64,000 bases of DNA, taken from positions 306,153 to 370,152 of the forward strand of contig ML996697.1 in the NCBI GenBank assembly GCA_010356995.1, written 5' to 3'. This document shows, one piece after another, positions 1-64,000 of this stretch. The notes beneath the pieces were generated by a model. That model saw nothing but the letters and a program-made list of their open reading frames with translations, was not told the DNA's origin and searched no databases. The translations under genes and the position numbers were made by a program. The stretch is from Trichodelitschia bisporula (Eukaryota). Numbering within the stretch: the first letter of the stretch is position 1; every line of letters begins with the position of its first letter.

Positions 1-3000
1 GGTCGTGTTGTGCGGTGGGGGCCGCCTGAGTCGAAGGTCCAGCTGCGCCATCCGCCGTGTCAACCGCTGTGCCTAAGACAGCCTGCATCTGTTTCTCTGC
101 CTTGCTCTGGTCCGACTTAGCCTTGCGACGCTCCTGCTCGCGGGCCCACATCTCCTCGCAGTCGGCGAAGAAGCCTGGGTTCTGAGTGTCAAGAAGATGA
201 AGATCGAGTTCCACAGCACTCAACAGTTCTTCGCCTTTGTAAAAACGATCGGCATCCCCTATCGTCTGTGCATCTTTGACCATTTGCTTGATCTCTGTGA
301 AGAAATCCTGCGGGCGCAAGTAGTGGCCGACGGCAATACGGCGTTCAATTAACGTGAGGTCGATGTTGTAAAACTTCTTCCCACTCTCCACGTGTCTAAC
401 CATTGGGGTATTGTGCTTGTCAACATCATGCTCCCAAGGGCGATGTATGTTCTGCTCCGCGCGCTGGGTCGAATCAAGGTCAGTGGAGAGCTGGGCTGGA
501 TCACTCTCCGCATAAAGGTATTCAAATTCCTTGTTGTCGATGACCGTGGTGCGGAACTTTTTGAATCGATTCTTCAGATGGTCCAGAAGTGGAGCGAGCG
601 AGACCTTGAGGCGGATCATCGTCTTCCGGTCCTTCGCCTTGAATGCCCTAGTGTCTTCCTTGGAGGGACCCTCAGCGACAACGGGCTCAGGAGCGAACGG
701 AAGAACATCTAGTTTGCGCTTCTTGCGGCTGTTCTCGTCGGGGAAGTCTGACGGACGCTTCCGAATGTACTCGACAACGGTTTCGAAAAACTCTTGGCGG
801 CAGTGCTCGTCCGGTTTCTCGATATGGAAGACGTTCTGCTTCGCAAAGCCGAAAAGATCGCGCATCATTTGCCGGTTGATAGGCTCATCTGCATCAGCTT
901 CCATAAGACCCAAGAGCATGACCGGATCGTTGGGCTTGAGGCTAGCAAGAAGTGACCTGAAGATTTTGATGACGTTTGGCGGCAGAGCCTCATACCACAC
1001 ATTGACGTCGGGAATGAAGATGACGCTCGGCTTCTGACGGCGAACTTCCTTGAAGAGCTGGACGACGGCAGCTTCCGGATTGAGAGACGCATCTTCCATG
1101 ATGGTCGGCAGTGCAAAGCTTTGTACGAAGATATGCTCGAATTGATGTAGTAGAGCCGCCGCAATGTGTTGCTGTCCCATACCCCGAGCACCCTTGATGA
1201 GCATGCGAGGACGGAAGATGCGAGCCCGGTCGAACTTGCTCTGGATCATGTGTTTCTCAAAGCGGCCAGTTTCACTCCGATCATCGTACATGGCATTTTC
1301 GAGAGCTGTACGGGGGGCCTTTGTCGGCAGCATGTCCTCGAGAATGGTACACAGCTGTTTGAAGGGGTAGCGAAGAAGAGGTTGTACGGCCTCCGGAAGG
1401 GGCTCGGCTGAGCTGATTGCAGCACGAGCTGAAGATGGAACGATCTTGTTCACCGAAGTCATGAAGTCCGTGGCCAGAACTTTGATCTTGGAAGGATCGA
1501 TCAGGAGCTTCTTGTTCGAAGTGTAAATCTGAGGGAATGTCCCCTGAACGGCGTTGAGAGCTGCTTCAGTGCATAGAGCACGCAGGTCAGCGCCTCCATA
1601 GCCCTTGGTCATCTCGGCTAGCTGATCCTTCAGTTCTGGCTTGAGCGGAGGGTCCCAGTGTTTCGTGTTGATCTCAATGATAGAGCGTCGAGCAACCGTG
1701 TCAGGGAGCGGGAAGTAAAACTCACGGTCGAAACGACCGGGGCGACGCAGAGCCGGATCGACGGAGTCGGGGCGATTGGTGGCGCCGATAACAATGACCT
1801 GGCCACGGCCATCAAGACCATCCATGAGAGCGAGAAGAGTGGCGACGATCGATGCATGCGTCTGGTCTGACTTGGACGAGCGTGTCGGGGCGATGCCGTC
1901 TATTTCATCAAAGAAGATGATGCTCGGCTGAGTACGGCGCGCTTCCTCGAAGAGCATCTTGAGTTGTCGCTCTGCTTCGCCGACCCACTTGCTGAGCGTA
2001 TCGCCGCCTTTCCGCATGTAGAATGTGACCTTCTGGCTACCACTGCTGACGCTGTTTGCGAGAGCACGGGCAAGGAGCGTCTTGCCAGTGCCTGGAGGTC
2101 CGTGGAAGAGAACGCCGCGAGGCGGAGTCATATGAAGGCGCTGGAAAACCTCAGGATACATGAGTGGGAGCGTGACCATTTCCTTCAGCTTGTTAATCAT
2201 CTCATCGAGGCCGCCGACAGCATCGAAGGTGACATCCTGGTCGATACCGAGAGGATCGGCATCGGCCAGAGCGCGCGACTCCTTGGTAATTTTCCCGAGG
2301 TTGTTGGGACCTTGAACAGCGTTGGCCGTTTGCCGCGGACCTGCGGGAGACAGGAGACCAGCACCGGTAGGCTTCACACCCGCAATTAGACCTTCCTCGT
2401 CACTGCTGTCGGTGTCAACCCCTGGACCACCGAGCGGATTGATGAGAGGGGCGCCAAAACCAGCCGGATTTCCGGTGAGGAAAAGTGGCCGATACGCGCC
2501 GCCACCGTTGCGGCGACGGACAGGAGACTCTTGTGACGGCTGTTCTTCCTCGTCTGCTTGTTGAAGGAGCTCTGGGCGGAACACACGATAGTCCGGGCGG
2601 GAGACGCGGGTTCGAAGCTTCTTTGCTTCGTCATAGACGATACCCGAGTCGCGGGCAGTCTGCCGAGTCTGGCGGCGAGTGGACCTCTTTAGGTCATGAG
2701 CCTCTGCAGCAAGTTCGTCAGCATCGATCACACTGTTTTCCGAGCTTTCGGTTTCTTGTCGAGAACGAGAGTGGGCTTTGGAGCCACTGTCGTTCTTCTG
2801 CATACCACGCTGTGAAACAACCATTTCGGCCTCGTCATCAACCGGCTCTTCCTCGTCAGGCTCATAATCGGAGCTCTCGTCGTCATGCCGCTTGCGCTTT
2901 CCAGAGGCTTCCTGGGTCGCGCCCGACTGCGAATGTTAGTATGAGAGCGAAGGTCAAGAGTACCGAACTCACTCTAACCCCACGGCGCACCGGGCCACTC

Positions 3001-3830
3001 TCGTCGCTGTCTTGAGCGGGATCATCATCCACAGCCTCAACGAATTCGACGTCATTGTCGCCCTCGACCTCGGTCGCCCCTTCGTCGGCGTCATCGGCCT
3101 CCTGGGCGGCATTGTGCTCGACGCTGTCCACAACGTCTGCAGCAGCCGCTGTCTCGCTGGTCCCCTCATCTTCAGGCGCCACCTCCTCTTCACTCTCCTC
3201 CATGACAGTCGAGGGGACTTTCCGAGGTGCCTTCCCCGGACCTTTGGCGGGACCCTTGGAACCGACCGAGCGATGGGACACCTCATGGCCGGTGCCATCG
3301 ACGATCGCTATGCTCCGGCCGTCGTTGCCGAGTGCGAGGAACTCCTCAGGCTCGTGGCTGAGGCGAGAAGAGTGACGGGTGGCCGGTCTCGCGGTCTGCC
3401 CGATCTTCATCTTAACAATGAGCGATTTCTTGGCCGACTTGGCCTCCTTCTCGGAGTCCGAAGCCGCTGGGAGCTCATCCCCAGTACTCTCCTCGTACTT
3501 GACGGGAGCAGCAGCCGCGCGACGAACGGCGCGCCCGGTACGCGGATTGATGTCGACGCGCTCGTCCTCAGCCTCTTCGTCTGAGTCGAAGCTCAGCTCG
3601 TCAGAGTCGGCGACGATTGCGTCGGAGTCGTCGTCGCTCTCGTAAGAGCGGGTTTTGCGCCGCTTTGCCGGATTGGTTTTCTTGGTCTTGCGGCCCTTCG
3701 CGCCCTTGGCCTTCTTAGGGGTTTTGGTGGCCCGAGACCCGGCTCCACGGGTGCGACGCGGAGCCGCGCCATAGTCGGAGTCCTCGGGGTCCGACGCGTT
3801 AGGGTCGAACTCCGCCGCCCGCTTCACCAT
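1..3830 (-). CDS. YTA7: Yta7/ATAD2-like AAA+ ATPase with bromodomain (3' part runs off the window); intron 2927-2972
   Basis: ATG at 3830 (MVKRAAEF), acidic/basic N-terminus, GTGAGT..CTAAC..CAG intron, then an open frame with Walker A HGPPGTGKT (~2080-2105), Walker B IIFFDEIDG, ALRRPGRFDREFYF, a second degenerate AAA module and IDLTLIERRI (bromodomain-like) near 340-365. Confidence 0.93.
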
Positions 3831-4699
3831 GGTGGAAGCTTGCGGGGGAGGAGGGGGGGGTGTGGGGGAGCGGAAAGAGGAGAGATCGTGGGGTGGTGGA
3901 GGCGTGGAGAATGCGGTGGGAGGGATGAGAACGAACAAAATTCTGCTTCAGGCAAGAGTTAGCAAAGCTAGAGCTGGCAAAGATGTAGATGAAGCTTCGA
4001 AATTCCACATGAAACGGCAACAGCGACAACGGCGTAATGAGAAGCTTTTCGCATCAAAGACACAGTACCGATGTGAAATAGTAGCGTGCGGGCTGAGATT
4101 CCACTGCCTGATGCGATTATAATGTAATCAACAACAGTTGTGATTGTTGCGAGCGAAGTATAGTCGACGCTGGTGGAGTTGACGCGCGCCGTCTGTTGAA
4201 ACGGGGGCAAATAACCCAGCACCAAGCACCGCCGCGCGAAGTATAGGGAGATTGGGAACGTCTCCAGTGATATAAGGGGGAACTTCAGGAATATAACTAA
4301 CCTGTGCAGCTTCTCGTTGCTGCCAGTGGCTGCTTTCAAAGCGAGACAGGTGTTCTGTAGATGGAAATGATGTGGGTATGGTACGGTTTGCGAAACTGGG
4401 TGGGAGGGTGAGAGAGTGAGAGAGTTGGGGTTTTCAAGCCAGTCGGCCAGTCCACGGCGCTGCGACGCACGGGCCACCACCCCTGCACAGCTCCAAAACG
4501 CCAAGAACCAATCAATGGCCTTAGTGTTACGCTCTCATCTTTGCATCGCCAACAGTGCTTCAAGAAGCATCTCAACCTCCATTTCGACAATTCCAACTTT
4601 CATTGACACTAGAACTACAATAGGCCCACCATTCGAGTCGCGTCGCCGCGCGCAACGACCCAACACCCAAAACGACCCCCCTTCCCACCCAACCTCACC

Positions 4700-5833
4700 C
4701 CCTATTCACGATGACACTTTTGAACAACCTCATCGTCCGTTACCCCGGACACCCATAGGGCTGTACCTGCAGAGCGGATCTGCGGCTCTGCCATCGCGCA
4801 AAAAGCTTGTCGTCGCCGTCGCGTGGGGTTTGTGCGGGTGTGGGGAAAAGTGCGTAACCTGTGCACGAGCCTTGCTGCCGGTTTGAACCCCCGAGCTGCC
4901 CTCTCCCCGCACCTCCGAGAGGAGCGCCCCGGCCCGCGTCGAAGCTCTCCCCGCCAACAACCTTCTATCTCCACGCTTGTTCGGGCGCTTTGCGATGCTT
5001 GTTTGGTGTTTTACCTTTTGATGTTCTCCTGCTGCCTGCCCTCGGTTTTGGCTTTCGAACGAGTGGTGGCGACGATGTAAGTCAGGGGCGCCGCGAGCCT
5101 CGCTGCCTGCGCCACCTGTCGACTTTAACAAAATCAGCTTGCTGCCAAATTACATATCTGCGCAAGTGGTTGTGGTGAAGCGATGGAGTTGAAGTTGCGA
5201 TGAGGAATTTAGCGAGATCGCGCCCGCCACTACTGATGCGCAAAAGGGGATCATCTCGGCAAACTTGGCAGCCAGCCATCAGCATGATATCTTTTTAAGT
5301 TAGTTAGCAATCGTAATCTGAGGCCCTGTTGAGCTGTGCATCTATCGTTAACTCTTTTGCTGCGATGCGTCTGGTGTTTGTTGCCAGCGCATCATATTCA
5401 GAGTGTTCACGTGATTAATGCCTTGCAGCCTGGTGATGCTAAAAGAGAATTGACGACTGGCTCCATGGCTAGGACAGGTCATCCAGCTCAGCTTGTGCAA
5501 CAGCTCACTGTCGATTCTGAGTGGTAAGGGACTCGTGGTGAGTTTGGGTATTCGGAGTCGAGGATGAGGAGGCGTTACGGTTTCTCCAGAAAGTGAGGCT
5601 TTAATGCACAGAAAAATATCTTCATGAAGACATGAAAGGCTGATTTAAAATCAACACAACCAATTACGAGCTCATGAACTGGATAGAAACCCCGAATACA
5701 TTGAGAAGTACGCGTCTACCGAGTTCGAGCATCCATCGTTATGGTAGTGGCGAGCTAATGAAGACAGTCATGCTGCTACAGTATTCCTCGAATAACGCCG
5801 CTGTGTGGTGGACTCGAGAGAACAGCACGACGC
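4700..5833 (+). ncRNA. Putative large structured non-coding RNA (identity unresolved; telomerase-RNA-like)
   Basis: No credible ORF; many mutually nested helices whose G-U pairs work only on the + strand (listed in findings); ends approximate. Confidence 0.55.
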
Positions 5834-6176
5834 ATAAGCCGGGTTGAGAGCAATCAACTAATCCTAAATCTATCCCCCGCCAGTCCGGTTACATCATGCT
5901 TCGTTTCAGACAGGTTGAGAACAATAAACCCACCCCGAGTCTATCTTGTCAATCCAGTCACTCACTTTCAGCTTCAGACGGATCAAGAGCAATCAATACA
6001 TCCCGAGTCTATCCCGCACACCCAATACCCCCACTATCAATTCACACACTCGACATCCATCAAAGACAAGACCTCAAAGCTCCTAGTCTGAAAGCAAACA
6101 GCCCATCAAGCCAGGTAGCCTCGAAAAACGCAATACACAGTTCCCTGCACCTCCCACGTACCAGACATTAGCACCC

Positions 6177-7577
6177 CTAAAGCACCAACCTCCCCGGCTC
6201 CGCCTCCAGCGCACTCTTGACCCGCTCCAAAAACACCGTCGCACGTTTAACCTCGCCATCCTGTGCCGCAAGACTAAACACATGCTCCCCGGGCACTGTA
6301 ACCTCAACGCTCTTCGCCTTCTTCGCCTTCTTCATGCTGAGGATCTCGTCCATCACATCCACCTTCTTCGCCTTGACAGGCACCACCCCCCCAACCGTCT
6401 CAATCACAGGCACATACCGCCCATGCGTTCCCCGCTTGCCAGGCTTAACACCCAACACCGCATCAAACAGCTCATCCGCCGTCGCCGCCCTCTGCACCGG
6501 CGGCAAATCCTCATTCGCCAGCGCTACAGCCCTAGCCACAAAGGTCGAAACCGGAAGATGAATCCCCAGCGCCTGCTGCACGCGGCGCTGCGTCTCGACC
6601 ACCGCCGCCAGACTCACCGGCACGGCAATCTGGTGCACGACAGGCGGCGCCTTCTCCACCAGCGCAGGCTTGGCCGCGGCCGTCTCCTTGGCAGGCGCCT
6701 TCGGCGCTGCAGGCTTCACGTCACTGAGGTCCAGATGACTACGCGCCGCGAGCCGCGCCGAGAGTTGTGAGGCGTAGTCGTCTGGCACCGCGCCGAGGAA
6801 CGCGAGCACGTCGCCCTTGAGGAGGCGCCCACCCGGGCCTGAGGCGGGGATGTCGGACGCTGAGAGGTCGTGCTCGTGCAGCAGGGCTGAGACTGAGGGG
6901 TAGAGGGGGTATTTTGGGTTTTGGCGCTTGGGGTCCGAGGACGCGGAGCTGGACTTGGGCTTGGAGGGTTGGGAGGATGTGGAGTCGGATTTGGGAGGCG
7001 AGGGTTCAGACTTCGCGACTTCTTTGGGTGCGTCTTCAGAGGCAGTGGGCGTAGTGTCTTCCTCCGGGATGGAGAGTGTAGAGAGGTCGTCGCCTGGCTC
7101 AGCGAGGACGGCGATGCGTGTGCCTACTTTGACGGTTTTGCTACCGTCGCCGTGCTGCGTATATTAGCGCCGCAAAACCAAGTATCTGTGCAGACAAACC
7201 GTAATTTTGGCCATCATCCCGTCATCCTGCGCCTCGACATCCATCTGCGCCTTGTCTGTCTCGACTTCGAGGAGCACATCGCCGGCGGAGAAGGAATCCC
7301 CTGGAGCGCCGTTAGCCATGCCATCCGCACCGCAATCCATGAAATTCACCTTCTTTCACCTTCCAGCTCGAGATATTGCCCTCCGTCATTGTTGGAGACA
7401 AGGCGGGCATGGTGAAATTCGACGCCGCCAGAGAAGGGCGCATTGTCCGAAATCCTACACTCCGTCAGCGTGAACTCCGACGCGGAGTAGCGGCGTACCT
7501 CGCACGGCGGCATGAGCGCGGAATTGCCTAGCGGCAGCTCTGCGGGACAGACGACACGTCGCAGCAATGGACGACAT
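6177..7577 (-). CDS. PDX1: Pyruvate dehydrogenase complex protein X (E3-binding protein), mitochondrial; introns ~7455-7498, ~7301-7349, ~7155-7199
   Basis: Presequence-like [19 protein letters not shown]; lipoyl domain [15 protein letters not shown]...[13 protein letters not shown]3-binding [17 protein letters not shown]-terminal [18 protein letters not shown]. Confidence 0.93.
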
Positions 7578-7825
7578 AGCCGCTATAGGGGTGGTGATGG
7601 TCTTGTGCGAAAAGACACTGGCGGCGGTGAAGTGGTGACAGAGTTGGGAGCTGGGGCTCGAGCTTTCTCTGAGGTTGGGGGTTGGCTTTTTTTCTTTTGG
7701 GACGACACACGGCTTTGCGCAACCACCACCGCATCTACATACGCTGCCCCGCGGCCACAACCACGTATGTGCCTCCAATTGACAAGTCGATTCTTGAGTA
7801 TGTTGCTTACTGAATCTAGGAAATC

Positions 7826-8779
7826 ATGCCCGCGTTTTCAAGAGGATGCGCCCGCCTCCCCGCCGTCGCGGCCCTCGCGCGCACCGCCAGACCTAGCATC
7901 CGATCCGCCTTCCTCCATACGCCCCTCGCCTTCTACGCCAGCAAACCCTCCGCAAGCAAATCCAAACCCACTCCTACGCTTCCCCCAAGCTCTGTCAAGC
8001 TGGGCAGCAAAATACCGCCACCTCGACCCTCACCCCCACGGCCCGTCGCCAGCATCGCAGCCAGCATCTCCGGACCTGCGCTGAACGAAAAACCCACTCT
8101 CATCTCGCCGCTTACGGTAAATACGCTGTCCGAACCGCAGCCTATCTACGCGGCCCCGCCCAGCCGGCTCTTCATGCTCAGCAACGGCACTCTAGCAACG
8201 TTCTTCGCCGCGTATGCCGCCATCATTTTCGACCGGTATTACCTGCACCCGCCGCCAGGGCTGAGCTGGTGGGTGCCGATTGCGTATGCGGTGAGTGCGA
8301 GTGCGCTGGCCACGACGAGCGCGTGGACGGTGGGCGCGACGGTGGGTCGGTTGCATGGGATAACGGCTTTGCCGCAGGGGGCGAAGGGCGAGCTTGTGCT
8401 TAGGCTTGAGGGACAGTATATGTACCCTTGGTTCACGAGCAAGGTGCTTGAGGTCCCGGTTAGCCAGGTTACGGTGCAGGCTCCGTTGAGTGAGGTTGCG
8501 CCAGCGAGTCCGAGGAAGGGGCCGATTGAGGAGGTGGGGATTCTGGTTAGGCCTTTTGTGGCATTTGGGAGGTGGTTTGGGCGGATGTTAGGGGAAACGA
8601 AGAGTGGGTTTCTCAGGGAGCATGTTGTGTGGGTGTATATTGGGGGGAAGAGGGCGTGGAAGCTTGATACGAGAGGGCAGGCTTTTGGGGGAGCGCAGGG
8701 TAAGTGCTACCGAGTATTGAGGGACTTTGCTAATGGTGTAGGCTTTGATCGGTTAATTAAGCCGAATTATGAGGGTTAG
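7826..8779 (+). CDS. Hypothetical, probably mitochondrial membrane protein; in-frame 42-nt intron 8700-8741
   Basis: Long ORF, Arg/Ala/Ser-rich presequence-like N-terminus, two hydrophobic segments, GTAAGT..CTAAT..TAG intron. Confidence 0.75.
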   Translation: MPAFSRGCARLPAVAALARTARPSIRSAFLHTPLAFYASKPSASKSKPTPTLPPSSVKLGSKIPPPRPSPPRPVASIAASISGPALNEKPTLISPLTVNTLSEPQPIYAAPPSRLFMLSNGTLATFFAAYAAIIFDRYYLHPPPGLSWWVPIAYAVSASALATTSAWTVGATVGRLHGITALPQGAKGELVLRLEGQYMYPWFTSKVLEVPVSQVTVQAPLSEVAPASPRKGPIEEVGILVRPFVAFGRWFGRMLGETKSGFLREHVVWVYIGGKRAWKLDTRGQAFGGAQGKCYRVLRDFANGVGFDRLIKPNYEG

Positions 8780-9086
8780 GGTCTGTGTTCAAGGACGACT
8801 CGCTGCGTCTGTTTGAGTGACGCTCTCGATGTATCAACGGGATGCTGTCCCGATACCCTGTCGTGGTCAGATCACAAAGGAAAAGAAGGCAGTGTTACAT
8901 GCCGAAGGCTTCCCAAAGTACTCACCTCATCGACCTCATGTCCTTATATCACCCAGCTCGCTGGTGCAAGCGAACTCCTGTCTCCTGAACATCATTCCTC
9001 GGGAATTCAACAACAGCACATGCAGCAAGTCCATCATAAGCGACATAGCAGTTCACCGACTCTCTAGTCCCTTAAAGCTTGGGCTC

Positions 9087-10738
9087 TTATTCCCCGTTGA
9101 CGCCTCCCTCGCTCTTTTCCTCTCCCTCCGCTTCCCAGACACACCTGTCGCACAAGCACATCCCGCCCAACGCACCTGCCGCCCACTCCCTCCTCTCCTT
9201 GACTGGCAAGAACACATCACAATAATGACTCATCACCTCCTCCCCCTCCTTAATCCCCGCCTCGCGCGGTGCCCTTCTCTCCTCACCCCTCCTCCACCCC
9301 ACCATCTCCCTGCGGACCCAAAGCTTCATTCCCCCCTCCCACTCCCAGGCGACATTCGGATCACAAGCATGATTCGCCAAACACCAGAGCGGATGCACCG
9401 CCGCGACCTCCGGTACGCCCGATGGGGCTTGTCGTGCACTCGCCGTGCCACGAAACTTAGCGTACAGCGTATTCGTCACCCACGGCGCGAACCGCCGGCT
9501 CGTGGTGAACACGTTTACATCCATCTTGGTCAGTATATGCAGCGGGAGCAGCACATTAAGGTGGAAGCTGAACGACAGCGTCCTTGGCCGGCCCGCAAAC
9601 GCCTCGGCGTCTTCGTCCGCGCAACGGGCGCCCTCGAGACTAAAATCTCCCCATATAAACCGCACCTCAGGCAGTTCCAGCGGGTGCATATCGCGCGCCT
9701 GTGCCATGGCCAGCGCGCGTAGCAGGAGAAGGGAATACAGCGCATCGGGCGCGTCCTCGCGGGGCGCATCTTTGGCCACAGAGTCCACATCCGCGCCGCA
9801 CACGGCGCTGTGGTACGCCTCCCACGCCGCATCCCTACACCCAGGGGAGCAAAATACGACTTCACATTCATCGCACTGGACCACATCGTCCGCCTCTTCA
9901 AGCGGCGGGAAGCGCTTAGAGCACGCATCGCAGAGCGCATCAGCGAGCGGAAGCGCAGCGGTGAGCAGCGAAAGCTCGGAAAACACCTCCTCGCCGGGTG
10001 CGAGGTCGCGCCGCGCGAATACACCCAGCTGCGTTACCTCCCCTGTGCCACCGGCGGCCAGGACCGGGAGACGTACGGCGCGGACTTCGAGCGCGGGGGC
10101 TACGGCGGTCATTTGTGCGTTCATTAGTGCGAGGGAGGGGGGGCTGAAACGGTCTGGCTCATGTGCGTTCCAGGGGTAGAGTTCGCGGCGGACGAGGCCG
10201 CGGTCTGGATAGTCGGCGGCGGTGTATTTCTCGGGGTCGAGACCGCGGCGCCGGAGGTGGGCAGCGGCGCGGGTGTGGATCGTCTCGGCGAGGGATGTGA
10301 GTGTTGGGTCGGAAGGATGCGCGGCTAGGCCTAGGGCGGTGTATTTGTGCACGCTTTTGAGGTTCGAGCATGCGAGGAGGGAAGTCGTGAGGAGGGCGTA
10401 CCTGACGCGGGGTTAGAGTAGCGGGCTTGATTGACGGGGTGGAGGAGCGCATACACGTCCAGCGAGATGGTCTCAGCTATCCACGCGCTTACACTCTCGG
10501 GAGTATCACCACCGCCATCCACCGCGGCAGCCTCGAGTACCTCGTCGTGATACTCGCCGGACTCATCCGTGGCCTCGTCAGTCAGGAGCAGGGCCATATA
10601 CGCCTCGCCGGCGGCGAGATCGGGATAGCCCAGCGCGGCATAGCCGCGGGCGAGGGCAAGTCGCGCGGGTATGCTATATGGGTGGTCGTCGACATCGGCG
10701 AGCAGACGCTCATGGGCGGCGAGACTCTCAGTATCCAT
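9087..10738 (-). CDS. SET/MYND-type (SMYD-like) putative methyltransferase with TPR-like N-terminus; intron 10402-10454
   Basis: QLGVFARRDLAPGEEVFSE, CDAC...CDEC..FCS..C zinc motif, LANHACDPN, EVMSHYC, post-SET CLCDRC. Confidence 0.9.
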
Positions 10739-13533
10739 CTCTGGCGTGGAGATGGTGCAGGAACAATTTTTCGTGATCGCCAGGTCAGGTGATGGGGTTG
10801 GTTGCAGCGCCACGGGCTGGCGTGGCTGAGCCGGTGGCCCGCGGCAGGGCCGGAGTATGGCCGGGGCTACGGTGGATCTAGACCCCGCCCGTTGCCTCAA
10901 GCCTCAAGCTTGGCATAAACATCATTGCTTCAACGGGGCGAGAACGCTCTGCTTGCGCTTACGGTACATGCGGTGCGCGCATATAGCAGCCACTAGATTC
11001 ATTTCCTCATTTCCGCGTCATTCGGAGTACTAAAGGAGGGCGCTGAGCTCGGGCCTTGAGCCCTTCTGATCACTGTCCGCATGCTGCACATGTACGCGAT
11101 AGCCCCGCGCTTCCACCTGCCTTCCTGCGGCAATCGTACTGTGCAGCAGGCAAACGCCTCTATGCCGCGTGTACGCTCTTGATAAGGCCTTACTCGTACG
11201 AGATGTGCGGGTTTGGGCTTAGGCTGCCTGTGGGCGGGCATTGGAGCGGTCTGGACCGGGGGCGTAGAAGGGACGGAGGCCTGGACCACTCTAGGGGTTT
11301 GCGGGTTGGAAGGGGCGCTAATAGAACGGCGACACAGTGTGCATATAGTAGACGGGTCTGGAGAGGAAGAGTGTGGCTATGGCGAGAATGTGGTGGTCTG
11401 GATTGAGGGTGTTCTCGACCGTTGTAATGGTTGCCTACCAGTGATTCGGGCAGGGATGGAAGAACGAGATGTTCGTCAGGCGTCGGTACGTTATCCCACT
11501 GGCCGTATGTCCCGTGCTGGGAACGGACGACCAGAAATGGTGATGCTGTGTGCCATTGGCGACGATGGGGCTCGTCTGATCTAAGACCCGGTCAGCTGTT
11601 CCGTCTGCTGGAGCAACGAATGTTTGATACCATCGCTCCATCCTCTGCCAGTACGGTAAACGGCAAAAACAACCCCGCGCAAAAAAACCTTAAAACCACC
11701 TCTCAATGATTCGAGATCAGGCTTCCGCCATGCCCCGAACCCTACCCCTAACCATCCAGACCCCGTCGTACGCACCACCCGGCGTACCGCAACGCCGCGA
11801 CCCTGCATCTTCCCCACCTCTGCACAACGCAGCGCACAAACGCAGCAACGCACAATAGTGCGTTACGAAACACGCAACGCGAACACGCGCACTCCTACTA
11901 AACACTCCCGTCGCACCCAGGTAGGCCACGCAAACCGCGCAAACTCAGCCCTCGTCAGCACGACTGCGCCGCCTGCCAAGCCACTCGCGCCGGCTCGTCG
12001 CGGGAAGACTAGAAGGCGGAGAAGCTTCGATGCAGGGCGTTGGGGTTGGAGGCAGGGGAGTCTGGAACGGGGAGAGGGGGGATGGGGAATAGAGAATGGG
12101 GCTACGTAGGCGTTCTTACGGCGCTGCTGAGGGTGAGGGTGACCGAGGTTGGGGTGGGGATGGTTAGTGCGCGGATGCTGTGCGCGAGATGGCGAGTCGC
12201 AAGGCTGCCGGAGTGTTTTCGGCTTGCCCGGGCGGCGCAGTTACGGACGAATACTCATCTGTCGGAGGGCGAGATGGGTGCCGCAAGCAGGCGCGTGTGT
12301 GGAGCGAGGCGTGCTAGCTGTGAGATGAATGCGTGGCCGTAGGCATTTGATTGCTCCGAGGTGGGGAGGGGCAATAGGGCGCAAGGCAGAGGGTAAGGTG
12401 GAGCAAGGAAGATGCGAGAGGAGCGTGGAATTGGAGAAGGATAGGGAAGGGAGGCGGAGAAAGGATACCAGAGTACCGGAACGCCGAGCCGGTGCACCAG
12501 CAGGACGAAACGGAGACATTCTTTGTTGTTCGCTCCGGGCCTTTCTTGTCGTCTATTTCTCTACCTCTTGGCTACACCCGTTTTGGATGCTAGGCGAGAG
12601 CGCAGAGATGGAGCGCAGACGGAGATAGGTTTGCTTTACGTTTGTTCCTGGCCCGCCGGATACTGTAGACAGGTTTACGGTATGGGGAACGAAGGCAGCA
12701 GAAAGCAGCTGTTGTCATTCGATTACTTTTCCCCATCTCGTCCCAACGGCTTGTCACTTTGACTCTTCATCCCTCTACGGATGTACCGTAGACAGATAAA
12801 AACGCATCATCGCCCGTTGTGGCCTTTTCTCCGTTGCGCATTTCTTTCCCTCCCGTCTTCTTTACTTGGTTGGCTTTGCTGCCAACAAAAAGGTGTCCGC
12901 TGATCCTGTTCCCCCTATCAAACCCGTTGCCCACTCATACGAGCATTCTCTTGGTCCTCTTCCCCCATCACGCTCTGGCCTCTCACACTCTGGCCTCTCT
13001 CGTCTCTAGAATTTCTAGGCTTCTCCCCCCTCAGGCTATTCCCCCTCCCACTCTGGACTTTCACCCCTCCCTTTCTCGGCTCCTTTACCCCTCCCATCCC
13101 TTTCCGTCCCAAGGAACCATCATCGGGCCAGCCTTATGCAATCGCAAATTTGGCCTCGCTACCTCCGTACTATAATCCGCCATCCCACTCACACAATAGC
13201 CCAGCCCTCGGGCTCTTGGACTTTGACATAAAATAACGGCACGGCAACAACGGCAATCCGCTCTAAAAACCCAAGAAGACCGACCAGAACGAACCAGACG
13301 AATCCCGATCATCTCTGCACGCAGTTCCGTTGCAAAACTCTCCTCTATTTTACCCCCCGACTTTCCATCACCTTCACTCTTCTCTCCGATTATCCTCAGA
13401 TCTAAAACCGGGTCATCCACCCATCTCTCTCCTCCCAACCCCAACCCCAGCACCTACTTCCATCATCATCACACACCCCCAACCCCAACCCCGGCACCTA
13501 CTTCCTTCATCATCATCACACACCCCCAGTCCC

Positions 13534-14085
13534 ATGCAGGCCTCCACCCCAACACCAGCCTGGTGCTACTTCTCATATATACCCCACCCACACCCACATC
13601 AACTTGACCCTCACAACCCACCATCCCCAGACTTCCGCAACATAACCCCGGACCCAGAAAACCATCTCCTCGCCGCCCGTCCCACATCCAACCACACCTT
13701 CCACACCTTCCACACCCCATCAACGCCTCTCGAGATGGACGCCTCCAAGCTCCTCCAACTCCAAACCAGCGCCGCCTACGCGCGCAACGGCAGCACCTCC
13801 AGCGCCAGCTCCAGCACCTCCAGCAGCAGCAGCACCCACTCCTCCTCCGCCTCACGACCCTCCCTCGCCGTCCACCCCGCCACCTCCAGCACCAACTCCT
13901 CCTCCTCCTCCGAATCCAACTCCTACAGCGCCTACGGCTACGCCCAGTCGCCCTACATCCAACCCCCCCGCTGCATGCGCTGCCAATCTGCCGCCTCCTT
14001 CGGCAGCCAACGCATGATCTGCGTCGCCGTGAACCTGTACTACTGCGCGCGCTGCGCCGACCTCGTCGGCTACAACGCCGGCTGA
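13534..14085 (+). CDS. Small Ser/Pro-rich protein with C-terminal CxxC...CxxC zinc-finger-like motif (alternative start 13735)
   Basis: Strong C-ending codon bias; ends PRCMRCQ...LYYCARCADLVGYNAG. Confidence 0.7.
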   Translation: MQASTPTPAWCYFSYIPHPHPHQLDPHNPPSPDFRNITPDPENHLLAARPTSNHTFHTFHTPSTPLEMDASKLLQLQTSAAYARNGSTSSASSSTSSSSSTHSSSASRPSLAVHPATSSTNSSSSSESNSYSAYGYAQSPYIQPPRCMRCQSAASFGSQRMICVAVNLYYCARCADLVGYNAG

Positions 14086-15877
14086 GCCGCCTACCGCCGT
14101 GCGCGCGCAGCCGCGCGCGCTTGATGCTTCTTTGGTCTAATGGGAGCGATGCTACCTTATAGCTGCTCAACGGTCTCTGGCGTATGCCGGTTTGGATTCC
14201 AACAACGCTCACACGGTCCCCGGATTTGCAGTGATCCCCGCAGCATGCTAAGGGGATCTCGATTAGGCCCGGTGCGCGCAGGTGGGGCGGGGCGATGATG
14301 TCTCGCCCCTGCGCACCCGGGTGCGGCGGATGGGACTGGAGCCAGGCGTCCCGCGCATGGCTGCGGGATACGAGCCGAAGTGACGGAAGTCACGGAGCAG
14401 CGGCACCTGGATTGGGAAAGCGCGAATGGATGAGAGTTACGAGGGATGGGAGTTACGGATGCTTAGGAAGGCTGAGCGTGTGTATAGAGGCGATGAATTG
14501 TGGTTTGAGAGACGCGTCGGACGAGGCGTTGGCTGTCGCACGTTTTGCGAACAGAGGGATCGACGGTTGAGCGGCGGGCTTGCATAGCAATAGTAAAATG
14601 CAACGAACCTGCACACACACTGGCGCACACAAAAAACACATGAACACGTACCTCCGTACACACTCTGCCTACATGCCAAAAGTGCTAGTTCGATAAAAGA
14701 ACCCCATGCACGCCTGCCCAAACGGCCCCGAGACCCCTCACCTCCTGCGGCACGGCAGCGCAAAAAAACCCACTTCCCACTTCCGCACCATGAACAATTC
14801 CATGCCGCCCCCACCAACGTCGTAGCGGGAAAACAGCCACGCACACTCACTGCACCGGCCCCTCTTACCTCAAACCCAATATTGATAACTGCACTCTCCC
14901 ATTCCCAATCCTTCGCGCATCCGAACTATCCCGACTGAGCCGTTGCGCTGGGCTGGCCCTCGTCACCTGGTAAGTTCACTGCCGTCGCCAACAGCGCTAC
15001 GCTGCAAAACCGCGAATCTGGAGTGATCGTCGCTGTCCCCTTGATGGGTTAGTATTGATCGGCAGAGCGACAGGATTGGCGGGAGAAGCACCGGTGCCGG
15101 TTCCCAAGTCACAGGCCTCCAATAGGGACAGCCCAAACTCTCACTCTTTCAAGCACTGCGGGGCTATGACCAAGTGAGGCGGGAACGCTTACGACTCTCA
15201 ACGGCTGTGAGGGTCTCGCGACGTTTTTTTCGAGGGGCTATGCTGAAGACTCACACTTCCCGAACGCTTGCACGCTCTGCTTCGGGCCTGCCCTCGGCGC
15301 ACCAATTGCATGTGCCTCGGACCCCACCTGCAGGGCGCAGACCGTAGGTCGGGCCCGGTCGGGCCGGTGACGTCATCGGTCGCAGGCTTGCGAGCAAAAC
15401 ACCAGCGTCATGTCGGGATTGCAACTCAACAGAGCCCACACCTGCCGCAATCCTTTTTGCTGATACCTTCCCTTGGCAATAGCGTTTCACTGAGAGCTGG
15501 TGCGGGGCTGTTCTGGTGATGCGACGTCCGCATTGCGCCGAGATCGGCGCTGGAGACGGTGACGAGCGGGGTTGGCGCGGCTACCAGCAGCATCGCGATC
15601 GCGATCGAGCGATAGGTGCGCGGTCGGGGTTTATTTTGTACGCGCGCGCGGGGCCGTGGCGACGGGCATCGCTCCGCTGACTACACGTCAAACGTTCAAA
15701 GGCCAACACCTGATTCCACCCTTTAAAGAGAAGAGGCGATCCCGCTGATTGCCCACGGGTTTGGCTTGAAGGTGCTGCCAATATGGATTTCTGGAAGGGG
15801 AGGGCCATGGCGAGGGGATTTGGGTGGTTTTGCCTGGGTTGGGGAGCGGTGGGAGGGGCAGGGTTAGTGCGATCAGG

Positions 15878-15921
15878 GTTTTGCTGCGAGCGATCGGGGT
15901 TTTGCTGCGAGCGATCGGGGT
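15878..15921. repeat. 21-bp tandem repeat (GTTTTGCTGCGAGCGATCGGG x2, plus a degenerate flank)
   Basis: Read directly from the sequence. Confidence 0.8.
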
Positions 15922-17737
15922 TGGTGAGCGCGGGTTGGTGAACGGGCGGCTGGGCTGGCGGCGGCGGCTCTGGCTTGTGGGTGATCTGCGGAGAGGGGGG
16001 TTTGCTGTCATGGGGCCTTGGCATGGGATTTTGCGCTTTCGTCGATGATGGGGAAAGGTGCGATCGCGATGCGCTTTGCGCCATGGCATAGTGACTAGCC
16101 TGGTAGTGACTAGCCTGGGCTAGTGCGCTGCTGACGAGGAGGGGTACCGTGTTTTGCTGCGGTGCTAGTACGGTACTTTGAAGGGGGAGGGGATCACCGC
16201 TGTTTTTCTGAGGGCTGTGGGAAGCGCGATTTATTGTTGAGAATGCGCACCTGTCTCTAGAGGTTTGGGATTTAGATATGGAGACGACTGCTGAGTTGAG
16301 GAGTGTTTTGTGTTGGAGGCAAGAGCGCTGGGATGTCGGGAATGCAGACACGGCAGAGAAGGAGGTTCAAATCTCGGATCACCGTCTTTTGGGCTTGGTT
16401 CATCGTACCCGGCGTATGTACGTATGATGTGTGATGTGATGAAGAGCAAGAGCATTAATCTTCATAGTCAATCTTCTCCCTCAGTCGTTGTACTTCATCG
16501 TGTCCACATTGCAACAAGTTGTGATGTCCCGGATGAAGATCGGCCCGTATTGCGGCCTGAGGCTGCCGTTGACCCAAGGGCCATCCAAAAAAGTTATGGA
16601 CACTCTATCTGAGCGTCTCTGCGGATGAGGGCGACCATCAGCTTTTCGGGTGGCCTCGATCCCATTCGGGTCGAGTTACAGTAGGACAGTGACTGGCTCG
16701 CTGAACCGAAGAATTAGGCAATCTTCTTACTGAGAAGTTGGCGCTTCATAAGCACTGATGAGGATTGGATCACCCCAAGAGCAAATTCATCTTCTCTACG
16801 GATGTACTTTCCAGACAAGTATCGCGTTCCGTGTATTTTTCACTGCTACGAGGGTAAGATAAGCTTGGGGCAGAAGTCTAGTCGGCATGCTCGGGTACCA
16901 AGTACTATGGATGGGCTTTGTTATCTGAAGCTCCTCTTAATGTCTTTGTGCACCTCCGTTTTTGTCAACGCCCGTGGCATCCTTTGTTTTCTTTTGGAGT
17001 GTAGGAGGCGAAGGACCGCTGACGATGTTAGGGCTCATGAGAAACTGACGAGAAATCGAGGTATCCTTCACTAATGACTGATGGATAGCTCGAGGTTCAA
17101 TATCGTCACGGCCATGGATTCTGCACCAGTCGAATACCACCTTTCTGAAATATCCGCAGCGCGATGTATTCACCCTCAGGGAAACATAAGGCTGCTAGCA
17201 TGGTTGAGAAGATGTCTGCCGCAGCACCGCCAACCCGATGGCTACTTCACTGGCCCCTCTGGATCCTCGCTCTGGGAAACGACATCTCCTTTGACTGAAG
17301 TCACGAATTATCATCGCTCCAAGGGTTATTGTACGAGATCCAAAGGCGGTCGCACCGAAGTACTGGTTCCAAATGTCTCGAAGGGCGGCCCGGAGCAATG
17401 GTGGTAAGGGTTCGGGAGATTCATGGACAGGTCATACATCAAATTGGCCTAACTCACTCCGGACTCCGCTGTCAGGAAGCAAAACCATTCTCAACAACGC
17501 CGGAAAGGTGTCAAGCGCACAAAGCATCACGGATATCACGAGTCGGCATAGGAAAGAAGTTATCAGAATGGGGACTAGTCCGAGGCCATAGTTCCACTTT
17601 AGTTATATTATTTGTCTACCCAAACCGTTTGTCGCTCCCATGGAGCTTCTATTGCACATCTCCCCGGTCACTGCCTTGCTCAGTTAATGTCGATAGCGGC
17701 GACGAGAGCTAGCATAGTCATGTCTATAACTGTGTGC

Positions 17738-17947
17738 TTAGTCGGAGTCGGATGAGGAGGCGGTTGAGGAGGCGGTTGAGGATGGAGGCGAGGGATACAG
17801 GCACCCGTAGTTGCCCAGTAAGTTGACTACATCGGACTGGTAATCCGGACAGTACTGATATTGGCCGGTAGAACAGACATACTGCCATCCGGTGCCAGGT
17901 GCTTCGTGACCGCACTCGCTCCATATGACCCGTATGAACTCACACAT
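17738..17947 (-). CDS. Small Cys-rich protein (MC-x9-CGH type), 69 aa
   Basis: CAAAATG start context, TATAAAT on - at ~18091-18097, MCEFIRVIWSECGH...C...CP...GC. Confidence 0.6.
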   Translation of the reverse strand: MCEFIRVIWSECGHEAPGTGWQYVCSTGQYQYCPDYQSDVVNLLGNYGCLYPSPPSSTASSTASSSDSD

Positions 17948-18182
17948 TTTGGCGGTTGTTTATTGTGACGTTCTTTCTCTCTAAAGCGCAAGATATTAGG
18001 AGGAGCTTGGAGTGGCTGCCTTGTGGTGCAATCGTTCGCTCGTCTTGGCCTACCGTCTTGGTGGTGATCTAAGATGGGGAAATCCGGGACATTTATACGG
18101 AATATCTGAGGGTCAATGATCTAAATATATCAAGTTGTGATAACGTAGTGTGAGTGGTCGCGAGTGAGTTGTGAGTGTGCTT

Positions 18183-18262
18183 AGGAGAGTAGTGAGGGTG
18201 CTCAGGAGAGTAGTGAGGGTGCTCAGGAGAGTAGTGAGGGTGCTCAGGAGAGTAGTGAGGGT
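18183..18262. repeat. 21-bp minisatellite (AGGAGAGTAGTGAGGGTGCTC, ~3.8 copies)
   Basis: Read directly from the sequence. Confidence 0.9.
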
Positions 18263-18858
18263 ATATCAGAGGAGCAGCAGTTAGTGAACGACAAGTACAA
18301 AGGTCTAAGTGCTCCTCCTGAGCCATCTTGACGGACAGCATCCTCTCTAACATAGTTCCCTACACTTGAAGCAATCTGCGACCCCCCATCATTGTATCAG
18401 ATTAATGTTTCCGCCATGAGATGGAAGAAGTCGGCTCAAAGGAGGGGGAGGATCAGGCTCGGTCACATGATATGAAGGCCAACCACCTCGGAGACGCCGT
18501 GCCCCGATCCTAGCACTTCGAAGGAGGCGCAGCTTGCTGAATACATTGATCGTGCAGATTCAGTGCATTTGGGTCGTCCCAATGCTGGCATTTCAATGAG
18601 GTGCAACCGGCAGAATCCGGGATTCTGCAGGCCAACTGCCTTTGGTAGGCCATCGAGGCTCGGCTGGCTGAATACATGCTACCACAGAAGTCAATTGACA
18701 ATTGACGGGACGGCTCCACGTGTCGCGTACCCCGCGCGCAGCCTGATCCAGATAACAGAGAGCCATTTATCTCCAGTTGCACTACTAAAACGACGTTCGG
18801 CCATTCGAAGATATCCCTCTGCAAAACTGTCACCATTCACTGTCCGCCGCTTTCAAAA

Positions 18859-20337
18859 ATGTGGTTCATTGACGTCCATACCTACAAGCTTGTAGACAAA
18901 ATCTGGAGTTACGAACTGTGGAGGAAATACGCAATCTTGTCACCCACATGGGGCGAAAATCGAGATCACCTTCCACAGCATACGCAACCGCTAACTTGAA
19001 GACCTTCAATGCGAAAGAGGCTTCGCGAAAATGCGCTTTACATGCGAGCAAGCCAAGCAGGACGGAAACAAACTCGCATGGATTGACACCTGCTGCATCG
19101 ACAAATCGTCATCGGCCGAGCTGTCCGAAGCCATCAATTCCATGTACCAGTGGTAGCGAATGTCCAGGGTGTGCTATGTCTTCCTCAATGACGTCTCAAT
19201 CGGCGACTGCAAGATCCCTGGCTCTCCGCCGGCTCAGGACGTGCAGTTCTCACTCGACAACGAGGCCTTCCGTACCTGCCGGTGACTAATACGCGGCTGT
19301 ACGCTGCAGGAGCTGATCGCGCCAAGTGAAGTTCGGTTCTTCAGCCAGGAGGGCGACTTCATCGCCTCTAAAAGGGACTCACTGCCCATCCTCTCCTCCG
19401 TGACCGACATCAGATCCGCCGTACTCGCCCACCCTTGAATATCACGTCGTGCAGTGTAGCCTAGCGCATGTCTTGGGCCGCACGGCGCAAGTGCTCACGC
19501 GATGAGGACATTGCCTACAGCCTGCTCGGGCTATTCGACATCCACATGCCGCTGATATACGGTGAAGGAGTGAAGGCCTTCCAGCGCCTGCAAGAACAAA
19601 TTTTCAAGTCCATTGACGATCACTCGCTACTTGCATGGACATGGGCGGACGAACGCAGTTGGTTTCTACCCTGGCAGAATACCCGTTATCCGTTCGCCTT
19701 GTCCCCGAGCTATTTTGCCAAATCCACGCGCGTATATCCGTACAGCGCAAATTCCAAGGATCAGCCAATGTTTTCGCGACGTGGAATCCACATCCGTCTA
19801 CATATCGTGCCGGCTGTGGGTACATTGTTTATTGGGATCCTGAACTGTTTCATGTTGTGTGAATATTGCTACGATCAGTACGCGCCTGATACTTGCAGAC
19901 TTTCACCACATGTGCCCAGGGAGTGCGAGTGCTCGTCAAAGCTGATTGGGATTCCACTTGCGGAAGAGAGCAACATCACCGACACGAAAGAGCCATTGTC
20001 TTACACTAGCTCAGCGAAGGCGATGGAGCGCACGTTCTATCGGCTGGCCAATCCGTACCATTTTCTCATCTCGCCCAAGCTTGGCTTGTTTAGGCCAGGG
20101 GAGGGAATGGCGAGTGTACTTTTGAGACCCTCGGATGGCCCGATCGAGCTCGTAGGTCATGACTTTGGGTACAGAAACTTTGGTATCGAGGGGGAAAAAC
20201 TTCATTCTCGTGGTGATATAAAGAAAGATATTGAAACTCGCGATTTGGGGGAGGAGGAAGGCTTTCATTTTCGTCACCCCGATCTCCACGCTTATAAGAA
20301 AACTCGCTCTGTCCTCCAACGGGACGATAAACCATGA
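18859..20337 (+). pseudogene. HET-domain (heterokaryon incompatibility, PF06985-type) pseudogene
   Basis: YAILSPTWG, WIDTCCIDKSSSAELSEAINSMYQW, TLQELIAP, RMSWAARR..REDIAYSLLGLF-type motif; stops at 18992, 19154, 19283, 19462 and frameshifts at ~18961 and ~19435. Confidence 0.9.
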
Positions 20338-21418
20338 GAAGAACGTGTGGGACGAACCTAACAGCATCGGAATTAAATATCGCCTGCGCCGGATGCTTAA
20401 GGGTTGACAAGTAATTTAGACCAGCACCCAAATCGAACCCCATCCACCCGTTCCACTTACCGTGACTCCCATACTCCATCCCCCCCAAACCGAAGCCAAC
20501 ATCCTCCAAACCAAAAACCCGCGCGTTTCCGCCACTACTCGCAGGTCGCCTCGAGCCCCGGAGCCGCACGCGCGTCCCGTCGATCGCCCGGCACGGCCCG
20601 CGATCGACGGCCGGCGCGCGGACCAGCGGAGCGGGACGGCGCGCGCGTCACACGCCGCAAGCACGGCCGCAGACGCAGTACGGTAGCTATGCACAAGCCG
20701 GTCTCGCATAACCATCCATAAACACGGGCAGACAACTATCCGCGCGCAGCGGGCAGTAAGCAACAGGCCCACGTACACATCATCACCCAAGCAGCACATC
20801 ATCAAACCACACCGTCAACCACACTATCATTACCCCAGCACACCCACTATCTCCCCACCCACATGCAGCCATGCCGCCGAACCCCCTCCCCCAAACGCCC
20901 TGCAGGCCATCTGCCAAAAGCCATGTGCATCCATTGTTGCCTCGTGCGCGACGGCGATGCGCCGCCGCGCGCGTATAAGCGAAAGATAGCGCTACTCGCT
21001 CCTTCCCCGCCAGGGAAGTGGCGGTGCATTCAGGGTCTCTCCTGGGCCGTACTCAAAACACCATGGGCCGAGCGGCCCTCCTCACGGAAAGCAAGCACGA
21101 ACGCCCCCACCGGCCTGTCCGTTTGGACCTGACGACCGCCTGCCCAACCCGCCCATCTCCACCATGACTTGGCCCGGTGTGTCTGAAACCGGGACACGCC
21201 CCAACTCCGCCGAGTTCCCCCATCCTCAAAAGCATAAATGTACCGGCCATGAAGGCCCGTGGTCTCCCCATCCTGTGACCAAGAAAGCAAAATATGTCCG
21301 ACCGAAAAACTCCAACCGACACCGGAGTCGTGACTGCGTAAATCAAAGTCCAAAAAGGTGTATATGTTCACCGCCGTCCTGTATCCTTCCTCCACTTCTC
21401 CTCCAGAGCTTCCCCTCC

Positions 21419-23155
21419 TTAAGCTAACCTCCTTCTCCTTCCGCCTCTTCCCCCCTCAGGCCTCTGACTCAACACCTCCCTCAACTGTGGATCATCCTTA
21501 GTTTTCTCAGTATGATGCACCCTGACATGTCTCTGCAAATTATCCGGCCGCGGATACCGATGTTCCCGATCCGGACAAAACGGACACACATATCCAGGCG
21601 AATCATGCACAAGCCCATGCCTTATCATCTCATTCTTGCGCTTGAACCCGCGCCCACCTTCGCCGCGCGGACATCCAGGCTGCGGACAATAATGCGGGCG
21701 AATCTGGCTATGCACATTGGCATGTGAACTATCCCATTAGCAACCCCCCCAAAAAAAACCATCAGCGGAAGAACAACTCACTTCAAAAGATACTGCGTCT
21801 GGAACGGCGCCGCCGTGCACCCAGCATGCTCGCACTTGAACCCCCCGCCATGGCCCGACACATGCTGCACCACCTCAATCTCCTCCCGCACGCTATGCGT
21901 AATCCCCAACCCCGGCGGACTCGCCCCGAGCCGGTCCCGCTCGCGCCCCTCCCCATCCACCGTCATCCGCCGCACCCCCGCCGACACCCCCGCCACGCTG
22001 CTACTCGTGTCGCTCGGCGTCGGCTGGCTGCCCTGCGTCGCGGGCGAGCACGCATCGGTCATGCAGCCGTGGTCCGAGAGCGCGGGCCCGACGGCGCTGT
22101 GCATATGCGCGCCGTAGGGCTCCGAGGGCACGGAGGCTCGGCGGTGGAAAAAACGGTCCGTCAGGGCGACGGGCGAGGTTGCGTCCAGGACGGGGGATTG
22201 CGCGGGGTGCGGTAGGGGTCCGCACGAGGAGCCGGTGAAGAAGGGCGGGGAGCCGGCGCCGCTGACGGAGGAGATGGATTGGCGGTGGCGCTGCTGCTGG
22301 TGCTCGGCGTCTTGCTTGGCGGCGTCGGCGAGGCCGGCTACTTGGCGGAAGGAGGGGAGTTTGGGGGGGGAGCCGGCTTCGGTGGGGGGCGAGGCGGGGT
22401 TGTGCAGGGCGGGGNNNNNNNNNNNNNNNNNNNNNNNNNNNNNNNNNNNNNNNNNNNNNNNNNNNNNNNNNNNNNNNNNNNNNNNNNNNNNNNNNNNNNN
22501 NNNNNNNNNNNNNNGGGCGGTGGGCGAGGGTGTCGAGGTTGCGGTAGTGATCGTGGGAGGAGATTGTTGCTGAGCGGCGGGGGGCGGAGGGGTCGATGGA
22601 GTGGTGGTCGGGGGAGGGGTGTGTTACGGAGCGGCGCGGGGGGGAGGGGTCGGTGAGGTGCGGGGAGAGTTCGAGGGCCTTCTGCGCCATTTCGGTGTAG
22701 TGGTTCATGTCGGCGAAGTCGCGCTTGCCGAGATCAGGGGCTTGGAGTCCGAGGGCGCGGGCCGTGGCGGCTTCTTCGGCTTGCTTGGCGGCTGCTTGGA
22801 TTTGCTTAGCTACCTTTTCGTCCAGGTCTAAGTCCATGTCATCGTCGTCCGTCACTTCGTCTTCGTCTTCGTCTTCGGAATCCACGTTGATTGATTCTAC
22901 GGCGGCTTGTGCTGCCACGTCAGGTTGATCTGGGGCCATTTGACGGAGCAGAACACTATCACCTAAACTCGGCATGAACTTACTCCTACGGCTTTTACGT
23001 CTGCGGGCGCGCGGCGGGCTCTTCGTCATGGGCGGTAGACCAAGCGGCGGAGGCGATGGCGACGGCGTCCCTCGCACCTTCACCGCTTGGAGCTGTGGCG
23101 AGGAGTTGAAGGGATAGTCGTTGGGGTAGTACTGATTATCGATCGGCTGTGACAT
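21419..23155 (-). CDS. C2H2 zinc-finger transcription factor (3 C-terminal fingers); intron 21729-21781; interrupted by assembly gap
   Basis: FKCEHAGC...H, HYCPQPGC...RHGLVH, YVCPFC...RHVRVHH; Pro/acidic N-terminus from ATG 23155. Confidence 0.88.
22415..22514. other. Assembly gap (100 N)
   Basis: Run of n within G-rich coding sequence. Confidence 1.
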
Positions 23156-24646
23156 TCCCACGGGAGGCCAGCGGCCGCGTCGGGGGCTTTTGTTGCTGTC
23201 ACAGGTTTAACCGGTTTAACGAATTCACCGCTCCGCATCCGCAGCAGTGGTGGCCACAGGAGTGGGGGCAGTGGCGATAGAGTTCGTCAAGGTCACGAGA
23301 GAAGGCGCGGTGCACAGGGATCCGGTCGGAGGCTGGACGAGGCAGGCCGATGTTGAGATACATGGAACTGGAAAGATGGTTAATTTCGGATCAAAGAGGA
23401 GAAGAAGGCAGACGGCAGATCAGCAGGAACAGGAACACACTCAGAGCCAGAAAGAAAGATGCGGGATTGCGTACAGTTTACGCCCGGCTGAGCTACGTGG
23501 TGGGGGAGAGGGGGGTATAGGGTAGCAAGGCGGGACGTGCGGCAGGGTGAGAGGCCGCTGCGCATAACAATTGGGAGGAAAAAAGGGAAAAGGAAAAAAG
23601 AAAAGAGGAAGGAGTAAGAAGAGCAAGGCAAGCAGCATGCGGGAAGCAATAGGAAGGGAAAGATTTACGGGAGCGGCTTACTTACACCAAGAGAGGGGCA
23701 GTTCCCGGTTCAGGCTGACGGGTGCGACAGCAGAGGATGAAGAGCCTCAATGAGTACAACGGTTGGGTCGTACCCGGCGGCGGAGCGGTGGGGCGTGCGG
23801 GGGTTAGGGAGGGAGGGGTGTGGGGGTGGAGGGGAGAGGCCGGTTTGAGAGTACAATAGCTGAGGAAGAAGCTTCGACTTCGCCGATCGAACCGATCAAA
23901 AAGCGGAGATGGCTTGACGGAAGCGATGTTGATATGGTGGTGGGTGATCGATATGAAGGGGGGTTTACGCTGTTCGGGAGGTGGATGATGGGGGGGGAGG
24001 GGGATCGTGGATCAGATGTGCACAGCACCGGGCTGGTGAGCTTGGGTGGTGGATTGGATAGGGCCTTTCGGTGATGAGACGTTTCCGGCGAGTGCAGACG
24101 GGACGAGGCAGGCTGGCCTGGTCAGAACGGAGGCGGGGGAGCGAGTCGTGATAAGTTCGCAACAGCTCGCAGGACGCAAGATGGCGGATAGGTCAACAAC
24201 GTGACGGTTTAGGGAAGGAGGTGGAACTTTGCTGGTTGCTTGGACAGGAAAAGAAGCCAAAGAGAGGTTAAGCTGTGAAGTGCGTGTCGAGCGCGGCGGA
24301 GCACTGCGGATTTGTGTGGGTCGTTGCGCGCGCGCAGCGGCAGCGGGAAGAGCGGGGGGACTTGCAGTGTCGCGGCGCAATTGGAAGATTCGGGGTGAGG
24401 GCACAGTGACAGGCTTCCTAGCGATGATGCGATGGCGAGCTACTGGGTAAGGGAGGGGAGGGGTGGGGCGCGGTGGTCATAAGATGAAGAGAGTGTACGA
24501 TGGGATGTCGTTGATGGGAGAGACGACGTGAGAGGGAGAAGCTGACGAAGAAAAAGAAAAAGTCGACGATGGTGCCGATGATGGGCCAAAGCGATGCATA
24601 CTACGGATTACGTCGAGGTACGGAGTACTCGTAGTCAAGTACGTGG

Positions 24647-24698
24647 GATATGGATAGGAATAGGGATGAGGATAGGGATAGGGATAGGGATAGGGATA
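24647..24698. repeat. (GGATAG)n hexanucleotide microsatellite
   Basis: Read directly from the sequence. Confidence 0.85.
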
Positions 24699-27004
24699 CG
24701 GTAAGAAATATGACTGATGACTGGAAAAGGGAAAGAAGAAGGGGAAGAAGACTAGAACTAGAACTAGCTGAGGGGCATGCGATGCTGGTGCGGCTGCGCA
24801 AGAGATGATGTTCCGCTGCACATCAGGACGAAGACAGACACGCCCAAAGCCACAAGTCCAGGAGAGAACAACTGGAAGCCGCAAAGCCATGGCGAATATT
24901 ACTCCCTTCGCCGCCATCCGCCATAGTCCACTTCAACCACACCGCAGTACACTACCCGACATCCCGCCGGCACAGCCTCACTGCATCGTGCTGCATCCCG
25001 CCGCGCGGACTACTTCCCATCGGGCGGAGGACTTCCATCGGCACCGAAGGGACCACAACCCCGACCTCGACCTCAACCCCGAACCTCACCCCAAGAGAAC
25101 ACAACCCACGCCCTTCTCGCCAGCAAACTCCCACTCCCAATTCCTCATCAACATCCCCTCTTCACCCCCCCATTCCCTCAGCCAATCCCCATCTCCCGTC
25201 AAGCGGCCAACCAGCCGCACTTGAGCCGCGCTAGCTATGCGGCTTCTCGCGTCCGTGCGCACACAACTAGCGGCGCAAAGAGGCCGAGTCCAGCCAACGG
25301 GCGCGCGCGCAATATCGCGGGCGCGGTGTGAGCCTCTAGCTTGCCGGCCCGCCGATGAGCCAGACGATACCTTGCTCCCCATCTACGCTGTGTAGATCCA
25401 ACTCACCGTGGTCGTCGCGACAGAAGTATTTATCAGAGATAGAGTGTGATGTGCGCGATCCTACTTCTTCAGCGGCCCCCGGCTGAAGAGGGGGGGTGCG
25501 TTCGTGGGCGAGCTCGTTTTGCAGCGGTTTTGGCGGCAGGGCGGCGGGCGTGGGCAAATGCCGCATGAGGGGGGCGGAGGAGGAATATCATTGGCTAGGG
25601 AGAGAAGGCGGGGTGGGAGGGGTGAGCTGGGCGATTGGGTGCCTTGATACGAGGTCGAAGGAGAAGAATGGGGATTGGAGGGTCGAGACGTGGTGGTGAT
25701 GGCGTGAAGGAATGAGGGGTGGACGTGGTAGTCGTGATGGTAGTGACGGGACCGTGATGGTGAACAAGGGAAAAGTCGTGGTTGTGCCTGCGATGCAGCT
25801 TTCCTAATACCCATGTGCGTCTCCTTCTCATCACAGCCTCACCTTCAGTTTTGTACCACCTCCCGCAGAAGAGGATGTACCTCGCCCAGCAGCCCAAAGG
25901 TCACTGTAGTACAAGACACCATGTTGATCATCCTCCTGCCCACCACCCGCGCCCCTGGGAATTCGCAGCATCCCAGCGTAGGGCAGCGAACGCGCATAAT
26001 GTCGGCTGCCTGATGCCTCACGCCGCGCAAGCAGGCAGAGCTCAGCCGCCTCACTCGCAGCGTCCTCGCAAAGCTGCATCCTCGCATCATCCCACGTGCA
26101 TGCTAGAACTAAACCCCATTCTTCACCGCACCCTCCACTCCCCGCCCATTCTCAGCACGGAAGCACCTCCAGCCACAACCAGCACACTTCAGGCACCCAT
26201 CGCAGGTGCGATGCCCAGGCAAGTCGCATTGCCTCTCGTGATGATAACCGACGGCCCGTCGCCTGTCCACCTCCTCCACCCCGACCACCCGCTTGCCCCC
26301 AGCAGGCAGGCACCGCGAACGGGCGACGGGCCAGACCGCCTCCGCTGCGGGCAACGCAAGTCAGCGCTCGCGCAAACGAGGCGTTGGCGACAACGCACCT
26401 CCAAGCCAGCCCACTTGCCCCATCGGGGTTGCAGCCCTAACACCCCCGTCTCCCTTTCCTGGTCTACTGTGTCCAAGTGAGCCCAGAAGCGAGGCTCAGC
26501 GTGCATTGAAAACTGATGCCGTCGGCCCTGGGTCTTGGGGCCTGGAGTCTGCTGTGGGCTAGCCTCGTTGGGAAGGTGTAGGGGTCCCGATTCGGGACTG
26601 GGCATGGCGTGGGTTAGGCCGTGGTGTGGGGATGGGAACGGGGCTGGTGGGTTAGGGAAGAGAGTCGGGATATATGTAGGCACGCAATCAAAGGTGAGAC
26701 AGAAACCACAGGTCGGGGATATCATCAGCCGCTCCCATCTATTGCTCTACTGCAGTGCTGGTACAAAGCCGTCTAGAAGCGCGTCAACCCGTCTAGAAGC
26801 CCGTCTAGAAGCGTGAGAAAAACGGCCGCCTTCTAGTTCTACATCGCAATCGCATCTAAAGTCGCTGCAATAACAACAGACATACACAGTCCCTAGCACA
26901 CGCCGACCTCATAAGGGCAGAGAAACAAACACCGATGCACCGAACGCCACCATGCCACCCACCACCGAACCCGCTCCTTACGCGAAATCGCAGAATGGAC
27001 CATG

Positions 27005-29160
27005 CTAGTTCGAGGGGCCCTTGCCCACGAACGGCAGCTTCACGCCCTCGGGAACACGGGGACGGCCGAAATTTTGATCAAGATCAAGAATGATCTTGAG
27101 GGCATTGCGAGATCGCAGGAACGGCAGCGGGGTGCTCGACGCAGCCGGTATAGGTGCCACGCCCGCCGTCGCCACGTCGTGACCGCCAGGCAGCGGAAGC
27201 ACGTTTTGCAGAACCTCATACCCAGCCAGAGTGAAGCCGAACTGCGGGGAAGAGCGCATGATTCGAGCCGGACCACCCTTGAAGAAAGCTTTGAAGCCTT
27301 CCTGCTGCCAGATCTTCTGCGCGGCATCGCGGAGCGTGGTGTATGATTGCTCGCCCTTGCGGGCCTCGACTTGCAGGCGCGTCTTGATCACGTCGCACGG
27401 AGTCGTCAGGTACGCCGCGGGCATGCCGGCGATGGCACCAGCGGTCAGAAGCTGAAAAATTCCGAGCTTCTTGGTCTGCGACTCTCCGAAGTAATCGCGC
27501 TTCAGATGGTTGTAGGCCGGGAAGTAGATCGCCGAAAACGGAATATCACGCAGGAGGCATGCGCTGGCTCCCTTGTACAACCCGACAAGCCCCAAGTTCT
27601 TGACGATCCACATTGCGGAGCGCTTCGGAGCGCCAGGCATGGATTTTGAGACCTCGCCCTGAACCTGGAGGCGAATCTTTACGATCTCCAAGGGGTTGGT
27701 GAAGATCTGCGAGGTTAGCTGTGCCGAGCCTCAGGGAACATGGTACCACATACCACTTGACAGCCACCAGCAGCACCACCTGCCAGGAGTTCGTGACCCA
27801 ACCAGATCGCCCCGGTCTCCGGGTCGCTGAACTTCCCACGAACAAGGTCGTTCACGGTAAGTTTTATGGCCTTCTCCGGTGCGACGCCGACCATTTGCGG
27901 GAGAACGCCGGAGTAGAGGCCCTTCACACCCTCCTGTTTAATGACCTTCCGCGCGCAGTCCAAAGAGTTCTTGTACAACATCTCACCCACCCGACCGCTA
28001 CGCTGATTTTGCATCCGCGTCTTCACGAGGTCGATGGGATAGACCATGAAAGCGCCGAACGCGCCAGCGACGCTCCCGAGGGCGAAGTGGTGGACAGACT
28101 CTGCCACTTGTCGCAGAACATTGCCGCTCATAGTTTCCTCGGCGGCGTTAGAACCGCGATCAAGGGCGTGCTGCCACGACGAGTCGAGAACCTTGGCGAA
28201 GTCGGCCAGGGAGAGGCGACCCGACGGTTCGTCGATGGAAGCGAAATGGAAAAGGATGTCGGCTTCCATCGGGGAAAATAAGGAGAAACGGGTGACCCGA
28301 GCCGCCTCGTTCAAGAACTCTGTCTTGTCCACCCGGCCATCACGACTCTTAGACGTTGCGCTGCGCACAACAAGCTCGACCAGGTCCATCTCGCGGACAA
28401 GATTTTGAAACGCCCTCACGTTTGCGTAGGACACTTTGGTGCCCGGCGAGATGTTGCACAGAGTGTGCAGGTTGTCCAGGAGGTGGTCAGACAACTTGTG
28501 CTGAGCGGTCTCCTGAATGATCCGCTGAAAGTCTTCCGGCTCAATGTAGCCATCTTGATCCTTGTCAAGATGCTTAAAGGCCTGACGGATGCGCTCTCCC
28601 TGCAAGCCACGCAGCATTTGCGAGAACTGTCCGTATGTCATTTCGTGACGCTTGTCGCGGCCACCAACGTACAGCGCCGCCCACTCGGAAGACCAGTCGA
28701 AGGGAAGGCTACCAGGTGCTTTATTCTCCTGGAATGTCTGGACGAACTGCTTGAAATCAATCGTTCCAGTTCCCTTATGATCGAACAGGCGAAACGCAAT
28801 TTCGTATTCGGCGTCGGCCTTTTCGAGCAAATTCGTGAATGCGCCCCAGTCCTGAAGGGACACCTTGCCCTTTTTATGGCGGTCGGCCACATTGAATAAG
28901 ATCGCATACTGAGTACGCTTGATCTTATGCTGCTACAGTTAGCGCCATCACATAGTAATGCGCATGCGACTCACGTAGTCCTCCCCTGAAGGCGCGATCG
29001 CATCAACAAACGCCTCTTCGGTGAGGTACTGATCGCCAGAGCTATCGGTCACCGCATGCTTTAGGAAAGCATTGCGAGCCAAGGTAGAGAGCTGTGGCTC
29101 CAGGGCGGTTCCGACCAGCGCATCATGGACAGCGCTCTTCACGCTGGTAGTTGTCGTCAT
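27005..29160 (-). CDS. AGC1: Ca-binding mitochondrial aspartate-glutamate carrier (Agc1/Aralar/citrin); introns ~28933-28974 and 27707-27753
   Basis: EF-hands (DKDQDGYIE); three carrier repeats YPIDLVKTRMQ, NPLEIVKIRLQ, TPCDVIKTRLQ; RSSPQFGFTL. Confidence 0.95.
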
Positions 29161-30696
29161 TGTGGGTGTTGTTGTGGAGAAAGAGCGTTTGTGGGGAGAG
29201 AAATTGAGTCGAAGGGTTGGAGAGCTCGAAGTTCTGGAAGGCGCGACCGAGGGTCTCCTCGGTTCCTATTGGCCAGGAAGGCCCGTTTGCTTGTGCACGC
29301 GGGGTCCGGGGGTAGAATTCTTCCTCCCCTTTTTGTTTTTCGCGAATATCCCGCGCAAAAATGTCGCCAACGTGTGATTTTTGGTTTATGAAGGGAATTG
29401 AATGGGGTGATGAGAGTCCAATGCGGCGGTAAAGTGTGACGAGCACTTCTTTTTGCTGCCGCTGCTCTAGAACTAGCGATTCCACTAAGAGTCTTCACTA
29501 ATAGCATTCACTAAGATTGTCGCGTCTACCGCGGAACCGAGTGCCGACCCCGGAATTTACGCGCTCCAGTATGGCCACATTACGTAGCCGGATTTGCACA
29601 GTCGGTAAATTTGCACATGGCCAGATGATTCTCCCAAGGGTGCTTTATCAACCACCACTGCTCTGCGACATTGCATACACTGTCAAAACACCATCAACGC
29701 AATGTACCTGCTATCGAGCCGCGGTCCACCTCCTTTCGCTATTGCCATCCGGAGCCGGGCGTCAGATGCCGTACTAGTTCTACAGTAGGCGCACTGGCTA
29801 GCAGCGCGGGGGCCATCGGAATGGGCCGGAACGCGGGGTCGGGCGGCTTCGGCGGAAGCCCGTGTGTGCGGGGCGCGGATATGGAGCCGTGCGCTTGCGG
29901 AGGTGGGATCCGGCGTGTGGGGTTTGGAGGGGTACTCGACCAGTTCACCATAAGCCGGCGGAAGTAGGTATTCGACGCCGTTCAACAACACCACAGTTCG
30001 GAGTGGGCGGAACGACTGTTCGGCCCGGACAATTCTTCTCCCTCTCCCTCTGCATCAGTGAGAAGCCTGCAGTGTTTCGATTATCTGCACGAACTAGATC
30101 ATGATTCTATCCGAATTTTATTCCACATTCTTGATTCCGAGTCCATCTAGTGTCTAGTTCTAGTTCTCAGCGCTACATAGCATAAACAAGTCGACCTGCT
30201 TCCATTCAACGTCAACTCTCCCTCGCCACAAGCTGGAGAGCTACGTCCGTCAGCCATCTTAAACACACCCGACCTATACAGAGACTATGCTAAGTCATCC
30301 AGTTCTCAGGCCAGGAACCGCCGAAGCGCAAACTGAATCCTCATGTGCTAACCGTTGGCGACCTTCTCCTGTGGCAGCCCAAGGCTGGCTGAAACAGCTA
30401 AAGTTTGGGAACAATCTCGTTGCTATCATGCCCTGCCCATCTGCCCGAAGGAGCAGCAACGAGTTTCTTGAACCTGCGCTAAGATGATTGGCCACTGAAC
30501 ACCACATGGGGGCGGCGCAGTGTCGCAGCCCCTAGCCCTGGAACAGAGCCGCTTGCCACTTTCACAATGTATCCCGGCTTCATCGATCCAGAAGATATGG
30601 CACATATGGCACATATACCCATCATGCCGTCGCGGTGTGCGGCTACGTACCATCACAATTCACCTCACTCAGCATATATCTCCCCGCCAAGGCAAC

Positions 30697-33105
30697 ATGG
30701 GAGGCAACTACGTCTCTTCGAAGAGCACGGAATCGACGTACTCTTCGCTCGACTCGAGCACTGGAGACGCGGATATGGAATCCGAAATCGAAACGCCGAA
30801 GAAACGATCATGGATAGAACGCAACGCTGGCTGGAGACGCGGCATACTGAACTGCGCATATTCCGCGTCACTCGTATTCGTCCTAAACCTCGCCGGACTG
30901 GTTTGGATTTTAAAAAAGCACGTAGATGTATCGAATTCAGATTCATCTGATGTGGATACATCTGATGGGAGGCTTGTCCTGTTCGAAGGAAGTTGCGAAA
31001 TGACAAAGAAGATGAATATCGCCCTTCATTTGCTCATAAACATCCTCAGCACTGCCCTTCTCGGTGCCAGCAATTATTGCCAACAATGTCTTTCCGCGCC
31101 AACGAGGTCTGAGGTTGAACGCGCACACGGCAGGGGCAAGTGGCTTGACATAGGCGTGCCCAGCATTCGAAATCTCAGGGAAATCAGCAAGCGACGTCTT
31201 CTGCTTTGGTGTCTCTTAGCAGCTTCGTCGCTTCCTTTGCATCTTTAGTAAGTTCCAAGTGGGACAGACATGTTTCGGTGCTGACAGCGTAGCTACAATT
31301 CGACTGTGTTCTCCAGCATTGCCGCGAACGAATGCATTATCTTCTCCGTCACCGAAACTTTTTTAGATGTCTCGAAGAAACTCGAGGACCAGGGCGTCAT
31401 CTACGGGTGGGACTATGACTCGAAAAACATGAGTATGGGCAGTGCCAATGGCCCCAGTAACGTGAGCATCATCAATAACGATATCCCAACTCGGTACATT
31501 CCCACGAAAGATATCGCTGACCTGATGAGCCAATCGTTGCTCAATACTCTCAACGGGGGAATGGAAAAACTGGAGAAGGAGGACTGCTTAGCAGCCTATG
31601 TCCAGGACTTCAAAACTGTACGAGGGCACCTACTTCTGGTTTCGCCCGAGTCGGAAAGCTGGCCGGGCCCCCATTATGAGCCTGGGGCCGCTGTCGCCGC
31701 CGTTGAAGCCATTGACCCTGTCCTTGGAGCCGACAAGGACGACTGCTTGCCTGGGAGCTGGGTCTGTGGGGCCAACTGGCCCTGTAGCATGCCCTGCAAG
31801 TCTCAGCTAAAAGGACTGCAAGCAAATAGCAGCCATTGGGAGCCTTTCGGGAAACATGTCGACTATTGCCTCAGTCAGCGAACGATCGAGCGTTGCCGTC
31901 TGCAATCCAGCACGCATCTGTCTATTGTTGTCACGGTCGTATGCTTCTTAAAGGCCGTTGCAATGTTTTGTGTTGTCTTTACAGCCAAGGACAGGCCGCT
32001 TCTCACTGTTGGCGATGCCATTTCCTCCTTCCTCCAGGAGCCTGACTTATACACCAAGGGCATGTGCCTTCGTTCCAAATCCGACTTCCGGAAGGCGCCT
32101 AAATTCCCCACGGATGATGTTTCTTCCTTCCTGTTGCAACCCATTGATCACAACAATAACCTCAAGATCCAACGCAGCGGCGGATGGGTGCCCCTGGCCA
32201 CGCGCTTCAATTCTCGTCCGCTTCGGTATTTCAGAGCCGTGAGCCGTCGACGCCTCATTGTTTGCGCCACCACGTTCGTGGTTCTTTTCAGTGTGTCCTC
32301 TTATTTGCTTTGGTACGGCGTCGACCAAGTGCGAAATATGCAAAACACATCGGATGTCTGGAAGCTTGGCTTGGGCGCGGTATATCCGGGAACGTTGATT
32401 GTATGGGGGCTTCCATCAGCAGGGGCGAGCGGTCTCATCCTGAACGTCGTTGTTGCCAACACACCGCAGCTGCTGCTCTCTTTCTTGTACCTCACTTGCA
32501 ACGGGCTCGTTACCACTCTGTGTCTGGCCCAGGAGTGGTCGCGGTATGCATTGGGCCGCAAGGGCCTGCGAGTCTCTGCTGGTCCCGAGGGTCACCAGCG
32601 AAGCACCTATTTCCTTCAACTTCCATACCGCTTCGGGCTTCCCCTGATGGCAGCTTCGGGAATCCTGCATTGGCTCATATCGCAGAGTTTATTCCTCGTT
32701 TCCATTGAGTATTGGAGATCGGGTGACGGCGGCCTCATAACGGATCGCAAACTCAGCTTGATTACCTGCGGGTACTCGCCTGTCGCAATGCTCGCCACGC
32801 TGATCGTTAGCATCTTCATTGCCGCGGCTATCATAGTCCTTGGCCGCAGGCGTCTAGCCAGCGGGATGCCGGTCGCTGGGAGTTGCAGCGCGGCGATTGC
32901 CGCTGCTTGCCAGCCTGAACCTGAAGGACAGGGTGATGCTGTGTGGTCAAAGATCAGATGGGGAGCACTGCCCTCGGAGGGGAGTGTTGGACATTGTACG
33001 TTTTCAGAGAATGAGGTGGAGGTTCCACGGGACGGGGAGTTGTATCAAGGGAGCGGAGCGATTTGGCGTCGGTCTGGACTGTTTACATTTTCAGCGGAGA
33101 GCTGA
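30697..33105 (+). CDS. Multi-pass membrane protein of the fungal DUF6536 type; intron 31248-31292
   Basis: HLLINILSTALLGASNYCQQCLSAPTRSEV..WLDIGVPSIRNL, SSLPLHL-YNS, ANTPQLLLS, QRSTYFLQLPYR, GSCSAAIAAAC. Confidence 0.88.
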
Positions 33106-34267
33106 TAATCAGCTAGTCATGAGTTTATGTCCAAACAACCGTGTCGTATGCCATATATCCGTTTGGGGTACGGCCGCTGAGGTGAGGCCGACGTTCTTCC
33201 TGTCATTTGATGCCCATAAGGCAACAAGACCTCCATGAGGCTGAAACATGTGACCGGATGTCCATCAGATCAGCGTTCAACCTTGAGTGGAGTCAAAAGG
33301 CTCTGCCACTCATGATACTGTACCACAGTTGACCCAAACGGTTGAGCGCACTGCGTTCAAAACTCGAGCACGATCGTAAACATCTCGCGGCGCACTTGCG
33401 TGACCTACGAGTACCGCCGATAAGATGCCAACTTTGACCAGCCACAAAAATCAACCCCACCAACAGGATTCTGATGTGCTCACTATCCCGCAGACAGCCC
33501 GCCACACCAAAGGCCGATAGCCGGAGTCTCGGCCTTGCTCTATCCCGGCAAGGCTGAGCTCCTCGCTCCTTCGTGCAGGATGCATATGCGATAAGATGTT
33601 CGGCTAAATGGCGCTTGCGAGTGATCATCGCACCGAAGAACGCGTATTTCCATGGCCCACGAACAACTTACCCATGGAAGGTTCACATCGCTACCCAGCT
33701 GGTAGGAATTTGGGAGCTTTTGCAGCTGGTAGAGCTCCCAACGTGCGTTGGTGAAGGGCAGTCTGGTTGTGGCGCCTGCGCGTCTCGTCTGTGGTGGCCG
33801 GTGGTTGGTCCGGGCTGCATAGCGCAACCCCAGCTTCATGCAAGACTCTTCCATCCAACCTCCGGCCCCCGCACCATGTTGAAGCGCTCGAGTCCCCGCC
33901 CGCTCCCGCTTGTTTGTCAGTATCGCACCCCTCACCGCATCGCCGGGCTCGACCCGTCCCGCGGGCGAATCCGCGCGAGCCCACGATGCAGGTAAGCAAA
34001 TGCCTGCTTAGGCGACGTGGGCGGGTGCCGCAACATAGGCCCAATGGGGTACAACGAGCACCCCGCCAAAGCTGAATTTCTGTCGGTGGGGTCTGATCAC
34101 CCTGCTGAGGCTCTGATTTGTACGGGAACTTATGCTCGCTGCCTGCTGCTGTTGTCCTGGCGCAAGGATTTTCGCCGCGTTTTTGCGGATCGTTCGTATC
34201 TGTACCCACGATACTGACTTCGTTGGATTGAGGAGAGGATGAGCACGGGTTTGGTGTTGATATCACA

Positions 34268-36040
34268 ATGGCCCCAGTGGTCGCTCTTCTCGTAGCGGCA
34301 CTGCTACAGCTGCCTATTATCCATGGCCAAGTGGTAGGAGTTGATCTCTGCATGAGCTGGACGCTTCTGATTCTCCAAAGACAAATGGAACAACAACAGT
34401 TGCCAGCACAAAATCGCCCGACCCACCACCTTCACCCGTACCGCTGCCCTCGACAACTCCGCGTAGGTCTGTCGTCAGATCAAGGTAGCGAGCTAACGAG
34501 CCTAGTGACGACTACGACCACGCCAACAGTAGACACACCAACGCCAGCGCCCGCGCCAGCGCCCACGCCATCATCCTCCAAATCCTCTCCCAGCCCAACT
34601 CCGACTCCCGCTCCGGCTCCCGTTGCCTCCAGTACGGTCTCTCCTTTACCTTTAGCAGCGTCCTAACTGTCGCAGCACCATCTCCAGAAGCAAGTCCAGC
34701 ACCAGCTCCGGCCCCCGCCCCCGTCCCAGCCTCGTCTTCGTCGCACGCGCCTGCCCCTCCACCCGCTGTCGCCCCCGCTCCCGCCCCACCTCGCACTTCG
34801 ACACTCACCCAAACCGTCTCCATAGTCTCCGTGCCCGCCACGGTCGTAGACCTGACTGTTACCCTTCCTGCGCCGGTAACCGCATCGCCCCTCCCAGGCG
34901 GACAGGCGCAGGCCGCGCGAGCGACCACCGCTTTCTTCCCCTCCGGTACTTACACCGGTCAAGCCTTGCTGACCCAGTCGTGCACCATCCCCGTGTACAC
35001 GCCGATCCCGCTTCCGGATGGCAGTTACCTGGAGGCGCCCTTGATCGGGTGCGCCGATGTGCGGCCCGAATGCTGTCCACCGCTCGGGAAGGTCGTCATT
35101 CCGCTAAATGACACTACGGGGCAGACGGCTGGGACGTTGATGGTGGCGGCTTTAGCCCAGCAGCCGCTGACGGCCTGTCCCGCCGATTATAGCAAAGTTT
35201 CGGGCAAAGTCTGCTGTCCTGGGTACGTTTTCCGGTCTCGATGATCGAAATACTCACGCATTTAGTGGCTTCACCCAATACTTTCGCCCTATAGCGCACC
35301 AAACCCCATGCGCTTCTCAGCTCCCTTGGACCATCAGCGTTCCCTCAGCCGTCGTATCTCAGCTCTCAGTCATGAACACGGCAGTCGGTTCCCAACCAAC
35401 AGACATCATCCTCGTCATGGACCACGTCTTCGCGCTCGCTCTCCCCCTAGTAACCAAATCCTCCGGCATCCTCAGCACGCCCCTTAAAGTTGGCATCGGC
35501 GTCGGCGCCGGCGTAGGCGGCGCTCTTTTCCTCGCTCTCGCCTTCCTCCCCTTCTTCCTCCTCCGCCGGCGTCGGCGGCGTCGAGACGGCTACACGCGGC
35601 CCACGCCCACACGGCCACCCGTCCGGCACATGAGCGACAGCATGACCAGCGCAAGCACCATGATGCCGCTTCACACGCCACCGTTGCACACGCCGTCCCA
35701 CTCCGTCGTCGAGACCGCCCCGCACCACAGCCACACCAACAGCATGCGCACCGCGAGCACGCACTACAGCGAGCCGGACGCTGAGGCCATGGCGCTGGGG
35801 ATGACGGGGCCGGTATCGCCGAGCCAACAGGACTGGGCCCAGCGCAAGGCAGACGAGTATCGCACTCTAAGGAGGCCGATTCCGCAGCGGGGGGTGGCGA
35901 GTCCGCCGAATTTGACGCCGTTGGAGGGTGGGGATGCGTGGGAAGAGGAGAGTGTGGAGGCGGTGCAGGAGCGCATGAGTCCGCCGCTTGTGGTGGTGAA
36001 TACGGCGGCGGATCGGGCGGGGGTGGAGTCGAGGTTTTAG
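34268..36040 (+). CDS. Putative type I membrane / cell-surface protein: signal peptide, Pro/Ser/Thr stalk, Cys-rich domain, TM helix, poly-Arg stop-transfer; about 4 introns
   Basis: MAPVVALLVAALLQ; GC...PECCP, CPADY, CCP.G; VGIGVGAGVGGALFLALAFLPFFLLRRRRR; GT..AG introns join the frames. Confidence 0.75.
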
Positions 36041-37111
36041 ACGGGGATGGGACGCTCGCTTTTTTATGTTTGGGACTTGCATTGCGGTGAGCCGCTAGGA
36101 CGCTCGTTCGCGATTTGGCGTTTGGTGTTGGCTTGGTTGTATACTGTGAGGCGATTCTTTGGGTATTGTTGCGTGGCTAACGGGTACAGGTCGCTGATGG
36201 CTATATATCGCACGATTGACGAGGTTATGGGATGGAGACGCATTCGTTATACCCAGCGAATATATTCGCATGTTCACTTTCTCCCGCAACTGACATCGTT
36301 GAGTGAGAACTCGCTCAATCGGTATCCCAGTCCGGTACTCCAGCATGATCGACCACGAAAGTAGGTCAAAGACAAGGCTGCCGCATCACGGTCCGCGACG
36401 GCGGCTTGGATGGCCGACTGTTACGCAATCTGCCAGACCCGTGCATATTCTAGCTGCGGCGCGCGGGGACGGGACTGTGCTCTCGCACTACAGTTCCTTA
36501 AGACTAGTGCGTGCATGTACTCTCGCGGGGCCTGGGATTCTAAACAGACATCAAATTTCCGCGTGACAAGCGCTATACACGCTCCAGATGATATGCTCAA
36601 GCCCATAGTTCATATTCTCCTTCGTACAAACTACCACGTCGCTCCACCTCCACCCCCTCCCCCACCCCCGTACAGCCGATTCACCGATCCGCGCCCACCC
36701 CCGCATCGAGCACAGCATATGCATACCACCCCGCGTGGTCGCCCGCGATCAGGAACCGACACCGGCTCTAGCGCCTCGCACAGCGTCTTTAGCCTCCGAT
36801 TCTCCCATCTCGCCGTTCTTATAGCCCACAGGGCGAATAGGGAGCCCCTCTGCGCTGGATAGACGAACCTGGTCGCCTGGAGCAGTCGTAGTGTCTGGTC
36901 CGTGGACTGTAAGGCTGGGGCCTCCGCATATTAGCCCCTCAGACTGGTAGGTAAAGCATTATTGCCTGCCATGCGCGCCTGAGGCTGCGTTTCAGAAAGA
37001 AAGAACTGACCAGGGCCCGTCCCACCGTCCAACTCAATATAACCCGGTCGTCGTCGCGGCCTCGCGCTCCACGTCCGGCACGCCCTCCATGAGAGCACAC
37101 CCACCACGAAG

Positions 37112-38294
37112 ATGACGGCGAAGAGAGCGCACAAGAAGAGCCGGAACGGCTGCGCCGTGTGTCGGCAGCGCAGAGTCAAGGTACGCTCTTCCCACGCCCC
37201 GCAACCCCGCGCTTACAACGCAGTGCGACGAGATTTACCCCGCCTGCGGGCCGTGCATGAAACACGCCGTCCGCTGCAACTACGACCGGACAACGAAGAC
37301 CGCCGCTCAGCGCAACCCGCCCCCCCGCAAAGCAGTCTACACGCTGAAGCCGCCGCCGCCGGCCTTCGGCCAGCCCACCACGCGCATGATCGACCTGCAA
37401 CTCATGAACCACTACGTCTACCTGCATCTCGGCTCCGACGCGCCGTACGAGCGCTTCCGGCGCATGTGGGCCTTCGATGTGGTGCAACTGTCGCTCGGGT
37501 GCGAGTTCCTGATGCAATCACTGCTGTCGACCGCGGCGCTGGATTTGCACATCCGTCGCCCGGAGGATAAGCGCATGGGCCTGGTTGCGCATCAGTATTT
37601 CGACGAGGCCCTCCGGTTGGCGACGCGGGAGCTTCCCGGGATCGGCCCGCATAATGCGGAGCCGATTTTTGCGGCGACGACGCAGATACAGCGGCAGGTG
37701 TTCCAGAGCTGGAAGGACCCGTGCTGCGCGACGGATGTGTATCGCCCGCCTGTGACGTGGCTGGCGGCGCGGCGGGGCGTGAGCATGATCCTCGAGGAGG
37801 CGGCGCTGTATCTGCGGGAATCGTGCATGAAGCCTTTGCTCGAGGTGGCTGCGAATTTGACACTTGGGGATGAGAGTCCGGTGTTCTCGCCCGATGCGCT
37901 GGCGGCGGTGGCCTACACGGAGGAGTTTGCTGCGTTTGGCGCCTACCTCGAGCAGGACGAGGGGAAGGGCGCGTTTATCGTCAAGCATACCTTCGACCAG
38001 CTGCAACAGCTGATGATCGCGCATCGGGGCCAGCCCAAGGAGCCGCGGAACCAGATTCGGCGATGGCTGCTCACGTTTCCGACGGCACTGGAGAAGGCAT
38101 TCATAGAGATGCTCAAGGAGGAGGACCCGAGGGCCATGATTACGTTTTCTTACTACTTTGCCATCATGCAGACGGCGCCGGATCTCTGGTGGTTCAAGGA
38201 GCGGTCGCAGTACGAGATCAGGGGCGTATACAGCATCTTGCCGGAGCCGTGGAAGCGGTATTTGGAATGGCCGATGGCTGTTTCGCAGGGATGA
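37112..38294 (+). CDS. Zn(II)2Cys6 transcription factor (Upc2-like subfamily); intron 37181-37223
   Basis: HKKSRNGCAVCRQRRVK|CDEIYPACGPCMKHAVRCNY; DLQLMNHY; W..YLEWP terminus. Confidence 0.9.
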
Positions 38295-38539
38295 GCTGGC
38301 CTCGTTCTCACATTTGCGTCTTGGGCGGTGGACGTGCAAAGGCGACGGCGAACTGGACTGGCTGGGATTGGTTCATTAGAGCGGGCTGGCGTTGGAGATT
38401 TGGGAGGCGATATGGAAGTCGGGCTGGCGCCAGGGGAATATCAGATTGTATTTGGCTGTGAATAGTCTTTGTTCGGTGACGTTGTGCTGCGAAGCTCCAC
38501 GCCTAAGTAATCTATCCCTTGAAGCTCAACCCGTTGCTA

Positions 38540-39111
38540 CTAGGCTGTTGCACAGTCTTCGCACGCAACATTCTCAGCCTTGGCCTTCTCCGTCTCCGGC
38601 TCTGCCTTCACTTCCTTCTTGGGGTGTGAGTCCGTGTGACCAAGATGACGGTCCGGCTGCAAGTGGTCTCGAATGCGCTGCTTCAGCACCTTAGTATCTG
38701 CGGGAAGGTAAGTACATCAACAGCATATTGCCTCCCCGCGTACCTGGAAATCTGCGCTCCACTTTCTGGTCCCAGATAGAAACATGCTGCGTCTCAATCT
38801 GAGCGTCCGCCGCATCTTTTTGCTCGGGAACGTACGCCTGGCTATGTAAGCCATGAACCTGACTATTCATACTGTGGTCTCAATTTACGCACCAAGTTTA
38901 TGGTGAATATGCCGCCGGTTCCCGGGATGAGCGCCACTTCACCGACGACGGTGGAGAAGGTTGTGAGTAGCTCTTGCGCGAACTGCGTCATTGAGCATGG
39001 ATTTACCACATAGGACATACATACATATGCGGCCCGTAGCATGAAGCCGCATTTTGTGCAGTAGGTAATGGCTACTCGGGGGAGCTTTGTGTCAGAGGTT
39101 GTGGTTGCCAT
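38540..39111 (-). CDS. Rdx-family (SelW/SelT-like) thioredoxin-fold protein; 3 introns
   Basis: LPRVAITYCTKCGFMLRAAY|FAQELLTTF..GEVALIPGTGGIF...IWDQKVERRFP|DTKVLKQRIRDHLQPDRHLGHTD. Confidence 0.9.
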
Positions 39112-39234
39112 TGCTATGGTGCTGAACTGCGATGCCGGCAGGGCTTTCTGTGACATCACATACAGTATATACTAATCCGCAATTTAACTTACCGTAGAGT
39201 ACAAATAAGTTATAATTCTCTTCATCAATTCTAA

Positions 39235-39316
39235 GGCAAGATGGCCGAGCGGTCTAAGGCGCTAGCTTCAGGTGCTAGTGTGGAAACACGCGTGGGTTCG
39301 AATCCCACTCTTGTCA
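39235..39316 (+). tRNA. tRNA-Leu(CAG)
   Basis: Cloverleaf; anticodon stem CTAGC/GCTAG with loop TTCAGGT; long variable arm; GGTTCGAATCC; downstream T-run. Confidence 0.97.
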
Positions 39317-42121
39317 ACACTTTTTTGCATCTCGTCCAGGTCAGGATGAGTGATGAATTCGGTTGCATCAGGGTCCCTTTTTCACGTTGTAGCTGCAGTG
39401 CAAAGCGATGCATGGTAAACATGAGCTGTACTTGCAGTTTACGAGACGATGCCGGCAAATCATGAATCAATAAATATGGGGTCAAAAGTTCAATTCATTC
39501 ATTTACAAGATCTCTGATGCGACCTCGAGCTTTTGCGCTCCACAACCCTCGCTCCACAAATATACCGGTTAGAGCTATTAGCACTACCTTGCTCAGTTGT
39601 CTGTTACAGTGATATTCGCACCACTTGGAGACAAGGGAAATATAGAAGCTAATGAATGATACCCAGAGGAAGAGGGATATGCGGCGTTGAGGTTGTGCTC
39701 CCCACAACCTTCCACCCAATACGCCAACCGGCGCCATTAACACTGTGTTTCTCAGACGTTCTACGTATATGACATACGTGCCGGCGGTGACAGGTTTGCT
39801 TGTCATAGGGACCTTAAGGGCGAAGCGTTTGCTCAGGTGCCCTACCTCTCGAATCTCAACCTCCCCTCCGCAGATAGGAGGCGATTGAAGGCCTCTCTCC
39901 AGGGTGGCATTGCACAGGTCCTGCCTCAAATACGGCTCCTGTCCATGTGAGTCCAAATTCTATCGCAGAAAGGGGACTTAGTATACCAGTTGCCCGCACC
40001 GGTCCATGAACTCCATCTCCGCATCCCATTTATCGAACAACAAACTGCACTTCACATCCTTCCATGCGCGATACGTAGGCGCAAGACTGGCACAGGCGAG
40101 AATCAACGCCGTGATACTTACAGCGCACATAAGAGTGTTGGATGAGAAGAGAAGTCTCCATCTCAACTTAAGGCGTGGTGGGGAGGCCGGGACGGTTAGC
40201 GGAGTCGCCTGAGTGCGGAGGGGCAGTTAACGGCGAGGACGTGGGGCGTGACTCTTGGATGCAAAGAAGGCCTTCAATCGCAGCTTTAGGTGCGGTCGGA
40301 AGGTCGGGGGGGCTGGCAGGGCCACTCGAGCGCGGTGGGACCGTGGAGGGTGAGATCGTGGAGTGTGCTGGAATTGGACGGGCATTGGAATGGGATGAGA
40401 GGTATCCGCCGCGCGGGGAGGTCAATATCGTGAAGCCAACGCGGAGAACTCTTTGTTGTTTGAGGGTCCATGACGTGGGACCACTCCGCCGCAAAGAATG
40501 CCGTCCGCAGTGGTGGCTTGCTGGGGGCGCACTGGAAGTCGGAAAATCTGCCTTGCGCGAGGCTGAGAAAGTTGTAGCCGCAGCTACCGGCGACTTTGCC
40601 GGAGTAACCGGTTACAACTTTTCCTGAAAGTCTCCATACCCAAAGCAGCCAGAGTTGAAAATATACCTTGCGTGAGGCTGAACAAGTTGTTGCTGCAACG
40701 ACCAGCGACTTTGCCCAAGTGGCGAGCATGAATTTCATCGAATCGGCCATCTTTATAGTGATTTATGACGACCTTGAACTTCCACCTGATTGGAGGGCTG
40801 CTAACGTTAGCTAGGTCGACGTAAGTAGAGCTCTTTTCGACTTGAACCTGATAGCTTTTGATGTAGACACGGGGGAGGAGCATTGGTATTTGCTGGCAGA
40901 AGCATACTTACCTGGGGAAGTGGCAGAGGGGAAGACTGGAAGGAACCCTGGAAGAATACGTGGCGAGCAGTATATCAAGACGGTGGGCTCACCTTTCTCT
41001 TGTTCTTCATCTTTGTGTTCACTTTCAATCATGCATCGTTGTTTTGCACATGTGTTGTGGTGACACTCCCATTAGTCTTTTGTACCGTGCGTATGCAATC
41101 AGCGCCACCGCATCGCGTCTCTATCGACCGCCTTGGAACGGCTCAAAGTACCACTTTGACAGAAAGAAAATTCTCATTGTACCCCAATGAACAAGGCCGA
41201 CACCTATGAACGTCGTCGGTGATGGCCGGAGAGCATCAGTCCAGAATATGCAAGTACCCACGGAAACACGTTCTTCCGCCTCGACGATAACACCACTGCC
41301 AACCTCACCACTGCCGATTTCACCATTGCCACTCTCCTAGATGATGAACGAATACGGCGTCGCATCAGAGCGCTCTCCTGGTCTCCGAAACAACTTACCG
41401 GTCCATTACAACCACAGAACACCGCGCTCCCCGCCCCCACATTCCGCGGAACAAGCTCAATTTGCCAAGTACCCGCACCATAACCACATATAGTACCCAC
41501 CATCCAGCATAAACAACCCCAGCCAATTCCACCCGAATTCTCGAAGCCCCCCCTCTCAACATCCTATCGCCCAATTTCCAACCCGGTGCACCCGTCGGCA
41601 GTCCAGCCGGGCTACAAGCCATGCCACCGTGTGCCACCCGCCGAGATTATCGACCACGATGTTCGCATTCTTATCCGCAGATCTGGGGTCAAATGGAATC
41701 ACCCCGCGCCGCCCCGTGTGATCGTGCTAATCATGCCGTGGGGTCGATCCCAGGCGCGACCTTCCCCGCCGATTGTTGAGCTCTGCCTTGCGGCAGGGCA
41801 GCGTCACGCACTGCGTGCCCGTGGACGCCCGCCACACCTGACCGAAGTGATATATACGCGGCACTGCCTTCCGTGGTCCGAGGAGTAGCCCGCCAGTCCC
41901 CATGCGGCCAAGCGGCCGCCGGCAGGAGCAGCCGCGTGGCGACCGGACCCAGGCCGCAATCAATGACCCCAAAAGTTCCAGCATGTATCTGGTCCGTGGA
42001 AGATAGGGATATTGCAAGATGCTAGGCTAGCGGGGTGTATTACATCGACGGGCAGGTATAAGGTCGCTTGAGCGGACTGCACTGTCTCGTCGCTACCCAC
42101 GCCTTCCGCTCTTTACACACC

Positions 42122-43646
42122 ATGAAGTCACTCCCTCTCCTCGCGGCCCTGCTGGCTGCCGCTGGCGCGGCTGTCATTCCTGAAGACCTTGAGAAGCGCC
42201 AGCTTGGCGGCCTAATCTCGCTGTTCACGGGCCCGGCGAAGAAGCCAACGGTGCTGAAGACTCTCACTCCCGCATACGACCCCAAGGCCACGCGCGCAAT
42301 GTACATGTACGGGCCCTTCAAGCTGCCCGCTGCCAACGTATTTCCCCTCCCCTCTCAAAAAGAGCCCCCCCACCCTAACCCACGCAGGCCAAACACGCAG
42401 CCACAGGCTTCAGCAGCAGCGGCATCAAACTCGACCCTAACAGTGACACGCCCGGCGGCGCCATCGAGCCGCCCTGCAAGGGCTGCACCGTGCTCAAGGC
42501 CGTCGCCAACTTCGCCTACAAGGACGGAAAGCAGGCTGACATTGCCAACGGCGTGTATACGCATCACATCATTATCGCCGACTTTGCGGGGAAGAGCCAG
42601 CTCATGCCGCCGGTTAACCCGCCCCGCTGCGCTAATGGCGCCGTCATCTCGCCTATCCCGCCTATGTCCGGCATGGGTCCGAAGCCGCCTGGTGCGGCGG
42701 AGGCGCCTGCGGGTGGCATGGCGGGGATGAGCCATGGGGGTGCGGCACCGGCACCGGCTGCCGGGATGGCGGGGATGAGCCATGGAGGTGCAGCGCCGGC
42801 GACGACTGGTGGGATGGCTGGCATGGGCCATAGCCACTCGAAGCGTCAGCTTGGGCTGTCGGTGTTTATCGGCGGGGGCGGGTCGGTCGGTAGCGGGAAC
42901 CCGTTCTCACCTAGGCCGGGGAGCAACATCCGCAGCGGTTACTGGATCGGCACCTCGGGCAACATGCAGCTGACATCGGAGCTTGTGAACTACGATAACA
43001 GCGAGAAGGAAATCTACCTCACGCTTGACGTGGAGTGGGTGCCAGGGAAGGATCCTGCCATGCTGGATGTGGGCATGGGTGCGCTGAGCGCGGACCGGTG
43101 CGAGGATAAGGAGAAGGGCATCCTGCACCCGCCGAAGGACAAGGCCATTGTTTATAAGGGTGAGGAGTGGACAGTGATTGACGATGGGTACTTCATGAAC
43201 TTCACGCCGCACATCCACGACGGCGGCGTGAACATCAAGGTCTTCGTCAACGGGAAGGAGGTGTGCGAAGCCCGGGCCGAATACGGCGACGAGGGCGGCA
43301 GTACCAAGGCGCCCGACGGCAAGAGCTGGCAGACCATCACGGGGTACACGCCGTGTGATACGCCTGTTCCTATCAAGAAGGGCGACAAGGTGTACATGAC
43401 GTCCGAGTACGACCTGACGAAGCACCGCTTGTGAGTTTCCCCCCCGCGTGACGGCTGGGATGTTGCTGACTGAACAGGCGCCCGGATAACGCGCACGCGG
43501 ATGGTGAGGCTGAGGGCATGGCGCTCGCGAACTTCATCTTTGCGAAGCCGTTCCCTGCTGCGCCGGCACCGAAGGCTGCGAAGGGGACTGCGAAGGGGAC
43601 TGCGAAGGGTGCGGCGCCGAAGGGGAAGGGTGCATTTGGGTTCTGA
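42122..43646 (+). CDS. Secreted protein with PHM/PNGase-F-like (copper type II monooxygenase-like) motifs; introns 42338-42387 and 43431-43477
   Basis: Signal peptide, EKR pro-site, GVYTHHII, PHIHDGG, late EGM, paired Cys, Met/His-rich repeats. Confidence 0.8.
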
Positions 43647-45651
43647 GGTTCTGTAGACATTAGCGAGTGACGATATCGTAGCATTTGAGCCATATCTGTC
43701 CGTTGCGTCGGAGTGGGTGCATCCTGAGGCCCGCCCGGTCAACCAGTAACAGAAAGAATGTCACCCAGAGGCCCGTCGAGCGGTCCAGCCTTGACGAGAG
43801 GTGTCGAAGTCGGAACTGGAATCTCATGGACGGCGGAGAACTCTCCATCGCAGTCTCCGCCTCGCAGTGAACCCGCCCCATGCGGATCGCAGCCCGTCAT
43901 AGCCTATCCTTATGAGAGCCGCAACCTTCTTCCGGCACTCTCAGCGCAATCCCAGCGCCTGCCCCCACATCGCACGTGAACTCTTGCAGCTTCTGGCGCC
44001 ACCTTCCCCAGAGCCATCTCCAGCGAATGACATGCCCACGTTGTGTGATTCGAGCCAGAGGCTCGGCGCCTAACCAACTCTATCCAGATGCGTGAGAAAA
44101 ATGACGATGTTACAAGTGTGAGAGACGGTGGGGTTAGACGCATGATTATAGACTCCAGAGCGTTGTGCTGGCGGGTCAAGCCATATCAAATTTGCTGCCG
44201 GTGAAATTTTCATAGCGTCTCCGTGTGCGGTTGCAATGCATACGAGGCGGAGATATCCGTTTTAAGTAGCTTTCCGTACCTTGCAGAGGACGTGGATATG
44301 CTCTTTACTGAGGAGAAGGCGAGTCTTGGCTATACTTTAAATAAGGCGAGGACCCCTGCCGTTTGATGTCCAAGTGGATATGGGAGGTTCGATTCGGAGG
44401 TGCTTGTCTGCTTAGGCCAGCGGAAGAATCTCCTAATTTGTGGAGCCCACGATTTGCCGAAGACATCGCCCGTGAAGGTGATGACCTGCAACAGGTGTGC
44501 TGATAAGCCGTTTCGCTCGATGGTTGAAGCTTCGGTCGGTGGAGTTAATGTATGGGCGAGTCCCCGGCTGGTGACATCTCGGGGCTGTGATACAAGCGCA
44601 GCCGAGCGCCACAGCGGTCTGGTCGCCGGGTTCCCTCCTCCAGGGTCCGGGATGCGGGACATCGCAGTAGTACAGGATGAAAGTATTAGGATCTTAATGC
44701 CATAGTCATCGATATTGGCTGTGAATGGTTGTCAACAACGGAATAACCGTGATTGTTGGTGCTGAAGATCCGGCGCATCATGTACGCAAGCTGTCAGGTA
44801 AGGCTGAAAGCGATGATGCTGATGATGTGAATGATGCAAGTGACATATGGCGTCCCCAGCCGATCGCGATCACCGTCCAACGTCGAACGTCCTCTTCACT
44901 ACTCCACCTCATCATCAGTTGCCGCAATAATGAAGGGAGTCGAAGGTTCAGATGAGGGAATCCACGGCAAGCTCGAGTGCTTCCTCTTCGTTGGGGCCTC
45001 ATTCTTGACGGCTGACGAAAAGGCTTTCCTGCTCCGGTTCGTCTTCGTGCATGTGCATGGCTAGCGTTGGTGGGCGACAGGGAGCCATTGGCCAATTCCC
45101 GAAGACCTTTGCTTCCCTCCTCCATCTACGGAGTATTATTCACACCCAACGCCGTAAGGTCATCCGGTACTCGACGCCGGCTCTGTCTGTCGCTTCTCAC
45201 ATTGTCTTTCCTTCCTCCCGTTAGCCCGTGACATGAAGGGCGTGTATGCCGATGGAGAGGTCATCTTACCGTATCCTACCTCACTCCCCCCTCACTCCCC
45301 CCTCACTCCCTCCTCACTCCCCCCATTCCCCCCATCTCCTCTTCCTTTAGACAAGGGAAGATTATTACCCACGGTTGAGATGCTTGCAAGGTTGCCGCTG
45401 CATCCGCAGTGAACTCCTGCACGGCCACCATCCACACACCCCATCTTCAAGCGAGAAAAGCCAAGCGAACAAGGCAAAGAAACCCCCACTCTTGGCATAT
45501 TTCCTTCCCTCCGGCTCCCTCCCCTCCGCCCCGTCCTCTGATTTGCCCGGTGCCGGCCACTCCACTTTCTCCCCACGCTGCTCTGCCCTCCCCCAGAGTT
45601 TACTTCCCCAGAACGCCTCTCACTTGTCCAGCAACAACCACACCCCATATC

Positions 45652-45879
45652 ATGGAGTCGGCCCCAGAGGCTTCTTGGTCGCAAGCCGAGCAGTTCGAGA
45701 ACGTGCCCGGTCTGGGAGAGCCGGATTTCTCGCTCGTTGACTTGGACCTTGAGCCTTTCGACTTCCTCAACTATGATGGGAACGCCGATAACGCTGCGAA
45801 GCTGCCCGGCGGCATCGATCTCCAGTTCCTGCAGACGGCGCAACAACAACAACAACAACAAGAACAACAACAACAGCAG

Positions 45880-45911
<32 letters not shown>

Positions 45912-47848
45912 ACAGCAACAACACGAACAGCAGCGGCAGCAGTTGGAGCGACAGCAACGGGAGGCCCAACGACATGCCGTCAGCCAGGCGCAATATGCCT
46001 CCGCCGAAGCACTGGCGGGGTCGAACCTCTTCGACTTCAACATGCACAATCCATACGACCCCGCCCAAGGGTCACCCTTCGCCATGCCGCACGACGTCCG
46101 CCATATCATCCCGCCGACGCCTAACAGCAGTCAGATGCACGGCGACACGGCGCACTACATGCAGCAGATGGATGCGCACAACCGGGCGCTGATGGAGCAG
46201 CAGTACCAAATGCGCAAGAACCAGGCCGTATGTCGAATCGCCACTGTGCGGCGGTAGCTGACGAGACAGATGAATTTTACCCCTCTGGTGTCGCCTGCCG
46301 TTACCCCGCTCGAGACCACCTACATCCCTCAGGATTTTGCCGTGACGGTAGCGTACTTTAGTCCACTAACATCGCCGGCGCTGGAGGGCCAGAACCAGTA
46401 CCAAAACACTTCGGCCAGTTCCATCGCGACTTCATCACCGGTCGATGTAGATGTCGATATGATCGGTGAAGCCGCACCGCCCCTCCGCAAGACCCGCAAA
46501 CGGCAGGCCACGGCACGGTCAACTGCCAGCACACGGGTAAAGCAGCAGCCCATCCAGAAATCCCACCGCCGGAAAGACTTCTCCATCACTCCTAAGGATG
46601 TTGGGGGTCTTCTCGAGAAAGCGCAACCGCAAATATCGCCTGTTTCGCCGGCCGTGCATCCGCCCAATAGCCAAGCGACTTCTTCAACAGGATCCGTCTC
46701 TCCCGAGCCACTGTCCGACTCTCTCATGGGGCCGCCGCCGAAACCCGCGTCGGCCATGCAGTCTCCCGCCATTCCCGCCAACGTCCAGTCACCGCACTTT
46801 GTCGCCGGCAACCAGGGCATGTCCCCTGCGACACCTGCGTCACTGATGCGCATCCAACCCACACGCGACCAGACCTGGCGGAGCCAACAGAGTCCGCTCG
46901 TCTCGAGCGATCATCTCAGCGGCGCCGATCAAATGCTCGAGGATCTGACGCTTCCGGAGGCCGCGGCGGAGCTGCGGCCGAAGCTCGCACGCAGCAGTGA
47001 CGATCACGGTGACGAGGCAACACCGCGGTTGTCCGCGCGCAAAACGCCGAAACTCGGACCGCTCAGCACGCCTTCAGGCACGCTACAAACCTCCAGCGCG
47101 GCCGCCTCGCCTATCCACGCAGCGAGCCCGGGCCTGGCGCGCAAAGCAGAGCCAAAAGGGCGCGCTAGCAAGAAGCGAGGCAGCGTGTCCGGTGCGCTGG
47201 TGAGTCCAGCGCTGCGACCGAAGATCTCGCCTAATATCAAGCCCCTCCTGCCCGAGGGAGGTAAGTCTCCCCACGTGATTACGTAACGCCGTGCGCCCCC
47301 GTGGGTCGCGGCCTCCAGCCACGCGCTAACATGTTGCAGCGGTTACCGAGGATGCGCACGCGCTGTTTCTCGCCAAGCGCTCCAACTACCAGAACCTGAT
47401 TGAGGGCACGCACTTGCCTGGCGTGTCGTACCCGTCGGATCTGCCGACGCAACTCACGTCCAAGCGCACGTCGCACAAGATTGCCGAGCAGGGCCGGCGC
47501 AATCGCATGAACACGGCGTTGATGGAAATGCTCAGTCTGCTGCCTAGGACGGGTGCTACACCGTCACCGATGGCACTGGCGAAGGATGCGGATGACGAGA
47601 GAGGAAGGCGGGGGAGCGCGGAGGACGGCGGGGCCGGCGGGAAGGGAAGCGGTAATTCGAAGGCAGCGACGGTGGAAAGCGCAATTGAGTACATCCGTGC
47701 TTTGCAGAAGGCGGAGCAGGAGTGGAAGCGCGCACAGGAACAGAAGGACCGCGAGGTGGAAGAGTTGAGGCGGAAGCTAGACGCGCTGGAGAAAAAGGTG
47801 GAGGGCGAGACGAGCGAAGCCGGGAAGCAGAAGGTGGATGATGGCTGA
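45652..47848 (+). CDS. nuc-1: bHLH phosphate-response transcription factor (NUC-1/PalcA/Pho4 family); introns 46228-46269 and 47261-47339
   Basis: FTPLVSPAVTP, YFSPLTSPAL, SPALRPKISPNIKPLLP, SNYQNLIEG, KRTSHKIAEQGRRNRMN, SKAATVESAIEYIRAL. Confidence 0.92.
45841..45921 (+). repeat. CAA/CAG poly-Gln repeat in the bHLH gene
   Basis: Read directly from the sequence. Confidence 0.9.
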
Positions 47849-48810
47849 AGTCGGGGTGGCTGGCAAGCTGTTAAACAGCTTGCAAGATCTCCCCACCCTG
47901 CCAAAAGGCCACTCTTCCGCATCACTCTCTGTTTCCCGCCTAAGCCCCGGCGAGGTCAGCTCGGCTATGAGCTCGTGGCCGACGGTGACGAGGATGCCAA
48001 GGCATATGTCCCTTTTTCTCGCGTTGGACTGTCGTGGGGATTCCCGGTGCATGGCGTTGGCGGCACTATGCTGATGGAGTAATGCCGGTGATACGATAGC
48101 GATGATGCATGCCGCGCGCTCGCTGAGGCGTGAGCTGCTGGTGGGAATATAAAGCAGTGCCTTGATGCACATGCAATGCACGTCTCTGAGTGCTTCATTA
48201 CGACGGCTTTGTGTTCCGACGGACGTGCTCTTCGGGTGATGCCAGTATGGGTTCGGATAGATTCGCCTTGCTGATAATGAGGAAGGATCTGACGGTGGTG
48301 AGTAACTGTATCTTGGGAGAATGTGACTATGGCGATGGCTGGCCAAAACACCGCAGCTCATCTCAGAACACTAGACGGTTACACCATCAGTCAAGGGTGT
48401 GTGGGTGTTAATGGATAGTTAGGGATGTAATGTCGAGGAGCCAAAAGATGGTGGTCATGCGAGCGTGGCTCAAGTCATGTGCAGAGTGAAACCATTGAAG
48501 AAGAGAAAGAAAAGAAGAGAAAGGAGAGTAGTGGGACTGCTTATATCCAGATGCACCGTGTCCTCCAGCGTTCCTTTCATCGTCGCCCGTAGCCACTTCC
48601 CCGGTTTTGGATACTCGCTCCAAGTGTACAACTACTCCTTCCGTAGCTCTACATGAGGAGAAGCGCTTCTGTCGCCACATTATGCCGCCGGTTGGGAAGG
48701 AGCGCCTCTGAAAAATGAAGCAATATTGGGTCCATTGACGTCAGTTCACACTGCACACTCGACTACATAGCATTCAATATGGCCGTTCCAGATCCAAACC
48801 CATCAGAATC

Positions 48811-49813
48811 TCACAGCTTCACTGCAACGCTCTCTCCAGCATGCGCCAATATCCAATTCCCAACATCATTCGCAAAGGTGACTTTGTCCTCGCCCGGTTC
48901 CGCATGTACTACATCGTCAGTCACATCCCGCTGCAGGAGAAATACTCACGCTTGTGATACCACCCATCATACAGCTTCAGCGTGACATCCGCCGCGCTCT
49001 TGCTCAGCCTCTCAACAAGCCTCTCACTGCCTTTATAATCGCACACCAGATCGCCCGTCCCATGCCCAACCCACAATCTCGTCTTCTCCCCCTCCCCCGC
49101 GCCGCCCCCAATCGAAATTTTCCCACTGTCCAGCTCCTCAGCCCGATCCACCATCGCGCCCAACCCCTCCAACGTCCCGATGTTATGGCACAGCGGATCC
49201 GCCTCCCACTCCCGACCAACCTCCGGATCGCGACACATACTTGCCCCGGGGAACTTCCGCTCAATCTGGAAATGCGGCAGTATCTTCCCCGCCAGTTGCC
49301 CTAGCTTCAGCGTGATGAAGCTTGGCTTAGAAGCGGCGGGGAAGGCAATGAAGGGTGACTCGACGAGGTATCCGCGCAGGCCGGCGCGGATGTCTGCCGG
49401 CCCGAGGGCGGCGTAGGTGAGGACTTCGCCGCCGCCCATGGAATGGCCCATTAGGAAGGTTGGGAGAGGAGATGGGGGGAGGGCCTTGATGAATGCGCTT
49501 ATGTCGGCTAGGATGCGTGTGGTGCCCCCGGAGTTGCCTTTGTCACGGGGTGCGTGCACGCTCCGGCCCCAGCCCCGCTGGTCGAAGGAGTAGGTTTGGA
49601 TGCCGCGGCGGGCGAGCGAGGGGAAGAGGTCGTAGTAGGCGTTACAGTGGTCGCTGAAGCCGTGAATGAAGACTAGGATGGCTTTAGGGGTAGAGGCCTG
49701 TGGAGTTAGTTGGTGGGGTGGAGGGAGGATGGCAGGCTTGCCTTCCATGTCTTTGTGTAGAGCTTTGCGCCGGAGATGGTAAACCAGCCTTCTTCAGTTT
49801 GGATATCAGCCAT
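48811..49813 (-). CDS. Alpha/beta hydrolase, monoglyceride lipase (Yju3-like); GC-AG intron 49698-49741, second intron ~48908-48949
   Basis: HGFSDH, DQRGWGRS, nucleophile GHSMGG, HGTGD, GWYHKLHAEP. Confidence 0.92.
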
Positions 49814-50120
49814 GTCGGTGAAGTGATGAATGATGTGGGACTACTCCCTAGATGTGGGAAGAGATGTTCTTGATCTATGAAATGGAGGTTGGTCTAGCTT
49901 CGGGTGTTGGTTCAGCTGAGGCTGAGAGCATGTGAAAGGCGGTTGGGCTCAGCTGCCCCACCCATGCTAGTTTCCCCGCCATGCATAGTGTTGAGATGTC
50001 GTACTGTAGTACAGATTGAGTCTTTTGCTTCAACTTCGCTCCGCCTCAGTTGTCGTCTTTCAAACCGGATTGCAAGAGCTTGTATTTGGACCCTAAGGCT
50101 AGAGCTCCTCTCATCCAATT

Positions 50121-50192
50121 GGCCGTGTGGCGTAATGGCAACGCGTCTGACTACGAATCAGGAGATTGCAGGTTCGACCCCTGCCTCGGTCA
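50121..50192 (+). tRNA. tRNA-Arg(ACG)
   Basis: Cloverleaf; anticodon loop CTACGAA; GGTTCGACCC B-box. Confidence 0.95.
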
Positions 50193-50887
50193 TCTTCTTT
50201 TGCTCTTTGCACTTTTGGAGGTCTGAATTTGAGTCAGCGAAGGTTTGCGGGGTGTTCCTTGCTTTTTGCACGGTTCGGCCCGGTTCTTGAGCGATCTCGA
50301 TTCGGATTGGCGGGTCTCACTCCGCCAGCGCATCTCAACAGAACTCAGGATGCACACAAACCTTCGTTCCCTTTTGTTCCCTCAGTCTGATGTGTAGAGA
50401 CCTGCTAACTGATCTTACAGTCATGTCTCAGCCACTGTCTTCGGAGCTGGACGTCTTTGGGGTATAAACAGTCTTCACGCCGCTGCGACGGAGCCCGAGC
50501 TTCAGCTCCGCCAACCGCAACAGGTCATCCAGTACGCACCACCAACTCGTTCCAGGCCTATGTGACGATTATATATGCTTAATCCGAAGTTGAGCCGCAA
50601 CATACGCTATGCTGAGCTCCCGATCCCATCTCGACTCCGCGAGCTACCGTACAGCTGGAATATCTATCTTCATTTGGGCTCTCTTTGCTCTCCACACGTC
50701 TACCGCTCACTTCCGGGCGACATGGCGGTCAAGCCGCACAGCATTCTTCACAGACGTCACTCACTTCAAGGCATATGCACAAATCAGTAAAAGGGGATAG
50801 ATTCTTTAATCTACATTTCTCTCAGTATCCACAGCGTGGCGTGGAGTCTCATCTCGCTTGCCCAGGAGCATGTCCGCCAGAGACCCA

Positions 50888-51103
50888 TCAGTTCAACGGC
50901 TTGTAAGGCGGATTGCGGAGCGCGGTCTTCTCTGCCTTGAGACGACAGCCCAGGCAGTGCAGGGGCTTGTTGATCATCTCGAATGCAAGGAAGGCGTTCG
51001 GACACTTCTTGGGGCAACCAGGCGACTGCCGGGTCCAGATCATCTCCCTACACCCGCACTTCTGCCAGTAGATTTCCTGCTTGACGCAATCGCAACCGGC
51101 CAT
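50888..51103 (-). CDS. Cys-rich microprotein, family member A (71 aa)
   Basis: CAAAATGG start context; CDC-x9-CGC-x10-GC-x3-CPNA-x12-CLGC; TATAAA at 51271-51276 (-). Confidence 0.7.
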   Translation of the reverse strand: MAGCDCVKQEIYWQKCGCREMIWTRQSPGCPKKCPNAFLAFEMINKPLHCLGCRLKAEKTALRNPPYKPLN

Positions 51104-51972
51104 TTTGGATTATCAGAATTGGGGTATCGAAGGAGTTGGTGTGGAAGAGAATGGTTCGAAGACCGCTGTTCGGAGACTGGGTTTTGTAGGTTCTCTGTAG
51201 GTGGTACTGTGAGGCTGGAAAGCTTGCTTGTGAGGATGATGTATGGCCATGGGAGCCGCGATTCTGAGCCTTTATACCCTCACTCATGTGTCACAGGCTC
51301 GCTCAGTGACGATGAGCAACGTGCACGAGGCTTTGTGAGTACGGAAGAAGGTATCGTGGCTATTCGAATGAGCTAGTGATGGTGTTTGGTGTATAGTCCG
51401 CTAACAAGTGACAGCATCATTCATTGAGCTTGAGGTCTGACTGTGAGGAGTACCACCATGACCCCTACGACAGTTCGGAACCCCTTTAGAATCCGTCGAA
51501 CCATCATGTGCGTTATAATCGTCATGAGAGCGGCAGCCGCATCAACAGGACTCGGCCGGGAAACATCTCCAGCTTTATACGTCCCGGCCGTCACTGGGCA
51601 CGATGACTGCTTTTTTGGGGTCATCCCCAGCGCAGGCTCCATAAACCGTCTGACGGCGTCGAAGTCTGCTCTCAAGCAACTTGATGGCTACAGCATAAGC
51701 GGTCTCCGGGGCGTAAGGTTCCGTGATGAAACAGATATCATCGCCCTAACTAACATAGAATCGCAGTTTAAAATCCGCACCGGATATCGGAGGGATTCAC
51801 CGAGTGTACACTTTGCGTCCGATAGGAGGACTTTCCACCGCACAGCACCGCAATATTCTCGTCTTCACATTCAAAGGCACAAGATACTCGATAAGCCACC
51901 CCGCAAAAAACCGTGCGAAGCATTCATTTCTTTATTTCAAACCCATTTGCCAACTTACCAGTTTAGCCCTTA

Positions 51973-52481
51973 TCAGCACTGGCCCTTCCTCCGCTTCTTC
52001 TTCGCCAGATCCTTGAGACGCTTCTTGAGGAGCTCCTTGGCTTCCTATTCTTCATGCCGCTGCCATGACATCAGCGTTGAAGTGCACCCCTTTATGCGAG
52101 CTTACAAAATATAACAGAATGGTCGGATCCGGGAATGTGATCTCCGATCTGTCCCAATCGACCCCATCCTACTCTCTCCTGCTCTTCGGTCTCCGGTTCA
52201 TCCAGACTGCCCTCGGTCTCGGCCTATTTGTATGCGAGATCAAGATTGGTCCCAGGGCGAAGGTTTCTCCCGTGCTTTTCGCACACATCTCTCCTCCTAG
52301 AAAACACCCTCACCCTTGCATTCCGATAGGGGCCCGAATGCCCCTTTTCCGTTCTAAGTTGTGGCCATTGGGCGCAGCCGCATCGTAAAGTGAAGTGGGC
52401 CCGAACACATTTGCGAGAACCGGAGGTTTCTCCTGCGGGAGTGCTGGGCGGACTCTCTCACTCTTCGACGAATTCTACCAT
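51973..52481 (-). pseudogene. Degenerate Cys-rich microprotein paralog, member B
   Basis: RKC-x8-CGCAQWPQLRTEKGH...YRNA...CEKH; in-frame TGA/TAG stops, a frameshift near 52170, intron ~52060-52105, ends KKKRRKGQC. Confidence 0.55.
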
Positions 52482-53969
52482 CTTGGAGGGATGTGGTCTA
52501 GAACTACGGATTAGCGATGCGTTACTTTAGGGGCGGCGGTGGACTAATGGATAAGTGATGGTACGAACTGGTTTGCGAAATGTGGATACGAGAGCGGCCA
52601 GCGGTTTCGTGAGAGCTTGGTTGATTTTCTGAGGCGGCAGTAGGTTCCACTGGCGATTGCTCACTAGCAATGGGGCAGGCTGAGGTGTGTTTTCGGCGAG
52701 TATGGAGCGGTGGCGTATGTGGCTGAGGCAGACTTCATTGGAGGCCGAGTCGTAGCAACGGGGGTGTATGCCCCTACGTATCGGCACGAGCGACAACATC
52801 CACAGTCTCCAAGGGCGACGCCAACTATACTGCCTACACTACTCGCAAGACTACCATGCGGCACTTCCTCGAACCCGCGCTACTCGAGATACCCGAAAAC
52901 GCAATCAACGCTGAGGAAGCCACCCGCGGCGGTAGAAAGCTGCTGAGGATGATGATGTCCAAGGTTATCGATCTCGAGCTTCAGTTTCTGAAGGACTGCA
53001 CAACCTCCGCCAGTCCGAACTCCCTTTCCATACATCTCGTATCCTGGGAACTGAGTTCGAACTCTCTCAGCGGATCCGACGGCCTGGCGACAGCAGTCAT
53101 ACTCATCAGATCGTGGGTGAGGGAGCGAATGAAATCTCCCCCGTCTCCTTTCTCACACTTAAGGAAGAACCTCCCCCTTCCTGTCGTTGTTCTCGCTTTA
53201 ACCCTCTTCTCCTAGCCGCTAGCACAGCAAAAACACCTTTGATTCATATCACTCAGTGCACCATTTTGACCATGTGACAGAGCTTTTCCCGGGGAAGTAC
53301 TAGTTTCGTCCCAAATAGCAGTTAGCTGTCGCTGAATGTTTCCGGGTCACATTATATCCACATGAAAATGACTACTGCTGTCCAAGCAGCGGCAGCCATT
53401 TAGGGCACTCAGCACAAAGGCGCCATCAAACCGAATACAAAGCTATTGTTCTCGTCTCAACCTTGGAATATGGCCAGTGACATGCCTCGAATGATCCAAA
53501 CTCCAACACACGGTGTGCCCGGAGGAGATGGGCCTTACTCTCTCACAAAAAATGCGACGAGACCAGCTGTCTGCTTCCAGCCGAAAACTGCACCGATCGC
53601 CAGTTTACGGATCCCGCCAACCTGTGAAGAGTCGCCTTTCTCATCGGATCCCGGACATCACTAGGATCGATCAGTCACTGTTTACGTTCTGTCACATTGA
53701 CTTCATTCCACCTCACTCTGGACGATGAAGGTGTTCGTGATAAACTCCAGCCTTCACAAAACATTTGTATACCCTCACAACCTGTATATGCATCGTAGCT
53801 CTATAATGTCTATATCTCCCCTACAGAAATAACCACCATCTCCTCCACCTCCACCTTCATCTTTACTAACCACGTCCGCCCTGGCTTCCCTTATTCACTC
53901 TCACCTTTACCAATCACCTCTGCCCTGGAGTCCCCTTCTTCACCTTCACCTTTACCAAACACTTCTAGC

Positions 53970-54302
53970 ATGGAGTCACTTCTCTTGCAGCAAGATCAAA
54001 TCGATCTTGCTCAACCTGAAACCTGCGACTGCTACAAGTATCTTTTGAAATGGGCTTGTGGCTGCTGGGATCATAGGCAGCTCACCGCCGAGGAGGGCCA
54101 CAACGACCGTGACTGCCCTACCGCGCATGTGAACGAAACGGCAGTGTGTCTTAACAATCCTTGCTCGGGCTGTCAATCCTTCAGGAAAATCGTTCGGGCG
54201 AAGAATTGTAAAGGGAGCGGGCTGGGCGCGAAGAAGTCGAAGATGGCCAAATATGACTTGGCTGAAAAAATCAGCGAAGGTGTGAGGAATTGTGATCGTT
54301 GA
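53970..54302 (+). CDS. Cys-rich microprotein, family member C (110 aa)
   Basis: CDC-x8-CGC...QLTAEEGH...CPTA-x12-CSGC plus a basic tail; TATAA at 53802. Confidence 0.7.
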   Translation: MESLLLQQDQIDLAQPETCDCYKYLLKWACGCWDHRQLTAEEGHNDRDCPTAHVNETAVCLNNPCSGCQSFRKIVRAKNCKGSGLGAKKSKMAKYDLAEKISEGVRNCDR

Positions 54303-54320
54303 GCGGATATAGGAGACTTG

Positions 54321-54447
54321 CAGCCTAGTTCGGGATCAATCGGTGACGCGGAAACAGATCTTCTCGACTGCGCTGTGCTACATGATATTTACAGCCCCTA
54401 GTTCGGGATCGATCAGTGATGCCGTAAACCGATCTGCTCGACTGCGC
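54321..54447. repeat. Imperfect ~55-bp direct repeat (54321-54373 / 54392-54447)
   Basis: CCTAGTTCGGGATC...CTCGACTGCGC occurs twice. Confidence 0.8.
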
Positions 54448-55499
54448 GAAAGCCGCACATCAGTATCATCGGTATGCCCAAGGACATACCAGCAGCAGCT
54501 AGAAGCCAGAACATAATTAAAAGTAAGATTCTTACCTTACCGAATCTCAAAGTGCCGGGCCAGACTTTGAAGTGACATGCGGGGCCTAAATGCAACCCTT
54601 AGCCATAGACCAGCCTCGTGCCGAAGTGAATCCTAAGCAAGTCGCCGACACCCATTCGTACAAGCTCTCCGAGTTCCATTCGCAGCCCAAACCCTCTACC
54701 CAGCCCCGATACATCTTTACGGTACCCTAGTAGGCCAACTAGACAAAAGACGCTTCCTTGGCCGCTCCAGCACTTGGTATACTCAACCTTCCCTCGGTCG
54801 CTCTTCCGCCCAGTGCAGCCTCATCCGAAACCAGCTCAAGCACATCGCCGGACTTGTCAGTAATTGATTCATCGATTTGAATGGTATCGAATGTGCGCCG
54901 AGCTAATGCTCTTCGGTTTTAGGAAGTTCGTGATCTTTGGCGTGGTGTTTACTGCTAGCGCGGCCTCTGATTAGCTAGCCCTACCGTGGCGTGCGCGGCT
55001 TCCCCACAATACCCCGGTCTGCCCTCGCCGCATCCTGAGCTCGGGATTCACCTTTGAGTGTCGAACGGTCTTCTCTAGATCGAGTGAAGATATCATATTT
55101 GGACATTGATCACATCCTAGGAGTCCATCGGTAGACTTAATGGATGACGGCAATTCATTCATTACTACTGTCGCGTCTGCACCTGGCGCAATCTTTAGGC
55201 GAAACGATCCGAACGTTATCAGGCCCCATCACTGTCTACACTTTTATCTCAGCCGGTCTCATCTCACCTAACTATGGACTTCATAGACGTTCGCAATGCG
55301 CTCAAATCACGAAATGTAAATAAACCCTCACAAGACGTTAGTTCCATTACACCCTCACAACTCACAAAGCATACGTACACCTACACAAGACGTTAGTACA
55401 CCCTCACAAGCAGTACGTAAATCCCAACTATAAATGTCTGTATCACTCACTGTAATAGCCGTCTTTACATTCACCTTCACCTCCGCCATTACTCCAGCC

Positions 55500-55755
55500 A
55501 TGAAATTCTCCGATATTGTCGCCGTGGAAGGCACTTGCAGCTGCAGAAAGACAGCTGTGATATTCACCTGCGGGCACAGGTGGTACAATCAGGGGACCAC
55601 TGCCCCTGGCCACCCCAACGAGCTGTCCCACCGCGTTGATCTTCACAGAGCTGCTCGAGAGTCCGGAAACCTGCTGGGATTGCCGGGCTCGAGAGGCTCG
55701 GAATCAGGTGAATAAGGACGGGAAGGATGGGAACGGGAGAAAGAAGGGTTGTTGA
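55500..55755 (+). pseudogene. Cys-rich microprotein, member D, with one extra base at ~55617
   Basis: CSC-x8-CGH...PGHP/shift/CPTA-x12-CWDC...RKKGC*; TATAAA at 55429. Confidence 0.65.
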
Positions 55756-57393
55756 AGCGGGTAACTGAAAAGAGAAAGGCAAGCGGAGCTGAAATGGGAA
55801 AGGGGAATGCTCCAGTGAAAGGAATTGATGTTTGCGGCCCCGGCTGGCAGTGAGCAGATGGCCAGTAGATGCGACGAGCTGGCTGGTGCACAAACGCGGT
55901 ATATCCGCATCACTGACATGCCCTGGGCAATAGCATCAGCACCCCGAACCGAAAGAAACCGCAACAGAACCTACCAGCAGCAGCCAAACACCCCCACCCC
56001 CCGTCCCCCCATCAACTAAAAAAAAGAATCAATTAACATTCTTACCATGCCAGGGACCTTGAAGTGACAAACCCCTTTGCAGTGAACGTGCCTGACCCAT
56101 CACAGCCTCGCGTCTCGCTCCGAAGCGAGCCCTAAGCGAGTTTACCGAGCCCGAGTCTGCGTCTAGGTCGCCCGACTCCCACTCGCGCACCGAACCACCG
56201 GCCCGGCTTCAACACCCTATTAGCATGCCGACCAGGCCGATAAGCTGACTGGGCCGTCCGAACACCACCAGAGCACACTCGGCCTCCGCCCGTCCCTCCG
56301 GTGTATTGTAGCACCACCCGAAATATGCTTTACGTGGTACGTCCTTCGCGCATCCCAAGGCGAAACGCGGCACACCAGCCCATCCACCAACCTTTCCCTC
56401 ATCACTCCACTCCCACTCCCGACCCAAACCTTCAACCCCTCAAACCCCATCACAAACCCCTCACCCGAAGGCAGTGCAGTAAGACCCCCTTACGCGGCCC
56501 AAGGGCCGCTGACTCCCTCGCCCATCTGTCCCGGATGACATCACGCGGCCTTGCGCCCCGAAAAAGAACCGGCACCGTCACACCCCTGCAACCGGAAGTC
56601 AGCCCTATGACCCTACCACCCAGTTCACGCCCACGCGCGCTGACGCACCGCCTCCCAAACCACCCACACCCCGTGCCCCGATACAAACCAGCGGAGCAAG
56701 TTCCTGGCTGCAGACTCGAACCCTGCATTCTTCAGGCTAGAGGTTGCACAATCAAGATTTGCACCCCATGCAAGCAGTGCAGCTCCCAAGATACCCTGAA
56801 GACACTCCCGTCGTCAGTGACTTCATCGGCGCGCGATAGAACCTCGGGAATCGGGTCGAGGACCGGAATGACGCTTCCACAAGTCGCATTGCCGCAAGAT
56901 TTCACAATCAAGCAAAGCATGATGATTCAACAGCGTCGTCATTGACAATGACTATGACTCTCCACACACTATCCGTGCCTAAGCCCAAGTCCCGTAACCC
57001 GTCAGTCGGATACGGACTGACCTTCCCAAGCCGGAAGCACCCCTTCAGCCTCAAGCAGCCTTCCATCAACAGGTACCATAGCGCAGAAATGCCCAGACCA
57101 CTCAAAAGAAAAGGTCGTCAATTCAGTAATGCCTCCGAAACCGAATGCAAGTGCGCAACAAACTGTGCAGGTGATACCGCCATATTCCCCTTAAAAGTGG
57201 ATAGCACGACAACCGACCACCCGAAAAATATAGTGCCTCTCGCAAACGCACACTCTACTGGCCTTGCCTCGCTGAGAAAATTGCCAGGAGGAAAGTCGCA
57301 GCGGGGCCAGCCGGGCAAGAAAATTTATACAAAAAAAGAAAAGCAGCGCAATGCAATGCCCACGCACCATGCATGCTTGAAGGGAAAACCACC

Positions 57394-59700
57394 TCAGTAG
57401 GAAAGAATGTGCGTTCCTTCCGCCATGGCTCTCAGCCTGCGCCCACGCGCTAGACCCGCAAGCTCCATGCCCATCTCGCGCATCTTCTCCGCGCCTTTGC
57501 CCGGCGCAGGTCTGCGCTCGGGCTTGTGTGTCTTGCCCGCCCGCCGGCAGTATTTCTCAAGCAGCTTTTCCCGCCGCCGGAGACGTTTTGCCTCGAGACC
57601 CTTAACAATGTCAATGGCACCGCGGGTGGGCAGTTCCCACGCCGTAGGTGCCACGGTAGGCTCATCCTCGTTTTCCGCATCAGCAGCAGCCATTCGCGTA
57701 TGCATCATTGCCCCATGCCGAGGCACCGAATGGGCCACTCCAGCGCCCGGCCGCTCCGCTAGCGCCAAGTTGAACACTTGCGGCGCAGGTACCATAAAGG
57801 ATGTACGGCGCGTCGGCGGGGGAGATGTCAGCGGACGCGAAGGTGCGGGTGAGCGCATGCGTCGAGGAGAAGCACCGAATAGGCGCCGAGGAGGCGGAGA
57901 GCGCGCTCGCCTTGTAGGCGAGCGTGTCCGCTTGACCGGAGCAGGCGATCGTAGCCGCTTCATTGGAGGGGGCGGCGACCGCATGCGCTTGGGCGACAGC
58001 TGGGGAGAGCGACGCTTGGGCGCCACAGCGCGCGAGCGCTTATCAGAGTCATAGTGCGGATCAGGCTTGCCGTGCAGGAAAATGTGGGCGTCGCTCTCGT
58101 CATACCGGTCAATTTCTGACTCCTCGTCCTCTTCGTCCTCTTCGTCGAGCTCGGGATCAGAGGCGGGGAACGTGGGGTCAATGTCTTGGGGCACAGCGAC
58201 ATGCTTGGCGGCGCGACGCTGTTCCAAACACGACAGGTACAAATCCTCAAGCGGTCGGTCCTCATCGAGGGTCCCGCACACAAAGTCCGTGCTGTCGGGC
58301 AGTTCGGGTGTCTTGGTACGCATACCCTGCGCGCGGGACCGCCTCCGCTTCACCACCTGGGCGGCAGTCGGCATCACCAGCCCGTGCTCGCTCTCATTCG
58401 ACGCAATCGATGAGTCTGAACCGCGACGGCGGCTGCTGGGACGAATGTGTTCAACGTGATCGCCAGATGCGGGACGACCGGGCGCCCACCACTCGTAATC
58501 TGAGCCAGCATCGCTCTCTTCGCCCGAAGAGAAGCCGCCCTCATCGTCTGTCTGGAAGCCGTCGTCCGAGTCGTCGTCCTGGTAGGTGGCCTCGACCTCC
58601 GCGTCCGAATCGTCGCCCGAGTCAGCAGTTTCGTCCGCCTCGCCGTCTTCCTCGGCTTCATCCACGTCGTCCAGACGCTCCTCCTCGTCAACCTCATCTT
58701 CCACCTCCTTGACCAACCGGCGTAGCTTATTCTCGACATTGAGCGTGTCGTCAACGGTGATGCGTCTCCTGTGACAAGTCGACTCCCGCGTCCAGTCGTC
58801 CACCTCGTCCTCAGAGTTAGCAAACTCGTGAAATCGGGTAGCCTCTGGGCGGCTGCCGTCCGAGTCTGTGCTTCCTCTCCGGACAGAAACCACCGAGGTC
58901 TTCCGCACGGCATCGGGGGATTCTTGGCGGACGGTAGCGTCGGAGCCACGGTGGGTGCGGCCCTTAGAGGCAGAAAAGCGGCGGGTCTTCGGCGGCGGGC
59001 TCAGCAGCCGAGTGGGAGGGCGTGCTTCGGAGGGCTTGGCCGGGCATGCGAATTTCAAGACCGACGGCCGCCGAGGCAGCTCAGTGGGATTTGCATTCTC
59101 CGTCTTCGTAGGCGTTGTGACAAGTGTCGCCTGCTTGCAGGCAAATGTGATGCAACGCTTTCTACCAAGGCCGGCTTCAACGTTTTGCTCGTTGGACGTC
59201 AGCGCCGGCTGTTGGAGAGGTCCAATGGATTCATGGTGCGCGACGCGTACCCTAGCAGGGCCATCGAAAGATTTATGGTTGAAGATGGGCGACAAACCCA
59301 AGAAGCGGACAGGAGGGAGTGGCGGGCTCGGCGTGCCGCTGCGCGCGGGACTGTCCTGGCCGCCGTCGCTGGTGAGCTCGGCCATGGACGTGTTGCTGCC
59401 ATGGCTCCACGTGGAGGCGTTGGAGTTGACGCGTTTGGTCTCCTCCTCATCACTCTCATCACCGGAGATGAGGTGGATCTGGTGAGTGAGGAGCGACTTT
59501 CTGCGCTGTGCGATAAGAGCGATCTCCTTCTTGAACTCCGGACGGAGAGCTGACACACGCGGTGTCAGTTCAAGCGGATCGGGTGGCTCATCAGCTTCTG
59601 CAGTTTCTTCTAACGCGCATTCTGAGGATGTGGGTTGGTTCTGGAGGCGAGTGTCCGGCGGCGTCTGCAGCCTGACGACATTGGGTTGATGGAGCGGCAT
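57394..59700 (-). CDS. Conserved fungal DUF2457-type ('extensin-like') protein
   Basis: 768-aa ORF with RFHEFA, DDGFQTDDEGGF, PELPDSTDFVCGTLDEDRP, PQDIDPTFP, RGAIDIVKGLE, GAEKMREMG. Confidence 0.88.
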   Translation of the reverse strand: MPLHQPNVVRLQTPPDTRLQNQPTSSECALEETAEADEPPDPLELTPRVSALRPEFKKEIALIAQRRKSLLTHQIHLISGDESDEEETKRVNSNASTWSHGSNTSMAELTSDGGQDSPARSGTPSPPLPPVRFLGLSPIFNHKSFDGPARVRVAHHESIGPLQQPALTSNEQNVEAGLGRKRCITFACKQATLVTTPTKTENANPTELPRRPSVLKFACPAKPSEARPPTRLLSPPPKTRRFSASKGRTHRGSDATVRQESPDAVRKTSVVSVRRGSTDSDGSRPEATRFHEFANSEDEVDDWTRESTCHRRRITVDDTLNVENKLRRLVKEVEDEVDEEERLDDVDEAEEDGEADETADSGDDSDAEVEATYQDDDSDDGFQTDDEGGFSSGEESDAGSDYEWWAPGRPASGDHVEHIRPSSRRRGSDSSIASNESEHGLVMPTAAQVVKRRRSRAQGMRTKTPELPDSTDFVCGTLDEDRPLEDLYLSCLEQRRAAKHVAVPQDIDPTFPASDPELDEEDEEDEESEIDRYDESDAHIFLHGKPDPHYDSDKRSRAVAPKRRSPQLSPKRMRSPPPPMKRLRSPAPVKRTRSPTRRARSPPPRRLFGASPRRMRSPAPSRPLTSPPPTRRTSFMVPAPQVFNLALAERPGAGVAHSVPRHGAMMHTRMAAADAENEDEPTVAPTAWELPTRGAIDIVKGLEAKRLRRREKLLEKYCRRAGKTHKPERRPAPGKGAEKMREMGMELAGLARGRRLRAMAEGTHILSY

Positions 59701-62700
59701 GGTGGAGCTGAAAACGTCGGATGATTACAAGAATAAAAGCAAAGCGTCCCAAGGTTATGCCTTGTGTAGGGTCGGTCGGTTCAAGGAAAGTTTGAGTAGG
59801 CGCAGCTTTGGCGCGACGAGATGGCTATGCTGATGGATTATGAGAGAATTGAGGAAGAGTTGGGAATAGTTCCCGGCAGAAAACGGCTATATTATGAAAG
59901 CCATGTCGAGAGGAGAAAAGAGGATGTAGCGCGGCTGACGGTTCTGTGCGCAACGGCGGATGAGTTGCTTGACGACAGTCAGAAGACAAATATCATGGTT
60001 AGGGCGCGAGTGACTCCAACCTTATGTGAGCAAGTGGCAGAAGCCAGATGCTGACGGTTCGCAGACTAATTTTCGATGCGGAGTTGGTGTGGAAGGAACA
60101 GTGAGGCGGGAGGGGAGGGGAGAACGTGGCGGTAGGCAGAGAGTGGGGGTTTGGGAGCGGTAGCCGCGCGAGCACACGCGCAGAAGCCAGAAGGCCACGG
60201 CACAGCCTCTAGGCGCGCAGAAGAGGCGAGCTCTGAGTGTTGCTGGTGGTTGAATAGGAGATTGGATGTTGGTGTTGTGTTGTAGGAGAGAAGGAGAGAG
60301 GAGTTGGTGATGTTTTTGGCTGAGGAGAAAATAGGAAAGGAAGTTGGAGGGAGGAGAGAGGGGAGAGGGGCGAAGGAGGTGAAGAAGAGATGAAGAAGAG
60401 CCGAGCGGGAAGGTGGGACGTTGTGTGGGAGAAGTTGGGAAGGAACGACTGGGGGGTCTGTTCGCGGGAACGGTGGGAGGGAAGGAACGAGCTTGACGAA
60501 CCAGCTGAGGGAGGGAAAGTGGCGGTCGCCGAAGAGTGGGCAGCCTGACTGCCTGAATTCCAGTTGAAAGGCCGTGGAGGCTTACTACCGGGTTTGGGAG
60601 AGGAGGGGTCACTTGGAAGAATTGATAGCTACAAGGACTGGTTAACGACGAGGGAAAAAGGATGGGATGGCCAGTCTAATCAGTCAGTCTAGGACCGTCT
60701 AGGATTGCCGAAGCGGAGAGCCCTTTCACTGTTGTCTTTCTCTTCTCATCCCCTTCACTTGCAAGGCCCCACGCTGTCGCTTGCCCTGGATTATTGCTTA
60801 GTTATGCTGAGAAACTGAAATGAAGCCATTGGACGCATTCCCGCACACAGCCCGCCGCCGTACGAGAAAAGGGCTGAGGATATCATCATCGGATTCCCGT
60901 CGGAGTATTACGGTACATCCGTACATTCCTCGCAGTTTGTGACTTCCATGTGGCTTCGACACCTTTTGCCCGTGGCAATTTCTCCGCTTTCACAGGTCTC
61001 ACTCGTTTTGCAGCAACTTGGACCCCAGATCGGCACTGCAAAGACGGGGTCGGCCACCTGCACGGGCTGGTGCATATCTCAGCCATCGTCAGCCCATTCA
61101 GGACAGGTCAAGAGATCACGACTTGCAGAATGCAGACCGCAGACCGCGTCGAGATGCAGAGAGGCTCATCCTCAGACAACAGTCTCTGTTTCACCCCCAC
61201 CTTATCCACACTACTGAGACGCAATTAACCAAACGTCAAGCGCGTCGCCCGTTATGACCATGATGATTATTAGCCGCTTCCCGTAACTTAGTGAGGAAAA
61301 TAGCGGGGACCCGTCAAACCTCGAAGTGCCCGCACCACCAACCAAAAAAAAACTACCAAGCCCAAACCCTAGACCCAAACACCCATCTCTCGCGCACGAA
61401 GCGGAAAAATGCCTCACTTTGCTCGTTACACCAGATTCGGCGCGACACGCGGCTGGGCTCGCAACAAAGTGCTTGCATATGGGCTGGGCCGGCTCGGCGG
61501 GCTTGGGATAATGGGTGTTGGGGGCGGACAGGCCAAGGGCGAACCAGGCGGGAATCTGCAGGACGGAAGAGAGGGGCAGAGCTTGTTCCGTCTTATCTTC
61601 ACTTTCACCGTTTCTTCGGCCGATCTCCCGACTGCAGAGGTGGACGGGAAGCTTGAGAACAGAAGGTGAATTTGCTGTCAGCGACACCGCCGACTGAAAG
61701 CAAAAATGCCCCAAGCGCTGCTCTCTGCAAACAATCTAAAACTCGTCCCACTCGTCCCCACCCGTCCGGCCCGTCGCGCGCGAAATCGGCCGCCAACGAC
61801 GGTTAGCGAGGCCAGAATTCCCACTAACCCGTAGCAACCAGTGGCTTGCCCAAGCCAGCGAAGCGAACCAGAGCGAAAAAGAAGTTGCCCACGAAGCATG
61901 CGTCCGCCGAAATCGCGAGCAACCAACGAAGCAACCCAGCGAACCGCAATGGCAGCAACGGAACTTCGAGTCCACCACTCGAAAATTGCTCTTCTCCACT
62001 ACTTTCTCCCCGCGCTATCAATGGACGTTGGGTAGGTCTAAGGTCCCGGCCGCCGGCGACGCTTAATTGCAGCTTCACGACGCGCCCGCAGCCCCTCGCC
62101 TGACCCTCTCCCCTCACCCCCTCCTCGGAGATGAACACTGGAGCCGAGCGAGCAGCGCTTGCGCCAGCGCCGTTCGGCCTCCAAACGGCTTTTCTCCACC
62201 GACCATAAAACAACGACATCCGTTCGTCCATCTCCAGGCCTGCATCAGGCCATTTGGATCAGGTGCTGTTCCGCTAAGGTTAAGCCCTCAACAACGTGAA
62301 TCGGCGTCGCACCCCTCTCATCCCCTCCCCCCTCACCCAACCCCCACCCGCACGTGCCCCCCCAGTACTCACCCCCCAGCCCCATCGCAGCGCCGCACCC
62401 GCGCGCGCCCGGGCGCCCATGCGGGGACCCCGCGCATTACGTGTTAACCGTGCGTTTGGCAGCGTGACGCCATCGCATCCCCGGCGCGAAGTTGAACCAC
62501 GAAGTATCAGCAACATCTCCCAACTCATCTCCGTATCAACTCAGCAATCCAACTCGAATCTCAGTTTTCACAACCATCCCCGCCACCCGGTTCCCTTGGA
62601 CCCTTCCCGAGCCTCACCAGGGGTCCCCCGTCCCTGCACCGCCACGAAGAAGTCTTACACCCACATCAAGGCATGATAGACACTGCCCTATCCAGGGCGA

Positions 62701-64000
62701 CGACACACGTTGTCCGAAACACGCGTGCTGCAAGGCTCGTCCCACGATCGGCGGGCACAGCCATCCGAGTTCCGGGCTAACCAACCCGAACCGGCGGCGT
62801 GGGGTGTGGCCGCGAAAGTTGAACCCGGCGTTGTGGCCGGCGCGGGTATTCGCGGGAGCGCCCGTGCCGATCGTGACGTAGCTGGGGATACGGGCCGTGG
62901 AGCCGGGGGGCGATGGGGGATTTGCGTGGTGTGGGCTGTGGGTTGTGGTTGGATGGTAATAGGTGAGTTGTGGTTGGTGATGCATGAGTTGAGCCGAGGT
63001 TGAGGATCGAGGGGGGGAAAGGTGAGCGGATTCGGTGGTTGGACTTTGCGGATTGTTGGAGCCAGTTGACAATTGCTGGCAGGCTCGCGACCATGAAAGG
63101 GCGGTTACGCTGCGGTATGGCTGTTCCTAGACGTCCTCGATGGCGGCTGATATCGTGCTAAGATTCCTCATATAACTCATATAACTCATATAATGGGAAG
63201 TGCGTGCTCCGGCAACGGGGTATCGTCAAACGTGTCTGATATGCCGGGTGAGGTTGGAAAGGCCACGGAGTTTGATGGAAACCCGCGAACACTTGAAAAC
63301 GCGTACTTGCGCGTACAATCAGTCCTTGATGACGGACAGGCCGAGCCCAATTCGATATCAGAGGGCTTAAGATTCACTTCTGGTATGCATATGACGGCAT
63401 ATGTCTCCACGCTGGCGGATGAGGGTGACACCAGCATCACCACAGCATGTGTACAGAACAATGGTGCACGATTGACAGAAATGCGAAAGACAAAGACTGG
63501 AATGGCGGAGCACTCATGTCTGCATATAATACTTCCACATATCCTCCTTCCGAGCTTACGAAGGGTCCCTTCCAGTCTTGCCATATGTCACTTCCTCGGG
63601 TAAGAATGCTCCTTTCTTGATACACATCAGAGATACCCGTCACCTTCATATCACTGCATCCAGTACAGCATCCGTACCTCACCATCCTCGAAAAAAAATC
63701 GTCGCATGGTTTCATTCCCCTCAAGAAGCCCCGCAAAGTCGGGCGGCCGCAAGAGAGTGATTCGGCCCACCTTCACGACATTACTACGCCGCCCTGTTCT
63801 CAGCATCAACAACGTACCTGCAAGCAACCGACGTTACCGACCCGCAAACCCAAGCATTCAATTCCCCGCCGCAGCCAGTCAATCTTTCGCACCGTTTCGG
63901 ACTGATGAAGTCCTCGATCCCGACCTCAGCACGGCCCCGAGGCGTACGAGCCGGGCCGTGACCTGGGTGCTGACCCGCATCGGCCTGGGCGCTCTTGATA

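Follow-up and report, generated by a model that had tools for sequence, protein, structure and literature searches.

A cluster of Cys/His-rich microprotein copies in Trichodelitschia bisporula as a probable variant of a larger Met-Cys family

Four short Cys/His-rich reading frames (A to D) lie side by side in the genome of Trichodelitschia bisporula, which raises the question of whether they constitute a gene system of their own or a local branch of something larger. The window is the whole stretch of 64,000 nucleotides that was analyzed, of which the copies occupy positions 50,888 to 55,755. The four neighboring copies are confirmed as a genuine cluster. It is about as likely as not that A–D form a sub-clade, arisen by local duplication and in part dead, of an intracellular Met-Cys microprotein family with a two-metal core and an N-terminal amine ligand.

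Layout, duplication, and decay of the cluster

50120..50194, plus strand: tRNA-Arg(ACG), left border of the cluster
50888..51103, minus strand: gene A, intact 71-aa ORF with eight Cys ligand positions and a GC3 of 0.79
51209..51448, minus strand: promoter region of A, with TATAAA at -173 and CCTCAC at -111, -132, and -345
51973..52481, minus strand: pseudogene B, with ATG at 52481, two of its ligands lost, and its frame interrupted by stops at codon 8 (52460), codon 86 (52226), and further sites
53553..53664, plus strand: degenerate copy (75% identity) of part of an AWS/SET-domain gene (G000:C17, L186), immediately 5' of the C promoter
53751..53867, plus strand: promoter block of C, carrying CCCTCACAA and TATAATGTC, homologous to 55380-55493
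53970..54302, plus strand: gene C, intact 110-aa ORF with C4HC3 ligand order and a basic tail
54480..54800, plus strand: non-coding block 3' of C, homologous to 55960-56300
54920..55064, plus strand: copy (73% identity) of a stretch of G000:C5 (L185), separating the C unit from the D unit
55326..55493, plus strand: promoter block of D, with three CCCTCACAA and with TATAAATGTC at -71
55500..55755, plus strand: pseudogene D, with ATG at 55500, stop at 55755, all eight ligand codons kept, and a frame break between 55611 and 55624
55960..56300, plus strand: non-coding block 3' of D, homologous to 54480-54800

The motifs of all four paralogous copies were found where the initial annotation had placed them. 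The knuckle C-x8/9-CG[CH] occurs four times in 50200-57300 (7.1 kb), against a mean of 0.106 and a maximum of 2 in 1000 dinucleotide shuffles. Smith-Waterman comparisons were made with the N-half (Dn) and C-half (Dc) of D, which lie in different frames. The real score was matched by 0 (A-C), 1 (A-Dc), 1 (C-Dn), and 7 (C-B) of 2000 shuffles; the counts were 29 for A-Dn and 45 for B-Dn, and the weak or absent pairs were C-Dc (129), A-B (202), and B-Dc (1947). The orientation (<-A <-B | C-> D->) forms two tandem pairs around a single divergent junction rather than the two divergent pairs described earlier, and the spacing between ligands 4 and 5, previously given as 10 or 11, is 11 in all four copies. 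Placement in an accessory island is unproven: GC is 0.51-0.53 in the cluster and 0.57 overall, but it is equally low at 16-19 kb and 38-41 kb. A 119-aa ORF at 52856-53215 had no Pfam match and no paralog, a sigma-70 scan stayed at chance level and is irrelevant here, and DUF2457-based synteny sought in metagenomes was not found.

C and D are shown to be a tandem duplicate that includes the flanks. The flank alignments reach z-scores of 12.1 and 9.2, compared with 4.1 for the coding core; percent identities were dropped in favor of z-scores because shuffled flanks gave gapped identities of 0.62-0.65. The ligand positions of C and D hold Cys or His in 8 of 8 cases, and the other residues are identical at 7 of 39 positions, at a pS of 0.59. 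With pN/pS at 0.51/0.59, omega is 0.75, or 1.34 without the ligand codons; these values are near saturation and prove neither purifying nor positive selection. All ligands are kept among A, C, and D at a pS of 0.6-0.76, and the proposed fast divergence between fixed C/H positions is supported.

The N-half of D (CSC..CGH..GH, His codon at 55611) and its C-half (CPTA at 55624..CWDC) are read in different frames. An intron was rejected as the cause, since the donor, branch, and acceptor of the 43-nt candidate are all poor and the RNA contigs are ungapped across it. B is the most decayed copy: R-K-C stands for CxC, Tyr for ligand 6, x11 for x12, and CEKH for CxxC, the basic tail near 51973 is reached only in another frame, and the 400 nt upstream contain neither TATAA nor CCTCAC. 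Dinucleotide indices did not support RIP as the cause of this decay. Four contig sets (two of DNA and two of spliced RNA, from two samples, one possibly the source of the assembly) list zero substitutions or indels at the copies, so the breaks in B and D are unlikely to be assembly errors. With two copies intact (A and C) and two broken (B and D), paralogy and birth-and-death turnover are supported. The claimed lack of a signal peptide also agrees with a rough test, in which the maximum 11-residue hydropathy was 0.24 for A and 0.36 for C, so that the N-terminal signal expected of small secreted Cys-rich proteins or effectors is missing there. In the same rough test, D reached 1.01 from 55500; an in-frame ATG at 55434 would raise this to 2.37, but it adjoins the TATA box.

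Spliced RNA was found over the cluster on both strands:

50332..53232, plus strand: spliced RNA antisense to A and B, with five GT..AG joints (50531-50590, 51240-51297, 51348-51413, 51712-51767, and 51912-51967); these may belong to more than one transcript
55448..56416, minus strand: spliced RNA antisense to D, with CT..AC joints at 55921-55974 and 56015-56073 and a third joint of ambiguous type at 55325-55448

Over A, B, and D, the spliced RNA runs antisense wherever its direction can be read. ORFs of the plus-strand RNA over A and B had no Pfam match. Two spliced runs lack cover over 53416-54920, which contains C; contig depths cannot rank genes, so the missing cover and the depths were left out as evidence. 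No listed holder is recorded as RNA.

It could be argued that none of the four copies is functional and that they are relics in an intergenic stretch that collects fragments, where A and C are merely unbroken so far and the antisense RNA is noise. Two of the four are broken, fragments of other loci have been captured within the cluster, omega for C and D is near 1, antisense splicing covers A, B, and D, and no homologue was found outside the genome. Young genes tolerate expression noise and fungal antisense RNAs turn over fast, according to PMC8893723. However, every ligand is kept among A, C, and D at the divergence given above, A has a GC3 of 0.79 at a GC of 0.58, and TATA/CCTCAC promoters are intact on A, C, and D and absent from B. 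Relic status for all four is considered unlikely.

The wider Met-Cys family

A–D appear from their sequences to be an N-terminally extended variant of an uncatalogued microprotein family of the form Met-Cys-x8-CGH...CxxC. The family pattern gave 52 matches against 1 in the control, 42 in-frame starts were counted, and about 40 loci are present in the 26-Mb genome. One further member lies in the window:

17738..17947, minus strand: gene E, Met-Cys member of 69 aa, fifth family gene in the window and outside the cluster

Profile-profile comparison (hhalign) of A–D with 27 canonical members gave a probability of 83.9 and an E of 7.7e-6. A 33-member HMM built without A–D ranked Dc, Dn, C, and A at positions 2, 3, 4, and 6 of 1340 window ORFs (E 0.05-0.16), and its score was matched by 5 of 2000 shuffles for A and 0 of 2000 for C; when another HMM with 27 rows was used, ranks 2 and 3 went to Dn and C, and A and Dc dropped to 9 and 11. 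The family member L035 has the same H-x3-CPTA-x12-CxxC as the copies, and CGC forms are present among Met-Cys members. The C-x8/9-CG[HC] knuckle occurs in all four copies and the C-terminal CxxC at the helix start in A, C, and D. Canonical members and A–D have in common the knuckle, the terminal CxxC before a helix, the predicted topology, tandem arrays with dead copies, and TATA promoters.

The differences lie at the N-terminus and in the middle. A–D carry an N-terminal extension, and their core starts with CxC, except in B. A start-blind family pattern gave 32 matches against 2 in the control, 23 after ATG and 2 after ACG with the CxxC kept; 7 of the 32 were chance-like, and Cys was at position 2 in 25 of 25 genuine ones. 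None of the four copies has Cys directly after the start Met, so they were classed as a variant and not as canonical members. In addition, 36 of 42 members have a Cys 7-10 residues past the knuckle (27 of 42 at exactly 8), where A–D instead have G-[CH] at 11. A loose genome pattern, with 800 matches against 534 in the control, was useless.

The picture of a self-contained four-gene system was overstated: A–D represent a local offshoot of a family that numbers about 40 loci; the word system also goes too far for two intact copies under RNA whose readable direction is antisense. The earlier interpretation stands in its paralogy, its turnover, and its lack of a Pfam family. The family is large and has mostly been overlooked by gene callers: only 1 of 10 family proteins looked up was present in the protein collection. 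A 70-aa form of gene A is a called gene there (P0001).

The promoter of gene E contains four CCCTCAC and TATAAATGTC, as in D. TATA[AT]A was found upstream in 19 of 40 family regions and 4 of 34 control regions. For CTCACA the counts were 16 of 40 and 5 of 34 (p 0.015), and for CCTCAC 13 of 40 and 7 of 34 (p 0.19), both among 12 motifs, uncorrected and with crude controls. As a family-wide element, CCTCAC is weak against other upstream regions.

Flanks that are kept better than the coding core, as in C/D, recur in some family pairs, such as L056 5855/6278 (z of 14.4 for flank and 2.9 for coding). Together with a fixed scaffold, variable loops, and high turnover, this would suit conflict genes (self/non-self recognition, antidote, or anti-parasite) under diversifying selection. 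In contrast, no meaningful omega above 1 was obtained, the two closest pairs having 0.28 and 0.23, the flanks are not better kept in most of 28 other pairs, and no linked toxin, HET, or NLR gene was seen in the cluster. A conflict role is very unlikely.

Homology searches and predicted fold

The earlier observer did not recognize the family, and no Pfam family matched A or C at E 1. Word searches for external homologues returned only itself for A, only itself for the A–D alignment, and nothing for L035, and HMMER over 1.84 billion representatives returned the query itself and three repeat proteins without the Cys pattern. In the ESM Atlas, A led to three Ascomycota clusters labeled hypothetical (66-82 aa, at 0.88-0.89, recognition 2066), which is a lead only; the C core gave no named cluster. 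A metagenome scan with the fixed-spacing A–D pattern produced at least 120 matches; among the matches listed, 26 were without a stop, 11 had C/H at both ligands, and none was family-like. A PDB sequence search with the family profile found weak C2H2 repeats and eS26 only, and the RanBP2-type zinc finger (PF00641) had no profile match for A or C; 1 of 13 family members matched it at E 0.017 over 14 residues, below the cut-off. No solved structure or Pfam entry for the Met-Cys family was found, and a literature search found no paper on it, although supplementary gene tables might still list members.

The predicted topology is a hairpin, a third strand, and a CxxC-helix. A canonical member was modeled at pLDDT 81.9 (E2-8, E14-20, E37-43, H49-52) and the C core at 68.4 (E6-11, E17-23, E37-44, H50-60), with its other four models at 51-59; 7 of 12 rows in the C alignment came from the family, so this model is biased toward the family fold. 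Fold searches found no match to anything at Z 5 or Foldseek E 0.001, a result that excludes no family. The best rows among bL31-like, zinc-ribbon, and treble-clef modules reached Z 2.0-2.8 and Foldseek E 0.5-5, which is not significant. The bL31-type module, presumably bL31 judging from chain labels and lengths, and the structural zinc site of Fur/PerR recurred among the top rows for both models, sharing the order strand, CxC knuckle, strand, strand, CxxC, helix. Both have one metal site, and their likeness is limited to Foldseek E of at least 0.5, Z of at most 2.8, and rmsd of 3.9-6.6.

RING (C3HC4), RING-CH/RINGv, and PHD (C4HC3) fingers have eight C/H ligands in four pairs, as counted in A, C, and D, and C has the C4HC3 order of PHD and RING-CH/RINGv. 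A C-x-[HC] second pair, inferred as partner of the last CxxC, is also shared with cross-brace fingers. Compared with the consensus spacings of RING and PHD, the first pair of A–D has x1 instead of x2, 11 residues separate ligands 4 and 5, and x3/4 separates ligands 5 and 6; A–D also differ by the lack of a Pfam match and by their long hairpin topology.

A candidate metal site

Metal binding by A–D is plausible. The core of about 50 residues would bind two metal ions, most likely Zn, as a cross-brace, with the ligand pairing taken from the predicted topology alone. Site 2 would combine the CG[HC] knuckle, located in the hairpin turn, with the CxxC at the helix start, and site 1 would lie where the hairpin is open. 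Because canonical members have seven side-chain ligands that are fixed and a Cys that is strictly the second residue, the alpha-amine of Cys2, freed by Met removal, would be the eighth ligand. In A, C, and D, the extension would remove this free amine and the extra Cys two residues upstream would replace it. This exchange is inferred from one clade, in which CxC was gained in a single evolutionary event. The extra Cys might instead stand in for the family Cys 8 past the knuckle, which A–D lack, and of 27 complete members, 16 carry two or three C/H in their middle segment, so that the eighth ligand could come from there and not from the amine.

A chemical precedent is given by E. coli HypB, where the Cys2 amine and thiolates of CxxCGC bind Ni (PMC12284835); that site holds nickel in a disordered GTPase extension, and no homology is claimed. 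The haloarchaeal C(P)XCG microproteins are likewise a large family of tiny stand-alone Cys-motif proteins, with another motif and in another domain of life; 5 of 14 tested lacked zinc, and metal content was not predictable from the motif (PMC11241148).

If the metal holds the scaffold while exposed residues change fast, the likeliest predicted role would be that of a small module that binds a protein or nucleic-acid partner and is expressed, in some restricted state, from its TATA/CCTCAC promoter. New copies would arise through local duplication and be lost by frameshift or nonsense change. Alternatively, the metal could be cargo and not structural support, as in metallothionein-like buffers or sensors. 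Small size, intracellular location, C/H interchange at ligands, hypervariable spacers, and TATA-rich promoters fit such a role. Metallothioneins are Cys-dense and unfolded, whereas A, with 8 Cys among its 71 aa, is predicted to fold into a sheet, and about 40 diverged paralogs, some of them N-terminal domains of 150-300 aa proteins, better fit a modular scaffold. The cargo explanation is regarded as quite unlikely.

Met-Cys starts serve elsewhere in N-terminal acylation or as an N-degron, and the strict start might be such a targeting or degradation signal, with one Zn at CGH/CxxC and an incidental CxC in A–D. The weak fold similarity does point to one-zinc modules. Nevertheless, Cys2 keeps a constant x8/9 distance to the knuckle and faces the invariant Cys22 across the open end of the hairpin, and in A–D the equivalent Cys is retained inside the chain, a place from which no N-terminal signal could act; this explanation is highly improbable.

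The two-metal reading has a bolder and rather doubtful form. Met-Cys-CGH would be an undescribed two-zinc fold with its own N-terminal amine ligand, A–D a natural amine-to-Cys swap freeing the domain from the N-terminus, and the copies fast-diversifying intracellular binding modules, whose spliced antisense RNA may silence the loci outside one stage. An own-amine ligand, if true, would explain why position 2 is fixed across dozens of fungal genes.

A–D offer a built-in test of how the Met-Cys family binds metal, and their differences from it suggest how the metal is held. By itself the locus brings a moderate gain; what is new is the position-2 Cys rule and the N-extended, extra-Cys (CxC) state of A, C, and D. 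A search pattern anchored at the start would miss N-extended members such as these. The pattern CxC-x8/9-CG[CH]-x10-G[CH] recovered A, C, and D from the genome along with 10 low-complexity or chance-like matches, 4 of which were inspected in their loci.

A half-decayed cluster and its neighbourhood

The four neighbouring Cys/His-rich microprotein copies, A to D, form a real, half-decayed cluster. The C-x8/9-CG[CH] motif, referred to here as the knuckle, occurs four times in 7.1 kb, against a mean of 0.106 and a maximum of 2 in 1000 shuffles. Shuffle tests also revealed clear pairwise similarity for A-C, A-D, and C-D, modest similarity for C-B (7 of 2000 shuffles), and no significant similarity for A-B. 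The relatedness of the copies claimed in the initial annotation is supported.

50120-50194, tRNA-Arg, one border of the cluster
50888-51103 (-), A
51973-52481 (-), B
53553-53664, captured fragment of an AWS/SET histone-methyltransferase-like gene (L186), decayed (75% identical), inside the cluster interval
53970-54302 (+), C
54324-54447, two 51-nt direct repeats (86%), directly 3' of the C stop codon
55500-55755 (+), D
57394, 3' end of the DUF2457 gene, the other border

A and B run leftward, and C and D rightward. Four genes had been proposed, of which A (71 aa) and C (110 aa) stand as intact ORFs. D is broken across two frames, with the switch between 55611 and 55624, and B is degenerate, as originally described, with stops at 52460, 52226, and further on and with two presumed metal ligands gone. 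Contigs from two DNA and two spliced RNA runs carry no substitutions or indels at the cluster, the DNA runs possibly being the assembly's own source. The RNA contigs span both the frame break in D and the stops in B without gaps, and these breaks therefore look real.

The window belongs to contig C11 in an assembly of 44 contigs totalling 25.8 Mb. Its spliceosomal introns mark the host as a filamentous fungus, and DUF2457, bHLH, and Hydrolase_4 genes flank the region. Also within the cluster interval is sequence 73% identical to a stretch on contig C5, and the interval gathers fragments of other loci. C and D are a tandem duplicate of a unit of about 1.5 kb. Their promoter blocks are 69% identical over 117 nt (E 6e-5), and further blocks match 180-500 nt downstream. 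The alignment z was 12.1 and 9.2 for the flanks and 4.1 for the coding core, the upstream value being inflated because that block was chosen as the best local match. C and D retain Cys or His at all eight ligand positions and are identical at 7 of 39 other residues; their pN/pS (0.51/0.59) is too close to saturation for a selection call.

Support for B comes from outside the cluster. A 68-nt piece at L187, on contig C8, is 87% identical to B over 53 nt and encodes C-K-C-x8-CGC, with R-K-C at the matching site in B; substitutions in this piece alone cannot tell which frame was under selection. L187 is a patchwork: the B-like piece stops at the very nucleotide where sequence from another dispersed family begins, and this B-like piece is therefore most plausibly an older copy that was captured. 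The mosaic suggests that fragments are being captured in this genome. Within L187 (G000:C8:742544-745596), the B-like piece lies directly next to sequence shared with L213/L214, and a piece shared with L215 comes after that.

Membership in a dispersed microprotein family

A-D are a newly recognised variant, extended at the N-terminus and carrying CxC, of an uncatalogued fungal zinc-finger-like microprotein family. The pattern ATG-Cys-x7/9-CGH has 52 matches in the genome against 1 in the control, and DNA from 51 of these yielded 42 in-frame starts. The A-D profile matches the profile of 27 members of this family at 83.9%. An HMM of 33 members (E, the family member elsewhere in the window, included; 11 truncated or atypical rows left out) ranks the A-D frames 2, 3, 4, and 6 among 1340 window ORFs, with B at an E of 3. 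A second HMM places A and the C-half of D lower, at 9 and 11. The stretch H-x3-CPTA-x12-CxxC known from the cluster recurs at the family locus L035. The initial annotation did not recognise the family. A Pfam search of A-D gave no match, no homologues were found outside this genome, and literature listings contained no paper describing it.

17738-17947 (-), E, Met-Cys family member, paralog of L036 (G000:C7)

The start-blind pattern C-x8-CGH-x8-C, which requires no start codon, has 32 matches against 2 controls. Of these, 23 directly follow ATG, 2 follow ACG with CxxC kept, and 7 lack the remaining motif; all 25 genuine matches thus have their first Cys at position 2. Seven ligand positions are kept in the family consensus. 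In A, C, and D, 5 to 20 residues precede the equivalent Cys, and an additional Cys two residues upstream brings the ligand positions to eight. G-[CH] at 11 after the knuckle replaces the family Cys at 8.

Further copies with ACG in place of the start ATG, L204:1219 (+) and L211:1086 (-), adjoin intact members and are either dead copies or non-AUG starts. L201:754 (+) and L039:1501 (+) look single-copy, one having CGC. They resemble small proteins conserved across filamentous ascomycetes and are good candidates for ancestral, studyable forms. The module is also N-terminal in longer proteins of 149-300+ aa (L032:1501 (+), L030, L031, L038, L043, and L046). A weak UIM match (E 0.1) follows it in L032:1501, and L031 apparently has a second, partial module.

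Predicted fold and putative metal sites

The AlphaFold/Foldseek check proposed in the initial annotation gave hairpin-strand-helix models, and the fold searches returned no significant match for them. AlphaFold2 modelled L035 with 27 rows at pLDDT 81.9: CGH occupies the turn of a hairpin, a third strand follows, and CxxC marks the start of a helix. For the C core, whose alignment included family rows, these elements were predicted again, at pLDDT 68.4. Weak rows recurring in the searches were ribosomal chains, which we take to be bL31, and the Fur/PerR zinc site.

The predicted topology would accommodate two metal sites in a cross-brace, one formed by the knuckle and CxxC and the other by ligands at the open hairpin end. 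The start Met is removed when Cys follows, and in canonical members the alpha-amine of Cys2 might then serve as the eighth ligand, its place being taken by the extra Cys in A, C, and D. In HypB, nickel is bound via the N-terminal amine plus Cys2, Cys5, and Cys7 (PMC12284835). This amine-ligand reading is rather unlikely. Two points speak against it: the CxC gain is seen in one clade, and a spare Cys or His is present in the middle segment of 16 of the 27 complete members. Alternatively, the extra Cys could compensate for the shifted fourth ligand. Zinc binding is not assured by motif: in Haloferax, 5 of 14 tested motif-predicted microproteins did not bind zinc (PMC11241148). A fixed scaffold with a variable surface, together with basic tails and N-terminal use in longer proteins, points to A-D and the family as putative binding modules for a partner.

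Promoters and antisense RNA

Upstream of A, C, D, and E, a TATA box lies 71-173 nt from the ATG, accompanied by two to four CCTCAC copies; B has neither. Five of the seven window copies of CCTCACAA are upstream of A, C, and D. Random triplets shared a 7-mer at six or more copies in 2 of 3000 cases, a comparison weakened by C and D holding their copies in common by duplication. With 2 of the 42 in-frame starts omitted as probable chance, TATA is enriched family-wide (19/40 vs 4/34), and CCTCAC is weak as a family-wide element. The E promoter carries four 21-nt tandem repeats with CCCTCAC and a TATAAATGTC box resembling that of D.

Spliced RNA runs antisense to A, B, and D: on the plus strand, the splice joints read GT..AG near A and B and CT..AC near D. 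This evidence comes from one sample, in which contigs reveal strand only at splice joints and never level. The TATA box of A falls within one intron of this RNA, which contains two ORFs:

51458-52114 (+), 218 aa, two in-frame 54-nt introns
52856-53215 (+), 119 aa

Neither has a Pfam match, and no paralog of the 119-aa ORF was found. In fungi, antisense RNA is reported to turn over fast and young genes to be noisily expressed (PMC8893723), so the antisense RNA over A, B, and D need not be regulatory. In both RNA runs, a joint at 55325-55448 skips the D promoter repeats without canonical intron ends.
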